Source: Sulfolobales archaeon (GTDB taxonomy: Archaea; Thermoproteota; Thermoprotei_A; Sulfolobales; AG1). From it: a DNA stretch of 64,000 bases. The translations under genes were made by a program, and so were the position numbers. Below, one piece after another: positions 1 through 64,000 of the stretch; positions within the stretch are counted from its first letter, which is position 1, and each line of letters opens with the position of its first letter. Below the pieces are notes generated by a model. That model had not been told where the DNA came from, did not search any database, and was given only the letters and a program-made list of their open reading frames with translations. Where the stretch lies: positions 32,001 to 96,000 of the forward strand of contig JAWBYA010000003.1 of the NCBI GenBank assembly GCA_038867615.1, written 5' to 3'.

Positions 1-164
1 GGCTTATCCAGGTTAATAACCCCTAGCTCTAGATGCATTCTAGCCGGTCTCTCCCACGGATAGGTGCCATATTCTGCCTCTTCCTCCTCATGCCTCACAA
101 GATATTCGCTAGCAATACCTCCTCTCACGTCAAGCATCTTTATAAACTCCAAACCTTTACCCAT
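1..164 (-). CDS. cbf5: H/ACA RNA-guided pseudouridine synthase Cbf5, N-terminal part (runs off the window)
   Basis: Manual translation MGKGLEFIKMLDVRGG...EYGTYPWERPARMHLELGVINLDKP; PWERP...GVINLDKP is the archaeal Cbf5 N-terminal signature. Not in the ORF track. Confidence 0.9.
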   Translation of the reverse strand, partial: MGKGLEFIKMLDVRGGIASEYLVRHEEEEAEYGTYPWERPARMHLELGVINLDK

Positions 165-227
165 CCGTCTTTCGCCACACACCGAATGATTCTAGTAGGT
201 TGTCTAGATAGACTATCAATAGACCCT

Positions 228-938
228 CTACGCCCTTCTTCTCCAGACAGCATATACCATTGCATGATCTTTGTCGAAAGGCTCTAGATGAACCACATCG
301 AGAATCTCAAACCCGTTGTCTCTGAGAATATCTATCTCCCTCTTATAAACCTCGCTAGGCTCCATCGTGACATCTATGCTTCTCGCCTTAACAGCCATAA
401 GCAGGTATCCATTATCCTTGAGGAAGAACCGCGCGTTCTCAGAAACTATTGCCGCCTGATCCGGCTGGGCTATGTCGGCATACAATAGATCTACAGTCTC
501 AACAATATTCTTATATTTATATGGCATCCTAGCGTCGCCCAATATAGGAATCAGGTTACCCCTATCTTCAGCAACCACCAGCAGCTCCCTCATAACCCTT
601 GGAGCGAACTCAACCGCATACACAATACCATCCATCCCAACTATATCAGATACATGGCTAGGCGTGGTTCCAGAACCAGCCCCCAGGTAGAGAACCTTTG
701 AACCCCTAGTCACGGGGTTTTCTTTCAAACCCTTCAACAGAGCTCCCGCAAGCTTGCTCCTATAAGCATTCCACTCCCTATATTCCGTGTTACCCTGTCT
801 AAAGAGTCTCTCACCATATACCCTCTTCCCTGGAACTAAGTTCTTAGTGGCAAGCCTTGCGGATCCGTCTTCAAATTCTACAACATATACCTCCTTGTAG
901 TTCGGATGCTCATAGATCCTAACAGGCTCTGACATCAC
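228..938 (-). CDS. flpA: Fibrillarin, box C/D 2'-O-methyltransferase
   Basis: YREWNAYRSKLAGA, VLYLGAGSGTTPSHVSD, DIAQPDQA, KARSID motifs. Confidence 0.98.
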   Translation of the reverse strand: MMSEPVRIYEHPNYKEVYVVEFEDGSARLATKNLVPGKRVYGERLFRQGNTEYREWNAYRSKLAGALLKGLKENPVTRGSKVLYLGAGSGTTPSHVSDIVGMDGIVYAVEFAPRVMRELLVVAEDRGNLIPILGDARMPYKYKNIVETVDLLYADIAQPDQAAIVSENARFFLKDNGYLLMAVKARSIDVTMEPSEVYKREIDILRDNGFEILDVVHLEPFDKDHAMVYAVWRRRA

Positions 939-1023
939 ATCTCACCCCCATATAATTGATAAGCTAAGGGATATTTTCTACTGTTCTGACTTAGCATTAT
1001 AGAGCCAATACCATATCCTACCT

Positions 1024-1325
1024 TTCCGTTTGTCTCTGGATGTTTTTTCTGATCATTTATTATTCATGGTTTTATCTAGGGGTTTTGCCTCTGCCCTCAG
1101 GGTCTCTAATCCTGCTGGGTCGTGGGTAACCATCAAGTCAAACAACACGCGGCTCCCATCTAGGGCTTGTGTGGAAAGATCCACACCGAGGGCAATACAT
1201 TTCAAGGACTATAAATACTCCTGGGCGTTGGTGCGGAAGCAGCCTCCATACATTGTCCCAATGCACATGAACATTTCTAAAACCTATTAACCATCCCTCT
1301 GCATATCAAAAAGAAAACAGCCCTC
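1024..1325 (-). mobile_element. Non-autonomous TnpB-associated element remnant (omegaRNA-like), copy 1
   Basis: 1024-1200 is identical to 4787-4964 except one T in a T-run; ATATCAAAAAGAAAACA also shared further out; minus strand has a YCPRCG fragment, stem-loops and an ...ACAAACGG end. Confidence 0.6.
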
Positions 1326-1505
1326 ATAGAATTGCTTTGAAAAGAATGTGCGACGCTTACATATGTGTCTTCAGATCTAATATGACATTACGTTCTCCAT
1401 CCCCTTTGCCGTAGCCAGCTGTTTTGGATCTTATAAACACTGGTTTTCTATGCAGTAATTATTTGATAGTTGCTGGACTATACTAACCTGGCTATAAACT
1501 TACCG

Positions 1506-2741
1506 CTAGGTGGAAGAGGTTTCCGAACCCCTCTTGGGTTTTTTCCTCCTACCCCTCGGAGCCCTCTCCTCTTTAGGCGGTGGTTTTGCGTAGAGCTCTT
1601 TTATCTCGTTTATCCTTTCGAAGAGCATTTTCTTCAGCTTATCTCCAATGAATCTTCCTGTGAAGAAATCAACCCTAGCTGCTATAGCTAGTTTCGTTGC
1701 AAGAGCTCTGGCTATCTTACCCCTCTGCCACCTGGGGGATCTATGTATTTCTGCAAACTGGAATATAACACCGTGTTTCGGGGGTTTAGCCCCTGTTCTG
1801 AGCGCTCTGAATAGAGCTTTCTCAGCACCCAGCACCTGGATCGTGCTTGCAGGCATCTTAGCAAGCTCTTCGAGGCTGCCTGCAAGGCTTAATAGTCTCG
1901 CCCCTAGAAGTGGTCCCACAAGCTCTGTCACGTTGGGCGCTATTTCTTTCATAACATGTGAGTTGTATTCTGTGAGATAGTTTCTAAGCTCGTTCAACTC
2001 GATCATGATCCTGGCTAGTGTCTGTATGGGTTTAAGATCGAACTCCGAGAGATCTGCCCCGATGCTCTTCTTAGAAGCACTGGCTATCCTCCTAGCAAGT
2101 GCCTCGCTAACACCCATAGCTCTTAGGCTTTCCTCACTTACCTGGGATCTATCGCCTATGCTGTTAACGATCTTTGCGTACAATATATGATCTCCTACTA
2201 TTTGATCCAGCTCGGGGAAGTGGACGCTATACCACTCCCTAAGCCTTGCAGCAAAGAGATTTATGGTTTTATCTATATCATCTATAGCCCTTATGCTCTG
2301 CACAGCCAGAAGATCTCTTTTAGCGGCGAACTTTCTGAGGCCTCTTCTAGCAAGCTCCATCGATACTGTATGAATATACCTTCTAGCCTCATCTATCTCT
2401 TTAAAAACGCCCAGCTTCATATATATTTCGAGAACACGGTCTCTAAACCCCGAGAAAACCTTATTATAGGCATCCACAGTAACCTCCAGCCCCTCCTCTG
2501 CCAATGCTTTAGCCGTTTCTGGATCCTCGACAGCTATGGAAGCATCTTTTAGATCCTCAGAAGATCTTATTCTATCCACTAGCTTTCTAAACGTCTCATC
2601 AAGTCTTCCCTCATTCCTTATCCATAGAGCCTCCACCAGAGTAGATATATCTCTAGGTCTAATCTCGCTTAATAATACCTCTCCGTTCTCATCAAGAAGG
2701 AAAACGCCTAAGAAATGCTCAGCTACGAACAATCTCCTCAT
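1506..2741 (-). CDS. nop5: Box C/D RNP scaffold Nop5 (Nop56/58)
   Basis: RLREWYSVHFPEL, PASTIQVLGAEKALF, PPKHGVIFQ, RGKIARALA. Confidence 0.98.
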   Translation of the reverse strand: MRRLFVAEHFLGVFLLDENGEVLLSEIRPRDISTLVEALWIRNEGRLDETFRKLVDRIRSSEDLKDASIAVEDPETAKALAEEGLEVTVDAYNKVFSGFRDRVLEIYMKLGVFKEIDEARRYIHTVSMELARRGLRKFAAKRDLLAVQSIRAIDDIDKTINLFAARLREWYSVHFPELDQIVGDHILYAKIVNSIGDRSQVSEESLRAMGVSEALARRIASASKKSIGADLSEFDLKPIQTLARIMIELNELRNYLTEYNSHVMKEIAPNVTELVGPLLGARLLSLAGSLEELAKMPASTIQVLGAEKALFRALRTGAKPPKHGVIFQFAEIHRSPRWQRGKIARALATKLAIAARVDFFTGRFIGDKLKKMLFERINEIKELYAKPPPKEERAPRGRRKKPKRGSETSST

Positions 2742-2967
2742 CGCTTCACCAAATGAGAGTATACTAGAGAAAAAATATATCCATGGCCATCTTAGTGTTT
2801 GTCAATGTCCAAAGCTTCAGAGGTTTCTCGTGCGATGCGATAGATACGGATGATCCTAAATCGAGTCTTTCTACTAAATATACGAGCATAGGTAGAAATC
2901 CCCGAGGCACAAAAACAAGAGCGACTGGGAATATGCGGAGATATGGTCTACTGGAGATATAAAATGC

Positions 2968-3786
2968 TCAGGATCTTTCTTTATCGTCTTTATAGTATAT
3001 ATAGTCTGTAAGTGAGAAGTGCCTGGTTTGCTTGAATGTCTTTGGATCTACATGTATAAATCCCTGTTTAATCAAGAGCTCTTTAGCCCTCTCACTAATC
3101 CCTGGCGATACTAGAACACCTATCACGCTCTTCCCTCGCTCTTCTCTAGTTCTTTTCATAACTGATTCTATATATTCCACATATCTGATCAGCTGGTTCA
3201 CGGCACTTAATCCAGCCTTTTCGTTCTTGATCTCAACAACATAGATCCTTCCCTCTTTATCCCTTAGAAGGAGATCTATCTTCCCGCTGGGCGTATCAAC
3301 CTCACGACCTATAACTGTGGCTCCAGGAACAACGAGGTTGGGGTTATTGTGTATAGCTTCCAAAATGTCCCTCTCCGTACCCCTTTTCTCTAAACCCGTA
3401 GTAGAAAGCCTAGACCAGATCGATGCCAAGATCTTCTTGAACCTTATCACAACCACCTCATAGCCATATTTCCTACTATTACACGTGATCACCAGTTGCC
3501 CTTCTACTGTTGAAGGAATACATAGAGACCCCGGTGGCTGCCAGTTCAAAGGCTCCCTGTCTCTTCCCTCATGAATGATCAATGTTCCGTCTGCCTTGTA
3601 GATAACAACCCTAACCCCCCATGGGGCTTTTGATGATGCCCTCCCCTCGTAGGTTATATCACACTCGCCTATTATGATCGATACATGTGTTTTTGAGTTC
3701 TTTAAAAAGAGATCTGCTATTCTCTCTATAGGCTCCCCAGGTCCCAGGATTATTACTTCTCTCTCCCAGCCTTCTGGAGAGCCCAT
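2968..3786 (-). CDS. nucs: Mismatch-specific endonuclease NucS/EndoMS
   Basis: YEGRASS, KADGTLIIH...PLNWQPPG, IDLL...VVEIK...AVNQLIRY PD-(D/E)XK motifs. Confidence 0.93.
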   Translation of the reverse strand: MGSPEGWEREVIILGPGEPIERIADLFLKNSKTHVSIIIGECDITYEGRASSKAPWGVRVVIYKADGTLIIHEGRDREPLNWQPPGSLCIPSTVEGQLVITCNSRKYGYEVVVIRFKKILASIWSRLSTTGLEKRGTERDILEAIHNNPNLVVPGATVIGREVDTPSGKIDLLLRDKEGRIYVVEIKNEKAGLSAVNQLIRYVEYIESVMKRTREERGKSVIGVLVSPGISERAKELLIKQGFIHVDPKTFKQTRHFSLTDYIYYKDDKERS

Positions 3787-4751
3787 AACGTATCCCTAAC
3801 CTTTCTCAATACCTCGTCGAGACTTCTCTGGGTTAATGTCACCGAGGCCGCTTCTCTGTGCCCACCGTATTTGCCGCTTCCCAGAGCCTCAATTATTGCT
3901 CGACAGTATTGAAGCGCCCTCCCCTCTATAGATCTTATTGTGATCACCACTTTTTTCTCCTCGTCCCTCACCATAACCACGTCTTTCTTCAGCTTCTTAC
4001 AAAGCTCGGTGGTTGCTATGCCGAAAAGACCTGCAAATAACCTTGACTCTGAGGGCTGAACGTGTGAGAGGATCACATTGCCTATAGCTTCTCCCTTATC
4101 CATGGCTTTTTCGATGAGCTTGTTAAGAAGGATCTTTCCAATATATGCTTTTTTCTCAAGCACACCTATACTTGCCAGATCCTTGTTAAGGACTATCGCG
4201 TTAAGCAATTCCCTCATGAAATCAAGATCGCTTGGATCTCTCGAGATAGCGAGCTTTATATTATCGGCCATGGTTTTTATCTCCTCATCCTCGCTATCTG
4301 TCCCTTCACACGAGTCGGCGATCCTAAGTAACATCTCCTCATAGCTATTCAGCGAGAGCTTCATTCTAGAAGCCATTAGATGTGGCGTTGACGGAGATCT
4401 ATCCCAGATAACCCTCAGCCCTAGTTCTCTCATCTTATTAACCCAGGGTTCTGTGGTTGCGTGATGATCTATGATCTGTACAGAGATACCCCTCATAACG
4501 GTATCAACTATCATTGAGAAAACCTCTCTATCTATAGCTATATCTATCAAGACCAGCTCTCCGCATATGTTTTCCTTACATAGCTTCTTTATCTCCTTCG
4601 AAGCCCTCCAAGGCTGAGTAAAGCCTAGAACTATCTCCGAAGGATACTGATCTCTTAAAAAATGCTTGATATAGAGGGCACCAGCTATAATACCATCACA
4701 ATCCCCATGCATTAAAACAGCGTGCTTCAATACATCCACCCCGATATCCAC
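3753..4751 (-). CDS. DHH/DHHA1 family phosphoesterase (RecJ/NrnA-like)
   Basis: HGDCDG, IDHH and GGHREAAS motifs. Confidence 0.85.
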   Translation of the reverse strand: MDIGVDVLKHAVLMHGDCDGIIAGALYIKHFLRDQYPSEIVLGFTQPWRASKEIKKLCKENICGELVLIDIAIDREVFSMIVDTVMRGISVQIIDHHATTEPWVNKMRELGLRVIWDRSPSTPHLMASRMKLSLNSYEEMLLRIADSCEGTDSEDEEIKTMADNIKLAISRDPSDLDFMRELLNAIVLNKDLASIGVLEKKAYIGKILLNKLIEKAMDKGEAIGNVILSHVQPSESRLFAGLFGIATTELCKKLKKDVVMVRDEEKKVVITIRSIEGRALQYCRAIIEALGSGKYGGHREAASVTLTQRSLDEVLRKVRDTLWALQKAGREK

Positions 4752-4786
4752 TCAATATACAGTTTATCCCTGAATATTTATCGATA

Positions 4787-5012
4787 TTCCGTTTGTCTCT
4801 GGATGTTTTTTTCTGATCATTTATTATTCATGGTTTTATCTAGGGGTTTTGCCTCTGCCCTCAGGGTCTCTAATCCTGCTGGGTCGTGGGTAACCATCAA
4901 GTCAAACAACACGCGGCTCCCATCTAGGGCTTGTGTGGAAAGATCCACACCGAGGGCAATACATCTCAAAGCCCATAAATACCTCCTACAAATATCAAAA
5001 AGAAAACATCCC
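4787..5012 (-). mobile_element. Non-autonomous TnpB-associated element remnant (omegaRNA-like), copy 2
   Basis: 178-bp core matches 1024-1200; upstream part is similar but lacks an ~75-bp block present in copy 1. Confidence 0.6.
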
Positions 5013-5199
5013 ATAATGAGTATTAATAGCTACCGCAGAAGAACTATATTGCATCATGAAAACACACACCGATAACAAGAAACAAAACCTAAGCTCACTG
5101 CTATGATGTTGTTTACTAGAATGTTTCATAAATAATTTATTATCTATTTAGCATAGTACATATTTATCAACCCACTTATAGATATTATGGGGAAAACAA

Positions 5200-6144
5200 A
5201 TGCCCCTTAAGCTGGACGACATAGCGTCGATAATTAGAGAAAACATAGCTAAGAAGGGAAATCCCATCGGCATAGATCCCGAGGTTTGTTCCTCATGGGC
5301 GAAAGACCTTGGTATCCCGAGAGAGAGCGATACGATCATATATACCTCATGCATGTACCAATCCGTACCATATCTGATCGAGCTTGTAAACATGTTAGAA
5401 AGGCTTGAGAAGGGGCCTAGGATATTCACATCGCTAGGAGTGATGCTAGCAAAAACAATAGACGTGACCAGCATAGCTGGAAAGCGTGGGGCTGATATGG
5501 AGAGGTTCAATAACATGATCAGGAACATAGCTATAGCGCTGAGAAAGCAGGGACTCAATATAGGCTACCTCTATGAGGAGGAGCCATATAGCGGCTCGCT
5601 TCTCTACGAGCTTGGTCTTGAGGATGATTTCACCGCACACGCTAAGAAGGTCTTCTCACTGTTTAGGGAGAGGGGTGTGAAGAAAATCATAGCCATAGAT
5701 CCCCACACCTACTACGTTCTCAGCAAAGTCTATCCAAAATATATAGATGGGTATGATATCCAGGTGATCCATTACATAGAAGTTCTGGATCCTTCAAAGC
5801 TTGGAAAGATCTCTGGAGAAGCTCCTAATATCGTGATACATGATCCGTGCCTGCTAGCCAGGTTTTCGAGAATCGTAGAACCCCAGAGGAATCTACTCAA
5901 ATCTATAGGAGTTAATGTGAAAGAGCCCCAGAGATCTGGGTTAAGAACAAGGTGTTGTGGAGGGCCTATAGAGGCTCTAAGCCCTACATTATCCAAGAGG
6001 ATCGGGGAACAGAGGGTGGAGGAGCTATCGCGATTAGAGAGGAATATAGTTGTTATGTGTCCAATATGCTTCTCCAATATCTCTAGGTTGGCTGAGAAAT
6101 ACGGCGCAAATGTTATGGATCTGTCAGAGTTTATCCACCAATAA
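5200..6144 (+). CDS. CCG-domain Fe-S protein (HdrB/GlpC-like)
   Basis: HDPC...RCCGG...MCPIC cysteine-rich CCG motif. Confidence 0.85.
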   Translation: MPLKLDDIASIIRENIAKKGNPIGIDPEVCSSWAKDLGIPRESDTIIYTSCMYQSVPYLIELVNMLERLEKGPRIFTSLGVMLAKTIDVTSIAGKRGADMERFNNMIRNIAIALRKQGLNIGYLYEEEPYSGSLLYELGLEDDFTAHAKKVFSLFRERGVKKIIAIDPHTYYVLSKVYPKYIDGYDIQVIHYIEVLDPSKLGKISGEAPNIVIHDPCLLARFSRIVEPQRNLLKSIGVNVKEPQRSGLRTRCCGGPIEALSPTLSKRIGEQRVEELSRLERNIVVMCPICFSNISRLAEKYGANVMDLSEFIHQ

Positions 6145-6244
6145 AACTATATAACGGTACTTCACCAGGGATTCACGCGATCTTTAAGCAGAAGGTAACA
6201 GTCCCTATGACTCTTCCTATCTATATACATTGCATGCTATGATG

Positions 6245-6676
6245 CTATTTCCTAAAAAGGGATATTATACCTATATACGGAATCTTTATAACAGAACCAC
6301 CAACCGATACGACCTTACCTACAATACTTTCAAAAGGAATTCCTGGAAGCCCTGGTGCAGAAGGATCTGGAACTAGGTTGTTATCACCCTTAGTTATGAA
6401 ATACGTATTGCCACCCACGTTTATAATATTTATAACCCTATGGATTATATACCTACCGCTTGCGCTCTTATAGACAACAACGTCTCCTACGCTTATCTCT
6501 AAAGGATCTTTCACGGGGATTATAATGACCAGATCCCCAGTGCTTAATATAGGCTCCATGCTAACACCGCTAACAACAGCAATATAGCTCTGTCCGGATA
6601 CTGCTGAGACTATGTTGATGAGCAACAGACCTATTACAACAATCCATAGGAGTATGGTTGAAACGCTAACCCTCAT
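6245..6676 (-). CDS. Signal peptidase I (archaeal Sec11 type)
   Basis: N-terminal TM, VVSGVSMEP, IIHRV, TKGDNN. Confidence 0.93.
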   Translation of the reverse strand: MRVSVSTILLWIVVIGLLLINIVSAVSGQSYIAVVSGVSMEPILSTGDLVIIIPVKDPLEISVGDVVVYKSASGRYIIHRVINIINVGGNTYFITKGDNNLVPDPSAPGLPGIPFESIVGKVVSVGGSVIKIPYIGIISLFRK

Positions 6677-6990
6677 TCTTCTTCCCGTTCTAGCTCGCTG
6701 AGATCTATCTCTATAACCTTGCCCCTCTTCTCTTCGCCCAGCTCAACCTTCTTACCCTCTCCACGACCCTCTATCTCTATATCAGAACCTCCCGTTCTGA
6801 TCTTGCTAACAACAGCACGCCACGAGTAACCACAATTAGGACAACTATAAGAACCCATAACGGTTATCGTAATCCTACCCCTAGCATCCGGTAGTGGTGA
6901 CACAACCTGCCACGTCTTGCTAGGCTTTAAATCCCGTGTACCGCAGTTGGGACATACGCCGGGATCCTGAGCCCTACCCCTCCGAGACAG
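6673..6990 (-). CDS. Zinc-ribbon Cren7-like protein with acidic tail (probable CTG start)
   Basis: Frame is open 29 codons upstream of the listed ORF: (M)SRRGRAQDPGVCPNCGTRDLKPSKTWQVVSPLPDARGRITITVMGSYSCPNCG; two CPNCG knuckles. Confidence 0.75.
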   Translation of the reverse strand: MSRRGRAQDPGVCPNCGTRDLKPSKTWQVVSPLPDARGRITITVMGSYSCPNCGYSWRAVVSKIRTGGSDIEIEGRGEGKKVELGEEKRGKVIEIDLSELEREEE

Positions 6991-7163
6991 TTTCTATCCC
7001 TATACACAGTTATAGTTGGGAGGATAATAACAACACATCGCTTCTACACAGCACATTACATACATATATCCTAGCAGTCTTGACATATAAGTCTAAATAG
7101 AACACGCTTGAGGGTTAAGAGACTATCAAAGGCTGGTAGAGATGTACAAAAGAAACACATAGC

Positions 7164-8231
7164 TTAGGAATTTGTTAATAGCAATAGATATATCCTCGTA
7201 AGACCTCCATGGATGTGTTGCGATGACACCGACACAATTTTATATTTTTCCCAACCTTGTAAGAGATCCCTGACACGCCTCAGCTGCTCCAAGGATATAG
7301 AGATCAGAAGCGCGGATCTCTCCGGAAGGATACCCGCAATATTCTGTAAAAATCTAACCGGTATCTCTAGGTAATCCTCACCAACAGACCTGCTCCTCCT
7401 ACCGTATGGAAGATCCGATACTACTAGATCTATACAGCCAGGTCTAAGAGGAGGATTCAGAGCATCAGCCACGATCACTTCGGAGAGGCAGGGTTTACTG
7501 AGAGCTCCTAGCTTTTGCTTCATATATGTGGCTTTCTTAACATCTATATCTCCTCCTATAATCATTAATGATCCATCATAGCCACAGATCTTCTCGAGAA
7601 TCTTGCCATAGCCACAGAAGGGATCATATATAGTCCTCTTATTACTTCCAAGGCTAACAGCAACATTGGCTAGGAACAATATATCTGTGTCTTTCATATA
7701 CCCTGTTCTATCACCCCGCCCCTTACCTGCTCTCCTAGCTATGGGTATTGCTATGACGAGCATACTTCCCAGTATGATCGTTATAGTGCACGATAAACCA
7801 ACTAGATCATTGAGGCTGTTGTTGCTATGGGAGAGGCGTGTCTTTTCTCTCATATACTTGATAATCAGTCCATAATCGATCTCAGCCCTCTTCCTTCCAA
7901 GATTATAGATCCTCAGTTCTATTTTTCTACAACATTTGCCGAGGATCTCATTAGCGGCTATTAGTATCTCTCTATATATCTGCGTAGATCCCATCCTAAG
8001 ACTTGCTCTACGCACCACAAGCCCGAATTCCTTTATAAAGGAGAACTTCAATACGGAATCTTCAATACCCCGCCCGGCCCTGAAGATCACCAAGCCAGGC
8101 TCGCTATAGGATATAGTTACATCGCTATCAACGCTTCTTAACACCATCACGGCTTCTGTTAATGATAGTTCCGGGTGTTCCTGTGATAGGAGTAGATAGT
8201 ACTCCCTATACATCCCATCACGCAGAAGCAT
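7164..8231 (-). CDS. SAM-dependent RNA methyltransferase, Trm11/THUMP-associated-like, divergent
   Basis: YDPFCGYG motif I, DLPYGRRS motif IV, HIHGGLTR C-terminus. Confidence 0.75.
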   Translation of the reverse strand: MLLRDGMYREYYLLLSQEHPELSLTEAVMVLRSVDSDVTISYSEPGLVIFRAGRGIEDSVLKFSFIKEFGLVVRRASLRMGSTQIYREILIAANEILGKCCRKIELRIYNLGRKRAEIDYGLIIKYMREKTRLSHSNNSLNDLVGLSCTITIILGSMLVIAIPIARRAGKGRGDRTGYMKDTDILFLANVAVSLGSNKRTIYDPFCGYGKILEKICGYDGSLMIIGGDIDVKKATYMKQKLGALSKPCLSEVIVADALNPPLRPGCIDLVVSDLPYGRRSRSVGEDYLEIPVRFLQNIAGILPERSALLISISLEQLRRVRDLLQGWEKYKIVSVSSQHIHGGLTRIYLLLLTNS

Positions 8232-8754
8232 AGAGATAAGCCATACCTATTCAATGCTTATCACACAACCTATTTATCGTTTTATCACCATATCTTTAAC
8301 CCACCACACAACAAGCATGCTTCTCTACAATGCAAGCCAACGCTGGTGATACTAGTATCCTCGCACAACGCTTCGAGAAAATTACACGGACTATTCTTGA
8401 AAGCGGTGCTCCAAGCAACCAGAAGAACAATCCATCAAACCTAGATAAAACCCCAGTCAACCGAACTTAACGCTACCCAAAACCATTAGAGACCACAAGA
8501 TCCTGGCAAGCTATATAGAAGTCCTTGGGCATGAGAGAACTCCAAAGAACATGGAAACATTGAGGAACAAACAGCCACGCCTAATTTGCAATGCCATGGT
8601 ATAGTTTAGATAAAGTGGTTCGGAGCTTGAGACAAAAAGCGAGTTGTTAATACTATACTATTGCTATTACACACTATTTGACACTTCCAGGCCGGGTCGT
8701 TTTACACGTGTGTCGGCTTTTTATCTAGATCTACATAAAGTTGGAGTGGTGTTG

Positions 8755-9036
8755 ATGACTATGGGCGATGGTGGTGTAGTAGCATTGATCATGGTGAGAG
8801 AGTATGGAGATAAAACCTATGAGGTTAGGTTTGCTCTATATAGATCTGGAGGTGCTCTTATCAAAGAGGAGACCTATTCAGGGGCTAGATCTATTAATAT
8901 AGATGCTAACGTGGATATAGTGAAGATCGGCCATAGAGAGCTTTACTTAGTCTCTAAGGAAGAGATAGAAATATCTATGGATCCTAGCAAAAGGACTATC
9001 AGCATGGTTAAAAGAGCCGTTCCGACCCAGCATTAG
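8755..9036 (+). CDS. Hypothetical protein
   Basis: Protein-like ORF with GGTG upstream of the start; no recognised motif. Confidence 0.6.
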   Translation: MTMGDGGVVALIMVREYGDKTYEVRFALYRSGGALIKEETYSGARSINIDANVDIVKIGHRELYLVSKEEIEISMDPSKRTISMVKRAVPTQH

Positions 9037-9244
9037 TTTTCGTAATGCTAAGCCCTCTCCTTTTCATGGAGACTCTGCATGAACAGCCAGGAGAACGTGG
9101 ATCATAAACACTCCATATCTCTTCGAGTTTAACCTCCATATATAAGTTCTGAGCCCTTGCATCGGATAGACTATAAAAACCAGGCAATAAAATTAATGAT
9201 AGGCGAAAACCTTCCCAGAACCTTTATATCACTAGAGCAGGGCG

Positions 9245-9805
9245 ATGAAGATGCACGCTAGATATCTATTCATAGTGGCTAATGATAAGGACTATAAACC
9301 GCAGGATAGGGAGCATCTACTCAAAACCCTGAGGAGGTTTTTTACAGCCCCAAACATTAGGATCGGCTCTAAACATATAGAGATAGAGGTATGGGATCCG
9401 GATCTATCGAGTATTAGGGGGATTATAGAGGAGAATGTTGGGAGGATCGTTGAGTGGAAGCCTATAGACGCTGTTGAGAGTAACTATATAGGAGACGAGG
9501 ATCTCGTAGAGGCATATGTAGCTCTCTTTAACCAGGAGAGATTCTGGGAAGCTCATGGAGCGCTTGAGACGCTCTGGAGAAGATCTGGTGATAGGAATGC
9601 TCAGGGCTTGATACTTGTTGCTGCCGCCTTCATAAAGATCCAGGAGAACAAGGAGAACGAGTTCATCAGTATTGCTAAAAGAGCTCTCGAGATGCTTAAA
9701 GGCACCAGTTACTTCTGCATAGATCTTGGCGAGGTTAGAGAAAAGCTCTCCTCATCTTTAGAGAGTAAGAAGCCTTTCAAAATAGAATGCACTCCTCAGA
9801 GATAG
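9245..9805 (+). CDS. DUF309 family protein
   Basis: LFNQERFWEAHGALETLW...QGLILVAAA. Confidence 0.85.
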   Translation: MKMHARYLFIVANDKDYKPQDREHLLKTLRRFFTAPNIRIGSKHIEIEVWDPDLSSIRGIIEENVGRIVEWKPIDAVESNYIGDEDLVEAYVALFNQERFWEAHGALETLWRRSGDRNAQGLILVAAAFIKIQENKENEFISIAKRALEMLKGTSYFCIDLGEVREKLSSSLESKKPFKIECTPQR

Positions 9806-9811
9806 CCCTTA

Positions 9812-11653
9812 TTACAACTCCCTTAGGTATGGGAGCGAGGGTCTTTTGCTGACGAGATGGGGCATTGTGAGCTCCACCCTTGGATAGCCTTTTGACAGCT
9901 TTTCGAGAAGCTCTATAAACTCTTCCAGGCTATAAACCCTCTGATCCCCGGTGGCTCTTTCTCTAACACTCAGGGTTTTTGTCCTAACCTCTCTATCCCC
10001 TATGATCACCACGAAATATGCCCACTCTATACCAGCATCCCTAAGCTTCTTCGCCAGGCTTTCATCCCTATCATCTATATCTACTCTAAATCCCCTCTCG
10101 CTCACTGCTTTGAGGATCTCTTCGGCAAAGCCTATGTGCTCCTGTTTCACAGGAACTATTCTAACCTGTATTGGCGACACCCAGAAGGGGAGGTATGGTG
10201 TTCTACCCTCCTCCTCCATCTTTGCTGCTGTATCGAATAACATGTATATATACCGCTCCACACTCCCTATGATTGCTGTGTGAATTATAACTGGTTTTTT
10301 CTGAACGCCTTTTTGATCGGCATAGCTGATCCCAAACCTCTCTGCATTACCTATATCTATCTGGAAGGTAGCGATCTCTCTCGGTCTGCCTGTAACGTCA
10401 ACGATATTGTACTCGATGTTTATTACCCAGTAGTATATGTTATCCGGGTATACAACGATCAGTGCAGGTTTACCATCCCTCCTTATAAGCTCTAGCAAGT
10501 AATCCCTAGAGTTCTCCAGAAAGCCCTTAGTAACATTTATGATAGCCACATAATCCCTGCCTACTTTCCCAACCTCCTCGAAGATCTTATCTCTTATCCT
10601 TAGCGTGAGTCCCATAGCTTCTTCTAGATCCTTGCAGAGTATGTGCATATCAGGCATATGGAATCTCCTGAGCCTGAAGCCTAGGAGAAGCTCTCCCCTC
10701 TGCTCATACCTATAGCTATCAGCAACCTCGAACATACCTAAAGGAAGATCTTTATAACTGAGGATCCAGTCTTTAAGCATTGCAAACTGCTGATGACATG
10801 CAGCATACCTCATAACAAGCCTCGACTCCTCACTATCAACCTCATATAGCCTATCCCCGAATAGATCTGCATGTTCTTTCACAGCCTTGACAGAGAGGTC
10901 AAACATATTGGTTCCCTTTACCCTGAATACGGGTATGCCGAGGCTCCTAACAACAGTCCATGAGTAGTTAGTAACGCTCTCTAGAATAGCCGTTGCATGA
11001 GGGCTATACCTCATATGACCAGGATCCGAGTACCCCTCCCACTCAAACCCAAACTTTCTGAGGTAATCCGAAACACGGGATCTAGCGCCCTCACCCTCCT
11101 TCTTAAAGATCTCTTTCTCAACAAGAGCCCTTAGATCTGGGTACTTATCATACTCCCTGTAATCCTCTGGATTGTAGAGCTTTCCATCGAGATCCATTAT
11201 ATAATAGATCTTCTCAAACGCTCTCTTAACCCTCACGCCAGGCATTATTCTTCTTGAGAGCTCGCTTAGTGGGTGTCCATAGCATTTTAACTCGAACTCC
11301 TTATACCAACCGAATGGTGCTCTCCACACCTTAACGCCATTCTCTCTTAAAACCCTCTCAATCTCTCTCAGCACTGTTATAGCTATCTCTGGGGGAGCCA
11401 GGTCTTGTGACAGGTGTGCGTATGGATATATTATAACCCCGTCTGCCTTAACCCTGCTAAGTATATCCATTATCTCTCCATAAGCTTTAACAGCTATATC
11501 CTGATCCTGATTATCATTCCTCTCAACAGTCGTGAACACCACAAGAACATTGCTCCACACACCATCTCTGGAGGTTATATCCTCAGGCTTTTCGATAGCA
11601 GGTTCCCTCACCCTATAGCTGAATCTCTCGGCGTGAATCGCTAAGATTCTCAA
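9812..11653 (-). CDS. thrS: Threonyl-tRNA synthetase with archaeal editing domain
   Basis: YPYAHLS, APFGWYKEF, GHPLSELSR, RYAACHQQF, RRFHMPDMH, IGSVER. Confidence 0.97.
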   Translation of the reverse strand: MRILAIHAERFSYRVREPAIEKPEDITSRDGVWSNVLVVFTTVERNDNQDQDIAVKAYGEIMDILSRVKADGVIIYPYAHLSQDLAPPEIAITVLREIERVLRENGVKVWRAPFGWYKEFELKCYGHPLSELSRRIMPGVRVKRAFEKIYYIMDLDGKLYNPEDYREYDKYPDLRALVEKEIFKKEGEGARSRVSDYLRKFGFEWEGYSDPGHMRYSPHATAILESVTNYSWTVVRSLGIPVFRVKGTNMFDLSVKAVKEHADLFGDRLYEVDSEESRLVMRYAACHQQFAMLKDWILSYKDLPLGMFEVADSYRYEQRGELLLGFRLRRFHMPDMHILCKDLEEAMGLTLRIRDKIFEEVGKVGRDYVAIINVTKGFLENSRDYLLELIRRDGKPALIVVYPDNIYYWVINIEYNIVDVTGRPREIATFQIDIGNAERFGISYADQKGVQKKPVIIHTAIIGSVERYIYMLFDTAAKMEEEGRTPYLPFWVSPIQVRIVPVKQEHIGFAEEILKAVSERGFRVDIDDRDESLAKKLRDAGIEWAYFVVIIGDREVRTKTLSVRERATGDQRVYSLEEFIELLEKLSKGYPRVELTMPHLVSKRPSLPYLREL

Positions 11654-12339
11654 CAAACCACCTAATAGAAGAGAAGCTATACAGTGATATATACTTAACA
11701 AATATTATTGGCGAGAGTCTTGGCACCACATTATATAGGCTGCTAGAACCATTACAACTAGGTATCTAGGACTCCTAGCAAGATCATCAAAACATTACGA
11801 GGCACCAAAGCCCGCCATAGAGACCGCTTCGCAAGTTGTAAGAGAGTATCTAACACAACAGCCCGCGCCCTGCAAATACCTTATCATACCTCATCACACA
11901 TTATCTAAGACCTCGGAATCCCTGCCATGATCAGTTGTTTGGTTTTCATGATAGTCTATATGGTTTGGTATTAAGCTCACAGCTCTGTGGGAGCATTACA
12001 TAGGTTATTTTGCAGCAGAGCCGAGATAAGGGGTTTCACCACAGCACTCAGCAGAACAACACAACAAAAAAGAGCTACGGATCAGGGCCACCCCAAACAG
12101 GCAGAGACCAAAGATAAAGACCCCCAACAAAAAGCCCTCAGACCGAGGAAATCAAGGAAAACTGTCGATAAAAAGCAACCGCGAAGAGGCCCTGAACCCC
12201 TGGTGCAAGTCTATCAGCGTAATTATCATGTTTTATAAACCAGAAGATTTCTGATAGCATCCGTGACACGGATGAAAACATAGCCGGTGATCCTCGTAAT
12301 GAAGGACAACCGTAAAATCGGCTATTTGACAAAGATCTG

Positions 12340-13164
12340 CTAGAGCTCGCTGACAAGCTTCTTGAGAATATCCATGCTTTCGAGGATAAATGAGGGTCCT
12401 GTGTGTGCGAGTCTCTCCTCGTTAAACACAACCAGCTTTTTAAAATCAACACCTTTTTTGCCTAGCATCTCTTGAAGAGCCTCATATCCTATGGGCTTCT
12501 CGGATGTTATGTAGCTGCTATTCTCATATATAACAAGATCTATTCTCTCGACCTTCTCAACGATCTTCGATGTTTCTATATAGGAGACAGGTTCGTATCC
12601 AGAGACGCTAACACCACCTACAATATGGATCGCATCGCTAATATGACTAGCAGCCCCAGGAGACCAGAGACCCCCTCTTGGTCCGAAGTCAAGAGCAACA
12701 AGGAGCCTCGGTCTTTCAATAGCGTCCCCACCTAGATACCCTCCCACAGCCTTGTGGAGCCTTGCTACAAGTTTCCTAGCCTCTGTGATATGGTTTGTTG
12801 CATAGCCTAGTAGAGAGATGTTAGATATTATACCGGCAACGTCTGTTGGCATTGGTAGAGGGTATACTGGGAATCCCTCTCTAACAAGCGTGTCTATTAT
12901 CCCCCGCTGGACACCGGTTATTGTGAAAACTATGTTTGGTCTTAACTCCCTTATAAGGTTTATATTTATATGCATATAGCTACCAACCTTCTTCACGTTT
13001 CTAGCCTCTGGGGGTTTGTTTGAGAATGCATCAGCCCCGACAACAAGATCTCCGAGACCCATCATGAAAAGGGCTTCTGTCAAACCAGAGCTCATTGATA
13101 TTATCCTATTAACAGGGGTTTCTATCTCTACATATCTCCCAAGGATATCGTTAAATATTTTCAA
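12340..13164 (-). CDS. Cobalamin-binding protein (BtuF/helical-backbone fold) without signal peptide
   Basis: RIISMSSGLTEALF...LVVGAD; overlaps the meaB stop codon. Confidence 0.8.
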   Translation of the reverse strand: MKIFNDILGRYVEIETPVNRIISMSSGLTEALFMMGLGDLVVGADAFSNKPPEARNVKKVGSYMHININLIRELRPNIVFTITGVQRGIIDTLVREGFPVYPLPMPTDVAGIISNISLLGYATNHITEARKLVARLHKAVGGYLGGDAIERPRLLVALDFGPRGGLWSPGAASHISDAIHIVGGVSVSGYEPVSYIETSKIVEKVERIDLVIYENSSYITSEKPIGYEALQEMLGKKGVDFKKLVVFNEERLAHTGPSFILESMDILKKLVSEL

Positions 13165-14138
13165 AAAGCCCTCCCCAGGACTTTGTTCATAATCTTTATC
13201 GATGCCGTATATGGATCTATCTCCCCCTCGGAGACTAGCCTCAGCATCTCCCCACCCTCTTTCCTAAAGATCTCATCGACCCTGTTTTCTAAAATATGCC
13301 TCAGAACTATAGAAGAGCCATAGATCCTTCTCCTCCTAACAACTTCCCCAAAGAAACCTACCTTCTTTAAGTGATCGAGGTGCTCCTCTATAATCCCAAC
13401 CAGCTCATCAACACCTGTCCCCATAACTGCAGAGACCTTTATAGCTCTGGGTCTCCAGCCACCCTCTCTAACAAATCCTTCATAGTTGAGAACATCTATC
13501 ACCTCTTTCAGAGTAACATCGGCTTCTGGCTTATCCCCTTTATTAACAACATATATATCCCCTATCTCCATCAACCCAGCCTTGAGAGCCTGTATCTCGT
13601 CGCCAGCCCCTGGCATGACTATGTTGAGCACCGTGTGGGATATGTTGATTATATCCACATCTGTTTGTCCAGCGCCAACGCTCTCTACTATTATTTTATC
13701 AAACCCGAGCCCGTCTAGGGCTTCTAGAACCAGTACTGTTGAGGCACTGAGACCACCCCTAACCCCCCTTGTAGCCATGCTCCTTATAAAAACCCCGGGA
13801 TCTTGTGTGTGTATTTGCATCCTGATCCTGTTCCCCATAAAACTACCTAGAGAGAATGGGGAGCTGGGATCTATTCCTATCACTGCAACCCTATACGACT
13901 TTTTCCTAAACATTGCTATCAGCTTTGATATGAGCGTGCTCTTACCAACACCAGGGGATCCTGTGACACCTATCACATGGGCTTTCCCACCCCTCTTCAT
14001 AAGAATCCTCATTATGTTTCCAACAACCTCGGAACCCGATTCTGCTGGGAACTCAACAATAGAGATGAGCCTGGATATGGATCTCAGGTCGCCGGAGATC
14101 GCCTTCTCTATCAATGCTGCAACATCGCTAACCTTCAA
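13161..14138 (-). CDS. meaB: Acyl-CoA mutase-associated GTPase MeaB
   Basis: [36 protein letters not shown]. Confidence 0.95.
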
Positions 14139-14568
14139 GCCTCCTCCTCCTCTTCTCAGCCAGTTCCCTCACTTTCTCAATGATCTGTGATATGGGGGAG
14201 TCTGGGAAGAAAACCTCAGAAACCCCCATTGCCTTGAGCTTTTCCGCATCATCCCAGGGTATCACGCCACCGACAACTACTGGTACGTCTTCAGCCCCAT
14301 ATTCCTTCAAGAGCCTGAGCACCTCGGGTATAAGAGCCATATGGGCACCGCTGAGTATGCTTATCCCCACAACATCGACGTCCTCCTGTATAGCTGCTCT
14401 AGCAACCATTTCAGGCGTCTGCTTAATCCCTGTATAGATCACCTCGAACCCGGCATCTTTAAGAGCCCTTGCAACAACCTTAGCTCCTCTGTCATGACCA
14501 TCTAGCCCTAGCTTTGCAACCAAAACCCTATATCTTCTCTTAAACCCTATGGCAGGAGTCTCGCTCAA
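14128..14568 (-). CDS. Acyl-CoA mutase small (B12-binding) subunit
   Basis: [12 protein letters not shown] (DxHxxG), SILSGAH, VGGVIP. Confidence 0.95.
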
Positions 14569-14613
14569 CAGCTCTGCGATCACTATTATCACCTGGATTC
14601 CTTATCAATAGAG

Positions 14614-16302
14614 CTAGAATATTATTGGCTCGCTCCACTCTCCATATACATTCCTTAGCACGCCCATGATCTCGCCAAGCGTTGCTAGAGATACTGCTGC
14701 ATTATACACGTATGGAACTATATTCTCGTTCCTCGTAGCAGCTCTCTCAAGTTCTGTTAGGGCTGTGTTCACCTTAGCTTGATCCCTTGAGGCTTTCAGC
14801 CTTCTAAGCCTCTCTATCTGGTGCGCCCTCACAGAAGGCTCGTCTATCTCTAGCAATGGTATTTTAACCTCATTCTCAAGGATCTCTCCCCTGAACGCGT
14901 TGACACCCACTATTATTTTTCTCATCTCCTCGATCTCCCTCTGCCTTCTATAAGCACTCTCCGTGATCTCCCTCTGTGGATACCCCTTCTCTATAGCCTC
15001 AAGCATCCCTCCCATAGACTCGATCCTATCTATTATCCTCCACGCCTCTTCCTCGATCTTGTCGGTCAACCACTCTATATAGTAAGAACCCGCCAGGGGA
15101 TCAACTGTGTCGGCTACACCACTCTCATATGCTATAATCTGCTGGGTTCTTAGAGCAAGCTTCGCCGAGAACTCTGTGGGGAGTGCGAGGGCCTCGTCAA
15201 ACGCGTTGGTATGGAGGCTCTGGGTTCCTCCCAGAACAGCTGCTAAAGCCTGGAGGGTGATTCTTATTATATTGTTATAAGGCTCGAGAGCCCTTAGCTC
15301 AACACCGCTTGTCTGTGCATGAAACCTCAGCCACATGCTCCTAGGTTTTTTAGCGTTAAACCACTCCCTCAAGATCTTAGCCCACATCCTTCTAGCAGCT
15401 CTGAATTTGGCGACATGTTCAAATACGTTTATCCCTGAGACGAAGAAGAACGAGAGCCTGTGGGCAAAGCTGTCAACATCATATCCCCTCCTGATCATCT
15501 CCCTCACATACTCTATACCATCGGCAAGTGTGAAGGCAAGCTCCTGGACAGGTGTCGCACCAGCCTCGTATATATGGTAGCCGGAGATGCTTATCGGATT
15601 CCATTTAGGAAGATTCTTAACGCTCCACTCAATGACATCAACCCCGATCTTCAAGGCGGGTCTTGGTGGAAAGACATATGTTTTCTGACCTATGAATTCT
15701 TTCAGCTGATCATTCTGGGTGGTGCCACCAATCTTATCGTCAGGAACACCCCTGCTCCTAGCAACGGCTACATAGAAGCTCAGCATAACAGGTGCTGGTG
15801 GATTTATAGTCATGTTGGTTGTTACACTACCCATATCGATATCTTTGAAGAGAACATCCATATCCCATATAGATGCGACAGAAACACCCTCAACACCAAC
15901 CTCACCCACGGCTAGGGGGTGATCAGGGTCTAGGCCTAGGAGGGTGACCTCGTCAAATGCTATTGAAAGCCCTGTCTCTCCATGCTCTACTAGGTATTTC
16001 AGCCTCTTATTAGTATCCTCAGGAGTCCCAAAGCCTGAGAACTCCCTCATAGTCCATACTTTGCCTCTATACATGTTATAGTGAATACCCCTTGTGAAGG
16101 GGTACTGCCCTGGAAGCCCGATCTTATCCATATACCGCGTTGCCTCGATATCTAGCGGCGTATATACTGTCTTTACCTCTATACCGGAGTCTGTGGTGAA
16201 TTTATCAAGCCTATCCCTATACCCAGCCTTGATCATCTCCTCCTGCCATTCTCTAAGAGCTCTTGCTAACATCTCTAGGAATTCCTTGGAATAATCCCCC
16301 AT
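14614..16302 (-). CDS. Acyl-CoA mutase large subunit (methylmalonyl-CoA mutase family, isobutyryl-CoA mutase-like residues)
   Basis: PGQYPFTRG, WTMREFSGFG, ISISGYH, QSLHTNAFDEAL, DPLAGSY. Confidence 0.95.
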   Translation of the reverse strand: MGDYSKEFLEMLARALREWQEEMIKAGYRDRLDKFTTDSGIEVKTVYTPLDIEATRYMDKIGLPGQYPFTRGIHYNMYRGKVWTMREFSGFGTPEDTNKRLKYLVEHGETGLSIAFDEVTLLGLDPDHPLAVGEVGVEGVSVASIWDMDVLFKDIDMGSVTTNMTINPPAPVMLSFYVAVARSRGVPDDKIGGTTQNDQLKEFIGQKTYVFPPRPALKIGVDVIEWSVKNLPKWNPISISGYHIYEAGATPVQELAFTLADGIEYVREMIRRGYDVDSFAHRLSFFFVSGINVFEHVAKFRAARRMWAKILREWFNAKKPRSMWLRFHAQTSGVELRALEPYNNIIRITLQALAAVLGGTQSLHTNAFDEALALPTEFSAKLALRTQQIIAYESGVADTVDPLAGSYYIEWLTDKIEEEAWRIIDRIESMGGMLEAIEKGYPQREITESAYRRQREIEEMRKIIVGVNAFRGEILENEVKIPLLEIDEPSVRAHQIERLRRLKASRDQAKVNTALTELERAATRNENIVPYVYNAAVSLATLGEIMGVLRNVYGEWSEPIIF

Positions 16303-16707
16303 AATCGTTCCCACCACTATTCTATCCAAAACAAAATTATAAACCCACTCCTTATATGGTAAAATTATACATTTAACACACATATATAGCTATAGAACAA
16401 ATTATTAATAATAAACATTATCATTACCGCGATTTAAAGATCTTTTTCAGCATAGCACTATACAGTCTTCCGAGATAAAGCCCATAGATATGAATTCATA
16501 GCAAACAGAGACAGAATCACGTACAAAATCCTGACTTAAATATTCATGAAAACACTCTCTAGCAAGCGTGGATGAAACCATGGCGATCTCACATATAAAT
16601 TAGTATAAGGAAACAGTTGTCCAGACCACCTAAAATTATCCCGAGCAATGAATGTCAATGACGATTTAATTTAATACCCAGCATATAGCATCATATTGGG
16701 TGGATTT

Positions 16708-17265
16708 GTGAGGGGCATAGGTAGCCTAAGTTTAATAGCGATCCTACTTATACTAATCGGATCCATAATAGCTATCTACATACTGCTTCAGAGTCAACCC
16801 GGGGGTGAGAACCCTTCAAGAATCCCAAACGGCGTCTATGTGTATAAGAGCAATTCATTTGCACCACTGAATATCCAGGGACCCTTCATACCGAGAGAAC
16901 CCGGCTATTACTTTCTATATTTCCATAACAATCGATGTCCCTACTGTCAGGCATTCTATCCAAAATGGGTAAGCTATCTCAAGAGCGAGGGAGGCGTGTT
17001 TAGAAATATAACTGTAGTCGAGGTTGTGTGCGACTGGTTCACGCAGCAGTGTAACAATGATGCTGCTAGGGCTACATTCGAACTATATGGAATATCATCA
17101 TCACCATCCTTCCTATTAATCAAGGTAAACGCAAGCGGGCGGGTAGAGAATATATGGAACGTCGGTGAGGAGTATTTACAACTACAACGAGCAGGAAACA
17201 TACCCGCCCAGGAATTCCTACCCCAATATCTAGATGTTATAGTAAGGTCAAAAATAGCTAGATAG
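16708..17265 (+). CDS. Membrane-anchored thioredoxin-fold protein
   Basis: N-terminal TM, FHNNRCPYC, second CDWFTQQC motif. Confidence 0.8.
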   Translation: MRGIGSLSLIAILLILIGSIIAIYILLQSQPGGENPSRIPNGVYVYKSNSFAPLNIQGPFIPREPGYYFLYFHNNRCPYCQAFYPKWVSYLKSEGGVFRNITVVEVVCDWFTQQCNNDAARATFELYGISSSPSFLLIKVNASGRVENIWNVGEEYLQLQRAGNIPAQEFLPQYLDVIVRSKIAR

Positions 17266-17586
17266 GCGCAACACCACCGCTGATAGTAATTTTTGGTATA
17301 TAGGTTTAAAGAGAACATCAAAGGATCAAAAGAACCATCAAATGCTGGCAATGATGTCAAGAAAACCCACATATCTTTTCTTTATCCGGTTATCATGACC
17401 CAACTATGGAAAATCCATATAAAGAAAAGATATTTCCTCCTTTAATTAGGAAAGCCCGACACATATTCCCAACATAGGCTATACAGGCTAAAGGTTTCAA
17501 TATCTACCCAATCTATGGATCAATAAACCCTGCGCTGTGTATAAAGCAATTTGAACTTTATAGCTAATACTGTGCCGTCTTTCAAT

Positions 17587-17640
17587 GATCAGCCTGGTCT
17601 AGGCACATCACTCCTCAGAGCCGATGATCTTCTTCATACA
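17587..17640 (-). ncRNA. Box C/D guide sRNA
   Basis: Minus strand: ATGAAGA (C) - AGATCATCGGCT - CTGA (D') - GTGATGT (C') - GCCTAGACCAGG - CTGA (D); two 12-nt guides. Confidence 0.85.
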
Positions 17641-17710
17641 GTGTAGCCCGCCGAGCTGTCCTTCCTCCTAGGAAGCGTCTCCTCGGAAGGTGTGGGATCG
17701 GCGGGCTCCT
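17640..17710 (-). ncRNA. Box H/ACA guide sRNA
   Basis: 10-bp basal stem AGCCCGCCGA/TCGGCGGGCT, internal pocket, CCTTCC/GGAAGG upper stem, K-turn, ACA directly after the stem and 15 nt from the upper stem. Confidence 0.85.
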
Positions 17711-17948
17711 ATCATAATATATCTAACAAACCCTAATATTTTGATGATCAGATCATCACCTCATCACAAGTTAGCCGAGCCTGTAGCCTATCATTTGCAA
17801 GCCTGGCTTGCGTGTTCTAAATGCCCTTTACAAGCCATTGACGATTGTTGAGAGATTTTTTTGTATTACCCGTAAATTTATAAATCTATTGCCATATGAT
17901 AAATATAATTCAACCACGGCTTAAAAACCCCTACGACAAGAGATCCTG

Positions 17949-19148
17949 GTGTGTATTGTGAGAGTTGTTCTCGCATACTCTGGGGGGCTTGATACAACCA
18001 CATGTATAGTGTGGCTAAAAGAGAAATACCAGGCAGAAGTGATAACGGTTACCGTAGATGTAGGGCAGGAGGAGGATTTCGAAGACGTTGAGAGAAGGGC
18101 ATTTAGGGCGGGAGCTTCGCAACACTATACTATAGATGCCAAAGAGGATTTCGCCAGGGGGTACATTTTCCCTGCTATAAAGATGAACGCTCTCTACGAG
18201 GGTTCTTATCCACTCAGTACAGCACTGGCCAGACCCCTTATAGCTGAGAAAGTGTTAGGAGTAGCTAAAAAGGTTGGTGCCGACGCCATAGCCCATGGGT
18301 CTACGTCAAAGGGAAATGATCAGGTTAGATTCGATCTTACAATACGGGCTCTAGACCCCGATATAAAAATAATAACCCCAGCGAGATCATGGGGGATGAC
18401 CCGAAAAGACGAGATCGAGTATCTAAGAGCACGGGGAATAGAGGTTCCCAACGTTAATAAAAAATATAGCGTTGATGACAACCTCTGGGGAAGAAGCATA
18501 GAGGGTGGAGAGCTTGATGATCCCTCGCACCCCCCGCCCGAGGAGGCGTTCAAATGGACAGTATCTCCTGAAAAGGCTCCTAACAACCCGCTTACTCTTG
18601 AGATAGAGTTTAGCCAGGGAGTTCCGGTAGCGATTAACGGTGAAAAGATGGATCCTGTGAAGCTGATAAATACATTAAATATTATTGGAGGATCCCACGG
18701 TGTTGGGAGAATAGATCATATTGAGAACAGGCTTGTTGGTTTCAAGTCTAGAGAGGTGTACGAAGCCCCTGCTGCCACTATACTTATAAAGGCCCACGAG
18801 GATCTGGAGAAAGCTGTGCTGACACCGAGGGAGCTGAGGATAAAGAGGATGGTCGAACCTATATGGAGTGATCTAGTATATAACGGGCTCTGGTTCGAAC
18901 CGGTGAGAAGAGCTATTGAGGCTCTGGGAGATGAGATGAATAGGTGGGTCACAGGATCGGTGGGGGTGAGGATCTATAAGGGCTCAGTAACCGTGGTATC
19001 GAGGAAAAGCCCGTATATGATATACAGCCAGAACATAGCAAGCTATGATGTGGGATGGTATCCATCTGAGGAGAAGGCTATAGGCTTTATAGAGATATGG
19101 GGAATGCACTCCCTCTCAGCACTTAGGGTGAGGAGAAACGCTCTATAG
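17949..19148 (+). CDS. argG: Argininosuccinate synthase
   Basis: [31 protein letters not shown]. Confidence 0.98.
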
Positions 19149-20493
19149 AGAGCCCCTCCTCGGTAAGGAGAACCTCAACTGGTACACCTCATCACTGAAA
19201 TATGATGAGATGATTCTGGAAGAGGTTATCGAGGTAGAAAGAGCTAGGGTAAAGGCTCTTGTAGATGATAATATAATACCTAAAAGCGATGGGGAGAAGA
19301 TACTTTCATGCCTTGAGGAGCTTAAAAAAGAGCCGAAAAAGCTCCTAGAATATGGCGAGGCTGAGGATGTTTTCGAAGCAATCGAGCTATATCTACAGAG
19401 CAGGATAGGCAGTGCTGCAGGCTGGTTCTCTCTTGGAAGGAGTAGGAATGACCATATAGCTGCTATCCTTAGGCTAAAGACGAAGAAATACATAGCACGG
19501 ATAATGCTCCTCCTCATAAGGCTAAGAAGAGCCCTGATAGAGAAAGCCAGGATCTATGCATCAGCCCTCTTCCCAGCATATACCCATACACGCGAGGCCC
19601 AACCAATAACGTTTGGACACTATCTGCTCAGCATAGACGAAGAGCTCGAGGACCACTTAACCTTGTTAGAAAAAACCCTCGAGATCGTTGATGTGATGCC
19701 ACTAGGAGCCGGGGCTGTTGGAGGAACCACTGTGAATCTTGATAGGGATAAGATAGCAAGGGAGCTGGGTTTTGCCAGACATAGTAGGAACACACTCTAT
19801 ATGGTTTCGAGTAGGGGTTTCCTAATACTCCCGCTTAGCATAGTTACAAGCCTGTTGGCATTCCTAAGCAGGATTACACAGGATCTGATAATTCTATCGA
19901 TGAGTAGATATGGTGTCATAAAGATCCCAAATAAGCATGCGGCTACAAGTAGCATAATGCCCCACAAGGTGAACCCAGTCACGCTTGAGATACTAAGGGC
20001 AAGGGCCGGCGAGTCCTTGGGGCTATTCACATCTATCCTGGATATCTATAGAGCAACACCCAGTGGGTATAACCTGGATTTCCAGGAGATCAATAGGATC
20101 TCCTGGAGGATCTTTGACAACGCTGTAGAAGGTCTAACCATACTCCACGACCTATTCGGCAGCATTGAGATCGATGAGAAGAGATCTGAGGAGATCTCAA
20201 GAGATCCCGAGCTACTAACAGCAGACCTGGCCGAGATCCTATCTATAGAGAAAAGAATACCCCACAGAGAAGCACACAGAATCATTGCTAGCAAGATAAG
20301 GGAGAAAGGATCCAAGGGCTTGCTAGAGGAATACCCACAGCTTAAAGACTCGATGAGCTTCTTAGAGAAAAAGAGGTACAGAGGATCGCCAAACCCTGAA
20401 GAGGTAAAGAAGTTCGCTAACGAGAAAGAAGCAAGGTTGAGAGAGTATGAAGAGAGGCTTTCAGAATTATTGAAACTGGCTGGAACAGGATAG
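19138..20493 (+). CDS. argH: Argininosuccinate lyase (probable ACG start; first ATG at 19210)
   Basis: [31 protein letters not shown]; follows argG. Confidence 0.93.
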
Positions 20494-20908
20494 ACATTAG
20501 ACCACCTACTTTCTATCTTTTCAATTACTTGAGACTACACCCTGATTCCCTGATTACATATGCCAAATTCCCGTGCGTTTTGTGATCGAGCACAAGTCTC
20601 TTCATCAATTAACCATCAATGGGGTTCTTAATATTTGATCTAAAACTACCATAGATCTTCCTATAGATATTAAGGTATATATTAAGAACCGTGCTATTTA
20701 GATCTTGCACTCCATACCTAAAGAATCTTTCTGACAAGCTATCCATATGAAAACGATCCAGCAAGCTCCCCCGATCTTTCATATACCGTGCCGCAGCTTC
20801 AATAATGATCCATGATGCTTCTAGCTTCTATTAATAACACTTAAAGTGTTAGTAAGTTATAAGTTAAAGAGAACCGCACATGCAAAAATCTTCGATTTGC
20901 ACGAACTA

Positions 20909-21064
20909 TTACCATTCCTCCTCTTCTTCCTCTTCCTCCTCCTCTTCGAACTCCTCTTCCTCTTCCTCAAACTCTTCTTCTTCGAACTCCTCTTCTTCCC
21001 ATTCTTCTTCGAATTCTTCTTCCTCTTCCTCCTCGAACTCTTCCTCCTCCTCGAACCTCTTCAT
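20909..21064 (-). CDS. 51-aa poly-glutamate micro-protein with interspersed Phe/Trp
   Basis: ATG...TAA frame MKRF-E5-F-E7-F-E3-W-E4-F-E4-F-E6-F-E11-W; mixed GAA/GAG codons; TTTATATATAA box upstream. Confidence 0.8.
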   Translation of the reverse strand: MKRFEEEEEFEEEEEEEFEEEWEEEEFEEEEFEEEEEEFEEEEEEEEEEEW

Positions 21065-21327
21065 TTAAGCGACCCATGATATATCTGGAGAACAGCTTAT
21101 ATATAAATCGGTTCCGAATTAAACGTTGTTCTTATAGTTAGCCTCGGCTAACCAGCAACTCAAACCCAGCATAGACCCCACCGCATCAAACCTGTTCTCC
21201 CTAATCCTCTAAGCACCTATGCCTATTACGTATCTGAAGCGTGATTAGGATAAGTCATCATATGCTGTTGATCAATGAGTAAGGTAATATTATTAGCTAT
21301 AGAGCAGATATACAATGGTGTGTTTCT

Positions 21328-22188
21328 TTGCTCATAATAGGTAGAGAGGAGGTAGATTCAGTAGTAGATCCACAGGGTCTTGTGGAGGATATTAGAAACG
21401 TTTACCTATCCCAATACATAGCTTTCGAGAGGGTCTCGAGTGTCGTCAGCGGATCCTGGTTTGGGATCATGAGAGGATTTCACGAGGAACTGGGATTTCT
21501 AGTTAAAATAGTGGGGATTTTCCCCCAAGCATATCCAAGGGTTAAGGGCGTTGTAGCGGTTATAGACCATGTCACAGGCGATCTAAAGGCCCTGATAGAT
21601 GGGTATAGTCTTACAGGCTGGAGAACAGCTGGAGCGTCAGCCCTTGCCCAGATCATTCTCGGGGGATACAGCATAGAGACCCTCGGGATCATAGGCGCAG
21701 GGACACAGGCTCTCTACCACCTAAGGGTCTTCACCAAACTCTTTAGAATCGGTAGGATCTTGATAAGTACGAGAAGCCCTGAAAAAATAAGAGATCTTGC
21801 TAGAGAGTTTGGGGCGGAGCATGTATCAACAAAAGATCTCAACGCGACTGCCACAACAGTTATAGCTGCAACAAACTCGACAGAGCCAGTGGTAATAGGG
21901 GATCTTTTATCACCGGGCTCGATAGTGATCTCAGTAGGCGCCCCGAAACCTGTGAGGGAGCTTGATGAGAGAACTATTCAGAGGGCTGGATGCGCGTTAG
22001 TAGATACACGCCACGGTGTTTTGGAAGAGAGCGATGACGTGAAGGGGATAGAAGTAGTAGAGATCGGTGAGGCACTTAGGGGGAAGAGGTGCGTCTTTAG
22101 AGACATAAAGCTATACAAATCTGTGGGGACATCTATACTAGATATTGCAGGAGCAATCCATATACTTAGAAGAATGGGTGTTAAGTAA
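21328..22188 (+). CDS. Ornithine cyclodeaminase/mu-crystallin/alanine dehydrogenase family protein
   Basis: LTGWRTAGAS, GIIGAGTQA, YKSVGTSILD. Confidence 0.9.
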   Translation: MLIIGREEVDSVVDPQGLVEDIRNVYLSQYIAFERVSSVVSGSWFGIMRGFHEELGFLVKIVGIFPQAYPRVKGVVAVIDHVTGDLKALIDGYSLTGWRTAGASALAQIILGGYSIETLGIIGAGTQALYHLRVFTKLFRIGRILISTRSPEKIRDLAREFGAEHVSTKDLNATATTVIAATNSTEPVVIGDLLSPGSIVISVGAPKPVRELDERTIQRAGCALVDTRHGVLEESDDVKGIEVVEIGEALRGKRCVFRDIKLYKSVGTSILDIAGAIHILRRMGVK

Positions 22189-22262
22189 AAATAATGTTTA
22201 CAACCTAATGGTAGTTTCTAGATATTTGCCTTACAACGTATTTAGCTATAAGGGATGCCCTT

Positions 22263-22574
22263 ATGTCTGCGCCAGAGATCTTTGTTGAGAAGACCAATAG
22301 AGGTATTAGGATAATTAATAAGAGCAATAAAAAGATAAAGGTTGTGACAGTGACTCTCATCTATAGATATACTGTCACATCAGCAACAACTAAAACTCAG
22401 AGCGAGTCTCCATATCTCTCTAAAACAGGGTCTGAGAGGATGAATCTTATGAAAGATCTAGAATCTGGATCCTCGTTTGAGGTTGAGTTCTATCCACCAG
22501 ATATACTTGTATCTGTAGAGCTCGTAATTGAGAGCGATAAAGCCAGACATATCATATCTAGAAACCTCGTGTGA
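22263..22574 (+). CDS. Hypothetical protein
   Basis: First gene of an overlapping run leading into ribB. Confidence 0.65.
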   Translation: MSAPEIFVEKTNRGIRIINKSNKKIKVVTVTLIYRYTVTSATTKTQSESPYLSKTGSERMNLMKDLESGSSFEVEFYPPDILVSVELVIESDKARHIISRNLV

Positions 22575-22906
22575 AGCTAATGCTACACAGAGGTGCGGCT
22601 TGGAAAAGAATCCCGGCCATTTTGGTATCAATAGCACTAGCTGTTTTTATGAGACTGCTAGAGGGAGTATCGATTGTATATCTAGCTGAACCAGTAACTG
22701 TGAGCGGGGCTATAACTAGCAATACAGGAGCCAATAACCCCTTACAGTCCGGTGATCCCTTTCATAGTTTGGTGAGGGATTATAACCTACTTCCAACAGT
22801 TATTGGGATAATAATTGGCATTATATTGGTCATTATTGGAATAGTTTATCGTATTGGCTATAATAGACCTGGTGGTGAAAAAAGTTATAGTGGAGAGAGA
22901 TGGTAG
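22571..22906 (+). CDS. Hypothetical membrane protein (2 TM)
   Basis: Two hydrophobic stretches; overlaps both neighbours. Confidence 0.6.
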   Translation: MKLMLHRGAAWKRIPAILVSIALAVFMRLLEGVSIVYLAEPVTVSGAITSNTGANNPLQSGDPFHSLVRDYNLLPTVIGIIIGIILVIIGIVYRIGYNRPGGEKSYSGERW

Positions 22907-23571
22907 ATTGGGAGAGAGTTAGGAGAGATCTGCTGGCTGGAAGGCCTATTCTCCTCTACGATTTTGCCGGACGTGAGGAGGAGGTTGATATGGTCTTTTA
23001 CGCAGGATCCATCAACTACAGAAGCATATATACTCTCAGAAGAGAAGCCGGTGGTCTCATATGCCATGCAATCTCAGAAGCTGTGGCAAAAGAGCTGGGT
23101 CTACCCTACCTAAGCGATCTGCTATCATCGATATCCCAGCTCTCGGGTCTCACGTCTAGAAGGCTTAGGTATGGTGATGCACCACCATATTCGATCTATA
23201 TAAACCACTTCTCAGTAAGGACCGGCATATCTGATAAGGATAGGGCTCTAACTATAAGAAGGTTTCACGACGTTGTGGAGCTAGTAATATCTGGCGCTCC
23301 CGAGGAGGCTAGAAGAATCTTTTATAGCGAATTCGTAGCCCCGGGACATGTCCCCGTGTTGGTGAGCAGGGGTATAGGTAGAAGGAGGGGGCATACAGAG
23401 CTAAGCATAGCTATCGTAGAAAAGCTAGGTCTCGCTCCGAGCGTTATTATAGCTGAGATGCTCGATGAGGGCGACTCCATGTCACTTGAGAAGGCTGAGA
23501 AATATGCTGCTGAGAAAGGCCTTATACTGATCAAAGGCGATGAGATCCTCAAGGAGGTGGGAAGCATATGA
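22900..23571 (+). CDS. ribB: 3,4-dihydroxy-2-butanone-4-phosphate synthase
   Basis: YDFAGREEEVD, TGISDKDRALT, PGHV, RRGHTE. Confidence 0.95.
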   Translation: MVDWERVRRDLLAGRPILLYDFAGREEEVDMVFYAGSINYRSIYTLRREAGGLICHAISEAVAKELGLPYLSDLLSSISQLSGLTSRRLRYGDAPPYSIYINHFSVRTGISDKDRALTIRRFHDVVELVISGAPEEARRIFYSEFVAPGHVPVLVSRGIGRRRGHTELSIAIVEKLGLAPSVIIAEMLDEGDSMSLEKAEKYAAEKGLILIKGDEILKEVGSI

Positions 23572-24038
23572 GGAAAATAGGGGTTGTCGATACAACATTC
23601 TCCAGAGTTGATATGGCCTCTCCAGTGATCGAGGTGATAAAGTCTAGAATATCCGACGCCAAGATCGTGAGATACACAGTACCCGGGATCAAAGACATGC
23701 CAGTCGCTGCTAAAAAATTGATTGAGGAGGAGGGGTGTGATATAGTGATAACCCTCGGATGGGTGGGGAAAACCCTTACAGACAAACTAAGCTACCTGGC
23801 CCTCAGCATCGGGCTAATCAATGTCCAGCTAATGACTAACAAGCACGTGATAGACGTCACCGTACATGAGGATGAGGCTGAGAGCGAGGAGGAGCTCTAC
23901 AAAATAGCTATAGATAGGTCTAGAAAACATGCCGAAAACCTTGTTGAGCTACTCACGAGGGGTAGAGAGGCTCTTACTAAAAAGGCTGGCAAGGGTATTA
24001 GGCAGGGATACCCAGATGTTGGGCCAATCAGGGAGTGA
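23568..24038 (+). CDS. ribC: Riboflavin synthase, archaeal type
   Basis: [27 protein letters not shown]. Confidence 0.95.
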
Positions 24039-24483
24039 GGATTGTAAGGAGCAGAAAATAGAGATAGCGATCGTTGTTTCTGAGTTTAACTATGACATAA
24101 CCAGGATCATGCTTGAAAAAGCCGAGGATCACGCAAGATTCCTGGGGGCCAGCGTAAAGATCATAGCAAGAGCTCCTGGAACCTACGATATACCTATACT
24201 TGTTAAGAAGATCTTGGAGAAGGGGGGTATAGATGCTATAGTAACTTTAGGAGCAGTTATCGAGGGTGAAACAGAGCACGACGAGGTTGTGGCACACCAG
24301 GCGGCGAGAAAGATACTGGATCTTGGTGTAGAGTACGGCGTACCAATAACACTAGGGATAATAGGTCCCGGGGCTACAAGGCCACAAGCCTTAGAGAGAG
24401 CTGAGGAATATGCTAGAAGAGCTGTTGAGGCTGCTGTAAAGCTTGTTAGAAGGATTAGGGAGATAAAGTGTAGTCAGGGCTAA
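24016..24483 (+). CDS. ribH: 6,7-dimethyl-8-ribityllumazine synthase
   Basis: [23 protein letters not shown]. Confidence 0.95.
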
Positions 24484-24545
24484 CACTACTGCAAGACCAT
24501 TACCAGATCCCTCGAAAGCTTTAACCTCTTATTCCAAACTACCAT

Positions 24546-25700
24546 ATGGGGTATATCTTGAGGCTCTACGAGTTCGAGGGTAAGGAGATCTTCTCAAGAT
24601 ACGGCATAAAAGTCCCGAAGGGCGTGTTGATCTCAAACCCTGACGAAGTGGTAAGAGCGATAGACATCGTGGGAATCCCGGCTGTGCTCAAGGCACAAGT
24701 ACTTGTTGGGGGTAGGGGAAAGGCTGGGGGTGTGAGGATCGTTAATAATCGAGAAGACGCTCTCATAATAGCGAGGGAGATGTTCTCAAGAGAGATAAGG
24801 GGTGTTAGGGTAAGAAGGATCCTTGTGGAAGAAGCGGTTAAGATTGTAAGAGAGCTCTACCTATCCATAACTATTGATAGAAGCATGAGAAAATATGTCG
24901 TGCTCGGCTCTCTCGAGGGGGGTGTTGACATAGAGGAGATAGCTGTTAAGAAGCCAGAATCTATTGTAAGGATCTATATCGACCCTCTGGTAGGGCTTAA
25001 GAGCTATCACTCACGAGCCCTATCAGAGGGTATGGGGCTTGGTGGAGATCTTGCGGCTAAACTCGGCTCGGTGCTAAACTCCCTCTATAGGATCATGCTC
25101 GACTATGACGCGGATCTGGTAGAGATAAACCCGCTAGTTATAACCGAGACGCAGGATCTAGTTGCGCTGGACTCCAAAATAACGATAGATGACAATGCAC
25201 TATATAGGCATCAAGATCTAGTCTCGGCTTTGGAAAATGATCCGAGGGATATGGATGAAGACGAGATCATAGCCCGTAAATATGGCTTCACCTATGTAAA
25301 ACTCGAAGGAGATATAGGGATCATGGGGAACGGGGCTGGGCTTACCATGGCCTCAATGGATCTTGTAAAGCTATATGGTGGCAGACCGGCTAGTTTCCTC
25401 GATATAGGAGGCGGGGCTAACAAGGAGAGGGTTAAGGCAGCGTTAAAGATACTCCTCAAGAGGCCTGATATTAAAAGCATATTTATAAACATCTATGGAG
25501 GTATAACTAAGTGCGATGAAGTAGCAAGTGGAATTGTTGAGGCTATCAAGGAAACAGGCTCTGATAAGAAGATCTTTGTGAGGCTTGTAGGGACGAGAGA
25601 GGAGGAGGGGAGAAAAATACTGGTGGAAAACGGCATAGGGTACTTCACGGATGATAATGACGCGGCCTTAGAGGCTGTGAGGGCTGTAAGCAGTAGTTAA
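24546..25700 (+). CDS. sucC: Succinyl-CoA ligase (ADP-forming) beta subunit
   Basis: LYEFEGK, KAQVLVGGRGKAGG, EINPL, GNGAGLTMA, LDIGGG. Confidence 0.93.
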   Translation: MGYILRLYEFEGKEIFSRYGIKVPKGVLISNPDEVVRAIDIVGIPAVLKAQVLVGGRGKAGGVRIVNNREDALIIAREMFSREIRGVRVRRILVEEAVKIVRELYLSITIDRSMRKYVVLGSLEGGVDIEEIAVKKPESIVRIYIDPLVGLKSYHSRALSEGMGLGGDLAAKLGSVLNSLYRIMLDYDADLVEINPLVITETQDLVALDSKITIDDNALYRHQDLVSALENDPRDMDEDEIIARKYGFTYVKLEGDIGIMGNGAGLTMASMDLVKLYGGRPASFLDIGGGANKERVKAALKILLKRPDIKSIFINIYGGITKCDEVASGIVEAIKETGSDKKIFVRLVGTREEEGRKILVENGIGYFTDDNDAALEAVRAVSSS

Positions 25701-25878
25701 TAGAAACACTCCACCATAGACCTGATTCTGATATGGATCCTCGTTCCATAGGATCTTCTCTTGCTCGTCGGTGAGGATTTATCGATGCGAAAACAACTAA
25801 CCTCTTATTCAGCATAAACAGATCTCCTTCAATGCAACATTACGATTTCTGCCCACATATCTTGATATATCTATGAGT

Positions 25879-26718
25879 TTATAGAGACTCATATGTGTTT
25901 TTCATAAGGATGGCGTCTCCCTCTATATTGGGCGATTCGGAGATCACAACCCCTTTTGCCTTGAAATCCTTCAACGCCCTCAATATATCCTTATAATTGA
26001 GATCCGACTCCTCTAGGTTTAGATGTTTTATCTCACCCCTATTTCCGTATTCTATGCCCGATATGTGTATATGCATACTATCTAGAGCTATTCTCCCAAG
26101 CCTTTCTTCTAGCTTTGCAAGAACACTTGATATCTCGCTATATGTGTTATACTTTCCAAGCGATCTGGCATGTATGTGTGCAAAGTCAATCGCTGGTAAC
26201 ACCATCTCCACATCCTCGGCTAACGATACAACCTCATCAAGATCACCGAACTCCGCAAGCCCTCCCATGGTTTCTGGCCTGATCCATATCTCGATCCCCT
26301 CATCCCTCAATACCTTTACTATATATCTCAAAGAGTCTCTAACCCTTTTATAAACCTCCTGGGGAGTGCTATTTCCATAATAAGCTGGGTGAAATACTAT
26401 AGAGAAAGCTCCGCTCTCGCTCCCCACCCTCGCCGTCTCAAGGATCCTCTGGATGCTTGCCCTCAGCTTATCCTGATCCTGCGAGTTTAGGTTAATATAA
26501 TAAGGAGCATGGGCCGTGAGGATCACCCCTAGATTGCTCGCCAAGATCCTCACCTCTTGGGCCGTGGATCTGCTCATCTTCACACCTCTAACGAACTCCA
26601 GCTCCATCGCGCCTAGACCGAGCTCCTTGACCCTCCTTATACCATCGAGTGAGGTCTTTTTAGGGGTTGAGAGCGGTATTCCGGCTGTTCCGAATACAAG
26701 TTTATCTAGGCTCTTCAC
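25879..26718 (-). CDS. Endonuclease IV-like AP endonuclease (TIM barrel)
   Basis: FGTAG, HAPYYINL, FHPAYY, PETMG, DFAH, HIHISGI. Confidence 0.9.
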   Translation of the reverse strand: MKSLDKLVFGTAGIPLSTPKKTSLDGIRRVKELGLGAMELEFVRGVKMSRSTAQEVRILASNLGVILTAHAPYYINLNSQDQDKLRASIQRILETARVGSESGAFSIVFHPAYYGNSTPQEVYKRVRDSLRYIVKVLRDEGIEIWIRPETMGGLAEFGDLDEVVSLAEDVEMVLPAIDFAHIHARSLGKYNTYSEISSVLAKLEERLGRIALDSMHIHISGIEYGNRGEIKHLNLEESDLNYKDILRALKDFKAKGVVISESPNIEGDAILMKNTYESL

Positions 26719-27220
26719 TGCCAATACCACTAACATTCTTCCCGGTAAGGTTTATAAGGGCTCTTGAGATATGCTCGCGGCTAAATATAGATGAACCTAG
26801 ATCATCTATTATATCTCTAACCACATGTATAGACCCGTCGAGGCCTATTTTTACGAGAAGCAGCTTCGGTGTCGCTGTAACGTTGAAAACCATGAAGAGC
26901 TTCCTCGCCACAGGATCTGTGCATTTTGTCGTAAACCAGTCACACACAACCTTTATATGATGAATTCTAGTGAACTCCTCACCAACGCTCTTTAAAGCGT
27001 TTTCGAATATTGGGTAGAACTTTCTGCAGGACGGGCATAGGTTGTTATGGAAATAGATCAGGTAGTAATCCGCCTTGCTAAACAGCTCTCTTTCTCTATC
27101 TATATTCTGTTTGACATAACGCCCTTCCCTCCATATATACACACCGTTCTCAGCATATGCTCCTCCGGCTCGAACTAGCTTGAATATCCTTGCTATGAGG
27201 CTAGCTATTCTTCTCACCAC
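26702..27220 (-). CDS. Thioredoxin-fold protein, paralog of 16708..17265
   Basis: FHNNLCPSC and CDWFTTKC motifs. Confidence 0.8.
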   Translation of the reverse strand: MVRRIASLIARIFKLVRAGGAYAENGVYIWREGRYVKQNIDRERELFSKADYYLIYFHNNLCPSCRKFYPIFENALKSVGEEFTRIHHIKVVCDWFTTKCTDPVARKLFMVFNVTATPKLLLVKIGLDGSIHVVRDIIDDLGSSIFSREHISRALINLTGKNVSGIGSEEPR

Positions 27221-27391
27221 ACACCATACCCACGCAGTATTTTCATCTAATCTAGCTATATTTTTACAGGATCTTTATTGTATATGGGATCACGACTCGT
27301 TTGATAACTCCACCTATAATTCTCCACATCGTGATCACCGAGCTCAGTGCTTATTTGATATGTGACTAAGGATATAATAGGATGTATCTCT

Positions 27392-28924
27392 TTGTGGGCA
27401 AGGGAGATCGAGGAGAGGATCAAGAAGCTGCGGGAGATGGGCAGAGATCCTTATCTAGTAGCATATAGGTTCGATGTATCATCCCCAGCATCAGAGATAG
27501 TATCTAAATATGCATACCTCAAGCCGGGGGATGAGACTACCGATAGCGTTTCAGTAGCTGGCAGGGTGTGGCATATCAGGAGGCATGGAAAAATAACATT
27601 CATGGATCTTTATGATAACACAGGTAAAATACAGATCGTTGTTAAAGCCGACTCCCTTAGAGATGATGATCGTTTGCTCCTCGAGATCATAGATAAAGGG
27701 GATATCATAGGTGCCAGCGGGCGTGTGATCAAAACCAAAGCCGGTGAGGTATCGGTTCTTGCCGAGAGGATAGAGATCCTCTCCCTGTCGTGGAGACCAA
27801 TACCCTTCCATGAGTTCGGGATCAAGGATCCCGAGCAGAGGTATAGGGAAAGGTATTTAGATATACTGCTAAACTCGAGGGTTAGGAGCGCTATAGTGAA
27901 TCTCTACAAGCTTGAGTATAATATGAGGAGGATCCTTAATGACAAGGGGTTTGTAGAGGTTCACACACCCAAGCTCCAACCGATCTATGGGGGGGCTCTT
28001 GCAAAACCCTTCGTAACAAAGATCGAGGCTCTCAAGAGGGATGCCTATTTAAGCATAGCTCCAGAGACATATCTAAAGAGGCTTGTGGTCGCTGGACTCT
28101 ACAGGGTTTACGAGATAGCTGTTTGCTTTAGGAACGAGGATATAGATGCTACACACTACCCGGAGTTTGTGCAGCTAGAGATATACCAGGCTTTTGCTGA
28201 TTGGAACGATATAATGTCTCTTGTTGAGGAGCTTGTTTCAGAGTCTGTCAAAAGCGTCTATGGCGACTATAAGGTTGAGGTTAGGGGTGATAATGATAGC
28301 TATACCATAGATTTTAGAAGACCTTGGAGGAGGATCACTCTAGAAGAAGCCATAGAGAGGTATGGTGGTGTTAATATATCTAATAAGGATGAGTCTGAGG
28401 TCATGGAGATAGCGAGATCCCTGGGGATCGAGGTCACAGACCCTAGGAGGGGGAAGATCCTCGAGAAGATCTTTGAGAAAACAGCACAGCCTAAGATAAA
28501 CGACCCAACCTTTATAACGCTCTTTCCAAGGGATATATCACCCCTTGCCAGACCCTATAGAAACGATCCCAAGTATAGCGAGAGGTTCGAGCTATATATA
28601 AAGGGGCTTGAGATAGGCAATGGCTACTCAGAGCTGAACAACCCGGTTCTTCAATACCACTTCTTCAAAGAAGAGGAGGAGTTGAGGAAGAAAGCGGGGA
28701 GAGCCGATGTAGAGTCCCACCCAATGGATAGAGACTATGTGAGAAGCCTGGAGTACGGCTTACCACCCACAGGGGGCGTTGGGATAGGGTTATACAGGCT
28801 ATCGATGGTTCTCTCAGGGCTTAGCTCTATAAAGGATGTGATCCCATTCATATATGTAGTTCCAGACGAGTTCCAATGCGCTGTTGAACTTAACCCGAAC
28901 CTCCTAGATCTGTATCTGAAATAG
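27392..28924 (+). CDS. lysS: Lysyl-tRNA synthetase, class II
   Basis: RYRERYLD, GGALAKPF, FRNEDIDATHYPEF, YSELNNP, YGLPPTGG. Confidence 0.97.
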   Translation: MWAREIEERIKKLREMGRDPYLVAYRFDVSSPASEIVSKYAYLKPGDETTDSVSVAGRVWHIRRHGKITFMDLYDNTGKIQIVVKADSLRDDDRLLLEIIDKGDIIGASGRVIKTKAGEVSVLAERIEILSLSWRPIPFHEFGIKDPEQRYRERYLDILLNSRVRSAIVNLYKLEYNMRRILNDKGFVEVHTPKLQPIYGGALAKPFVTKIEALKRDAYLSIAPETYLKRLVVAGLYRVYEIAVCFRNEDIDATHYPEFVQLEIYQAFADWNDIMSLVEELVSESVKSVYGDYKVEVRGDNDSYTIDFRRPWRRITLEEAIERYGGVNISNKDESEVMEIARSLGIEVTDPRRGKILEKIFEKTAQPKINDPTFITLFPRDISPLARPYRNDPKYSERFELYIKGLEIGNGYSELNNPVLQYHFFKEEEELRKKAGRADVESHPMDRDYVRSLEYGLPPTGGVGIGLYRLSMVLSGLSSIKDVIPFIYVVPDEFQCAVELNPNLLDLYLK

Positions 28925-28940
28925 CTGTTTAACGATAATT

Positions 28941-28963
28941 AGTTTCACCCCACCCCCACAGTG
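28941..28963 (+). promoter_or_regulatory. Candidate DNA-damage-responsive element AGTTTCACCCCACCC
   Basis: Matches the ANTTTC UV-responsive hexamer known from Sulfolobales; a similar extended motif lies upstream of the pilin gene. Confidence 0.35.
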
Positions 28964-29031
28964 AGCGAGGAGGTAAAGATCTTTAGGAAACCCATTAATG
29001 GTAAGACCGACCAGGAATAGCTAGGGAGGCT

Positions 29032-29709
29032 ATGTATAGATGCTCCTACTGTGGTTCCACAGATATCGTATATGATCTCAGTCGGGGTTATACTGTATGC
29101 ACTAACTGCGGCTCTGTTAACGATATTATATATAATAGTGATTCAGAGCTGTATAGCAGGATAAGCTATCCAGAAGAACCTAGCGCTATATATAGACGTC
29201 CCCATAGCAATAAGCATTGGCACCAGGAAGAAGTAGCAAGGCTTAATGGTATGGGTAAGGCTTACAAAATATATAGAGGTTTGGTTAGTAAGAAGAGGCT
29301 TAAGAAGGGGGTTTTCGTATCTAGCGAAGCCTTACAAGCTCTCATGGCTGGGCGTAAGCCCCCCAGGATCTTCGATCATATCAACAACAAAGTGGTGAAC
29401 GAATTTCTCGAACAAAGCCCTGTGTTAAAGAAGGTGATCGATATAATGAAGGAATACCCTAGCATATATTCGAGAACAACCAGAGGCAAGGCTGCTGCCG
29501 CATATATCGCGGCTAAGATGGCTATAAGGGATCCTGTATCGCTGAGTACTGTTTCCAGGTTCTTTAACATTAGCATGGTTCATCTAAGGAGGATAAAGAG
29601 ATCTTTGGAGACGTCAAAAGATCTTCTCAGTAAAATCAGCTACATAGAGGATCTATCACGGGAGATCGCGGAGGCTGATATGTTTATAAAAAAGCATCTC
29701 GGCTCGTGA
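29032..29709 (+). CDS. Truncated TFIIB paralog (TFB3-like)
   Basis: CSYCGSTDIVYDLSRGYTVCTNCG zinc ribbon; far shorter than a full two-cyclin TFB. Confidence 0.75.
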   Translation: MYRCSYCGSTDIVYDLSRGYTVCTNCGSVNDIIYNSDSELYSRISYPEEPSAIYRRPHSNKHWHQEEVARLNGMGKAYKIYRGLVSKKRLKKGVFVSSEALQALMAGRKPPRIFDHINNKVVNEFLEQSPVLKKVIDIMKEYPSIYSRTTRGKAAAAYIAAKMAIRDPVSLSTVSRFFNISMVHLRRIKRSLETSKDLLSKISYIEDLSREIAEADMFIKKHLGS

Positions 29710-29718
29710 GGGATCTTT

Positions 29719-31230
29719 TTGCTGCTATTTAGGAAAAGGAATAGGTCACAGGATAGGGCGAGATATGACAATGTATTTGAGATCAATATTGGTGGTAGAT
29801 CTCTCTATGCCTCTGGGTTTGAGATACTCGTAAAGGTTACTGGCAAGAAGGATAGGAGCTCTGCTAGAGATTCTGTGAGGACTGCTATCGAGAATATGAT
29901 ATATATATTGAGGGAGAGGATGCCTAGATCATCACAGATCTATGTTGTGACAAGGATAACAAAATACCTGGGAGGAACTGTGGTGATCTGTATTGATAAG
30001 AAGATAGATGTTGGACAGATCTGCAGGCTCGCATCATCAACAATCGAGGCTCTCTCGGACAGATCTGTAAAGATCAGGGAGCTTTCTGAGAAAGAGATTC
30101 TCGAGAGCCTTGTAATCCATAGAAAGTATGGTGGTAGCTTCCTGGATATGAATGCCTTTTTCGCAGAAGAGGCATCGCCATATGTAGATGAGCTGCCAGT
30201 CCCCATGATACCCCAAACCAGCGAGGGGATCTTGATAGGCGAGACCATAAGATCCAAGATAAGGCAGAAGATCTATCTACCCCTAGATACGCTTACAAGA
30301 CACATAGCGATATTCGGCTCCACAGGCTCTGGAAAATCCACCACTGCAGCAGCTATTGCTGTAAGATCTAGGGCTAAGGGTGTGAAGGTGATCATACTTG
30401 ACTGGCATGGCGAATATAGGGATCTTGTTGGCAGATCAGCTGAGCATAGATATATTAGGATAAACATGCCCATAGTCTCAACAATGCTTAGCGAGTTTAT
30501 ATCCAAACCCACATATATTCTCGAGATATTGGAGAGCGTCCTCGACCTTACCCCTGCTCAGAGCTATCTTCTATCAACAGTCCTGAGATCTCTTGGAAAT
30601 ACTAGTGGAACCAATATTTTCACAAAAATAGCCAGTCTATTGGAAGACTATAAGGGTGATGCTCGGTGGGTTTCCGAGACCAGATTCTCCCTTATGAGGA
30701 AGATCCAGCTGTTAGCCGATGAGGAGGCGAGAGCACCTATTAATAACGATGCGCTGAGCCATATACTCTCGCCAGGCCTATCCATAATAGATCTTTCTGA
30801 GATGGAGCGAGAATCACTGAAATCACTATCATCGCTAGTCATATTGAAAGTAACAGAGCTACTGTCTAAAAATAATAAGGAGTTCATGGCCACCAAAAAG
30901 CTTGTGATAGTTGATGAGGCACACCACGTGTTCAGAAGAACCGAAGGTGGATCTGTCATAGGAGATATGTTGGCAGAGACCAGAAAGTGGAACCTAGGGT
31001 TGGTGATAGTATCGCAGTCACCAAGCAGCCTTGGCGAGAACTCTCTCAAGAATACTAATACCAAGATAATCCATGCCATAAAATCCGATATAGATAGGAA
31101 AGTAATAAAGGACTCGATAGTAATTCCCAACGATATAGAGGGTATGCTACCAGCACTAGGTGTTGGCGAGGCTGTTATAGCTTCCCCGGCATATGATCTT
31201 GCAGTCCTTGCAAAGATCTACCCGCCTTAG
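29719..31230 (+). CDS. HerA/VirB4-like ATPase (DUF87)
   Basis: RHIAIFGSTGSGKS, ILDWHGEY, VIVDEAHH, ETRKW, VSQSP. Confidence 0.9.
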   Translation: MLLFRKRNRSQDRARYDNVFEINIGGRSLYASGFEILVKVTGKKDRSSARDSVRTAIENMIYILRERMPRSSQIYVVTRITKYLGGTVVICIDKKIDVGQICRLASSTIEALSDRSVKIRELSEKEILESLVIHRKYGGSFLDMNAFFAEEASPYVDELPVPMIPQTSEGILIGETIRSKIRQKIYLPLDTLTRHIAIFGSTGSGKSTTAAAIAVRSRAKGVKVIILDWHGEYRDLVGRSAEHRYIRINMPIVSTMLSEFISKPTYILEILESVLDLTPAQSYLLSTVLRSLGNTSGTNIFTKIASLLEDYKGDARWVSETRFSLMRKIQLLADEEARAPINNDALSHILSPGLSIIDLSEMERESLKSLSSLVILKVTELLSKNNKEFMATKKLVIVDEAHHVFRRTEGGSVIGDMLAETRKWNLGLVIVSQSPSSLGENSLKNTNTKIIHAIKSDIDRKVIKDSIVIPNDIEGMLPALGVGEAVIASPAYDLAVLAKIYPP

Positions 31231-31572
31231 CGATATAACCTTGAGATCTGTGTTTTATAACTAGCAACACTCTAATAGAAAAACATTAGCTAGAATCGCG
31301 AATCTTTTAATTTAGTTAAATACCATGGTCTCCTCTCACCATATTCCAGGATAAAGATTTATTAGGATACTGTTGATTTAGTTTTAGTGATGGGATGGTC
31401 TCCATATTGATTCTTAATAACAATGGAATCAATGATCCGAGCTATCTAGAGAATGATCTTCCAGCCTTAGGTACGAATCTCATTCAGCTAGATCTAACAA
31501 TAACACGTGATCCCACAGGAATAGAGATCCCCATAGGCGAGGTGGAAATCCCTGAGCATCATTCAGGGACAA

Positions 31573-32484
31573 ATGGTTTGTGAGGGTTACTATCTAGAAC
31601 TATTCGACAAAAGCATATGGGTCGTGAAGGGATGCTGCCATGAAGAATCCAGAGTAGCGGCGATGCCAAGGCTTGTTGGCGGTCGTAAGTATAAGGACTA
31701 TAGATCCTCATACAATGTGGTTAGGAATAGCTATGGGCATTACCTTTCAAAACCCCTCTTTACAGCTAGAGAGATCCCTATGGTGCCTGTGAGTGATATT
31801 AAGGCTGTGATCCCACCGTATAGGATGCCTAGATGCTATGATAACACTGCTCTAAGCACGGCTGCCCGCGAGATCATAGAGATCCTGGAGAAGCATGTTG
31901 GGGGAGAATGGATGATCACCGGGAGTCTCCTTTACTGCGCCGTTGATGAGAGATCCGATATAGATGTGATCAGCTATTCAGCCGGACCCGAGCACTTGAA
32001 ACGCCTAGAAAGCCTCATTGGCGAGGGGGTTTTTAGAAAACCCACACTCCGGGAGGCTATCGCTGAGGCTCAAGAGGATCTTGAGGGGATGGGTCTGAGA
32101 ACCAGGGTTCTCCAGATCATGAGGAGCATGTCAAGCCTTTATTATAAGGATTATAGAGTCACTATCAAGATCGTTAGGTGCGATCGTAAAGAGATCCTCG
32201 GGATATGTTCGGAAAAACACGCCTCAAAAAGATATACAGCTATATTGGAGATTGAAGACTCCTCCGAGGGATCGCTATTCCCATACATATATATAGTTAG
32301 AATAGCAAGAGCGTATAGCGGAGACATATACGAAGGAGAGAGACTAATAGCATACTCCCATAGGGGTAGATATGCCTCGATCGAGGAGGGTTCTAGTCTA
32401 GCCTGTACAGGGATCATTGAGGAGGGTCTCAATGGCGAGAAATACATTAACCTAGATCAAGGATTCTGCTCTTTCTGGGAATGA
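31573..32484 (+). CDS. Predicted nucleotidyltransferase
   Basis: ITGSLL...SDIDV Pol-beta-type motif. Confidence 0.7.
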   Translation: MVCEGYYLELFDKSIWVVKGCCHEESRVAAMPRLVGGRKYKDYRSSYNVVRNSYGHYLSKPLFTAREIPMVPVSDIKAVIPPYRMPRCYDNTALSTAAREIIEILEKHVGGEWMITGSLLYCAVDERSDIDVISYSAGPEHLKRLESLIGEGVFRKPTLREAIAEAQEDLEGMGLRTRVLQIMRSMSSLYYKDYRVTIKIVRCDRKEILGICSEKHASKRYTAILEIEDSSEGSLFPYIYIVRIARAYSGDIYEGERLIAYSHRGRYASIEEGSSLACTGIIEEGLNGEKYINLDQGFCSFWE

Positions 32485-32631
32485 GGAGATCGCTAACCAG
32501 CAGCTCGAGCTCCATATTTAGCCACCAATCGCTCTACCCTACCTATCACACATGCGAAAACCGGTGGCTAGGAAGATTATTTTAATAAGAGCTAGAACCG
32601 TTATAGATAGCAGGTAGAGGAGCAGAAACGT

Positions 32632-33171
32632 ATGCAGCCTCATATCGAGGAGGCAAGGGGGTTTGGGAATAGCGGTAAGCATTATGTCATAAAATGGCTT
32701 GGAGAGCAAAGAGAGGTGTCTGCAGACCTGGTCTGGGTCTTTGAATATGTCCTAAAATATGTTGTGCCTGAGGAGAAGACGCCCCCTATATATTATCGAT
32801 GGATCCATCAGATGTTGTTAGACAGGAATATCGAGAAATATATATTTAGGGTTATGACTGGTGAAGGGGTTTTTATAGATACTAAGATACTTGGCGATAT
32901 GAGTGAGATAGATCCTGGAGAGGTGTTGGTCAACCTATCTGGAGTGTATCTAGCATCCTATGAAGAGAGGATAAAAGCTCTCGACGCGTTTGAGATGGAA
33001 TCATTCGATCTAGAGACCACGTTGAAAAAGATGTACAGCGAGATCCGTAGATTAAACACATTCCCGGCAAGAGTCGTTCTCCTAGAAACCCTCAGGGATC
33101 ATGGAGACGCTAAGGAGCTAAACCAAACCGTACTTCATGTTAACTGGATATATGTTATGGTTTATAGATAA
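32632..33171 (+). CDS. Hypothetical protein
   Basis: Protein-like ORF with GAGGAG upstream. Confidence 0.65.
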   Translation: MQPHIEEARGFGNSGKHYVIKWLGEQREVSADLVWVFEYVLKYVVPEEKTPPIYYRWIHQMLLDRNIEKYIFRVMTGEGVFIDTKILGDMSEIDPGEVLVNLSGVYLASYEERIKALDAFEMESFDLETTLKKMYSEIRRLNTFPARVVLLETLRDHGDAKELNQTVLHVNWIYVMVYR

Positions 33172-33415
33172 TAGTATATAAAACCGAAAAGATCTCAAGC
33201 CAATCCGACCCAGGCAATACTATCTCGTAGCCTTTTAGTCGAGTACACCAGCACCCACAAACAGATCACCAGAACTACGTAGGATCGATGGTAATATAAT
33301 TTCACAAGGCAATAACTAATAGAGAAAACCCCGATACTTCAAACAATCCACGGATAACCCTGATTATTATCATAACTCATAATTCTTCTTTCCAACACTA
33401 CAATAGGGATCCTGC

Positions 33416-34303
33416 TTGACAAAGGATCCAGGTAAGGTCTTTGTATGGCCGCCGCCCGAGAGGGGACTAGGGTTATCTATACACATACCATCATCCCTGG
33501 TATCGGTCGAGCATGGGATAGCAAAGAGAACCATGGTGCTAGGACTTGTTGCCAGGGCTGCAGCTATATTCAGGGTTAGAAAGATACGTGTATATAGGGA
33601 TCCTGGGTCTAGCGCTAGAGACCTCATTTTTGTGAAAAAGATCTTGGAGTATATGGCATCACCACCATATCTTAGGAAGAAGCTTTTCAAAATAGACCGC
33701 GATCTTAGGGCTGTGGGTATCCTACCACCCTTGGCTACTGCCTCCCACGCTACCGAAGAAGATCTTGCCAGAGAACATATTAGACCTGCTCTTGCTCTGA
33801 GTGTTGATAGCAGGAATATATGTTTAGAAGCCGGCTTAGCAAGAATCGTGTGTCTTGATGCTAGCAAGGCAAAATGGGTTAGAAAAGGCGACCTGGTATA
33901 TGTGGTTGTTACTCCCAATGGTAGTATTAGCCGTCTAGCCACACAGAGAGAAGTTGAGAGTATATATTGGGGATATTCTGTTGAGATCTATGATAGTCTT
34001 AGGGATTCCGTTAAAGCTTCGGACGAGGATCTATATATAGTATCAACTAAAGAGGGATCCCACGAGGAAGATCTTGCTGTAAGAATAGAGGGTGTGCGGA
34101 AAGGCATATCCGTTATCTTTGGATCTCCAGATAAAGATCCTGATGAGATAGCTAAAGAAGAGGGGTGGGATATAGATATTCTTAATCATTACAAGCTTAA
34201 CAGCGCTCCCCTCCAGGGTGTGAGGAGCATAAGGACATACGAGGCTCTCTACATAACCCTAGCAATTATGAACAGCGTTATTTTCAAGGTTAAACGGTTT
34301 TAA
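33416..34303 (+). CDS. SPOUT RNA methyltransferase (DUF171)
   Basis: ARAAAIFRV, PPYLRKKLF, GILPPL, QGVRSIRTYEA; usual position before rpl3. Confidence 0.88.
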   Translation: MTKDPGKVFVWPPPERGLGLSIHIPSSLVSVEHGIAKRTMVLGLVARAAAIFRVRKIRVYRDPGSSARDLIFVKKILEYMASPPYLRKKLFKIDRDLRAVGILPPLATASHATEEDLAREHIRPALALSVDSRNICLEAGLARIVCLDASKAKWVRKGDLVYVVVTPNGSISRLATQREVESIYWGYSVEIYDSLRDSVKASDEDLYIVSTKEGSHEEDLAVRIEGVRKGISVIFGSPDKDPDEIAKEEGWDIDILNHYKLNSAPLQGVRSIRTYEALYITLAIMNSVIFKVKRF

Positions 34304-34345
34304 GCTCTCTATACTGAGTATCATTCAGACAGAGCGTGGTAATGG

Positions 34346-35362
34346 TTGGGGCATAGGAAGTTCTCAGCGCCAAGGAGAGGGAGCCTTGGCTTCAGACCTA
34401 GGAAGAGAGCGTCTAGACTCCTTCCTAGGATTAGGAGCTGGCCCACTATAAATCTCGACAAAGCAGTGCTACTAGGTTTTATAGGATATAAAGTTGGGAT
34501 GACCCACGCTATAATAATAGACGATAGAGAGGGGAGCCCCACACAGGGGAGAGAGATCTTCGTACCCGTCACAGTTGTGGAGACACCCCCTATTATACCT
34601 CTAGCACTCAGAGTATACGCAAGCGACCCGGTTAAGGGGCTCTACACACTAACAGAGGGGTGGATCGAGCCTCCCAGAGAGCTTGAAATCCACAGAAAGA
34701 TCGTTACCTTCAGGCCCAACGATATTGATAAGGCATTGAAACTGGCTATGGAGACATTATCAAAGATCCAGAGGGTGTCCGTGATAGTAGCAACACAACC
34801 AAAGCTAGCTGGTGGTTTGGAGAAGAAGAAACCAGATCTCCTGGAAATAGCTGTGGGAGGCCTTGATATTGCAGGGAGGCTAGAATATGTCTCTAAGATT
34901 CTCGGACACCAAGTCAAGGTTTCAGAAGTGTTTTCACCAGGGATGTTCATAGACGTGATCGGGGTTACCAAGGGTAAGGGTTTCCAGGGAGTTATAAAGA
35001 GGTTTGGCGTGAAAGAGCTGCCAAGGTGGCATAAACATAGAAAGGGTAGTAGGAAGGTTGGTGCTAGGAGCCCTGCAAGGAGCACATTCTCAGAGGTTCC
35101 ACAGCCTGGCCAGATGGGCTTTCACAGGAGGACTGAGTATAATAAGAGGATACTAAAGATAGGAGAGGATCCTAAAGAGATAAACCCCCTCGGCGGGTTC
35201 CCCCACTACGGTCTCGTTAGATCGGATTATCTATTAATACATGGAAGCCTGCAGGGACCTCCAAAAAGACCCCTGGTGCTAAGATACCCTATAAGGAATC
35301 CTCCGTATATGGTTAGCGGTGTTCCGAGAATAATGTATATATCCTTGGAGTCAAAGGTATAG
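34346..35362 (+). CDS. rpl3: 50S ribosomal protein L3
   Basis: PRRGSLGFRPRKRA, GYKVGMTH, TKGKGFQG. Confidence 0.99.
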   Translation: MGHRKFSAPRRGSLGFRPRKRASRLLPRIRSWPTINLDKAVLLGFIGYKVGMTHAIIIDDREGSPTQGREIFVPVTVVETPPIIPLALRVYASDPVKGLYTLTEGWIEPPRELEIHRKIVTFRPNDIDKALKLAMETLSKIQRVSVIVATQPKLAGGLEKKKPDLLEIAVGGLDIAGRLEYVSKILGHQVKVSEVFSPGMFIDVIGVTKGKGFQGVIKRFGVKELPRWHKHRKGSRKVGARSPARSTFSEVPQPGQMGFHRRTEYNKRILKIGEDPKEINPLGGFPHYGLVRSDYLLIHGSLQGPPKRPLVLRYPIRNPPYMVSGVPRIMYISLESKV

Positions 35363-35373
35363 GGTGATCCTGG

Positions 35374-36192
35374 ATGGGCGCTATAGAGCTCGTCGTACCG
35401 AGGATCATGAGGCCCCCCGAGGTTAATGTATATAGTATCGAGGGTAAGCCAATCTCTAGAATTACCCTTCCAGATGTTTTCTCGATACCCGTTAGGATCG
35501 ATCTTATAAGGAGGGCTCACCACGCAGCATTATCAGCAGCTATACAACCACAGGGAAGAGACCCCCTAGCTGGTAAGAGGAGAGTTGGGGAGAGCTGGGG
35601 TATAGGCTATAGTGTTGCAAGGGTCCCAAGGCTTGATAACGGGAGAGCGGTGTTCGCACCAATGACCCGTGGTGGTAGGAGAGCCCATGCCCCCACATCA
35701 GCGAAGGTGGTGAGGGAGGAGATAAACCATAAGGAGAGGCTATACGCTATAGCAAGCGCGATATCAGCTACATCTATGAGGGAGTATGTTCTAAAGAGGG
35801 GTCATATAGTGAGCAACGATCTAACGCTCCCGGTGGTTGCCGCACGGGAGTTCGAGGATCTCGATAGTGCCCGTAAGGCTAAGGAGTTTCTTAGAAACAT
35901 TGGCTTGTGGAGCGATATAGAGAGGGTTCAGAGTAGAGTCAGGATAAGGGCTGGCAAGGGTAAGATGAGGGGTAGGAGGTATGTTGAGCCGAAGAGCGTG
36001 TTGGTGGTTGTATCTAAACAGGATTCAAAGGCTATAGCAGCCTTTAGAAACATGCCCGGCGTTGATGCAGTATATATAAACCTGCTAGGCATAGAACACC
36101 TAGCCCCTGGAGGCGTTCCTGGGAGGCTTATGATAATATCTGAAGATGCTGTAAAAATGCTTGGAGAGAAGTTCAGGGTGATCTATATATGA
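35374..36192 (+). CDS. rpl4: 50S ribosomal protein L4
   Basis: GESWG, GGRRAH, IRAGKGKMRGR, LAPGGVPGR. Confidence 0.99.
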   Translation: MGAIELVVPRIMRPPEVNVYSIEGKPISRITLPDVFSIPVRIDLIRRAHHAALSAAIQPQGRDPLAGKRRVGESWGIGYSVARVPRLDNGRAVFAPMTRGGRRAHAPTSAKVVREEINHKERLYAIASAISATSMREYVLKRGHIVSNDLTLPVVAAREFEDLDSARKAKEFLRNIGLWSDIERVQSRVRIRAGKGKMRGRRYVEPKSVLVVVSKQDSKAIAAFRNMPGVDAVYINLLGIEHLAPGGVPGRLMIISEDAVKMLGEKFRVIYI

Positions 36193-36482
36193 GTGAAGAG
36201 GTAAAGACCGAGAGCCCGAGCCTAGATCTACAGAAGATCATAGTGAGGCCTGTTTCAAGCGAAAAAGCTATCCTCCTCATTGAGAGGATGAATACACTAA
36301 CATTCATAGTGGCGAGGAGCGCTAATAAGAAGCAAATAAAAGAAGCCATAGAGACCCTATATGGCGTTAAAGTCGTCAGCGTGAGGACACTCATAACCAG
36401 GTCTGGAGAGAAAAAGGCATATGTTAGACTCTCAGATGAATATAAAGCCTCCGATGTTGCTACAAAATTAGGACTATTGTGA
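36189..36482 (+). CDS. rpl23: 50S ribosomal protein L23
   Basis: SEKA...NTLTFIV...KKAYVRL. Confidence 0.98.
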   Translation: MSEEVKTESPSLDLQKIIVRPVSSEKAILLIERMNTLTFIVARSANKKQIKEAIETLYGVKVVSVRTLITRSGEKKAYVRLSDEYKASDVATKLGLL

Positions 36483-36495
36483 GGAGGATGATCCC

Positions 36496-37221
36496 ATGGG
36501 CAAGAAGCTTCTCCAACAGAGGGCTGGGAGAGGGACGGCAGTATTCAGATCACCGTCCCACATAAAAGTAGCGCCTGCTAGGTATCCGCCTCAAGAGAAG
36601 CTGGGCGAAAAGACCTTGATCGCCTATGTCGCGGAGCTGCTACACGACCCGGGTAGGTGGACACCCCTGGCAAGGATAATAACAGCAAATGGTATAGAGT
36701 TCTACACAGTAGCTGTCGAGGGTCTCGGCATTGGGCAAGAGATCCAGATAGGCTTAGAAGCTCCCCCGCTTCCGGGAAACATATTGCCTCTTAAGGCGAT
36801 CCCCGAGGGGACAAAGATCTGTAATATAGAGAGGAGACCAGGCGACGGGGGTACAATTGCTAGGAGAGCTGGTAGCTATGCTGTTCTTGTCAGCAAGACC
36901 CCAGGTAAAGCATTGATCCAGCTGCCAAGCGGGAAAATGGCAGAGCTTATGGAAAACTGCAGAGCAACAATAGGTGTCCCGGCAGGGGCGGGAAGGCTAG
37001 AAAAGCCTCTCCTAAAGGCTGGTGCATCTTATCATAAATATAAGGCTACTGCTAGGAAATGGCCGAAAGTCAGAGGAGTTGCTATGAATCCTGTGTCGCA
37101 TAAATTCGGAGGAGGATCTCATCAGAGCGAGTCTCACCCAACAACTGTATCTAGAAGAGCTCCCCCGGGTAGGAAGGTAGGACACATAGCTGCTAGGAGG
37201 ACAGGGCTTAAGAAGAGATAG
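36496..37221 (+). CDS. rpl2: 50S ribosomal protein L2
   Basis: HDPGR, WPKVRGVAMNP, PPGRKVGHIAARRTG. Confidence 0.99.
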   Translation: MGKKLLQQRAGRGTAVFRSPSHIKVAPARYPPQEKLGEKTLIAYVAELLHDPGRWTPLARIITANGIEFYTVAVEGLGIGQEIQIGLEAPPLPGNILPLKAIPEGTKICNIERRPGDGGTIARRAGSYAVLVSKTPGKALIQLPSGKMAELMENCRATIGVPAGAGRLEKPLLKAGASYHKYKATARKWPKVRGVAMNPVSHKFGGGSHQSESHPTTVSRRAPPGRKVGHIAARRTGLKKR

Positions 37222-37541
37222 CCCAGCCTGTAACCCTTCATAGATTATCCCTTTGTTCTAAGAAGACTCCTTTATCCTTTCTCTTTCCCTCTCTATCTAA
37301 CCTGATTTAGATCCTTAATCATTGCCCAAACCATTAGTGATATTATTAGACATGCATCTCTAAAAAGCCACGGGAATCTGGCAGGAGAACAGATCATCAT
37401 TTAAGCTCGTAAAACACCATGCCCTAGCCTAGGTATTCAAGGCATCCAGCAATACGGGGCTTATACACATGAGGCCAAAGAATAGAGAGCTAGTGCTTAA
37501 TGATATTATTCTATCGCTATGAAGCCCAACACTACAGATTA

Positions 37542-38114
37542 TTAGAAGAGTCTTTTACCTCCATATACCCTGCATTCTTCCCCTATATGGAGATAGAGTT
37601 TAACATTATGATACCTTTTCCAAATCTCCTTCAGGATCTCTACATCATCTTCATGGATCTCTACTATCTCATAGATCTTAGAGATCTCGTTCAGGATCTT
37701 TAGCTTGAATGTCTTGGAATCCATCCTCTCCGGAACCCTTGGGATATGTATAGAGGGTGGTTTGAATATATTTTTAGAACTGCTTGACGGTCTCATTATT
37801 AGATATATATTCTCCCCCAGCCTGATCCCTATCCTCTCAAGCTGTTCTTTGGTTTTATCTATAAGCCTTTCCGGTCTGCCTGTTAGGAATAAAACATGGT
37901 AGCCTTTATCTATGCATCTCTGTATAGCCTCTATACCTGCCTTTCTAGGCTTATCCAGATCCATGAGATCTTCTCTTAAAAAGATGTTCCAGAACAGTTC
38001 CTTATCATCCCTAGCCCCGCTCTCAGCTATCGCGAGTCTCTGTGACACGTCAAAAACCACTCCGTCGAGATCAAATATGCATATCCTTTTCCTCGGCTTC
38101 TCCAAGCTCTCCAT
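37542..38114 (-). CDS. HAD-superfamily phosphatase
   Basis: FDLDGV, LTGRP, HEDD motifs. Confidence 0.85.
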   Translation of the reverse strand: MESLEKPRKRICIFDLDGVVFDVSQRLAIAESGARDDKELFWNIFLREDLMDLDKPRKAGIEAIQRCIDKGYHVLFLTGRPERLIDKTKEQLERIGIRLGENIYLIMRPSSSSKNIFKPPSIHIPRVPERMDSKTFKLKILNEISKIYEIVEIHEDDVEILKEIWKRYHNVKLYLHIGEECRVYGGKRLF

Positions 38115-38448
38115 CCTTGGTACTCTTGCTAGCTATTTTTCTGAAATAATACCCAGGTGTTCTTCTCTCTCCAAAGCCCTCCAAGCCTTTCTGGCGGAGC
38201 TTGTTCCTCAACTCCTCAGCTTTCTCCCTAGAGATTCTACCTGTTCTCTCGAGATACTCTATAACCTCTTCAGCTTCCTCCGGAGTACTAGCCCTGGCTA
38301 TAAAATCCTCGGGCGATGGTTCGTACCCCCTCCAGGGGTCTTCGTCTCTTCTATGGTTAATACTAATACTAATTCTAGCATCGCTTTCACTGATCTCTCT
38401 ATAGAGGTTTGGAAACATCTTCCTAAATCTCTCCTTATCCCACTGCAT
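38071..38448 (-). CDS. DUF2095 family protein
   Basis: FRKMFPNL, GYEPSPEDF, GLEGFGERRTPGYY. Confidence 0.85.
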   Translation of the reverse strand: MQWDKERFRKMFPNLYREISESDARISISINHRRDEDPWRGYEPSPEDFIARASTPEEAEEVIEYLERTGRISREKAEELRNKLRQKGLEGFGERRTPGYYFRKIASKSTKDGELGEAEEKDMHI

Positions 38449-38507
38449 TTAGAGGGCTCCTCAGATAGGAACATGTTAGCGAGTGAATATAAACATAGAA
38501 TAGATCT

Positions 38508-39671
38508 TTAGACTATTATTTCTCCTGGATTCAATATAGATCCGGCTTTCACTCTAGAGCCCTTCGCTATCGTGCACCCTATCCTTGCATACTCTTTCCC
38601 CTTGGCTAGAGATCTTCTTTCAGGTCGATATGCTATGTTCCATGTAGCAACATTGGGTTCTATGACTGCTCTCTCACCAACTACTGAGTAGCCTATATAG
38701 CTACCCCTACCTATGGTTGCTTCCCTCATAATAACAGATCTGTTGATCTCTGAGTAAGAACCAACCACAGCTCTATCCTCAATGGATGTTGCGTTTCTTA
38801 TAAATGTGTTAACGCCTATGAAGGCTTCTCTACCTATATATAGAGGCCCCTTAAGAATCGCGTGGTGATCTATAACTGCCTCATCCTCTATGATTACGGG
38901 GCCCTCTATGATTGCCGACTTCGATATAGATGCTCGAGCACTTATATAGCTCCTATCCAGCTCGCTCAGCATGTAATAACTAGCTGTGAGAAGATCCCAT
39001 GGAGTGCCTATATTTACCCAGTGATGCCCCCAGAAGATAGCCTTGATCCTTTTCTCCCTACATATAGCGTCATAGGCCCTCACTATATCGCCCAGCTTCT
39101 CGACAAGATCGAAGATCGTTGAGCTAAAAACATAGATCCCTCCCGATATATATCTAGCCTCATCGCCCCGATAGGAAGCCTCACTAGCCTGTCTGACTGA
39201 CACGACCTCGCCCCACTCGTTAACTTCAATCACACCGTGGCTCTGAAGAGGGGTCTCCGGGACAGCTAGTATTGCTCCTTCAAAACCGCTCTCGAATGCT
39301 GCTCTCTGTACTGAGATATATGCTGAGGGGTTGACCAGTATATCTCCATATACTAATAGGAACTTCTCCCCTTCCTCTAGATCCATTTTATTGCGGGCTG
39401 ATAAGAGGGCTGCCTCTACACCTACTCCTCTCTGCTCCACCACGCTTATCGTTGAGACTCTTTTGTACTCGCTAATCTCCTTCTCCATAAGCTCGGGCTT
39501 ATCACTCACTATATATATGTTTTTATAACCAATTGCTACTAATCTTGACACAACATGGGAGACTACGCTCTTACCAAGGATCCTTAGAAAGGCTTTTGGC
39601 TCGCCCTTTGTTAGAGGCTCTATCTCCTTACCAGACCCGCCGGCTAGTATTAGAACTTTCAGCGTATCCAT
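38508..39671 (-). CDS. Sugar-phosphate nucleotidyltransferase with hexapeptide-repeat C-terminus (GlmU-like)
   Basis: ILAGGSG...PK, YGD, left-handed beta-helix repeats. Confidence 0.88.
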   Translation of the reverse strand: MDTLKVLILAGGSGKEIEPLTKGEPKAFLRILGKSVVSHVVSRLVAIGYKNIYIVSDKPELMEKEISEYKRVSTISVVEQRGVGVEAALLSARNKMDLEEGEKFLLVYGDILVNPSAYISVQRAAFESGFEGAILAVPETPLQSHGVIEVNEWGEVVSVRQASEASYRGDEARYISGGIYVFSSTIFDLVEKLGDIVRAYDAICREKRIKAIFWGHHWVNIGTPWDLLTASYYMLSELDRSYISARASISKSAIIEGPVIIEDEAVIDHHAILKGPLYIGREAFIGVNTFIRNATSIEDRAVVGSYSEINRSVIMREATIGRGSYIGYSVVGERAVIEPNVATWNIAYRPERRSLAKGKEYARIGCTIAKGSRVKAGSILNPGEIIV

Positions 39672-39685
39672 ATATTATACCCAGG

Positions 39686-41611
39686 TTATTTTAGATGCTC
39701 CTCAAACCAGCCTGATATGTGCTTAAGATTCTCCACCCTATGCTTAGGCTTACCGCTTCTGCTAAGCTCGTGGTTCTCCTTGGGGAATAGTACGAGCCTT
39801 GTTTTAACGCCGTTTAGCTTGAGCGCTCTGAAGAAAGCTATAGCCTGGTCCACCCAGCATCTATAATCCTCAAGACTATGTATTATCAATGTGGGTGTTT
39901 TAACCCTGTTGGCAAACCTTAGAGGACTTTTATCCAGGCACTTCTCAGGGTTCTCCCACGGGATGCATCCTATCTGGTCTGGGACAAAGTAGTGACCTAT
40001 ATCGGTGGTACCGAACATAGAGATCCAGTCGCTAATAGATCTCTGGGTTACAGCGGCTTTAAAACGATCCGTGTTGGTTATTATCCAGTTAGTCATGAAG
40101 CCACCATAACTACCCCCAGTAACGCCTAGTCTCTCACTATCTATGAAGCTATATATTTTTACAGTCTCATCAACAACCTCCATGAGATCCATATAGTCCC
40201 TCTCACCATACTGCTCCCTAATATCTGCAAACTCCTCTGAATAGCCATCACTCCCCCTCGGGTTTGAGTATATTAGTGCGAAACCCCTGGAGACGAGGTA
40301 TTGGAACTCATATATAAAGCTCCACCCATACATGGTCTTTGGCCCGCCATGTATATATAGGATCGCTGGGATCTTGCCTTCCACCTTATCCGGAGCCATG
40401 ATCCAGCAATCGATCGATGCGCCATCGCTTGCCCTTATCCTGTAGTGCTGGGGTTTATAAAGACTATATGTCTCTACGAAGAACTTGTTAAAGCGTGTTA
40501 CCACTCTAATATCATCTCCTTTCTTTATATATATCTCTTTAGGCATCGTTGGATTCATTATTGTTGCCAGGATTAGATCCCCTCTCACAACGCTGAACTC
40601 ATCAACAGAGCTCTGAGGAACCCTCAGGGCTGTCTCGAACAACTCCTTCGAAGGATTGTAAGACCCAACGTATGTTTCGCCCGAATCAGAGACCATGAAG
40701 TATATATTGTTATCCTCGCCCCAGACTATGTTATGTGCACATGACGGCCCCCTAACGTCAGAGTTTATAGTATTAAGGAAGTTCCTATCGATCTTACCTT
40801 TAGTGTCTACCAATTCGTTGCCAGAGATATCATAGATCATGAGCCTATTATGGGTTGCAAACCCTCTCTCCCTCTTATGACCGATCATAGCTATCATATT
40901 TGACGATGGCGACCACGCGATATCATTTATCGTTATACCATCCACAAGCTTTATATGTTCTTCTCTCTTCACATCATATAGGTATAGCTGGTGTATATAT
41001 GGTGTTGCAGGATCTCTGCTAGATACATATGCTATATACCTCCCATCAGGGCTCCATGATGCTGTGTTGATCCTAAGACCCTCTGGCGAGATCCTCTTTC
41101 TAGAACCGCTCTCAGTATCAACTATATATAAGGTCTTCTGGAGAGAATATGTATAGCCCTCGTTGTTAAACCACAGATCTATTCTATCAACAACCTTGAC
41201 ATCCTCTTCAACCTTACCGTCTACCGCTACTACTGCGAGGTATTTAGAGTCTGGGGACCATGAGAGGGCATTAACGCCTAGATCGAAAACCGTAACCAGC
41301 CTTGGAGATCCATCGATCCTCGAGACCCAGATCTCTGTACCCCTCGAATCCTCCTTAAGAGTCCTTCTAGAGAGAAACGCATAGTGCTTCCCATCCGGAG
41401 CTGGTGTTGGGCACCTATCACTAACGCTATTTCCTATCGCTTCATACTCAAGCGTGGAGAGATCTAAGAGCCAGATGCTAGACTCATACCTATCCTTATC
41501 CACAGAGATCCTGGTTACCGTAAAGAGAGCTCTCAAAGAGTCTTTAAACATAGCCGGATTTGATACTAACACCACATTAGCAAGATCTTCCGGTCCCAGT
41601 TGACGAGGCAA
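39686..41611 (-). CDS. S9 family (acylaminoacyl) peptidase
   Basis: WSPD propeller repeats, IHGGP, GGSYGG, EDYRC, ENHE. Confidence 0.95.
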   Translation of the reverse strand: MPRQLGPEDLANVVLVSNPAMFKDSLRALFTVTRISVDKDRYESSIWLLDLSTLEYEAIGNSVSDRCPTPAPDGKHYAFLSRRTLKEDSRGTEIWVSRIDGSPRLVTVFDLGVNALSWSPDSKYLAVVAVDGKVEEDVKVVDRIDLWFNNEGYTYSLQKTLYIVDTESGSRKRISPEGLRINTASWSPDGRYIAYVSSRDPATPYIHQLYLYDVKREEHIKLVDGITINDIAWSPSSNMIAMIGHKRERGFATHNRLMIYDISGNELVDTKGKIDRNFLNTINSDVRGPSCAHNIVWGEDNNIYFMVSDSGETYVGSYNPSKELFETALRVPQSSVDEFSVVRGDLILATIMNPTMPKEIYIKKGDDIRVVTRFNKFFVETYSLYKPQHYRIRASDGASIDCWIMAPDKVEGKIPAILYIHGGPKTMYGWSFIYEFQYLVSRGFALIYSNPRGSDGYSEEFADIREQYGERDYMDLMEVVDETVKIYSFIDSERLGVTGGSYGGFMTNWIITNTDRFKAAVTQRSISDWISMFGTTDIGHYFVPDQIGCIPWENPEKCLDKSPLRFANRVKTPTLIIHSLEDYRCWVDQAIAFFRALKLNGVKTRLVLFPKENHELSRSGKPKHRVENLKHISGWFEEHLK

Positions 41612-41691
41612 AAGACCACCATCATTAAGAAGGGGTCGGGACGGTAATATCCTTTAACCACCTTACCACGCACTATAGTGCTGTTAACAAG

Positions 41692-42003
41692 CTATAGGTT
41701 AAAACTATACTCCTTAACCTTTATAATAGTTAGGTTCGGCCTCCCTATAATAGGCCTTTGAGAGCATGATATAGCGCCTGAATCGTCAATGTAGTAGTAT
41801 CTACACTCCCTACCCTTAGGAGCTGGCGACTCTATTATAACAAAGACCCTCTCCGAAAGCGGTGATAGTGTGAGACATTCGCTCTCCCTACAAGTGATGG
41901 TCACCAGTGGAAATCCTGGGGAAACCCGGCTAAGCATAAAAAGAACCATATCCTCAAAACTCTCAAGCTTGATTCTTATGTGAGGATGCGGAGCCTCAGC
42001 CAT
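41692..42003 (-). CDS. Hypothetical protein
   Basis: Protein-like ORF with GGTG upstream. Confidence 0.6.
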   Translation of the reverse strand: MAEAPHPHIRIKLESFEDMVLFMLSRVSPGFPLVTITCRESECLTLSPLSERVFVIIESPAPKGRECRYYYIDDSGAISCSQRPIIGRPNLTIIKVKEYSFNL

Positions 42004-42065
42004 ATCTCTATAATCACCACTAGGATAACACTTCAAGAATATTAATAATTAGGTCTATATGGATG

Positions 42066-42376
42066 CCCAGGCGGCCCCGCTCCAAACCATATATAGAGCT
42101 GCGGGATCAACCCTCCCTCCCCGCTCCCCCCGGTGACCCGTGAACGCTTGTGTCGAGGGTTAGGTTGCTCCCTTCCGGGCCTGGCCGCTTTCCCCTCGTA
42201 AAGGTGGTTAGACCCTCTCCTCCGAGAGGGCCCCCACCACCACAAGCCCCACGGGGCGGGTTTCATTGCTGGAGTGAGGATCCCGTAGCTCTATATATGG
42301 CCTGGAGCGGTTACTGGCCCCCGCGTTACGCCCATCTCGGGTATGGGGGTGGGCGAACCCCCCGGCCCTACCCGCC
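42066..42376 (-). ncRNA. ffs: Signal recognition particle (7S) RNA
   Basis: GC-rich ~310 nt; Alu-like 5' GGCGGGTAGGGCCGGGGG...GTAAC and helix 8 CCAGGCCCGGAAGGGAGCAA; long complementary arms. Confidence 0.95.
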
Positions 42377-42457
42377 GATTAGTACTGTTTATCAAGGGTT
42401 AAAAACCGTTAGGCTACTTATTACCTTATATGCGATTCGGTACATGAGAGAAGTGTT

Positions 42458-43384
42458 ATGGATCTATCTCTCGGCATCGATCTAGAAGTTCTGAGGCAAT
42501 ATGTCGAGAGCAGAAAATCAATGATAGAGAGCGCTCTAGAGAGCGTTGTTAAGAACTATGAGGGAGAGGTTCTCGAGATTGTTAACTATATGTCAAGAGG
42601 GGGGAAGAGGTTCAGAGGCGTTTTAACCATACTTGTATGTGAGAGCCTAGGAGGGAGGGTTGAAGATGCCATAGATGCTGCCGTCGCTGTAGAGCTTGTC
42701 CATGCAGCATCCCTCGCGCTGGACGATATAATTGATCTCGACTATATTAGGAGGGGCTCTCTATCATCGTGGATCAAGTACGGCGTCTCTAAAACCGTAT
42801 TAATAGCAAACATGCTCATACCAAAGGCACAGCTAATGATAGAGAGGTACGGCTTTGAAGCATTGGTAAAGGTGATAGAAGCATGGCTACATGCCACTAG
42901 CGGTGAGGTTATCGACGTGTTCGGCCCTGGCCCTGGGATTGCTAGCTATGAGGCTCTGGCAAGGCTCAAGACGGGCGCTGTGTTTAGGGCAGCTACTTTT
43001 CTCGGTGCTAAGGCTGCTAAGGCTGGCAAGTCTTACGAGGAACTAGCGGCTGCTTTTGGAGAAAACCTAGGTGTGCTATACCAAGTAGCAGACGATCTTG
43101 TTGATGTTATAACAAACAAAATAGAGGGAGGATCGAAGGGTCTTGAGATGTTCATAGAATGGGCTGGGGGAGGAAATGTTGAGGAGATAGTATCGAGGGT
43201 TTCTTCCAAAATCGCCGGTATGTTGGAGAAACTCGAGACCATCGTGACAAAGTTTCCAAATAACCAGTACAGAGATTACCTAGCCACAGTACCAGGCTAC
43301 ATGTTATACGGAATGCTGAGAGAGGCTGGCGATATAGGGGAGGAGGTTTTCAAAAGGATCATGGAACTCTATTTGAAAACCTAA
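42458..43384 (+). CDS. Polyprenyl diphosphate synthase
   Basis: GGKRFR, LDDIID...RRG, KT, YQVADDLVD. Confidence 0.93.
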   Translation: MDLSLGIDLEVLRQYVESRKSMIESALESVVKNYEGEVLEIVNYMSRGGKRFRGVLTILVCESLGGRVEDAIDAAVAVELVHAASLALDDIIDLDYIRRGSLSSWIKYGVSKTVLIANMLIPKAQLMIERYGFEALVKVIEAWLHATSGEVIDVFGPGPGIASYEALARLKTGAVFRAATFLGAKAAKAGKSYEELAAAFGENLGVLYQVADDLVDVITNKIEGGSKGLEMFIEWAGGGNVEEIVSRVSSKIAGMLEKLETIVTKFPNNQYRDYLATVPGYMLYGMLREAGDIGEEVFKRIMELYLKT

Positions 43385-43433
43385 AAACAAGACACTCTAA
43401 TTAACACTATGCGCTATATTGTCGTGTGGGAAG

Positions 43434-44159
43434 ATGGTCACACGAATATCTACAGGAGTGCATAGCCTAGACTCAATGCTTGAGGGAGGAGTGCCTGAGG
43501 GGTTCTTCATAGCAATAGTCGGAGAGCCCGGTACTGGTAAGACCGTGCTTAGCCTCCACTTCATCCACCAAGGCATAGTTGATGGTGATAAGTGTATCTA
43601 TGTAACGACAGAGGAGGATCGAGAATCCCTTCTAGACCAGGTAGAGAGATTCGGCTGGGACTGGGAACCTTTTATTGGTAAGAGGTTAATAATAATTGAT
43701 GCTCTAAAGGGCCAGGAGGATCCATGGTCTATCCAGGATATGGATATAGAGCTGCTAATAAACAAGGTGATCGAGGCTAAGAAAGCCCTTGGATATGGGA
43801 GGTCAAGGCTAGTCATAGACTCTATCTCAGCCTTCTGGCTCGAAAAACCAGCAATGGCTAGGAAATACAGCTATCTGGTCAAAAGAGTTCTGGGTAAATG
43901 GGGTTTCACAACATACCTAGTGTCACAATACGCTGTTACAACAATGTTCGCTTTTGGATGGGGTGTAGAGCATATAGCCGATGGTGTTATCAGGTTTAGG
44001 AGGAAGATCTCTGGAGGGGTGTTAAAGAGATACCTAATGATAGAGAAAATGAGGAACACAAGACATGATAAGAGAATATATGAAATAGACATAACTGATA
44101 GGGGGTTGGTGATACTAAACCCAGCTGACCTTGATATAGAGCATGTGACATCTATATAG
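43434..44159 (+). CDS. KaiC-domain RecA-superfamily ATPase
   Basis: GEPGTGKT, VTTEE, LVIDS, EHIADG, IEKMR. Confidence 0.92.
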   Translation: MVTRISTGVHSLDSMLEGGVPEGFFIAIVGEPGTGKTVLSLHFIHQGIVDGDKCIYVTTEEDRESLLDQVERFGWDWEPFIGKRLIIIDALKGQEDPWSIQDMDIELLINKVIEAKKALGYGRSRLVIDSISAFWLEKPAMARKYSYLVKRVLGKWGFTTYLVSQYAVTTMFAFGWGVEHIADGVIRFRRKISGGVLKRYLMIEKMRNTRHDKRIYEIDITDRGLVILNPADLDIEHVTSI

Positions 44160-44481
44160 ATAAGAAAGGATTCGTGTATCAAGAATCACAACCAAAGATC
44201 TTGTAAAAACAGCTCAAGCCGACCCCATATTAGATGAGAGATCCGTGTCGCCAAGCCCTGACAACAATCCACGGACCATGGGGATAAAGATCTCTGCGAG
44301 CTGGGTAGAAGATCTAGCTATGGAAAAACAACACAACAAATATCCAGAGACATATAGGTGAAGCAAGCGAAGATATGATCGCTGTGAAAACCCCTGAAGA
44401 GAACCAATCCACCCAACTACTCCTGCGTTCTTAAGCAGATAAAGCGTAATGCTAAATATACCTCTCCACAATATCTCAATA

Positions 44482-45231
44482 ATGATGAGCCTCTTGGCAA
44501 AAATCATTGTTGACGAGCGTGAGAGATCCTCAGGGATACCGCAATTACTGGCTAGGTTAGGTGACCATATAGTATACAAGATCCTTGATGTTGGTGACTA
44601 TATAGTTGGTGAGAGCATCGCGATCGAGAGGAAAAGAGTACCGGATTTTATAAGGAGTATTTTTGATGGAAGAATATTTGACCAGGTTGGAAGACTCCTT
44701 GATGTATATGATAAGGTAGTATTGCTTGTCCAAGGATCGCCAGGCGAGGTGAAAATGACCACAGATAGGTGGAGTTCTTTTTATGGAACAATAGCCAGAA
44801 TGATCCTTGAGGATGGTGTGAGCATCGTCTATACACATGACATCGAAGACACAGCCTACCTAATCCACTCCCTAGCCCAGAAATCCCAAAGCCCTGGAAT
44901 TGGGGGTGGACGCCCATTGATCCATAAGAAGCCGAAGCTGGGAACCGTGGATGAGTGGCAAGTATACATAGTCCAGAGCTTACCCTATATAGGGCCGAAG
45001 CTGGCTAGAAAGTTGCTAGAGAGATTCGGAAGCGTACTCTCTGTCTTCAACGCAAGCGCCCTAGAACTCAGCAGGGTCGAAGGGATCTCAGAGTGGAAGG
45101 CACAGGAGATAGTAAGGATCCTGAGATCGCCATATAATAAGGGTTTGTTTAGGAGTAAAGAGAGGGATCTTGGTTCAGAGCCTCATGGATCAGACAACAT
45201 ATCGCCAGATCATGGTAACGCTAACCACTAG
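44482..45231 (+). CDS. xpf: Crenarchaeal XPF/ERCC4 endonuclease
   Basis: VDERE, GDY...IERK...DF..SIFDGR, C-terminal HhH2. Confidence 0.93.
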   Translation: MMSLLAKIIVDERERSSGIPQLLARLGDHIVYKILDVGDYIVGESIAIERKRVPDFIRSIFDGRIFDQVGRLLDVYDKVVLLVQGSPGEVKMTTDRWSSFYGTIARMILEDGVSIVYTHDIEDTAYLIHSLAQKSQSPGIGGGRPLIHKKPKLGTVDEWQVYIVQSLPYIGPKLARKLLERFGSVLSVFNASALELSRVEGISEWKAQEIVRILRSPYNKGLFRSKERDLGSEPHGSDNISPDHGNANH

Positions 45232-45530
45232 GGTATGCACTACTATGGGAGCTTCATTCAGCTAATTCATGCTCCACTTCTAGATCCTTTTTACGTATTG
45301 TTAGAGAGCCTTCAATGCGAAATGGTAAAGGCTTTGTATTTATTTTGTACGTCATAGAACAAGTAATTAGGAGTCTCACACCGTATCTTTATGCTACACA
45401 GAAGTGGTTTCACAATTTTATCTACCTATTATAGTAATGGAGCGCCTTATGCCGGAATAGAACGGCTTAGAGGCTGCATGGACGCTTAGCCTATTAAGTG
45501 CATAGCTGTGGGAAAAACTAGAAGCCTGGT

Positions 45531-46733
45531 TTATCTAGCAACTATAGCTAACACCCATATTAATGCTATTCTTACAAAGGCTATCCACTGTATAGGGCTT
45601 TCTCTGAACCATGGCCCCCTGCTCTCAACACCGATCATACTTGTTATAACTCCTTCATGGAACCAGAGAACCATTATCATGACATTAAGTATATCCTGGA
45701 TAAGCAACAGATATTTCAACCTATTGTTAAGCAATAGATAGAGAGGTGCCAGAAATATATTCATCTGTGGTGAGTAGATATATGAGAAACTTATAGAGAG
45801 TGCAACCGACATTAGTGGTGTGCGCATAGACATCGCTCCGGGTTCTTGGATATACCTGTTATAAGACACGATCGTATATATAAATGGTGCAGAGAGAGTG
45901 AGAACGATAGAGAGGGTCCTGAGACTCTGATTATATATATCATCTGTTAAGAGATTATAGAAGCAGTTTTCACAATACCACCTCGAGTGATAGCTAAGGA
46001 AGTGGAAGAAACCGGGGGGATATACGAGTAGTAATGCTAAGAACGGGAGTGCTGCTACTGAGAAGCCGAGAAGAGCGAAGAGCATGGCTCTCCCGATCCT
46101 GCTGGCTAGGATCGTGATGAATATAGAGAACAACGCATATATGGGTATAACCTTAACAGACGCTCCCAAACCCAACGCGATGGATGAGCCATAAATCTTG
46201 TTTTTAGTGTAGAGAAAAATACCCAAGATCATTAGAAAGGCCGCGATTATATCCCAGTTATAAAATAAATAGTAAACAATAGAGGGCGATGCTATAGAGA
46301 GTATAGAAAGAATCCTTGGCGTCCTCTTCTCTTTCGAGATCCTATATATGATATAGACATATGCTATATAGAAAAAAATATTTATAGCAAAAAGACTTCT
46401 CACCATGGATAAGAAAGGATCATAACCATGTGTTGAGAGATAAAGAGCGATCTTAGAGGCAGCTAGCCAGAGAACAGCTATTATTGGCGTGTATTCAAAC
46501 TCATAGTCAACATATGGATAGCCTGATAAGACGCTGTCAGGGGATCTATGATACAGCGCTAGGTAGTCAGTATATTCTCCAAGGAATAAGGGATCGTGGA
46601 TCACAATACCAATGAGTATAACTATTATCGCTATCATCGCGTACTGGTAGTGTTCACCACGAACTCTGCGCAAGATACCCCCACACAACATAGTCACAGA
46701 AAATATCTCTATGAGGCAAAAAACATATATCAT
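45531..46733 (-). CDS. Polytopic GT-C (GT87/DUF2029-like) glycosyltransferase
   Basis: PYVDYEFEYTP, NWDII, GASVKVIP, YSPQ; many TM helices. Confidence 0.75.
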   Translation of the reverse strand: MIYVFCLIEIFSVTMLCGGILRRVRGEHYQYAMIAIIVILIGIVIHDPLFLGEYTDYLALYHRSPDSVLSGYPYVDYEFEYTPIIAVLWLAASKIALYLSTHGYDPFLSMVRSLFAINIFFYIAYVYIIYRISKEKRTPRILSILSIASPSIVYYLFYNWDIIAAFLMILGIFLYTKNKIYGSSIALGLGASVKVIPIYALFSIFITILASRIGRAMLFALLGFSVAALPFLALLLVYPPGFFHFLSYHSRWYCENCFYNLLTDDIYNQSLRTLSIVLTLSAPFIYTIVSYNRYIQEPGAMSMRTPLMSVALSISFSYIYSPQMNIFLAPLYLLLNNRLKYLLLIQDILNVMIMVLWFHEGVITSMIGVESRGPWFRESPIQWIAFVRIALIWVLAIVAR

Positions 46734-46906
46734 GCATTGTTGTTTTCATAGTACACATAGCATACGGCTAGCAGGCGGGTGAATAGACATATACCCATGC
46801 AGATCTAACCTGGTATCGACCTCCTTAGAATTGCTCACCACCTTTCCGCACTGAACAACTGAGTAAGCTCTCCTCAAGTGGGTGTGTTCAGATCCATGGT
46901 TTGAAT

Positions 46907-46937
46907 ATTTTCGCCCAACCCAGTGGGCTTTTATATA
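46907..46937 (+). promoter_or_regulatory. Pilus operon promoter: ATTTTCGCCCAACCC element plus TTTTATATA box
   Basis: TATA box ~25-30 nt before the pilin ATG; ANTTTC-type motif just upstream of it. Confidence 0.5.
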
Positions 46938-46960
46938 CACCACATGAACTCTGGGGAGAT

Positions 46961-47407
46961 ATGTTGAGGAAAAGAGTATTGAAAGGTTTGAGCGAGCTGG
47001 TGGTTATAATGATAGCGGTCGCCATAGCCGTACCAGTCATGTTCATACTACAATCATGGCTGGTAGGACAGATGGGGAGGATGCCAGAGCTAGATCCCGT
47101 GACAGCTACCTATGTCTCTAGAAGCGTTACCACAGACTCGCTCCTAGTAACACTAACCGTGAGCAATAATGGGAACGAGCCTGTGAGCGTTTCTAGCATT
47201 ACAGTGGTATACACCACTACCGAGAGTGGTGTAAGTACTACTTCAGGCAATCTGCTGGGTATAAGTCTTCCTCAGACTATTAATCCCAGATCATCGATAA
47301 CTATCCCTCTAACAATAAACAACGCGGCTAAGGTTAACGAGGTTATAGTCACAGTTACAATACCGAGCTCTAACATTGTGAAGACTATAAGAGCAGCAGG
47401 GATCTAG
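46961..47407 (+). CDS. Archaeal type IV pilin
   Basis: Class III signal peptide RKRVLKG/LSELVVIMIAVAIAV followed by a beta-rich domain. Confidence 0.88.
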   Translation: MLRKRVLKGLSELVVIMIAVAIAVPVMFILQSWLVGQMGRMPELDPVTATYVSRSVTTDSLLVTLTVSNNGNEPVSVSSITVVYTTTESGVSTTSGNLLGISLPQTINPRSSITIPLTINNAAKVNEVIVTVTIPSSNIVKTIRAAGI

Positions 47408-47410
47408 CGG

Positions 47411-48889
47411 GTGTTCCTCGTGCATTTACTGAAACTAGATAAGCTTTTTTCTAGAAAAATAATATTTGGCAGAGTTAATACGGGTTCTGTGTATTTTCCT
47501 AGCTATGGGGATTTTGATCTTAAGGAGTATGTGTTGCACGGAGATTCTAATGATTATGATCCATTGCTGAGCAACGCTGTGGTCAAAGAGGTGGAGGATG
47601 TTATTATAGAATATAGTGTTGGGCCGTACAGGATTCTGATTGTATCCTCTGATGGGGAGTATCTATATCTAGCGGATCTGGTTCCAAGGCCTTCCAGGGA
47701 TCTTGTGGGCATTATAGATAACCTATCAAGAGATCTTTTCAGATTCGCTCCTGAGGATAGGGATCTTGATGACTACTACATAGCCGAGGTTCTGAGGAAT
47801 GTGTACAGAATCCCTGAGGATTATGTTAATATGGCTACATATCTAGTGAAGGAGAGGCTTAAGTACGGCAGGATCCAGGTTCTCCTCGACGATCCATATA
47901 TAGAGGATATAAGCATCAGCGGCCCGGGTGCTGTTTGGGTTAGGCACAGGATAGTTGTTGAGAAGGATCCCTTGGTGGATATGATCAGAACAAACATCGT
48001 CCTAGATGCTAGGGAAGTGCTATCGCTTCAAAAATACATAGCCACAAGATCTAGAACATATATATCTAGGTCAAACCCTGTAGTCGATGTACAGCTCCCA
48101 AGAGAGGACGGTGGGCACAGGGTACATCTAGTAGATCCAACAATAGCTGGTAACAGACCAGAGATAACTATTAGAAAGAGGTTGGAGGAGAAGATAAGCA
48201 TAGAGTGGCTCATTGAGAAAGGATCTATTAGGAGCGAGGTTGCCGAGTATCTAAGACAGATAGTACTAAGCAGGGGCTCTATAGTTATAGCCGGCCCCCC
48301 GTCTAGTGGAAAGACAACCCTCCTAAGAGCTCTTCTCAACAGCTACGTACCCCCCAGCTGGAAAGTAGTTATAATAGAAGATACCCCCGAGATCGAGATC
48401 CCCGAGAACAGCTCGTGGGTTAGATATACAACATACGAACTGGGAGCGCTCCACATAGACCAGTTCTTCCTAGCCAAAGCAGCCCTCAGATCTTCTGCTA
48501 ACAGGCTCATAGTGATCGGAGAAACCAGGGGAGCAGAAGCCCAGGTTCTGGCACAAGCCCTAAACATGGGTATGGGGGCTCTCACAACATTCCACGGCGG
48601 GTCTTCAGAGGAGGTTATAACAAGGCTTATGTCGCCTCCTATAAACATGTCTAAACACCAGATCGGCAGCATATGGACTATAGTTATCATGGGTATTGGG
48701 TGTGTGAACAGTAAGGGGGTGGGTAGGTGTGTGGAGAGGGTGGATGAGATCCTTATGGATGACGATATAGATATACATACAGTCTATTCTGTGGAGGAGA
48801 ACAGCCCAGGGATTATGGAGAGAAGCATTAGATTGAGGAGAGCCAGCAGGACAAGGAATTCTGGGAACATCTTGGTCAAAACCGGCTAG
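47411..48889 (+). CDS. Type IV pilus assembly ATPase (VirB11/ArlI family)
   Basis: DDPYIEDIS, GPPSSGKTT, IEDTPEI, IGETRG, TTFH. Confidence 0.93.
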   Translation: MFLVHLLKLDKLFSRKIIFGRVNTGSVYFPSYGDFDLKEYVLHGDSNDYDPLLSNAVVKEVEDVIIEYSVGPYRILIVSSDGEYLYLADLVPRPSRDLVGIIDNLSRDLFRFAPEDRDLDDYYIAEVLRNVYRIPEDYVNMATYLVKERLKYGRIQVLLDDPYIEDISISGPGAVWVRHRIVVEKDPLVDMIRTNIVLDAREVLSLQKYIATRSRTYISRSNPVVDVQLPREDGGHRVHLVDPTIAGNRPEITIRKRLEEKISIEWLIEKGSIRSEVAEYLRQIVLSRGSIVIAGPPSSGKTTLLRALLNSYVPPSWKVVIIEDTPEIEIPENSSWVRYTTYELGALHIDQFFLAKAALRSSANRLIVIGETRGAEAQVLAQALNMGMGALTTFHGGSSEEVITRLMSPPINMSKHQIGSIWTIVIMGIGCVNSKGVGRCVERVDEILMDDDIDIHTVYSVEENSPGIMERSIRLRRASRTRNSGNILVKTG

Positions 48890-48903
48890 GGTTCGGTACC
48901 ACC

Positions 48904-50358
48904 ATGGATATCCTCTCACGAGCTGTAAGGAAATACTCAGAACTATTAGCGATCTCGGTATCGAGCTACAGGGATTATCTATCTCTACAGAGAGAGCTGA
49001 TAACAGCCATTATAGGTGTAATGCTCTCCCTATCACTCGCAACGATCACCAACCTCTGGTTAGGAGCCATACCGCATAACATGGAATTATCGATAGCACT
49101 CGCAATTTCGGGGTCTATTTTATCACTCCACAAGATCCTAGCCAGGGTCTCGAGATCCTTGGAGAAGGCAAAAGGATTATCAGAGGAGCTACCATATTTG
49201 GTTTTCATGGCCTCAGCAATAGCTAGGACAGGGCTCGAGCTTGTAGAAGCGCTTCATTTTATCTCAACCAGCGAGGCTGGTGTGTTTAGATATTTTAAAA
49301 GCCTCTCAAAAAGGCTTATCAATGCATCCAAATACATAGGCTTTGAGGAGGCCTTAGACAGGCTCGCAGGGATTCCTAGGGGTGTTAAGAAGACTCTGAT
49401 AACATATCTCTCAAGCATAAGTTTAGGAACAGGTATAGAGACACTGAACGCGCTTGGGTTAGAGATGATCAGAGAGGCTTCTAGACGGGCATCGAGATCT
49501 ATAGACCTAGCAGCCCAGGCTGGCCTGGTGATAACGATGGTACTCACAACAATACCGATCCTCGTCCTAGGGATCTCATCGATCCTCGGCGATCATGTAG
49601 CGCTAAGCGTAGGCATCATGGTTAGTTTAGGCACACCAGTAGCTGTTCTATTACTGCCCCAAACACCCCTACCACTCAGGCTCATAATAAGTAGGGGTAA
49701 GACGCTGTATGTTTCTTTACTAAGCCTGCTCTCCATAGGCCTTATAGTATTGGCATATGTATCAATACACCTGCTAGCCTTATCAATCATCCAGATAAAT
49801 ATAATGAAGAACATTATTATCATATTATCGATCATCATGATCCTCGTGGGTATCCCCTGGGCGGTGATCTTTGCAAACTACCTAGCCGGTTTCGGGAGGG
49901 CTAGGGATATCTTGTTTTCTATAAGCAGTTATGCCAAGGCATATAGAACACTAGATGGTCTCGACCTAGATAAGGAGGCACAGAGAGTAGGTTCATACGC
50001 ACCATGGATATTACATTATATCATATTCTCTCTGGTCTTTTTCAGAGAAAAGGGTGGGGTCGAGCCCATAGTCATCACAAGGTTTTCAGAAGAGATCATG
50101 GATGTAATGGCAAAGAACACCAACAGGATCGCGGGATCTTTGCTATCGCTTGCAGCAACCCTAGCACAGCCAGTAATGCTTGCACAGATAATCCCAATGA
50201 TGGGCTCAACCGCACATAGCCTTGGCACGATCGTCATGCTCCTATCATCAGCAACGGTATCATCGCTAATAGCATCAAAGATCTTCTTCGGAAGTGCGAG
50301 GAACACGATTATAATGGGTATGTGTTTCTTGCTACTCTATACACTTCTCCTAAGGTGA
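48904..50358 (+). CDS. Pilus membrane platform protein (TadC/ArlJ-like)
   Basis: Multi-TM protein, EELPY...TGLE..EAL pattern, directly after the ATPase. Confidence 0.8.
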   Translation: MDILSRAVRKYSELLAISVSSYRDYLSLQRELITAIIGVMLSLSLATITNLWLGAIPHNMELSIALAISGSILSLHKILARVSRSLEKAKGLSEELPYLVFMASAIARTGLELVEALHFISTSEAGVFRYFKSLSKRLINASKYIGFEEALDRLAGIPRGVKKTLITYLSSISLGTGIETLNALGLEMIREASRRASRSIDLAAQAGLVITMVLTTIPILVLGISSILGDHVALSVGIMVSLGTPVAVLLLPQTPLPLRLIISRGKTLYVSLLSLLSIGLIVLAYVSIHLLALSIIQINIMKNIIIILSIIMILVGIPWAVIFANYLAGFGRARDILFSISSYAKAYRTLDGLDLDKEAQRVGSYAPWILHYIIFSLVFFREKGGVEPIVITRFSEEIMDVMAKNTNRIAGSLLSLAATLAQPVMLAQIIPMMGSTAHSLGTIVMLLSSATVSSLIASKIFFGSARNTIIMGMCFLLLYTLLLR

Positions 50359-50363
50359 TCCTC

Positions 50364-52754
50364 ATGAGCCTTTCAATAAAGATCCCATACAAGGTTGAGG
50401 ATCTATTCACGGTAGAATTGCCAGAGCATCTGCTAAGTCTGAAACCGCGTCTCATTCAATCAAGGATCAGCCCTGACACTGTCTATGTTGAAACAGAGAT
50501 CGGGGACGTGCTTGTGAGACCATTGATAGGTTTGAAAAACAATATCAACAGACCCTGGGTGTATCACGATGCCTCGAGGGTTTGTTTTAATAATGCGTGT
50601 AAAGATCTTGGCAAGATCTTTAAAGCAGCTCCACTAAGCGATAACACTGCTATAGTAATTAACGAGGGGAAAAGCTACTTAGCAGAGTTATCTGAAGACG
50701 GTATAAGAACCAGACATGTTGATGTAAAAGAGATCTTAGGATCAGTACGATACATAGATAGATCTGTTATTCTGATTCGAGAGAAAGGGTTTAGGAAGAG
50801 AGTGTTAGCAATAGACCACGGGTTTCTATATGCCGTGACAAGCTTCTGCATGGAGCGAAGAGAAGGATATGCTGTAGTAGCCTTCGAGACGGGTGGTTAT
50901 ACAAGAATATACTTTGGCGCCGAGCACGGCGGGTATATGATATACGACACAAACAGCCCGCCAGTAGCATGTACCATGGGGTATAGGGTAGCTACTATAG
51001 CGCTAAGGAACCGGGGTTCTGTATATATCGGTAAGGGACTATACCTAGAAACACCCCTAAGATCCGTAGGAACAGCGTGGATCCCTGAGGATAGGGTTCT
51101 TATTCTATACGATCAGAAGGGTGGGTGGCTATTAGAGAGCGATCTTAGAAGCCTCAAACCCATAGCCAGGCTGCCTGGCAGACCAACATATTTGGGCAGG
51201 CTTGGGGATTCAGATTCACATGTATTGACGGTTAACGGAGAGTTGGTGGTTATCAAAGGCTCCCTCATTACAAAGCCGGAGATCCGTTTAGACAGTTATA
51301 AATATGTGTCCATCAATAACAATGGGTTAGTGATAGATTCAGGAGAAACCCTCGCAATAAGATCCATAGAGGGGAGGGAGATCTGGAGTGTTAAGAAAGA
51401 TCCAGATACTCTATGCAGTGGATATGGAGACAAAATTGTATGTATTAAGGGGAACATGATCAGCGTAATAGAACCCGGTGAGGGAGAAGTGGTGATAGAG
51501 AGAAGAGCCGGTGAAATACCGGGGGTTATCATAAGCGGGGGTGGAAAAATACCAGGTATATCGGTCAGCGGGGATATAGATGTAATCAACATAACAAGAG
51601 TAGATGGAGACATAGAGATAACCATGGCGCCCAGGGTGCTTGGAAAAACATCGAGACCGTATATAGAGTTGGAGGACCTCATAACAAAGCACAGGGCTGA
51701 ATTGGAGGTCGTGGCGGAACCCCCGAAAGTAACTATAGAGCATGCTGGGATAGTGGTTTCGAGAACAGGTTTGCATATCGAGTGCGGCTCTCCCGGATAT
51801 GCCGAGGTTGTGTTAAGACTTAGCGGGAATAGATTCCACGATTTATATAGATATGTTGTGAGGATAACATCGATGGGAAGAGTTATAGGGCTAACAACAT
51901 TCCATCTAGGCTCTAACAATAGAGCTGAGGAGAAGATAGAACTGAGGATATGCCTAGAAGAGGCACCGATCGATGGAGATGCATGGCTAGAGATAACAGC
52001 TATAAAGAGAGATCTTGAGGGTCTCGAGGGCGAAGCTTTCTACAGAGCACCCTTGGTAGTTGAAACCAAGGAGCCTGTTGTCACCATATCTCTAGAGCAC
52101 TATAGCGATAAAAGCGAGATAACAGTAAAGGTAGAGAGATCCCGCGGGGTTGATGGAAACATATATGTTGATATTAAATGCACCAACACGTCATTCGAAA
52201 AAACAGAGAGAGGCAGTGGGGTTGTTAGGATCACCATAGGGGGGTGTGAGGTTCCAGCAAGAATCGTTACAGCTATCGAGGATCAAGGTTTCAAATGGAT
52301 CACTTCTAGAGAGATCCATATACCAGAACTAGTGCAATGCGCGGAGGAATATAACGATATAGCCGGTATAGCCGACGTGATGTGTACCAAGGGTGGGTTT
52401 TACAAACATATACCCCCGATCTCCCATAAAGATCTCTCACCCATAAAGGAGATAAAGGTTATAAATCTCCCAGGCAGAGGGAGCCAGGTCTTAATTATTG
52501 CTGATAGGAATGCATCATATATGGTAACAACCCTGAGAACCGGCTATGTGATTGGACAAGGCCGGCTATTCACCGGGATTAACATAGTGAACCTGGGGGT
52601 TGCAGCCCTGCTAGAGCCCTTAAGACTGTCGATCTTCAGTGGGGCGGCTTATAGAGAATATTTGATAGAGCCGGAAAACATAGCTGAGATGATCTCAACA
52701 GCCCTGAGAACATCTTATAAGCTACTAGAAATTATGGGCGGGCTAGGATTATAG
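50364..52754 (+). CDS. Large (~800 aa) beta-rich protein of unknown function
   Basis: Long ORF inside the pilus operon; no obvious signal peptide or TM segment. Confidence 0.8.
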   Translation: MSLSIKIPYKVEDLFTVELPEHLLSLKPRLIQSRISPDTVYVETEIGDVLVRPLIGLKNNINRPWVYHDASRVCFNNACKDLGKIFKAAPLSDNTAIVINEGKSYLAELSEDGIRTRHVDVKEILGSVRYIDRSVILIREKGFRKRVLAIDHGFLYAVTSFCMERREGYAVVAFETGGYTRIYFGAEHGGYMIYDTNSPPVACTMGYRVATIALRNRGSVYIGKGLYLETPLRSVGTAWIPEDRVLILYDQKGGWLLESDLRSLKPIARLPGRPTYLGRLGDSDSHVLTVNGELVVIKGSLITKPEIRLDSYKYVSINNNGLVIDSGETLAIRSIEGREIWSVKKDPDTLCSGYGDKIVCIKGNMISVIEPGEGEVVIERRAGEIPGVIISGGGKIPGISVSGDIDVINITRVDGDIEITMAPRVLGKTSRPYIELEDLITKHRAELEVVAEPPKVTIEHAGIVVSRTGLHIECGSPGYAEVVLRLSGNRFHDLYRYVVRITSMGRVIGLTTFHLGSNNRAEEKIELRICLEEAPIDGDAWLEITAIKRDLEGLEGEAFYRAPLVVETKEPVVTISLEHYSDKSEITVKVERSRGVDGNIYVDIKCTNTSFEKTERGSGVVRITIGGCEVPARIVTAIEDQGFKWITSREIHIPELVQCAEEYNDIAGIADVMCTKGGFYKHIPPISHKDLSPIKEIKVINLPGRGSQVLIIADRNASYMVTTLRTGYVIGQGRLFTGINIVNLGVAALLEPLRLSIFSGAAYREYLIEPENIAEMISTALRTSYKLLEIMGGLGL

Positions 52755-53341
52755 ATATAAAGAGGCTTCTCAGGATACGGGAACATGTTGCCAAAATACT
52801 GTTTGGATCAGATGATCTCAGGCTAGTCGATGGAAGAATTGTTAGCTGTGATAGTAAGGGTTGCATTGCAAGAGGGTTCCTCATAGTTAGGGATTTTACA
52901 GAAACACTGGACGATCTAGAGGGTAAGGATGTACAGAGAATACTTAACTCATACGTTAAAACCCTATCTCACAACGCACCAATAGATCTGAGGATTATTA
53001 TCTCACCGATCAAGCCAGAGGAGGTGATGAGCAAAATAGACAAGGCTATACAGGTTAAACAAATCATGCTCGAAGCAGACCCAACCAACGAGAAGCTGAG
53101 AACCGAGGTTGAGAGACTGAAGAGAATTAAGAAAAAGATACTCAGCGGAGAGACCCCCTTCTCGATAAACATGGTCTTCAGCGTTATCTCACAAGGATCT
53201 ACGGAGAATGAAGCCATAGAAAGGCTCTCACATAAGATCTCGATATTAAGGGAGGAGTTGAGAAGTATAGGAATATATACCGAGGATCTTAGAGGACTTG
53301 GGGCAATAGCCGCTCTTAATAGGTTTTTTCGTGGGGAGTAA
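52751..53341 (+). CDS. ~196-aa protein resembling a VirB4 N-terminal region (probable ATA start)
   Basis: Frame is open from 52721 with no ATG/GTG/TTG until 53024; ATAG overlap with the upstream stop; coiled coil then ENEAIERL...LRSIGI. Confidence 0.7.
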   Translation: MDIKRLLRIREHVAKILFGSDDLRLVDGRIVSCDSKGCIARGFLIVRDFTETLDDLEGKDVQRILNSYVKTLSHNAPIDLRIIISPIKPEEVMSKIDKAIQVKQIMLEADPTNEKLRTEVERLKRIKKKILSGETPFSINMVFSVISQGSTENEAIERLSHKISILREELRSIGIYTEDLRGLGAIAALNRFFRGE

Positions 53342-54506
53342 TAGCCCCATACTGAGGATCCTCGATAGGATTCTTTGGAACAAACTCACAATAACCTCAT
53401 CGCAGGCCATATATCTCTCTCCATTTATAAAAACCAGTCTGCATTCTAGGGGTAGAAGTGCTAGCGGGATACCGCTTGGAAGAGTCATAAACAGTGGTAG
53501 GAATATCTTCTGGAACCCGAACATCTCAATGAGCCCCCACGTGGTTGTGGTTGGACCAACAGGGTCTGGGAAAACAGAGACGCTCCTGAGCATAGCTACC
53601 AAGATGAACTCGCTCTACTCACTCACCGTGCTGATGATCGATGTTAAGGGAGATATTAGAAGTAGGCTGGAGAGGAGGGGCTATTTCTTCAATCTCATAG
53701 ATGTACCTAGAGATCCTCTGGGATCTTTATATCCATACTATATAGACACTGTTGGCAGGGCTGGACAGGTATTTGAATCCATAGTCTCCTCCTACGAGGT
53801 ACATGACGTCAGGATTCAAGCCTCTCTCTATAAGGCTATAAAGAAAGCATATGAAACAACACCACTCCCAACATGGCAGCATATTATGGCAGGGCTTGCT
53901 GACGAAGAAAACCCCGAGAGCATAATGATCTCAAGGATGTTGGATGAGATAGCGTTTCTCGACGGTGGACCGCATAATATAGGGCACTACTCACTCAGAG
54001 AAGGTATTATTAATGTGATCTCCCTAGCCGGGATCTCGAAGGAGAGGGAAGAGATGCTAAGCTACGCGATGAACATGGTGTTCCACGATATGTTGAACTA
54101 CATGTCTTCAAGAAGCATAGACCCAAAGACCATAAGGGGGGTTCTCGTAATAGATGAGGCATGGGTGCTGAGCAAACATGGGAAGAGCTCTAACAGAGTG
54201 CTAAACTTGATAAAGCTCAGCAGAGGCTATGGTCTCTCAGTCCTTCTAGCCACCCAGAGTTTCAGGGATTTTGGTGATAGCTGGGATAGGATTCTAGAAA
54301 ACACTGGAGTCCTCATAGTGCTTAATACTCCGAGCAAGAGATTCTGGATCGATGCATCCAATTTCCTGAAAATAAGCAGAGAAGCCATAGAAGATCTCAT
54401 GGTCGTACTTGGTAAAGGAGACGCGCTCATAAGAGTCCTCCCGGATCCAAGGCCTATCCCAGTATCCCTCGAAAACGATGTTGAGGAAGCAAGAGAAGGG
54501 TTCTAA
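53331..54506 (+). CDS. VirB4/HerA-like ATPase
   Basis: GIPLGR, PHVVVVGPTGSGKT, IDVKGD, LVIDEAW, SRGYG, LATQ. Confidence 0.9.
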   Translation: MGSNSPILRILDRILWNKLTITSSQAIYLSPFIKTSLHSRGRSASGIPLGRVINSGRNIFWNPNISMSPHVVVVGPTGSGKTETLLSIATKMNSLYSLTVLMIDVKGDIRSRLERRGYFFNLIDVPRDPLGSLYPYYIDTVGRAGQVFESIVSSYEVHDVRIQASLYKAIKKAYETTPLPTWQHIMAGLADEENPESIMISRMLDEIAFLDGGPHNIGHYSLREGIINVISLAGISKEREEMLSYAMNMVFHDMLNYMSSRSIDPKTIRGVLVIDEAWVLSKHGKSSNRVLNLIKLSRGYGLSVLLATQSFRDFGDSWDRILENTGVLIVLNTPSKRFWIDASNFLKISREAIEDLMVVLGKGDALIRVLPDPRPIPVSLENDVEEAREGF

Positions 54507-54728
54507 CCACGCGTCCTCCGAAGGCTATGCTGTTCTAGCTTCTATCTCAACATCTCAGTAGCTCCTCTCTATGCTCTATGTAAGCCTCTACTTATTATAC
54601 TGTGGAGCAAAAACACTACCAAGCACCCCGGCTACTGTGCTAACTACCCATAGACATATATTAAACCTGTAGATCGCCGATTAGCTATTGGAGAAAAAAA
54701 ACTATTGGTGGGACGTAACACATATTAC

Positions 54729-55208
54729 TTATAGCTCTTTGAAGAAGACGTATAGCAGGGGTTTAAAGCCCAGGCTTGTATAGAACTCAACAGCTATTTT
54801 GTTCATAGGGGGAAACTCGGCCGATATGAGTGTCACTCCCCTGGACTTAAGGATCTTTGTTAGTGATGATATTAACGCTTCACCCACGCCCTTTCTCCTA
54901 TAGCTTGGAAGCACATATAGATCTGTTATCACGCCTGCTATGAGGGGTTCGTAGAAGATTCTAGATCTGATCTCAGTCCTTATGACGCCCACCACCCTTC
55001 CCGAAGACTCAGCTACAAGGGTTATCACATCCTCCCTGCCTAGTGAATCGCTTATATATTTCCTCACAACCTCCGGCGCCTCTTGCCTCACAGTATATAG
55101 TGGGTCGAACTCCTCGTTGAGCTTTTTAAGTCTTAGAACCAGGTCTGATATTTGTTCCACATCCTCTTTCCTAGCAATCCTTATTATATATTCACTCTCT
55201 CCAGCCAT
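54729..55208 (-). CDS. GNAT acetyltransferase
   Basis: LYVLPSYRRKGVG, N..A..FY..LGF. Confidence 0.9.
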   Translation of the reverse strand: MAGESEYIIRIARKEDVEQISDLVLRLKKLNEEFDPLYTVRQEAPEVVRKYISDSLGREDVITLVAESSGRVVGVIRTEIRSRIFYEPLIAGVITDLYVLPSYRRKGVGEALISSLTKILKSRGVTLISAEFPPMNKIAVEFYTSLGFKPLLYVFFKEL

Positions 55209-55214
55209 GATATA

Positions 55215-56567
55215 TCACCATAACTCTTTTATCAAACCAGACCTCATAAGCGTCTCGTGCTTCGATCTGGAGGATATTATCTGGGTCTTAATATCCTCCA
55301 AAAGCTCTTCCCTAGAAGGCGACAACCTACTGATCCCAAGCTCTATAGCCTTAAGCCCCACTGCAAGGGCTGTCTCAACATATGCCTCCCACTCCTCCAT
55401 CGTCGGGATTATATAGTCCTCCCTAAGCCCCTTCTTCTCGGCATATCTAGCAAGGGTCTCTGCAAACACTATGGCCATCTCGTCTGTTATAGCTTTAGCC
55501 CTCACGCTGAGAACTCCTCTAAACATTGCTGGGAATACCAGGCTGTTGTTTATCTGGTTCGGGAAGTCGCTCCTACCTGTAGCTACTACCTTCGCCCCGG
55601 CCTCGCTTGCTTCCCAAGGCCATATTTCTGGGACAGGGTTGGCTAGGGCGAACACTATAGGGTCTTTATTCATATCTTTAACCCACTCTTTCTGTATCAC
55701 ATTAGGCCCTGGCCTTGATGCTGCTATAACGACATCCACACCCTTTAGGGCTTCCCTAATCCCTCCTTTCCTCCCATCCGCGTTGGTCTTTATCGCTAGC
55801 TCGTATTTCCATGGGTTCTCGAATGCAAGCTTATCTATATCATCCCTCTCGCTATGGAGTATGCCTTTTGAGTCAACCATAACGAGGTTTCCGGGCTTTG
55901 CTCCATATTTTATCAATAGATTCGCTGTTGCTATGTTCGACGCCCCCGCCCCTATCATAGCTATTGTAACATCTGAGATCTTCTTCCCAACAATCTTGAG
56001 AGCGTTTATCAGCCCAGCCAGTGTTGCTGTCGCCGTACCCTGCTGATCATCGTGCCAGACAGGAATACTGAGCTCTTTCCTCAGCCTCTCAAGCACATAG
56101 AAGCATTTAGGGCTCTCGATATCCTCTAGGTTGATGCCTCCAAACGCTGGCTCAACGCTTTTAACGATCTTTATAAACTCATCCGTGCTACTAGCCCTTA
56201 TGGGTAGTGGTACTGCATCGACACCGCCGAGGTATTTGAATAAGAGCGCCTTACCCTCCATGACTGGATAGCTTGCCTCAGGGCCTATGTTTCCGAGACC
56301 AAGTACTCTTGTTCCATCAGTCACTACTGCTATCATATTCCACCTGGATGTTAGTGTGAACGATAGATCGGGATCTCTGCTTATAGCCCTTGAGGGTTCA
56401 GCGACGCCCGGCGTGTACCATATGGCGAAATCTTCAAGCCTCTTTACAGGGACTTTGAGCGTTATCTCTATCTTTCCTCTATATACATTATGCAACTTAA
56501 GGGATAACGCATACCATTTATCGGTTAAGCCTGAGCCTTGTTTTCCTAAACCCTCACCATCAACCAT
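55215..56567 (-). CDS. NAD(P)-dependent malic enzyme
   Basis: [34 protein letters not shown]. Confidence 0.95.
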
Positions 56568-56658
56568 AACACGACCTCCCGTAAAAAGTACTGTAAGTAA
56601 GAACATAAGAACAAAAGTATTATTTAAAAACGATCTAGACGATTATGATCTATGACTA

Positions 56659-56841
56659 CTAGCACTCGTAATCCTCAGGAAGCTTTGCTCTGAAATACTT
56701 GCCCGTCTCAGGGCTCTTAAAGAGACCTATCTTAACCCCCTTTCTACCCTTAGGAGCTAGAGGCCATACCTTTTCAGGAGCTATTTCAATCTCTTTTCCC
56801 GTAGTTGTGTCTTTTACCTTAACCTTATTCTTGCATACCAT
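56659..56841 (-). CDS. creN7: Chromatin protein Cren7
   Basis: [37 protein letters not shown]. Confidence 0.96.
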
Positions 56842-57100
56842 GATATGTCCCATAAAAATGTATACCATGAGCAATATAAAAATTACGTCAAACCCTCAAT
56901 ATGGAACGATCCATCTATATGGTGCATAGTCAAGGATCAGATCGGAGTCACACATCACTTGGTCAGAAGCGCCTCGGCTTCTTCATCAAGATCTCTTCTC
57001 CATGGGGGCTAATTAATAATAATGCTTGATTGAATTCTCCCACCCATATATCATCGATCGGTCTAAACGAGAGATATAAGCATTTTAGGTATTCCAACAT

Positions 57101-57349
57101 ATGGTGAGCCCCATAAGCGAGGCCCGCGTACTAGATCTTGAGAAGGAGGCTAAGAGGTGCGGGGGCGTTGTTGCTGCTATCCTCTCTAGCCTTAGAAAAA
57201 TAAAGAAAGGAGAGAGGCTAAGGATAAGTGCCGTAGAAGCCCAGGTGAGAGAGCTCAGCGAAGCCCTGGATCTGTTCACCAGATATGGATTGATCCAGGT
57301 GGTTGACAGAATATCTGATAGAGAGATAGTTATTGAGAAGGTGAAATAA
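57101..57349 (+). CDS. TusA/SirA-like small protein
   Basis: VLDL...C...LRKIKKGERLRI pattern; canonical CPxP absent. Confidence 0.6.
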   Translation: MVSPISEARVLDLEKEAKRCGGVVAAILSSLRKIKKGERLRISAVEAQVRELSEALDLFTRYGLIQVVDRISDREIVIEKVK

Positions 57350-57444
57350 TGCACCAACACCTAAATACAGCGGGGCCCTTGACACCCACACATGATCGGT
57401 TGTTGTGCTATTTTACACTACCCTATAACTAGGTAGGGGTTGAA

Positions 57445-58359
57445 ATGAACAAACTAGGTATAGTGGGAGCGGGTAAGTGGGGCTCAACAATAGCCACAAG
57501 AATCCATGAAACAGGTATAGCTAGTATATCTATAGTATATGATAAGGATATCGAGAGAGCACGTCTTCTCGCAGAGAAAGTAGGTGCAGCTGTAGCCAGA
57601 GATCTAGGTGACTTTGATAAACACAGAGACCTCCTAGGAATAATAGTTGCCACCTCTATAGACAGCCTAGCCCATGTATCAGCAGAGCTGATCAAGATGG
57701 GGTTCAATGTGTTAATAGAAAAGCCCGTAGCCGAAAGTCTAGATAAAGTAAGGATGCTGAGAAACCTGGCCGAAAGTAGACGTGTAGTTGCTATGCCCGG
57801 CTTTATAGTGAGATTCGATCCGATAAGCGTGTGGATCAAGAATCGTTTATCAAGAGACAAGGAATCCCCAGAAGATCTATACATACTCAGGCTAAGTAGA
57901 AGACCCCCATGGGCTAAAGCGAACAGCATCATACTAGATCTTGCAATCCACGACATAGATCTAGCTAGATATCTAATAGACAGCGACATAGATCCCGTAA
58001 GTTGGTCTATACATAACCTCGAGATAGACCAGGCATTCACAATGTATGCCAAACATAGAGGTGGTAGCGTGTTTATCAACGTAGACGGTGTTTCGAAGAA
58101 TAAGGTGAGGAAGGTTATTATCTCACTCACTAAGAGCTATCTCGAGGGCGACTATGTTAATCAATACATAATTAGCAAAAGCGAGGGTAGCGAATACGAG
58201 CACCTAAAGATCAAAGGTACAGAGGCGCTTGTGAAGGAGATAACGGCTTTTATCGATAAATGCAGAGGAGCAGATGTTGCTGAGGCACCAACACTACTCG
58301 ATGCAGAGAAAGCCCACGAAATCATCAACCGCGTGTTCTCTAGAAAAAACCATTACTAG
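57445..58359 (+). CDS. Gfo/Idh/MocA oxidoreductase
   Basis: GAGKWG, IEKP, RFDP, DLAIHDID. Confidence 0.92.
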   Translation: MNKLGIVGAGKWGSTIATRIHETGIASISIVYDKDIERARLLAEKVGAAVARDLGDFDKHRDLLGIIVATSIDSLAHVSAELIKMGFNVLIEKPVAESLDKVRMLRNLAESRRVVAMPGFIVRFDPISVWIKNRLSRDKESPEDLYILRLSRRPPWAKANSIILDLAIHDIDLARYLIDSDIDPVSWSIHNLEIDQAFTMYAKHRGGSVFINVDGVSKNKVRKVIISLTKSYLEGDYVNQYIISKSEGSEYEHLKIKGTEALVKEITAFIDKCRGADVAEAPTLLDAEKAHEIINRVFSRKNHY

Positions 58360-60278
58360 ATCCTCTCCAGAGGCTTTATACCCAGAGCCATCAATCCTTT
58401 CGCAAGAACCTGCCTTACTCCCCTCACTAGATGGAGTTTATATGCTCTAGCACCTGGATCCGGATCCCTTATAACCTGATCCTCTTGGTACCATGAGTTA
58501 AAGAGATCCGATATCCTGTTAAGCATCGAAGCTATATCCTCGGTTTTAAGCTCATCTATAGCCTTAGTAAGCTCCGTCGGTGCTCTTGAAATCTCGATCA
58601 AGAGCTGTCTTCTCCGACCCTCAGCCCCTGCTTTGAAATCAACCTCACTTAGAGGGGGTATGCTTTCAGCTTTGTTTAGAATGCTTGAAGCCCTCGCGTA
58701 GGTATACATAATATATGGTGCTGAGTTTCTCTCAAGGTTAAGTACCTCCTCAACCCTGAATACTATCTGCTTCGATGGCGAGACCGAGGCTAGAGCGTAT
58801 TTTATTGCAGAGACAGCTATTACCTTCGCTATATCCTCAGAGGTCTTTACCCCCCTCCCGCTTAGGATCTCGCTGCTCTTATTGATCGTCATCTCGATTA
58901 CCTCGTCAAGCGTTACATATCTACCTCTCCTTCCACTCATTCTCTGCCCAGGTAGCATGACCATCTCATAGCTATAGTGGATCAGGTTTGAGGCCTCCCT
59001 CTTAAATCCCAATGCATATAGCGCTAGCCTTAGCTGGGCTTGTGGGAGCATCTGTTCAGAGGCTATTATGTTTATAACATGATCCGCACCGCTTTCGGAG
59101 AACTTCTTCACGCTATACCCTATATCTCTCACTGTGTATAATGTTGTCTCATCGCTTCTCATAAGTATCAGTGGCGGGATCTCTAGGGTTCTGGGTAGTC
59201 TCAACTCCTCCCTTATATCCCTCTCCTTCAAGATCTCATCGAATACAAGGGCGGGGGCTCCTTTATAGTAGCTAAAGTACCTCGAGGATCTAGCTGCTTG
59301 TATAACCTGCTCAACAACCCCCTCCCATGCTAAGTCGCTCTCATAGTCCCAGTAATCGAAGTGGGCTCCAAGTGTTTCTAGGGTCTTTTTGAACCCAGCT
59401 ATGCATAGATCTACGGCTTTTCTAAAAGCCTTAACCACCTGAGGATCTGAGGCCTTCTCATACGAGATCATTAGCTTTGATATCTCAGCCTCGGGATCCT
59501 CGATTTTTGATAGTTTCTGAACAAGCGTGTCGAATATGGATGGATACTTGCTACTCAGTCTAGAAGCGTCTGCCATCAACTCATCAAGGATCTTTAGCTT
59601 CTCCCTATACCCCTCGGGATCCTCTTCCTTCAGCCTCTCCAGCTTTTTCTTCAGCTGGATGATCTCTATGATTGTGTTTGTCGACGCATATATATATCCG
59701 ATCCAGTGATCCTCTTTAACACCCTCAGGAGGATCAGGCATCCCGAGGAGCATAAAGCCTAGAACCATGATCGCAACCTGCCTACCCATATCGTTAATAT
59801 AGAACCTTGTGATCACCTCATGCCCCCTAAGCCTGAGCATCGATGATATAGCGATCCCGAGAGCGGCGTTTCTTCCAGAACCTATGTGGAGCGGATGCAC
59901 AGGATTTGCTGAGACATATTCCACAACATATCTCTTCGGATTATTGGTTCTCACAACACCATATAGATCCTTGAACTCCTCTATAGCGTGGAAAGTTATT
60001 TTAGAGAGTTCCTGGGTATTGATCCATATGTCGAGATACCCGGAAGAGAGCGATACCGACTCGATATACTTGTTCTTAAGGAGCTTGTCTTTAATAGTAT
60101 CGTAAATATGCTCCGGGCTAGAACCAAGCTTCTTAGAAACAGCATGGAGAGGTATAGCTATGTCTCCTAACTCGTATCTAGGCGGGATCTCGATCCTCAG
60201 ATCGTTCTCCGGGATAGATAGCTCTTTAGAGAGATCTCTCCTCACACTCTCAGCAATATATCTAAAAGGCTCGCTCAC
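58356..60278 (-). CDS. argS: Arginyl-tRNA synthetase
   Basis: SANPVHPLHIGSGRNA, NDMGRQ, MSGRRG, PYIMYTYAR. Confidence 0.97.
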   Translation of the reverse strand: MSEPFRYIAESVRRDLSKELSIPENDLRIEIPPRYELGDIAIPLHAVSKKLGSSPEHIYDTIKDKLLKNKYIESVSLSSGYLDIWINTQELSKITFHAIEEFKDLYGVVRTNNPKRYVVEYVSANPVHPLHIGSGRNAALGIAISSMLRLRGHEVITRFYINDMGRQVAIMVLGFMLLGMPDPPEGVKEDHWIGYIYASTNTIIEIIQLKKKLERLKEEDPEGYREKLKILDELMADASRLSSKYPSIFDTLVQKLSKIEDPEAEISKLMISYEKASDPQVVKAFRKAVDLCIAGFKKTLETLGAHFDYWDYESDLAWEGVVEQVIQAARSSRYFSYYKGAPALVFDEILKERDIREELRLPRTLEIPPLILMRSDETTLYTVRDIGYSVKKFSESGADHVINIIASEQMLPQAQLRLALYALGFKREASNLIHYSYEMVMLPGQRMSGRRGRYVTLDEVIEMTINKSSEILSGRGVKTSEDIAKVIAVSAIKYALASVSPSKQIVFRVEEVLNLERNSAPYIMYTYARASSILNKAESIPPLSEVDFKAGAEGRRRQLLIEISRAPTELTKAIDELKTEDIASMLNRISDLFNSWYQEDQVIRDPDPGARAYKLHLVRGVRQVLAKGLMALGIKPLERI

Positions 60279-60359
60279 AAGCTCCACAATAACCACTTTC
60301 CATAAGATGCTAAGCACTAAACCTAATAAGGAGGTAGGGGTTAGGAGCCCTGTGCATTG

Positions 60360-60462
<103 letters not shown>

Positions 60463-60576
60463 TTGCCAAGATATCTTTCGCCCCGAACCCTTATATTTGT
60501 TACAAACCTCGTTTAGCATTGTAATAAGACCCCCGGTGCGAATTAATAAAAACCCTGCTTATTTAATATATTATTG

Positions 60577-60652
60577 GCGGCGGTCGTCTAGCCTGGTCTA
60601 GGACGCCGGCCTCCCGAGCCGGCGATCCCGGGTTCAAATCCCGGCCGCCGCA
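60577..60652 (+). tRNA. tRNA-Gly(CCC)
   Basis: Cloverleaf GCGGCGG...CCGGC CT CCC GA GCCGG...GGTTCAAATCC...CCGCCGCA. Confidence 0.96.
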
Positions 60653-60817
60653 CTGAGATACTAGCCATGCTGGATACGTCTCGCCTAATTGTTTTAAGCC
60701 GGCGGTAAATAGTCCACAAGGCCCGCGTAATGGATTCCGAGAGATTGATCAACAACTTCCTAACAACGATCATTGGTTTTCCATAGAATAACGACTATAA
60801 CGGGTGGGAAAGTGTAA

Positions 60818-61237
60818 TTATTTCTTGACTGTTGTTAGATCTTGCAAGATTTCTCCCCTAAAGAGTGTGGTGAGCATTTCTGTAAGCCTTTTTCTCGTAG
60901 CTTCGCCTGTTGGTGAGAGCATGACTATCTCTGTATCTCCCTTCGGCGAGAATTCCGAGATCACTTGGAGGCAAGCGCCGCATGGAGGGATTGGTTTGCT
61001 GTGATCCGAGATCACATATACCCTTGATATTGCTCTACAACCTTCTGAGACGGCTTTAAAAACAGCCACTCTCTCAGCACATACTGAGAGACCGTATGAG
61101 GAGTTCTCCACATTAACCCCTGTATATATTCTTCCATCTTCACACATGACCGCAGATGCTACCCTGAACCTTGAATATGGGGAGTATGAGTTTTTTATCA
61201 CCTCTAAGAGGATCTTCAAGACCTCCTTCTCGTCCAC
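60818..61237 (-). CDS. cdd: Cytidine deaminase
   Basis: YSPYSRF, GVNVENSSY, CAER, PCGAC. Confidence 0.96.
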   Translation of the reverse strand: MDEKEVLKILLEVIKNSYSPYSRFRVASAVMCEDGRIYTGVNVENSSYGLSVCAERVAVFKAVSEGCRAISRVYVISDHSKPIPPCGACLQVISEFSPKGDTEIVMLSPTGEATRKRLTEMLTTLFRGEILQDLTTVKK

Positions 61238-61330
61238 ACGATCACCGTACTATTTAGATAAATCGCTAGTAATAACAATATCATCGTAGATCAAGCTATT
61301 TATTATCGCCTTGTAATATTAAATAGTGGT

Positions 61331-61417
61331 GCCGCCGTAGCTCAGCTGGGAGAGCGACCGGCTGAAGAATGCTCGGCAGAGACCGGTAGGTCCGGGGTTC
61401 AAATCCCCGCGGCGGCA
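61331..61417 (+). tRNA. tRNA-Phe(GAA) with 14-nt intron at 37/38 (61368-61381)
   Basis: Cloverleaf GCCGCCG...ACCGG CT GAA G[intron]A CCGGT...GGTTCAAATCC...CGGCGGCA. Confidence 0.94.
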
Positions 61418-61625
61418 TCTATTGTGAATAGTAATCAGCAACCCCGTAATAAGCAGAAAAACAAGCCATAATCGGTTGCTCCTGGTATTATGAGGGTTTA
61501 TGAGAACCGATACTAGATCCGCAGATATGCGAAAACCTAAGCTGAAGAAATATAATCAGAACGATGTACCCTGCTCACGATAAGGGCTACAACTACATAG
61601 AGTCCTGTTTATCGATACCCATGGA

Positions 61626-62189
61626 TTATAATTGAAAGCCTGCTTTTCTGAGCCTATGTATTATTGTTTTCATATCTTCAAATAATTGCGCAAACCTCTT
61701 GATCTCCTGGATGTTGGCCTTAAGCTCTCCGTTCTCCACTAGATCCGCATATCTAGCGAGATCTTCTACAGATTCTTCGGAACCAGCCCTTGCCTTTAAA
61801 ACTATATGTTGCTCGGGTGTTAGGATTCTCACGTTAATACTATCTAGGCTAATGATCCTTGACGCTTCTATGATCTCCGTTGGGACATAGAAGTCATAGA
61901 GAGCCTCGTAGAGATCAACTACTATCTCCTCACCCCTATTTCTAATGATCAGAGAGGGGGTTCCAAGTTCTGTAGATCCCACATCCCATCCCATTTCATC
62001 AGCAATGCTTCTCAGGCTGCTTTCAACAGATACCAGGGATCCCTCGTATATATATAGATCTACATCATCTTCAAAAACCCTCTGCCCCATAGCATAATAA
62101 ATACAGGTATTACCTATTATCACGAACCTAAGTCCTAAATCCTCTAGCTGTTTAAAGAGAAACACTAGATCTTCAAGCCTATACCCCGT
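61626..62189 (-). CDS. Nucleotidyltransferase-fold protein (probable ACG start)
   Basis: FVIIG...DDVDL...VDL...LKARAG; frame extends to an ACG after an in-frame TAA. Confidence 0.75.
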   Translation of the reverse strand, partial: TGYRLEDLVFLFKQLEDLGLRFVIIGNTCIYYAMGQRVFEDDVDLYIYEGSLVSVESSLRSIADEMGWDVGSTELGTPSLIIRNRGEEIVVDLYEALYDFYVPTEIIEASRIISLDSINVRILTPEQHIVLKARAGSEESVEDLARYADLVENGELKANIQEIKRFAQLFEDMKTIIHRLRKAGFQL

Positions 62190-62468
62190 TTATACCCCCA
62201 CGATTCATGCTCCCAAAGAGCTAATTAAGCACATCGGGCGACGCCACATGGCACATATAAATCTCCTATAATCATAGAAGGGCTTCTCTTCTGTTTATTA
62301 ACTTCTCTAAGCCTCTGCGGAGATCCTGGAGAACAATGTCTGCGGACTTGCTCTAGAAATTTAGAATGCCGTAGCCAGCTGCTTCGAGTTTCATGATGGT
62401 TTATAAGGATTGATATTAAACCCGTAGTTCTGCAGTAATGGAACATTATATAAGCCCTGTTATTCTAT

Positions 62469-62635
62469 GGGGATGCCCGCCCAACAATGAGGGTAAAAAA
62501 TAAAGACCGAGTGGGTGGGTTAAAAGAGATCCAGGATGTGGGGGTTTCCCCACAGCATTGAGCTGAGGCCGAGAAAGCCATGGGAAGAGCGGTTGATATC
62601 AAGCAATATCAACCGCTATGAAGCCCGAACCCCTA
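62469..62635 (+). mobile_element. MITE-like remnant of an IS200/IS605-type (TnpB) element
   Basis: Hairpins TGTGGGG/CCCCACA and AGCGGTTGATAT/ATATCAACCGCT; GATGTGGGG...ATGAAGCCCGAACCCC resembles crenarchaeal tnpB 3' ends. Confidence 0.5.
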
Positions 62636-62694
62636 GAAAGAAATACTCCTAATAGTAAATTCTCATAGACCGGTAATGCTTTTATACACAACAC

Positions 62695-63909
62695 ATGGCT
62701 CATAGCATAGACACTGGATTTGGCTTGAGGCTCTATCTAACCTACGTGTTCTTCATGGTATCTATAGGGCTTCTCGATGCTGTTACGATCTATAAGGCTT
62801 CTTCACAGCTAGGCGCAGATCCCATGTACCTAGGGATCCTAAGCTTCCTATGGAGTCTCTTTTATATAATATCTACAGCGGTTTTCGGCCCTCTTGGCGA
62901 TAACTATAAGATCAGAGTCCTTACAGCAATATCCTCTAGTCTCATGATCTCTTCAATGCTATCCATACTTTTTTCAGACAGCCTAAGTATAATAGCGGTT
63001 GGATATATACTCCACGCGATCGCTTCTTCAGCGGGGCATATAGCTATTTCGATCGATGTTATGGAGAACAAGGATCCCGAGGAGTGGGGGTATATAAATC
63101 ATATTTTAAAGGGCCTCTACTGGATCTTCAGGGGCGTCTTTATATACTTCTCACTAACAGCGGGTTACCAAGACCTGTTGGTGATGGCGTTAATCATTAT
63201 AGCATCTATACACCTGCTGGTTATTCCACAGGTGTTCTTTAGGAGGGCTATCTATAGGGCGGAGTTGACGTTAGAAAAGATCTATGGATCCATAGTGCTG
63301 AGAGGGCTTACAATAACATCTATACTCGAGAGAAAACCGGGTAATTTACATACCATAGAAGCGTTGTGGGGGTGGTTCAAAAGCAATGGAAACCCGCTCT
63401 TCACAGCAATATCGGCATCGATGCTTGCAATGGCATTTGAGCTAATAATAACACCATCACCACCGATACTGATTAGAGGGATGGGTTCTCAAGGGCTCGC
63501 TATGTATCTCTACACATCACCAATACTTGTGGGGCTCTCGATGCTGATTATTACTCCCTTGTTGAGAGATCCTATCCAAGTGTTTGTGAGAAGAACATCG
63601 CTAGCTATATCGATCCTATCGGGGTTCGCACTAGCGATCAGCTATAGAGATAGTAGCCATGGTATCCCTCTAGCATTTCCCCTCATAACCTTTGCACTTT
63701 CATACCAATTATCAGAGCTCGATGCTTATTATAAATACTCATCCATCACAGCTGGCTATGATATGGGGAGATACCTAGCAATCAGGGAGATCGGAGGCTT
63801 GGTTGGCGGAATTCTCTCCGGCTACATAGCTACAGTATATGGGTATATGGCTTCGATCATAGTTGGCATGATCCTAATAGTTATATCCCAGATCGTGAGA
63901 ATGCTGTGA
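62695..63909 (+). CDS. MFS-like membrane transporter
   Basis: About 11-12 TM helices; FGPLGDNYKIR motif-A-like loop. Confidence 0.75.
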   Translation: MAHSIDTGFGLRLYLTYVFFMVSIGLLDAVTIYKASSQLGADPMYLGILSFLWSLFYIISTAVFGPLGDNYKIRVLTAISSSLMISSMLSILFSDSLSIIAVGYILHAIASSAGHIAISIDVMENKDPEEWGYINHILKGLYWIFRGVFIYFSLTAGYQDLLVMALIIIASIHLLVIPQVFFRRAIYRAELTLEKIYGSIVLRGLTITSILERKPGNLHTIEALWGWFKSNGNPLFTAISASMLAMAFELIITPSPPILIRGMGSQGLAMYLYTSPILVGLSMLIITPLLRDPIQVFVRRTSLAISILSGFALAISYRDSSHGIPLAFPLITFALSYQLSELDAYYKYSSITAGYDMGRYLAIREIGGLVGGILSGYIATVYGYMASIIVGMILIVISQIVRML

Positions 63910-64000
63910 GAGCATCAATGCTAGTTCGTTAGGGCATTTAGACTATCGAGTAGGATCGGCTGGCCATAACTGTCTATTCCATATAATTCCCTTTAGATAT

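Follow-up and report, generated by a model that had tools for sequence, protein, structure and literature searches.

Can a reading frame made up of little else than glutamate codons be a gene, and if so, what might its product do? The question is raised by a poly-Glu/Phe/Trp coding sequence at 20909..21064 on the minus strand of the window, by which we mean the whole stretch of 64,000 nucleotides that was analysed. It runs from an ATG at 21064-21062 to a TAA at 20911-20909 and its translation has 51 aa (40 Glu, 6 Phe and 2 Trp, plus M, K and R), beginning with M-K-R and ending with ...EEEW. A preliminary description had reported this 51-codon ORF with mixed GAA/GAG and TTC/TTT codons and had taken it for a stand-alone gene rather than a microsatellite. 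The ORF is present with the identical sequence, and its codons are indeed mixed: 20 GAA and 20 GAG, 5 TTC and 1 TTT. By itself the ORF is no proof of a gene, since the GAR/purine tract lacks stops in any frame, and ORFs are found in the other frames too. Hence the decision has to come from comparison with related genomes.

A glutamate-rich micro-gene and its relatives

The micro-gene sits in an 834-bp gap between two plus-strand genes, an argininosuccinate-lyase-like gene (19210..20493) and an ornithine-cyclodeaminase-like gene (21328..22188). The box that had been placed ~35-45 nt upstream of the ATG was found at 33-43 nt: it is the TATA-like sequence TTTATATATAA (21097..21107, minus strand), presumably an archaeal promoter that would give a short leader. 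Like boxes (TTTATATATAAGC, CTTATATAAGC and TTTTTATAAGC) stand at equal distance in orthologues of two genera, whatever the neighbouring genes. Just 5' of the start, the motif ATGGGTC (21071..21077, minus strand) is conserved in all 6 of 6 genus members, with ATGGTGA in its place in the sister genus, and is possibly a Shine-Dalgarno-like element or the transcript start. On the other side, 8-30 nt past the stop, an inverted repeat TGCAAA...TTTGCA ending in T5 (20881..20901, minus strand; T5 at 20888-20884) is presumed to be a terminator. Both syntenic congeners have this element, and in other genera, too, the stop is followed by T5+ runs. Downstream of the hairpin and T5 comes the 3' end of a converging gene. 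Rfam gave no match at E<=1 on 19000-23000, ARAGORN no tRNA near the micro-gene, and Tandem Repeats Finder only imperfect repeats at the ORF (periods 3-36, 64-94% matches). Three hot-spring metatranscriptome runs, mapped to a 3-kb stretch with the repeat itself skipped, gave 0, 0 and 6 reads, all 6 of them on the neighbouring lyase gene.

When 41 related genomes were searched at the DNA level and the loci read, each locus retrieved turned out to hold a small ORF in the matching frame. Stand-alone ORFs were verified in 37 of the 41 genomes of the same order, a count that includes the window's own genome and one partly masked locus and for which apparent negatives were rechecked; G021 and G031 hold divergent, doubtful candidates only, and no ORF was found in G009 (63% complete) or G028. 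Members of the window's genus have the form M-K-R-F-(E/F/W/L)n-W, those of the sister genus M-V/A-P-K-P-L-R-F-(E/W/G/L)n, and the other families of the order mostly a 'WW type' of 25-40 aa such as M-F-E3-WW-E6-7-WW-E5-6-W-E4-W. Frameshifting length variation in relatives had been named as a finding that would speak against a gene; lengths in the genus range from 30 to 51 aa, always in frame. Against each of the two closest congeners there are 10 synonymous and 0 non-synonymous codon differences. Over 14 aligned genes, 266 GAA and 254 GAG codons (520 GAR) stand against only 7 GAT/GAC (GAY), that is, the third position is saturated with A/G and yet Asp is kept out. Of 34 orthologous loci, 32 have a stop of the Glu frame no more than one codon away from where the tract ends, for each of the other two sense frames the count is 0 of 34, and an ATG stands just before the tract in 32.

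In-frame indels, changes that are nearly all synonymous and boundaries kept in the Glu frame alone rule out a non-coding simple-sequence repeat. A conserved overlapping ORF in the Arg/Gly frame was rejected as well: its upstream ATG lies in different frames in two genera, and the other frames have no kept boundaries. What had been proposed from a single locus thus holds among its relatives, where frame, start, stop, promoter box and T-run are kept and drift is synonymous only. This comparison shows that the micro-protein gene is real and under purifying selection, and that selection is strong on Glu, on the spaced aromatic residues and on the usually aromatic end.

The family as a whole ranges from 22 to 74 aa with 50-80% Glu, spaced W/F/L and mostly W or F at the end. 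We searched for it with the codon pattern (GAR)6-T[GT]B-TRR, which stands for (GAR)6-[W/F/C/L]-stop, and used the reversed pattern as control. The pattern matches 100 of 401 genomes of the phylum, the control 1 of 401. Matches are frequent in the families f22 (14/17), f27 (17/24), f34 (10/12) and f21 (7/8) and absent in f14 (0/56) and f31 (0/12). From 105 match rows, 40 loci were picked so that 19 families were represented; every one of the 40 encodes a peptide of this type, 38 of them stand-alone (22-74 aa) and 2 fused. The strict pattern under-counts, as f13 and f18 score 0 yet carry versions of 27-35 aa with shorter Glu runs. Among public species-representative genomes the pattern occurs in at least 119 stretches. 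The 80 loci listed from these comprise about 29 stand-alone archaeal micro-ORFs, 7 fusions and, for the remainder, ends of unrelated, mostly bacterial, proteins. The listed micro-ORF records are labelled Thermoprotei, Desulfurococcales, Acidilobaceae, Aeropyrum, Hyperthermus and Ignisphaera, and further Thermofilales, Caldarchaeum (Caldarchaeales) and other thermophilic Nitrososphaeria, and Bathyarchaeia.

Conventional searches hardly see this family. Pfam and NCBIfam gave no match to the micro-protein, and four micro-proteins compared with all of Pfam-A at E<=10 hit 0 families, where low-complexity filtering may hide weak likeness. A profile HMM of 14 orthologues found 0 matches in the 401 genomes and is uninformative, since it missed the window's own genome too; a single-protein search of the same genomes returned 7 matches and missed known positives, and a homologous-protein search collected 5949 candidates of which 0 scored. 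Exact sequences of 10 out of 10 orthologues, the window's included, are absent from a collection of 15 billion proteins. The ESM Atlas holds the window's sequence letter for letter; the nearest clusters there (0.82-0.84) are unnamed and score below the meaningful level. Literature on peptide motifs and on acidic small archaeal proteins, taken without the supplements of small-protein and Ribo-seq catalogues, yielded no description. As far as these searches reach, the poly-Glu micro-protein family is previously undescribed. One might still argue that the ORF is not a gene and merely a purine-rich simple repeat open by chance, pointing to the stop-free tract and to HMM-based searches that find nothing. 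Against this stand the 1/401 of the reversed control versus the 100/401 of the pattern and the evidence from orthologues, codons and frames; such a reading is refuted as far as the comparative evidence reaches, and we regard it as hardly credible.

The same kind of tail also occurs fused to small domains, which suggests a peptide-level module and argues against a purely cis (uORF) role. Poly-E/W tails are fused to LysW-like zinc ribbons in L067, L253 and L254 of a Methanomethylicia-labelled family and in L048 and L100 of Anaerolineae, with LysW-like Pfam scores of 30.2 bits (L067), 54.4 (L048) and 48.5 (L100) at a cut-off of 27; the LysW-like ribbon in L030, a Korarchaeum-labelled record, scores 26.2, just under that cut-off. 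The tail follows a rubredoxin-like ribbon in L078 and a DUF1540-like Cys-rich domain in L027 and L031 (weak). In the window's genome, a 98-aa Cys-rich protein ends in E11-L and has relatives in other families, and two LysW genes ending GEDWGE lie beside RimK/LysX-type ligases on contigs C2 and C5. RimK matches in the fusion-bearing genomes lie on contigs or at positions that do not seem to fit the LysW-poly-E fusion loci.

Gene order around abce1

In at least 17 families the micro-gene immediately precedes abce1, the gene of the ribosome-recycling ATPase, in the same orientation, and often adjoins the t6A genes cgi121 or sua5. This genomic position before abce1 is new. For the same order we read 6 kb around 20 loci, scanning 60 of the 80 nearest ORFs. 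ABCE1, identified by its twin ABC plus Fer4_RLI domains and a length of about 600 aa, is the next same-strand gene downstream, or follows past one small Zn-ribbon ORF, in 10 of these 20 loci, and a class V FBPase comes after ABCE1 in 8 of the 10. It is nearby in 2 more of the 20, with the micro-gene inverted in L220 and ABCE1 upstream in L233. Across the phylum, where 87 of 156 neighbour ORFs around the 38 stand-alone loci were scanned, ABCE1 follows in the same orientation in 11 of 38, after a gap of 57-90 nt or one small Rpb9/TFS-like ORF; these loci add eight further families (f15, f20, f21, f23, f26, f32, f44 and f65). Its N-terminus was also seen downstream in 6 of 33 MAG loci with 500-bp flanks, all 6 labelled Desulfurococcales.

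The reverse approach, starting from ABCE1, gave a similar picture. With a micro-ORF defined by at least 7 acidic residues in 10 plus at least 2 aromatic residues, an acidic/aromatic micro-ORF lies within 900 nt upstream of ABCE1 in 8 of the best-scoring 29 phylum loci; 7 of these 8 micro-ORFs share the strand of ABCE1, and the gap measures 43-60 nt in f13, f18 and f30. Families that the strict pattern had missed are recovered in this way: f13 (2/2), f18 and f30. Among the same best-scoring 29 loci there was no micro-ORF within 900 nt upstream of ABCE1 in f14 (0/9) or f23 (0/7), and outside the phylum none was found upstream of ABCE1 in five genomes (0/5; labelled Thermoplasmata, Asgard for two of them, Woesearchaeota and Micrarchaeota). 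Other neighbours such as cgi121, sua5, a 2-hydroxyacid dehydrogenase or an ABC ATPase shift between lineages while abce1 is constant. From gene order in these genomes we show that the micro-gene is widely but not universally linked to abce1 and that the linkage is deep. ABCE1 is universal in archaea; since no micro-ORF was found before it in the f14 and f23 loci just named, and none by the pattern in f14 and f31, the micro-protein cannot be an obligatory ABCE1 subunit.

What lies between the two genes bears on how they might be expressed. A T5+ run is found in 11 of 17 gaps between micro-gene and abce1, and 6 of 17 are without one. In 7 loci a conserved element of the opposite strand, GCCGTCACCACTCATCAT, is interposed; its complement begins with the C-box-like ATGATGA, and in L229 there is a weak match to the C/D-box RNA sR28 (25.2 bits, gathering cut-off 39). 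T5+ runs and the C/D-box-like element make it probable that adjacent micro-gene and abce1 have separate promoters, and hence their adjacency could be an inherited position rather than a functional coupling. In the window's genome abce1 lies on another contig and cgi121 ~55 kb from the micro-gene; in this genus the micro-gene appears to have moved away from abce1, with a promoter and terminator of its own.

The remaining neighbours are varied. Within the window's genus the lyase and cyclodeaminase genes adjoin the micro-gene in 3 of 6 members, and the remaining 3 have Nop5 and an uncharacterised ORF of 301 aa there; in the sister genus the neighbour is an NfeD-like protease. In 11 of the 20 same-order loci the same-strand gene immediately 5' of the micro-gene encodes Cgi121, an assignment made by Pfam in 4 of them and in the rest by BLAST chains that lead to Pfam-positive members and to the Cgi121 of the window's genome. 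Cgi121 also lies upstream in G007, which belongs to the window's family, and in 2 MAG loci. Sua5 is a divergent upstream neighbour in 4 of the 38 stand-alone phylum loci and in 1 MAG locus, and MiaB-family/TRAM genes adjoin the micro-gene in 3 loci. Relocated copies lie beside the translation-related genes for aEF2 (2 genomes of f51) and class II aaRS (3 loci), beside a tRNA-binding protein, an Obg/YGR210-type (Obg-like) GTPase and Nop5, and also beside genes outside translation: Usp (6 loci), PhoU (4 loci), MoeA and glutamate dehydrogenase. An Alba gene is a neighbour in 2 loci only. Taken together, the gene context suggests a link with translation (abce1, t6A genes, aEF2, aaRS) more than one with chromatin proteins.

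What the micro-protein might do

The peptides of the family are almost pure in Glu, not Asp, with Trp, Phe or Leu every 4-9 residues and a last residue that is usually aromatic; the window's peptide has a net charge of -38. AlphaFold2 predicts a single helix over residues 2-50 (pLDDT 95.9), which for a peptide of charge -38 indicates a propensity only and is no evidence of a stable fold. An amphipathic helix was ruled out: in 42 peptides the aromatic residues have no face preference, and the hydrophobic residues cluster on one helical face in 1 of 42 at p<0.05 (p=0.044) and in none below 0.04. With hydrophobic residues off any one face, scattered anchors would fit better than an amphipathic helix.

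The best explanation, as we infer from gene order, might be an acidic/aromatic micro-protein that acts in trans and is connected with ABCE1 and translation, a view we hold tentatively and at somewhat below even confidence. The ancestral position of the gene would be immediately upstream of abce1, which makes ABCE1 the most likely partner or process, and other stalk-dependent translation NTPases might perhaps be partners besides. The product would act in trans as a free acidic-plus-aromatic tail. Relocated copies that keep promoter box and terminator, a gene inverted in the same slot in L220, the T5+ run in 11 of 17 gaps and the GCCGTCACCACTCATCAT element interposed in 7 loci all suggest such trans action. 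Too charged to fold alone yet strongly helix-prone, the peptide probably folds on a basic/hydrophobic partner surface, with its aromatic residues as anchors. A surface of this kind has been described: according to the excerpted text of PMC6125642, archaeal ABCE1 is activated by a contact of its NBD1 with the acidic aP1 tail, which binds there through its hydrophobic end. The excerpted text of PMC7780240 places the N-terminus of eukaryotic eIF3j at a similar ABCE1 site and lets eIF3j stimulate ABCE1 splitting, and its authors write of a multivalent interaction patch on ABCE1. By analogy, a free acidic-aromatic peptide encoded beside abce1 would be a natural candidate ligand of the NBD1 patch. 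It could occupy a patch of the kind bound by the aP1 C-terminus or the eIF3j N-terminus, and this occupancy would tune ABCE1 recruitment, ATPase or release. One may go further and see in it a dedicated ABCE1 cofactor that competes with or replaces the P-stalk tail at NBD1, sets ABCE1 recruitment, firing and small-subunit release, and thus is an archaeal functional counterpart of eIF3j/Hcr1 missed by gene callers; this specific version is conceivable, though on balance we think it unlikely. Against an ABCE1 function speak the abce1 on another contig here, the non-translation neighbours of some copies and the looseness of the likeness to the aP1 tail.

Several other functions have to be weighed against this one. 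Those put forward in the preliminary description were mimicry of single-stranded nucleic acid, a chaperone for basic proteins such as Cren7 or ribosomal proteins, and a cation buffer. The extreme charge and the scattered aromatic residues without amphipathic pattern would also suit a generic heat-stable polyanion that holds or chaperones basic nucleic-acid-binding proteins (ribosomal or Alba/Cren7-type) or shields unfolding proteins and has no single dedicated partner, in the manner of prothymosin-alpha, the acidic tracts of nucleophosmin or 'Hero' proteins. Selection for Glu content and spacing while repeat number varies freely, a strong-looking promoter of its own, many different genomic contexts and carriers that come mainly from lineages labelled hot-spring or thermophilic are all in line with it, and ribosome- and RNA-related neighbours would fit a chaperone of ribosomal proteins equally. 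However, it gives no reason why the gene should keep its place right before abce1 in at least 17 families, Alba is a neighbour in 2 loci only, and a bulk chaperone would need high abundance, so that we regard a generic polyanion as a serious but rather unlikely solution. If carboxylates as such were the point, about 40 of them in 51 residues could make an encoded counter-ion or compatible solute, a buffer for K+/Mg2+/polyamines in thermophiles, and the preference of Glu over Asp (520 GAR vs 7 GAY) and the free repeat number would agree with this; conserved aromatic punctuation, the C-terminal aromatic residue and the abce1 linkage remain unexplained by it and very high expression would be needed, which makes an ion buffer very improbable. 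Less probable again is a role as LysW-type amino-group carrier tail or as a competitor for LysW-dependent enzymes. LysW-like zinc ribbons with a poly-E/W tail do exist, some relatives have an EWGEE motif resembling the LysW end, and the window's gene lies between argininosuccinate-lyase-like and ornithine-cyclodeaminase-like genes. But the peptide lacks a Cys4 ribbon and its last residue is Trp, not Glu, the Arg-related neighbours occur in only 3 of 6 genus members, and two canonical LysW genes stand elsewhere in the genome, each beside a RimK/LysX-type ligase. A replacement of LysW in particular was rejected, as canonical LysW/LysX pairs are present in the window's genome.

Two further alternatives take up the gene order itself. 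Archaeal MiaB-family members make ms2t6A, and MiaB-family/TRAM neighbours in 3 loci, together with Cgi121 upstream in 11 of 20 same-order loci, in G007 and in 2 MAG loci and divergent Sua5 in 4 of 38 phylum loci and 1 MAG locus, might indicate an accessory of t6A synthesis (KEOPS/Sua5), either a tRNA-tail mimic on Cgi121 or a small acidic Gon7-like subunit. The t6A neighbour switches, however, being cgi121 in one order and sua5 elsewhere, while abce1 stays; t6A genes may hence be merely old neighbours of abce1. There is no Gon7 or other Pfam match either, and a fifth subunit of archaeal KEOPS, Pcc2, is already described (PMC9889334, as far as its excerpted text goes). Altogether a t6A accessory seems improbable to us. 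A cis-regulatory ORF is judged slightly more doubtful still: translation of the poly-acidic stretch, difficult for the ribosome, would sense ribosome recycling or stability, unrecycled ribosomes would re-initiate on abce1, and the peptide would be a by-product. In bacterial and eukaryotic work, acidic nascent chains destabilise ribosomes and loss of ABCE1 leads to downstream re-initiation, and in many lineages the ORF lies on the same strand 57-90 nt before abce1, with 6 of 17 gaps free of a T5+ run. Yet in many lineages the gene stands at a distance from abce1 and has a promoter and terminator of its own, its orientation is reversed in L220, a small-RNA-like element of the opposite strand is interposed in 7 loci, and the like tail fused to small proteins argues for a function of the peptide. 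In the window there is no downstream gene to regulate, as the next gene converges and hairpin and T5 follow the stop; a leader peptide was thus ruled out here, where no regulated gene shares the transcript.

A trans-acting micro-protein tied to ABCE1 stays our preferred reading, and it would have consequences beyond this locus. If translated, the micro-protein would be among the most compositionally extreme conserved proteins known, with ~80% Glu and kept across a phylum, and standard gene callers and HMM searches would be shown to miss whole families. The abce1 link leads to a concrete and cheap hypothesis on the poorly understood recruitment, activation and release of ABCE1 in archaeal recycling; assays of binding, ATPase and splitting exist for archaeal ABCE1, as the excerpted text of PMC6125642 describes. 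It also bears on the archaeal use of acidic-aromatic short motifs, which are widespread in eukaryotic regulation.

Comparison with known acidic proteins

Like the micro-protein, LysW is small and acidic, and its working part is an acidic Trp-containing tail; the micro-protein differs in that it lacks both the zinc ribbon and the terminal Glu and is not encoded beside LysX. It contains no Cys and gives no Pfam or NCBIfam match to LysW (PF21344, TIGR01206), and neither the LysW end EDWGE nor an adjacent LysX/ArgX gene is found at the micro-gene, whose peptide ends in ...EEEW. Gon7, the fifth KEOPS subunit of fungi and metazoa, gives no Pfam match to it. The acidic tracts of prothymosin-alpha and nucleophosmin are disordered polyanions as well, and polyanions of this type could bind basic nucleic-acid-binding proteins with high affinity. 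These proteins are eukaryotic, larger and mixed in D/E, however, without regular aromatic punctuation, and no homology to them was detected.

The disordered eukaryotic subunits DSS1/Sem1 and CSNAP are likewise free-standing, tiny and very acidic and use aromatic residues within acidic runs as anchors on basic partner surfaces. The micro-protein is set apart from them by a far more extreme Glu content and by the linkage to abce1, and there is no Pfam match to DSS1/SEM1 (PF05160). To our knowledge the PCI-complex and BRCA2 partners of DSS1 are not expected in these archaea. The N-terminal region of eIF3j is acidic with a key Trp. As far as the excerpted text of PMC7780240 goes, the eIF3j/Hcr1 N-terminus is the non-globular region of a small factor and touches ABCE1 close to NBD1, where its site resembles that of aP1. 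eIF3j differs in being eukaryotic; its core is a helical dimer, and its C-terminal tail lies in the mRNA channel. Pfam gives no match between the micro-protein and eIF3j/Hcr1 (PF08597).

The P-stalk tail (aP1/P1/P2) is an acidic unstructured stretch with a hydrophobic or aromatic end that becomes helical on its partners, and in acidic make-up and aromatic end the micro-protein is alike in kind. The excerpted text of PMC6125642 has the aP1 tail bind aEF1A and aEF2 besides NBD1 of ABCE1, and the micro-gene adjoins abce1 and, in some lineages, aEF2. Yet the stalk tail forms the terminus of a protein that has a dimerisation domain and is anchored on the ribosome, whereas the micro-protein is a free peptide: only 4 residues precede its acidic tract, which leaves no dimerisation domain, and there is no Pfam match to the stalk proteins P1/P2 (PF00428, Ribosomal_60s). 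The true aP1 of the window's genome, on contig C2, ends in ...EEKKEVSEEELEQGLSALFG, an E/K mix with the aliphatic end LSALFG, in contrast to ~80% Glu with W/F in the micro-protein. The likeness to the stalk tail lies in acidic composition and a terminal aromatic residue, not in sequence. In conclusion, the micro-protein could be placed in none of the families tested; it resembles the small acidic cofactors in kind and is far more extreme than any of them.

Features beside the micro-protein gene

Downstream of the micro-protein gene, within the same long gap, lies a 57-aa ORF (window 20609..20782, minus strand). In a DNA comparison with the window, the congener genome G003 gave matches that flank the stretch with this ORF (query 1-557 and 913-1001) and none that spans it; in G003 this portion of the gap is therefore not conserved.

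Between the micro-protein stop and the start of abce1, the ribosome-recycling ATPase gene, we found a conserved 18-nt element, GCCGTCACCACTCATCAT, which occurs with small variants inside the intergenic gap of seven loci (L219, L221, L227, L228, L229, L231 and L234). Its reverse complement begins with the C-box-like ATGATGA. The sole Rfam match for the element is a weak one to the sR28 C/D-box sRNA family (L229:2872-2927, plus strand; 25.2 bits against a gathering threshold of 39, E 0.008). We read the element as a probable C/D-box sRNA gene that lies on the opposite strand and shares the slot 5' of abce1.

In several families, a small Rpb9/TFS-like zinc-ribbon ORF of 92-108 aa separates the micro-protein gene from abce1 (L260:2756-3031 and L273:2778-3092, minus strand; L220:3149-3472 and L259:3049-3333, plus strand); its C-terminus is acidic in f20, a family of the same phylum.

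Acidic tails on other proteins

Besides the micro-protein, the window's genome encodes another protein with an acidic tail, here as a fusion: a 98-aa Cys-rich protein (G000:C7:9495-9794, equivalent to L160:1496-1789, minus strand) ends in a poly-Glu tail, E11-L. The protein has no Pfam family and is conserved, with relatives in L173, L186, L209 and L194.

Asgard-labelled records hold a 104-aa ribosomal-L22e-like protein with an E6-7-F end (L039:210-521, plus strand; L041:504-815, minus strand); the Pfam scan behind this label covers only L039 of the two (27.6 bits, cut-off 23.6).

LysW and LysW-like proteins

The window's genome has a LysW-dependent Lys/Arg route, since it carries two canonical genes for the amino-group carrier LysW with a GEDWGE end, each adjoined by a RimK/LysX-type ATP-grasp ligase gene (L142 and L143; G000:C2:233307-233432, minus strand, and G000:C5:129578-129694, plus strand). 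By eye, an ORF also adjoining the C2 copy resembles N-acetyl-gamma-glutamyl-phosphate reductase.

Long poly-E/W tails occur on zinc-ribbon proteins that resemble LysW, scoring 26-54 bits against Pfam Zn_ribbon_LysW, at L067:504-785 (minus strand), L048:318-521, L100:279-521 and L030:210-521 (all plus strand), and in L253 and L254. The gene following the L048 fusion resembles, again by eye, a lysine-2,3-aminomutase-type radical SAM enzyme (CxxxCxxC end). Whereas canonical LysW ends in EDWGE, the tails of these fusions end in W or F.

Follow-up and report, generated by a model that had tools for sequence, protein, structure and literature searches.

DNA exchange after DNA damage in Sulfolobus requires two systems that are encoded apart, the Ups pili and the Ced system. 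The Ced system of the Sulfolobales comprises CedA, CedA1, CedA2 and CedB, to which CedD and CedE were added later. Two surveys record Ups as exclusive to the Sulfolobales (PMC13705601, PMC11823120). PMC3892339 describes UpsX as a cytoplasmic protein that is not needed for pili or aggregation and whose deletion mutant shows lower DNA transfer; there it was found in both cytosol and membrane fractions, part of it shifting to the membrane after UV. PMC9905601 describes a VirB4-type ATPase as the presumed power source of a VirB6-like channel and VirB2-like pilus.

We analyzed a 64,000-nucleotide stretch of DNA from a hot-spring archaeon of the Sulfolobales, hereafter the window, in which a type IV pilus core, a UpsX homologue and a CedB motor encoded in two parts lie in one row of genes. 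We consider it probable that the row encodes an Ups-like contact pilus expressed jointly with the Ced motor, the UpsX homologue probably linking the two. The row would be a conserved operon found outside the Sulfolobaceae, in other members of the GTDB order to which that family belongs, uniting prepilin, assembly ATPase and platform protein with the UpsX homologue and CedB. A single promoter before the pilin gene would turn on contact pilus and import motor together, and the two CedB halves would probably be made by translational coupling. The pilus would join cells, as the Ups pilus does, CedB would power DNA import mediated by CedA and CedA1, and the UpsX homologue would work at the membrane with CedB. 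Co-transcription, induction by damage, the UpsX-CedB partnership and DNA exchange are the steps of this account that we infer. Within the literature that could be reached, we found no published report of a linkage between pilus, UpsX-like and CedB genes.

Results

The gene row is conserved in three families

At positions 46961-54506 of the plus strand, six open reading frames follow one another on the same strand, every junction being a gap of at most 14 nt or an overlap. From the pilin gene to the CedB ATPase gene the junctions measure +3, +14, +5, -4 and -11 nt. Frames and junctions confirmed the earlier note in its description of six same-strand genes with overlaps or gaps below 20 nt. Minus-strand genes stand on both sides of the row (45531-46733 and 54729-55208).

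The gene order was kept in 9 of the 10 loci fetched from the window's own family (f1), the tenth being truncated by the end of its contig. Two other families added 10 loci with the order kept (three from f3 and f4, and seven more from f3). Counting the window's own genome, the nine complete f1 loci, the three f3/f4 loci and the seven further f3 loci, the row pilin-ATPase-platform-UpsX-like-CedB occurs in 20 genomes of three families. Because the order is kept in these f1 loci and in both other families, it is not a product of chance. Of the one operon proposed in the earlier note, a conserved, overlapping row of pilus and motor genes is thus supported. The UpsX-like and CedB genes overlap or abut in every locus with the row. 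A wHTH gene of the SSO5209 family flanks the row in six of the seven further f3 loci and also in L031; among the 29 Sulfolobaceae genomes with UpsX, 25 carry a gene of this family no more than 5 kb beyond it, as read from coordinates.

The first three genes encode a type IV filament core

The first gene (46961-47407, plus strand, ATG start) encodes a prepilin of 148 aa that begins MLRKRVLKG/LSELVV and continues with a hydrophobic helix and a beta-rich domain. The KG-LSEL sequence and hydrophobic N-terminus are kept in the pilins of all 20 of 20 loci, and we take this arrangement (charged residues, G/L, hydrophobic helix) to be the class III signal pattern. Together with this pilin and its predicted class III signal peptide, the genome holds two A24 prepilin peptidase genes (PF01478, both over the cut-off). 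The match of the pilin to the UpsA model NF046073 (cut-off 130 bits) was weak, with an E of 1e-3 and 19 bits; it did not qualify as UpsA or UpsB, and the row has one pilin gene. A longer pilin frame is possible from a TTG at 46901.

The second gene (47411-48889, plus strand) encodes a type IV filament assembly ATPase of 492 aa, of the FlaI/TadA type and with the Walker A sequence GPPSSGKT. It scored 74 bits on PF00437 (T2SSE; cut-off 24.9) and matched the FlaI model with an E of 3.9e-52 and the BasE model with an E of 2e-31. The CedB-linked pilus ATPases formed a clade of their own (support 99/99 in one tree and 100 in a 35-row tree). In the 35-row tree this long-stemmed clade lay outside the clade (support 100) that holds the five UpsE sequences, and this placement rules out the pilus ATPase as an UpsE orthologue.

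The third gene (48904-50358, plus strand) encodes a divergent, polytopic protein of 484 aa of the T2SSF/FlaJ/TadC platform type. No Pfam or NCBIfam model matched it, and PF00482 matched 0 of 18 members. An hhalign comparison of the platform alignment (A1) with an alignment of nine PF00482-positive platform proteins (A5) gave a probability of 97.8% and an E of 1e-12 over the first T2SSF domain, and we assign the protein as the T2SSF-type platform of an archaeal type IV filament core. Its AF2 model was all-helical with a pLDDT of 85.9 and had no match in the PDB. CedA was rejected as a relative, at an hhalign probability of 0.1%.

Pilus and motor might be no more than neighbors, that is, an ordinary adhesion pilus placed by co-regulation or drift beside a CedB that serves CedA and CedA1 alone, with the large protein as a pilus accessory. 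The separation of the pilus ATPase clade from UpsE fits such an arrangement, as do 7 of 12 loci with short UpsX-like proteins, where an ATPase of the same clade and a platform gene lie nearby and CedB is absent. We nevertheless judge it unlikely: the row, with its overlapping frames, has been kept over three families whose platform and large proteins are down to 17-24% identity, and at G017 and G028 the UpsX-like gene is still adjacent to a split CedB at loci from which the pilus genes are absent.

A putative promoter precedes the pilin gene

A putative promoter (46907-46937, plus strand) lies ahead of the row, with an ATTTTC element (46907-46912) and a TATA-like box, TTTTATATA (46929-46937), spaced 23 nt start to start; the box is about 25 nt 5' of the pilin ATG. 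An A(N)TTTC element was present in 10 of 10 f1 loci, 23 nt 5' of the TATA-like box in 9 of the 10. The Sulfolobus UV-promoter motif has the identical hexamer (PMC5817253), but the f1 element is separated from the TATA box by about 10 nt more, which amounts to an extra helical turn. No A(N)TTTC-type element was seen upstream of cedA1 or cedD, or in the f3/f4 loci, and the conserved f1 element is the sole indication that the row may be induced by UV or DNA damage.

The last two genes encode CedB, and its partners are present in the genome

The fifth gene (52751-53341, plus strand, 196 codons) matched positions 74-204 of the CedB model NF041017 (E 5.5e-15), and the sixth (53331-54506, plus strand, 391 aa) matched positions 224-588 (254 bits, E 3e-75). 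The sixth carries the Walker A motif GPTGSGKT and the Walker B motif VLVIDEAW, and is also matched by Pfam HerA_C, AAA_10 and DUF87. The alignment of the 196-aa product with the N-terminal parts of unsplit CedB extends as far as the conserved LNxFFR motif, and we assign the product as a CedB-type N-terminal domain encoded ahead of the ATPase. Outside the window's family, in the other row families, CedB is a single gene of 566-600 aa. The two adjoining ranges on the model and the single gene elsewhere bear out the earlier proposal that a single VirB4-like motor is encoded in two pieces, its N-terminal part by the fifth gene and its ATPase part by the sixth.

The ATPase half scored 254 bits and the N-terminal half 55 bits, and together they did not reach the 700-bit equivalog cut-off of NF041017. 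The unsplit, pilus-linked CedB of G016 scored 324 bits and the cedA-linked CedB of G039 217 bits; from these scores, the cut-off leaves out the non-Sulfolobaceae CedB proteins tested. The model for VirB4 proper, TIGR00929, gave 38.8 bits, below its cut-off of 643.1. A quick IQ-TREE analysis of 19 rows, rooted on the organism's own CedD, placed the window CedB inside a clade of pilus-linked CedB (SH-aLRT 90) that was sister to Sulfolobaceae CedB (SH-aLRT 83); the cedA-linked CedB proteins, from G039 and G024, fell outside this grouping. At these values support is moderate. We identify the window ATPase from its sequence as CedB proper. The N-terminal TM anchor of CedB was not found, profile positions 1-73 being unmatched and a hydropathy count giving 0 TM segments. 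CedB without a TM domain is described for some organisms in PMC11823120.

Profile matches located cedA1, the pilin gene of Ced, and cedA, its channel gene, on the same contig (G000:C3:29464-31115). They precede the window by 2 kb and lie 50 kb upstream of the row. CedA1 scored 123.9 bits, over its cut-off of 100, and CedA, a 455-aa frame, 98.7 bits, under its cut-off of 330; we assign the two as the CedA and CedA1 partners of the motor. Inside the window, a tfb3-like gene (29032-29709, plus strand, 225 aa) with a TFIIB zinc ribbon only (PF08271, E 3.3e-9) is followed directly 3' by a gene for a CedD-like ATPase (29719-31230, plus strand). On the CedD model NF053655, whose cut-off is 600, this ATPase stays lower, at 273 bits (E 1e-81). 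The lack of a cedA or channel gene to which the earlier note had pointed is therefore a window-edge effect. Its verdict that the architecture is neither ups nor ced also fails, the ATPase being CedB itself and the protein of ~800 aa a UpsX homologue. CedA1 was matched in 19 of the 20 row-bearing genomes; the remaining one, G001, had the row and no CedA1 match (genome 96% complete, in 190 contigs).

We give little credence to a self-contained pilus-coupled translocase that dispenses with a CedA/VirB6-type channel and uses the type IV machinery as conduit, in the manner of bacterial competence pseudopili. Such a machine would agree with the lack of a channel gene in the row itself, with a CedB that has no N-terminal TM segment and with G001. 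It is at odds with cedA1 and cedA on the same contig, with the occurrence of CedA1 in nearly all row genomes and with the position of the window CedB as nearest relative of Sulfolobaceae CedB, the partner of CedA.

The large protein is remotely related to UpsX

The fourth gene (50364-52754, plus strand) encodes a protein of 796 aa from its ATG, or 796-810 aa depending on the start; if the alternative GTG at 50322 is used, the +5 nt junction before it becomes an overlap. The protein had been listed as unknown, and profile-profile comparison now links it to UpsX: its alignment (A2) against a UpsX alignment (A3) gave a probability of 98.1% in hhalign with an E of 1.2e-13 over 504 columns, A3 being anchored by a first row that scores 642 bits on the NCBIfam UpsX model (cut-off 550). 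The likeness is remote, at 13% identity and seen by profile-profile comparison alone, and the NCBIfam model itself gave no match to the window protein at E<=0.1. We assign the protein as a relative of UpsX and not an equivalog.

The protein is all-beta; its N-half is predicted to resemble a beta-propeller, and the prediction also gives Ig/FnIII-like sandwiches and a helix at the C-terminus. Its AF2 model had a pLDDT of 88.5 and matched generic propeller and FnIII folds only in the PDB. A search of 1.84 billion proteins gave only 24 representatives at E<=1e-3, and the family has five nearly invariant cysteines. No TM segment or signal peptide was found in the window protein. In one set of 20 loci, 12 encode shorter UpsX-like proteins of 572-695 aa and have no CedB next to them, and CedA1 was matched in 0 of 10 and 0 of 4 cases in two genera with short forms (g24 and g12); the UpsX-like family is therefore not everywhere tied to CedB.

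It seems very unlikely to us that the protein, instead of being a cytoplasmic partner of CedB, is exported and serves as a PilY-like adhesin or as a minor component of the pilus. The predicted propeller and Ig/FnIII-like domains, the extracellular receptors and WD-repeat proteins at the top of its PDB matches and the conserved cysteines would all suit an adhesin. PilY-like adhesins are reported downstream of platform genes in archaeal subsystem 4A, and PMC13705601 describes one of this kind (arCOG03511) in subsystem 4A/B; PMC4858521 notes that Desulfurococcales loci have 3-4 further components that could not be traced. Against this, a hydropathy scan found no signal peptide or TM in most family ORFs, with one TM counted in each of five (L022, L031, L087, L089 and L094); the 504-column homology is to UpsX, a protein of cytosol and membrane fractions in PMC3892339; and the gene is tightly coupled to cedB.

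The split of CedB is genuine

None of the first 91 codons in the 196-codon frame of the N-domain gene is ATG, GTG or TTG, and the automatic ORF call covers 53024-53341 only. Where relatives have ATG or TTG the frame has ATA, which overlaps the upstream TAG as ATAG and is likely to be the start codon. A run of six T stands just before the 53331 junction. CedB is split at the same domain border, with differing junction sequences, in 12 f1 relatives and also in G017 and G028; the open frames in the f1 relatives are 385-405 aa long, down to 44% identity. The dN/dS values were 0.064 and 0.098 for the N-domain gene and 0.083 and 0.086 for the ATPase gene. Independent contigs from two other studies showed 0 differences across 52603-53500, and variant strains carried no indels. 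The split is genuine, kept across the window's family and selected. The T-run and the noncanonical start of the N-part might suggest a pseudogene in decay or a frameshift in the assembly, but this is scarcely credible given the repeated split at one border with other junction sequences, dN/dS of 0.06-0.10 in both parts, the identical contigs and the lack of indels in variant strains.

Discussion

The UpsX homologue and CedB stand back to back behind pilus genes in at least three families, and this leads to the testable idea that UpsX works with CedB. A bolder reading is that Ups-type pili and Ced started as one machine and are still so in the row lineages, a UpsX-family protein being the adaptor that docks the CedB hexamer on the pilus platform/ATPase and cell contact gating import; the Sulfolobaceae would later have dispersed the genes and exchanged the pilus core. 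We offer this tentatively, as a possibility that we ourselves doubt. If true, the adaptor would give a concrete role to UpsX, and the single machine would be a hybrid in which components of a type IV pilus and of type IV secretion are combined. The row also places UpsX relatives outside the Sulfolobaceae, where recent surveys record no Ups. The conserved fission of CedB at the border of N-domain and ATPase is a natural experiment on the building of VirB4-like motors, and it complements PMC11868833, which reports that a VirB4 N-domain is represented by one part in CedB and by another in CedD.

Compared with bacterial VirB4, conjugative type IV secretion systems and Ted of the Thermoproteales, the row likewise has a HerA/FtsK-superfamily ATPase with a VirB4-type N-domain. 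The window matches to VirB4 models are weak, however, the row has no VirB6 or VirB2 gene, and the partner genes belong to a type IV pilus and not to type IV secretion.

With the Ups operon the row shares its types of part, namely pilin, assembly ATPase, platform and a UpsX-family protein; an SSO5209-family gene adjoins both kinds of locus, and the promoter hexamer of the row is similar to A(N)TTTC. The Ups order is upsX-upsE-upsF-upsA-upsB with two pilins, whereas the row reads pilin-E-F-X with one. Its ATPase comes from another clade than UpsE, its UpsX relative is ~140 aa longer and only remotely similar, and cedB is appended.

With Ced the row shares the motor, its last two genes together forming a CedB-family VirB4-like ATPase from the clade sister to Sulfolobaceae CedB, and the genome likewise has cedA1, cedA and a cedD-like gene beside a tfb3-like gene. 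The window CedB differs in being encoded by two genes and in having no N-terminal membrane segment. CedB is encoded alone in the Sulfolobaceae and beside cedA1-cedA-cedA2 in G039; here it does neither, but closes a type IV pilus operon, directly after the UpsX homologue.

Organization of the gene row

The window carries six genes on the + strand, encoding a pilin (46961–47407, 148 aa), an ATPase (47411–48889, 492 aa), a platform protein (48904–50358, 484 aa), a large protein (50364–52754, 796 aa, or 810 aa from an upstream GTG), the N-domain of CedB (52751–53341, 196 codons), and the CedB ATPase domain (53331–54506, 391 aa). The junctions between them are +3, +14, +5, −4, and −11 nt, and the row is bracketed by two minus-strand genes. 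The layout given in the earlier note, six same-strand genes with overlaps or gaps under 20 nt, is thus accurate. The window corresponds to G000:C3:32001–96000; the source genome (G000) comprises 2.2 Mb in 28 contigs, and the sequencing runs that contain the window DNA are hot-spring metagenomes. The upstream neighbors encode a KaiC-domain protein (43419–44159), an XPF-type 3'-flap endonuclease (44449–45231), and a divergent GT87-like membrane glycosyltransferase (45531–46733); an endonuclease and a glycosyltransferase are likewise reported for the ups neighborhood of Sulfolobales (PMC13705601). A polytopic protein similar in size to the GT87-like neighbor adjoins the row in five relatives.

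Conservation of the Row

Nine of the 10 loci fetched from the family of the window (f1) contained all six genes in the same order, and in the other, L029, the contig breaks off within the large gene. A row of pilin, ATPase, platform, large protein, and unsplit CedB was found in G016 (family f4) and in G027 and G015 (family f3). Among 20 further loci, selected because the large protein is encoded there, seven contained the same five-gene row (L092, L093, L094, L095, L097, L098, and L100), all from f3. One of the other 13 is a true ups operon, and 12 have a shorter or broken large protein (572–695 aa or fragments) with no adjoining CedB; ATPase and platform genes of the same clade lie within 9 kb in 7 of these 12. 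The row is thus kept in 20 genomes of three families, and the synteny check that the earlier note had called for came out in its favor. In Sulfolobaceae (f13), CedB stands alone and has TM segments, and in genome G039 it comes after cedA1-cedA-cedA2. Genome G024 (L039, 4829–10616) shows another arrangement, in which genes for a pilin-like protein of 125 aa, a protein of 608 aa, a protein of 532 aa containing 6 TM segments, and a CedB of 571 aa containing one TM segment share a strand.

The Pilus Genes

The first gene encodes a short charged N-terminus, a G/L position, and a long hydrophobic helix, features kept in all 20 loci compared, and it matched the UpsA model weakly (E about 1e-3). There are two A24 prepilin peptidase matches in the source genome. 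The ATPase encoded by gene 2 belongs to the T2SSE family (PF00437, 74 bits; cut-off 24.9), and FlaI is its best NCBIfam model (E 3.9e-52). Gene 3 matched no Pfam or NCBIfam model, T2SSF being matched by none of 18 family members. When the platform-protein alignment was compared with nine PF00482-positive platform proteins by profile-profile search (hhalign), it matched their first T2SSF domain with a probability of 97.8% (E 1e-12). The “TadC-like” label given earlier to this gene therefore stands, and its product is a divergent platform protein. A CedA/VirB6-like channel was rejected, as hhalign against the CedA of G039 gave a probability of 0.1%. A structure search with the model of gene 3 returned no match at E ≤0.001, and a search of solved structures with its alignment returned one chance-level match.

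The CedB-linked pilus ATPases formed one clade on a long stem, with support of 99/99 in a careful tree of 22 rows and of 100 in a quick tree of 35 rows. Five UpsE proteins fell, along with the remaining type IV ATPases from Sulfolobaceae and related groups, into one clade (support 100). Because the CedB-linked clade falls outside this UpsE-containing clade, the phylogeny indicates that the pilus core of the row is not orthologous to UpsE. The CedB-linked pilus ATPases of G180 and G224 (L094, 12223–14727; L100, 12487–15000; 834–837 aa) contain an intein, recognized by the N-terminal splicing region TIGR01445 (29.2 bits; cut-off 24.5).

The Large Protein Is Related to UpsX

Gene 4 had no family match, and only 24 relatives at E ≤1e-3 emerged when 1.84 billion representatives were scanned exhaustively with HMMER. 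Its family HMM matched a 658-aa protein encoded immediately 5' of an ATPase gene in a Sulfolobaceae genome (E 3.4e-9), and this protein is UpsX (NCBIfam, 642 bits; cut-off 550). The large-protein profile matched this single UpsX sequence with a probability of 91.6% (E 8.3e-7) and a 12-sequence UpsX alignment with one of 98.1% (E 1.2e-13) over 504 columns, most of both proteins. These profile matches identify the large protein as a relative of UpsX, and a remote one, because the two are about 13% identical and the protein of the window is not matched by the NCBIfam UpsX model. The AF2 model (pLDDT 88.5) is all-beta, with a propeller-like N-terminal half, Ig/FnIII-like sandwiches, and a C-terminal helix; a structure search with the 796-aa model returned generic propeller and FnIII PDB matches alone, with TM-scores ≤0.19. 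Leads from a protein-atlas search stood at 0.80–0.81 alone, under the trusted level, with DUF5711 in 13–15% of members.

The large-protein family occurs in 66 of the 301 genomes of the order, including 12/13 in f1, 36/52 in f3, 1/1 in f4, 3/26 in f5, 9/53 in f10, 3/8 in f11, and 1/47 in f13, the last being a weak match to a UpsX. The short forms without CedB (L083–L091, L096, L099, and L101) often lie a few kb from a pilus ATPase and platform of the same clade, and some belong to genera with no CedA1 match (g24, 0/10; g12, 0/4; g13; and g20). These forms imply that the family either predates its link to CedB or extends beyond it.

UpsX is predicted to be cytoplasmic, has no recognizable domain, and is dispensable for pili and aggregation; the upsX deletion mutant shows roughly half of the wild-type UV-induced rise in DNA transfer, and ∼35% of UpsX shifts to the membrane after UV (PMC3892339). 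The UpsX-like and CedB genes stay tightly coupled in G017 and G028, where the pilus genes are absent. UpsX-family proteins may act together with CedB, as the persistence of this coupling without pilus genes suggests, and if so, such action would explain the DNA-transfer phenotype of ΔupsX. A complex prediction for the 796-aa protein and the CedB N-domain gave a score of 0.04 (mark, 0.32), which counts neither way. In the Sulfolobaceae genus g15 (G148 and G025), UpsX and an SSO5209-family gene are 1.3–2.0 kb apart and T2SSE searches found no ATPase adjoining UpsX, which seems to have been retained there without UpsE.

CedB Is Split in the Window's Family

Gene 5 matched positions 74–204 of the NCBIfam CedB model (E 5.5e-15) and gene 6 positions 224–588 (254 bits, E 3e-75), and VirB4 models matched only weakly. 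The proposal that the last two genes are the N-terminal and ATPase parts of a VirB4-like motor is borne out by these matches. In a search of 40 relatives, gene 6 had strong matches (E ≤1e-102) in 12 of the 13 f1 genomes, in open frames of 385–405 aa with identity down to 44%; the thirteenth, G009 (63% complete), gave a weak match alone. The best matches in other families were frames of 587–615 aa. On ORF maps, f1 and the f5 genomes G017 and G028 have a separate N-domain gene of ∼190 aa placed 5' of the one for the ATPase; elsewhere, CedB is a single gene of 566–600 aa. The cut falls just past the conserved LNxFFR motif. Contigs from two other studies span 52603–53500 with 0 differences, and variant strains show substitutions and no indels. 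The split is neither an error nor a sign of decay; CedB underwent an ancient gene fission that has been maintained.

Gene 5 contains no ATG, GTG, or TTG before codon 92. At the aligned start position, seven relatives have ATG, TTG, or GTG, and the window and its two closest relatives (G003 and G002) have ATA in an ATAG stop/start overlap (window 52748–52760). In G011 (L030, 5990–6040), a TGA separates the large protein from the CedB N-domain, and a CTG lies two codons after it. Purifying selection acts on all 196 codons (dN/dS 0.064 against G003 and 0.098 against G002), so the full frame is coding. Initiation on gene 5 is probably coupled to translation of the gene before it, and these features suggest non-canonical initiation by termination-reinitiation.

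In a CedB tree of 19 rows, rooted on own CedD, the split and unsplit CedB proteins of the row grouped together (SH-aLRT 90), with Sulfolobaceae CedB as their sister group (83); the G028 row was a long branch of uncertain place. The cedA-linked CedB proteins of G039 and G024 fell outside this grouping.

The Rest of the Ced System

A cedA1 gene (123.9 bits, over the cut-off) and a gene for a CedA-like protein of 454 aa lie at 29464–31115 of the source contig (G000:C3), 2 kb before the window. The earlier note had reported that no channel gene was visible, because these genes sit just outside the window; that part of its reading falls. Of the order's 301 genomes, 258 gave a CedA1 match; among the 20 with the row, 19 did, G001 being the exception. 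A CedD-like ATPase is encoded at window 29719–31230 (273 bits, E 1e-81). Directly 5' of it (29032–31230 for the pair), 16 kb before the operon, is a tfb3-like gene for a 225-aa protein with a TFIIB zinc ribbon alone, as would be expected of TFB3. In S. acidocaldarius, tfb3 lies beside cedD. CedD of that species is saci_0667 (PMC11823120).

Promoter Element and SSO5209-Family Neighbor

An AATAYTTTC element precedes the row in all 10 f1 loci, 23 nt before a TATA-like box in 9 of them. Its core matches the A(N)TTTC of Ups promoters, which is needed for their UV induction (PMC5817253), yet it lies about 10 nt farther upstream. The element is absent from the f3 and f4 loci and from the cedA1 and cedD upstream regions, and a genome-wide scan for it with the TATA spacing gave 12 loose and 3 strict matches, none at ced genes; therefore, no regulon is claimed. 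A bacterial-type scan for promoters and terminators found 14 promoters against 14.7 expected, a chance level from a bacterial model that is not applicable to archaea.

A small SSO5209-family (NF053658) wHTH gene lies upstream of the pilin gene, in divergent orientation, in L031 and in six of the seven complete f3 loci of the large-protein set, and it precedes the large gene in G017 and G028. Among Sulfolobaceae, 29 genomes have a gene of this family. In 25 of them it sits ≤5 kb past UpsX and on the other strand; of the remaining four, two carry it elsewhere, a third carries it on a different contig, and the fourth gave no match to UpsX. The SSO5209-family gene of the source genome is away from the operon, at G000:C2:208171–210278 (L050 and L062), and adjoins a PINA-type Holliday-junction branch-migration ATPase gene (650 bits).

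Comparison with Known Systems

Taken together, the parts of the row and their conservation support a pilus operon that would be of the Ups kind in function, with an ATPase lineage of its own. Also in the row are a relative of UpsX and CedB, the motor of a Ced system whose own genes for channel and pilin are located elsewhere. From the sequences we infer that the row may be co-transcribed and induced by damage and that these organisms may exchange DNA.

Recent surveys of type IV filament loci describe Ups as exclusive to Sulfolobales (PMC13705601, PMC4858521), and their available text makes no mention of CedB, VirB4, or HerA (0 occurrences of cedb, virb4, and hera in that of PMC13705601). Ced and Ups are described as separately encoded (PMC9905601, PMC11823120, PMC11868833). 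We found no report, in the text available from the literature, of linkage between CedB and a type IV pilus, of a split CedB, or of proteins related to UpsX beyond Sulfolobales; the arrangement may already appear in synteny figures of the 2016 Ced paper (PMC4780597) or among the loci tabulated in the supplements of PMC4858521 and PMC13705601. Rather than being a new kind of machine, the row adds to these known systems and is of real interest to the field.
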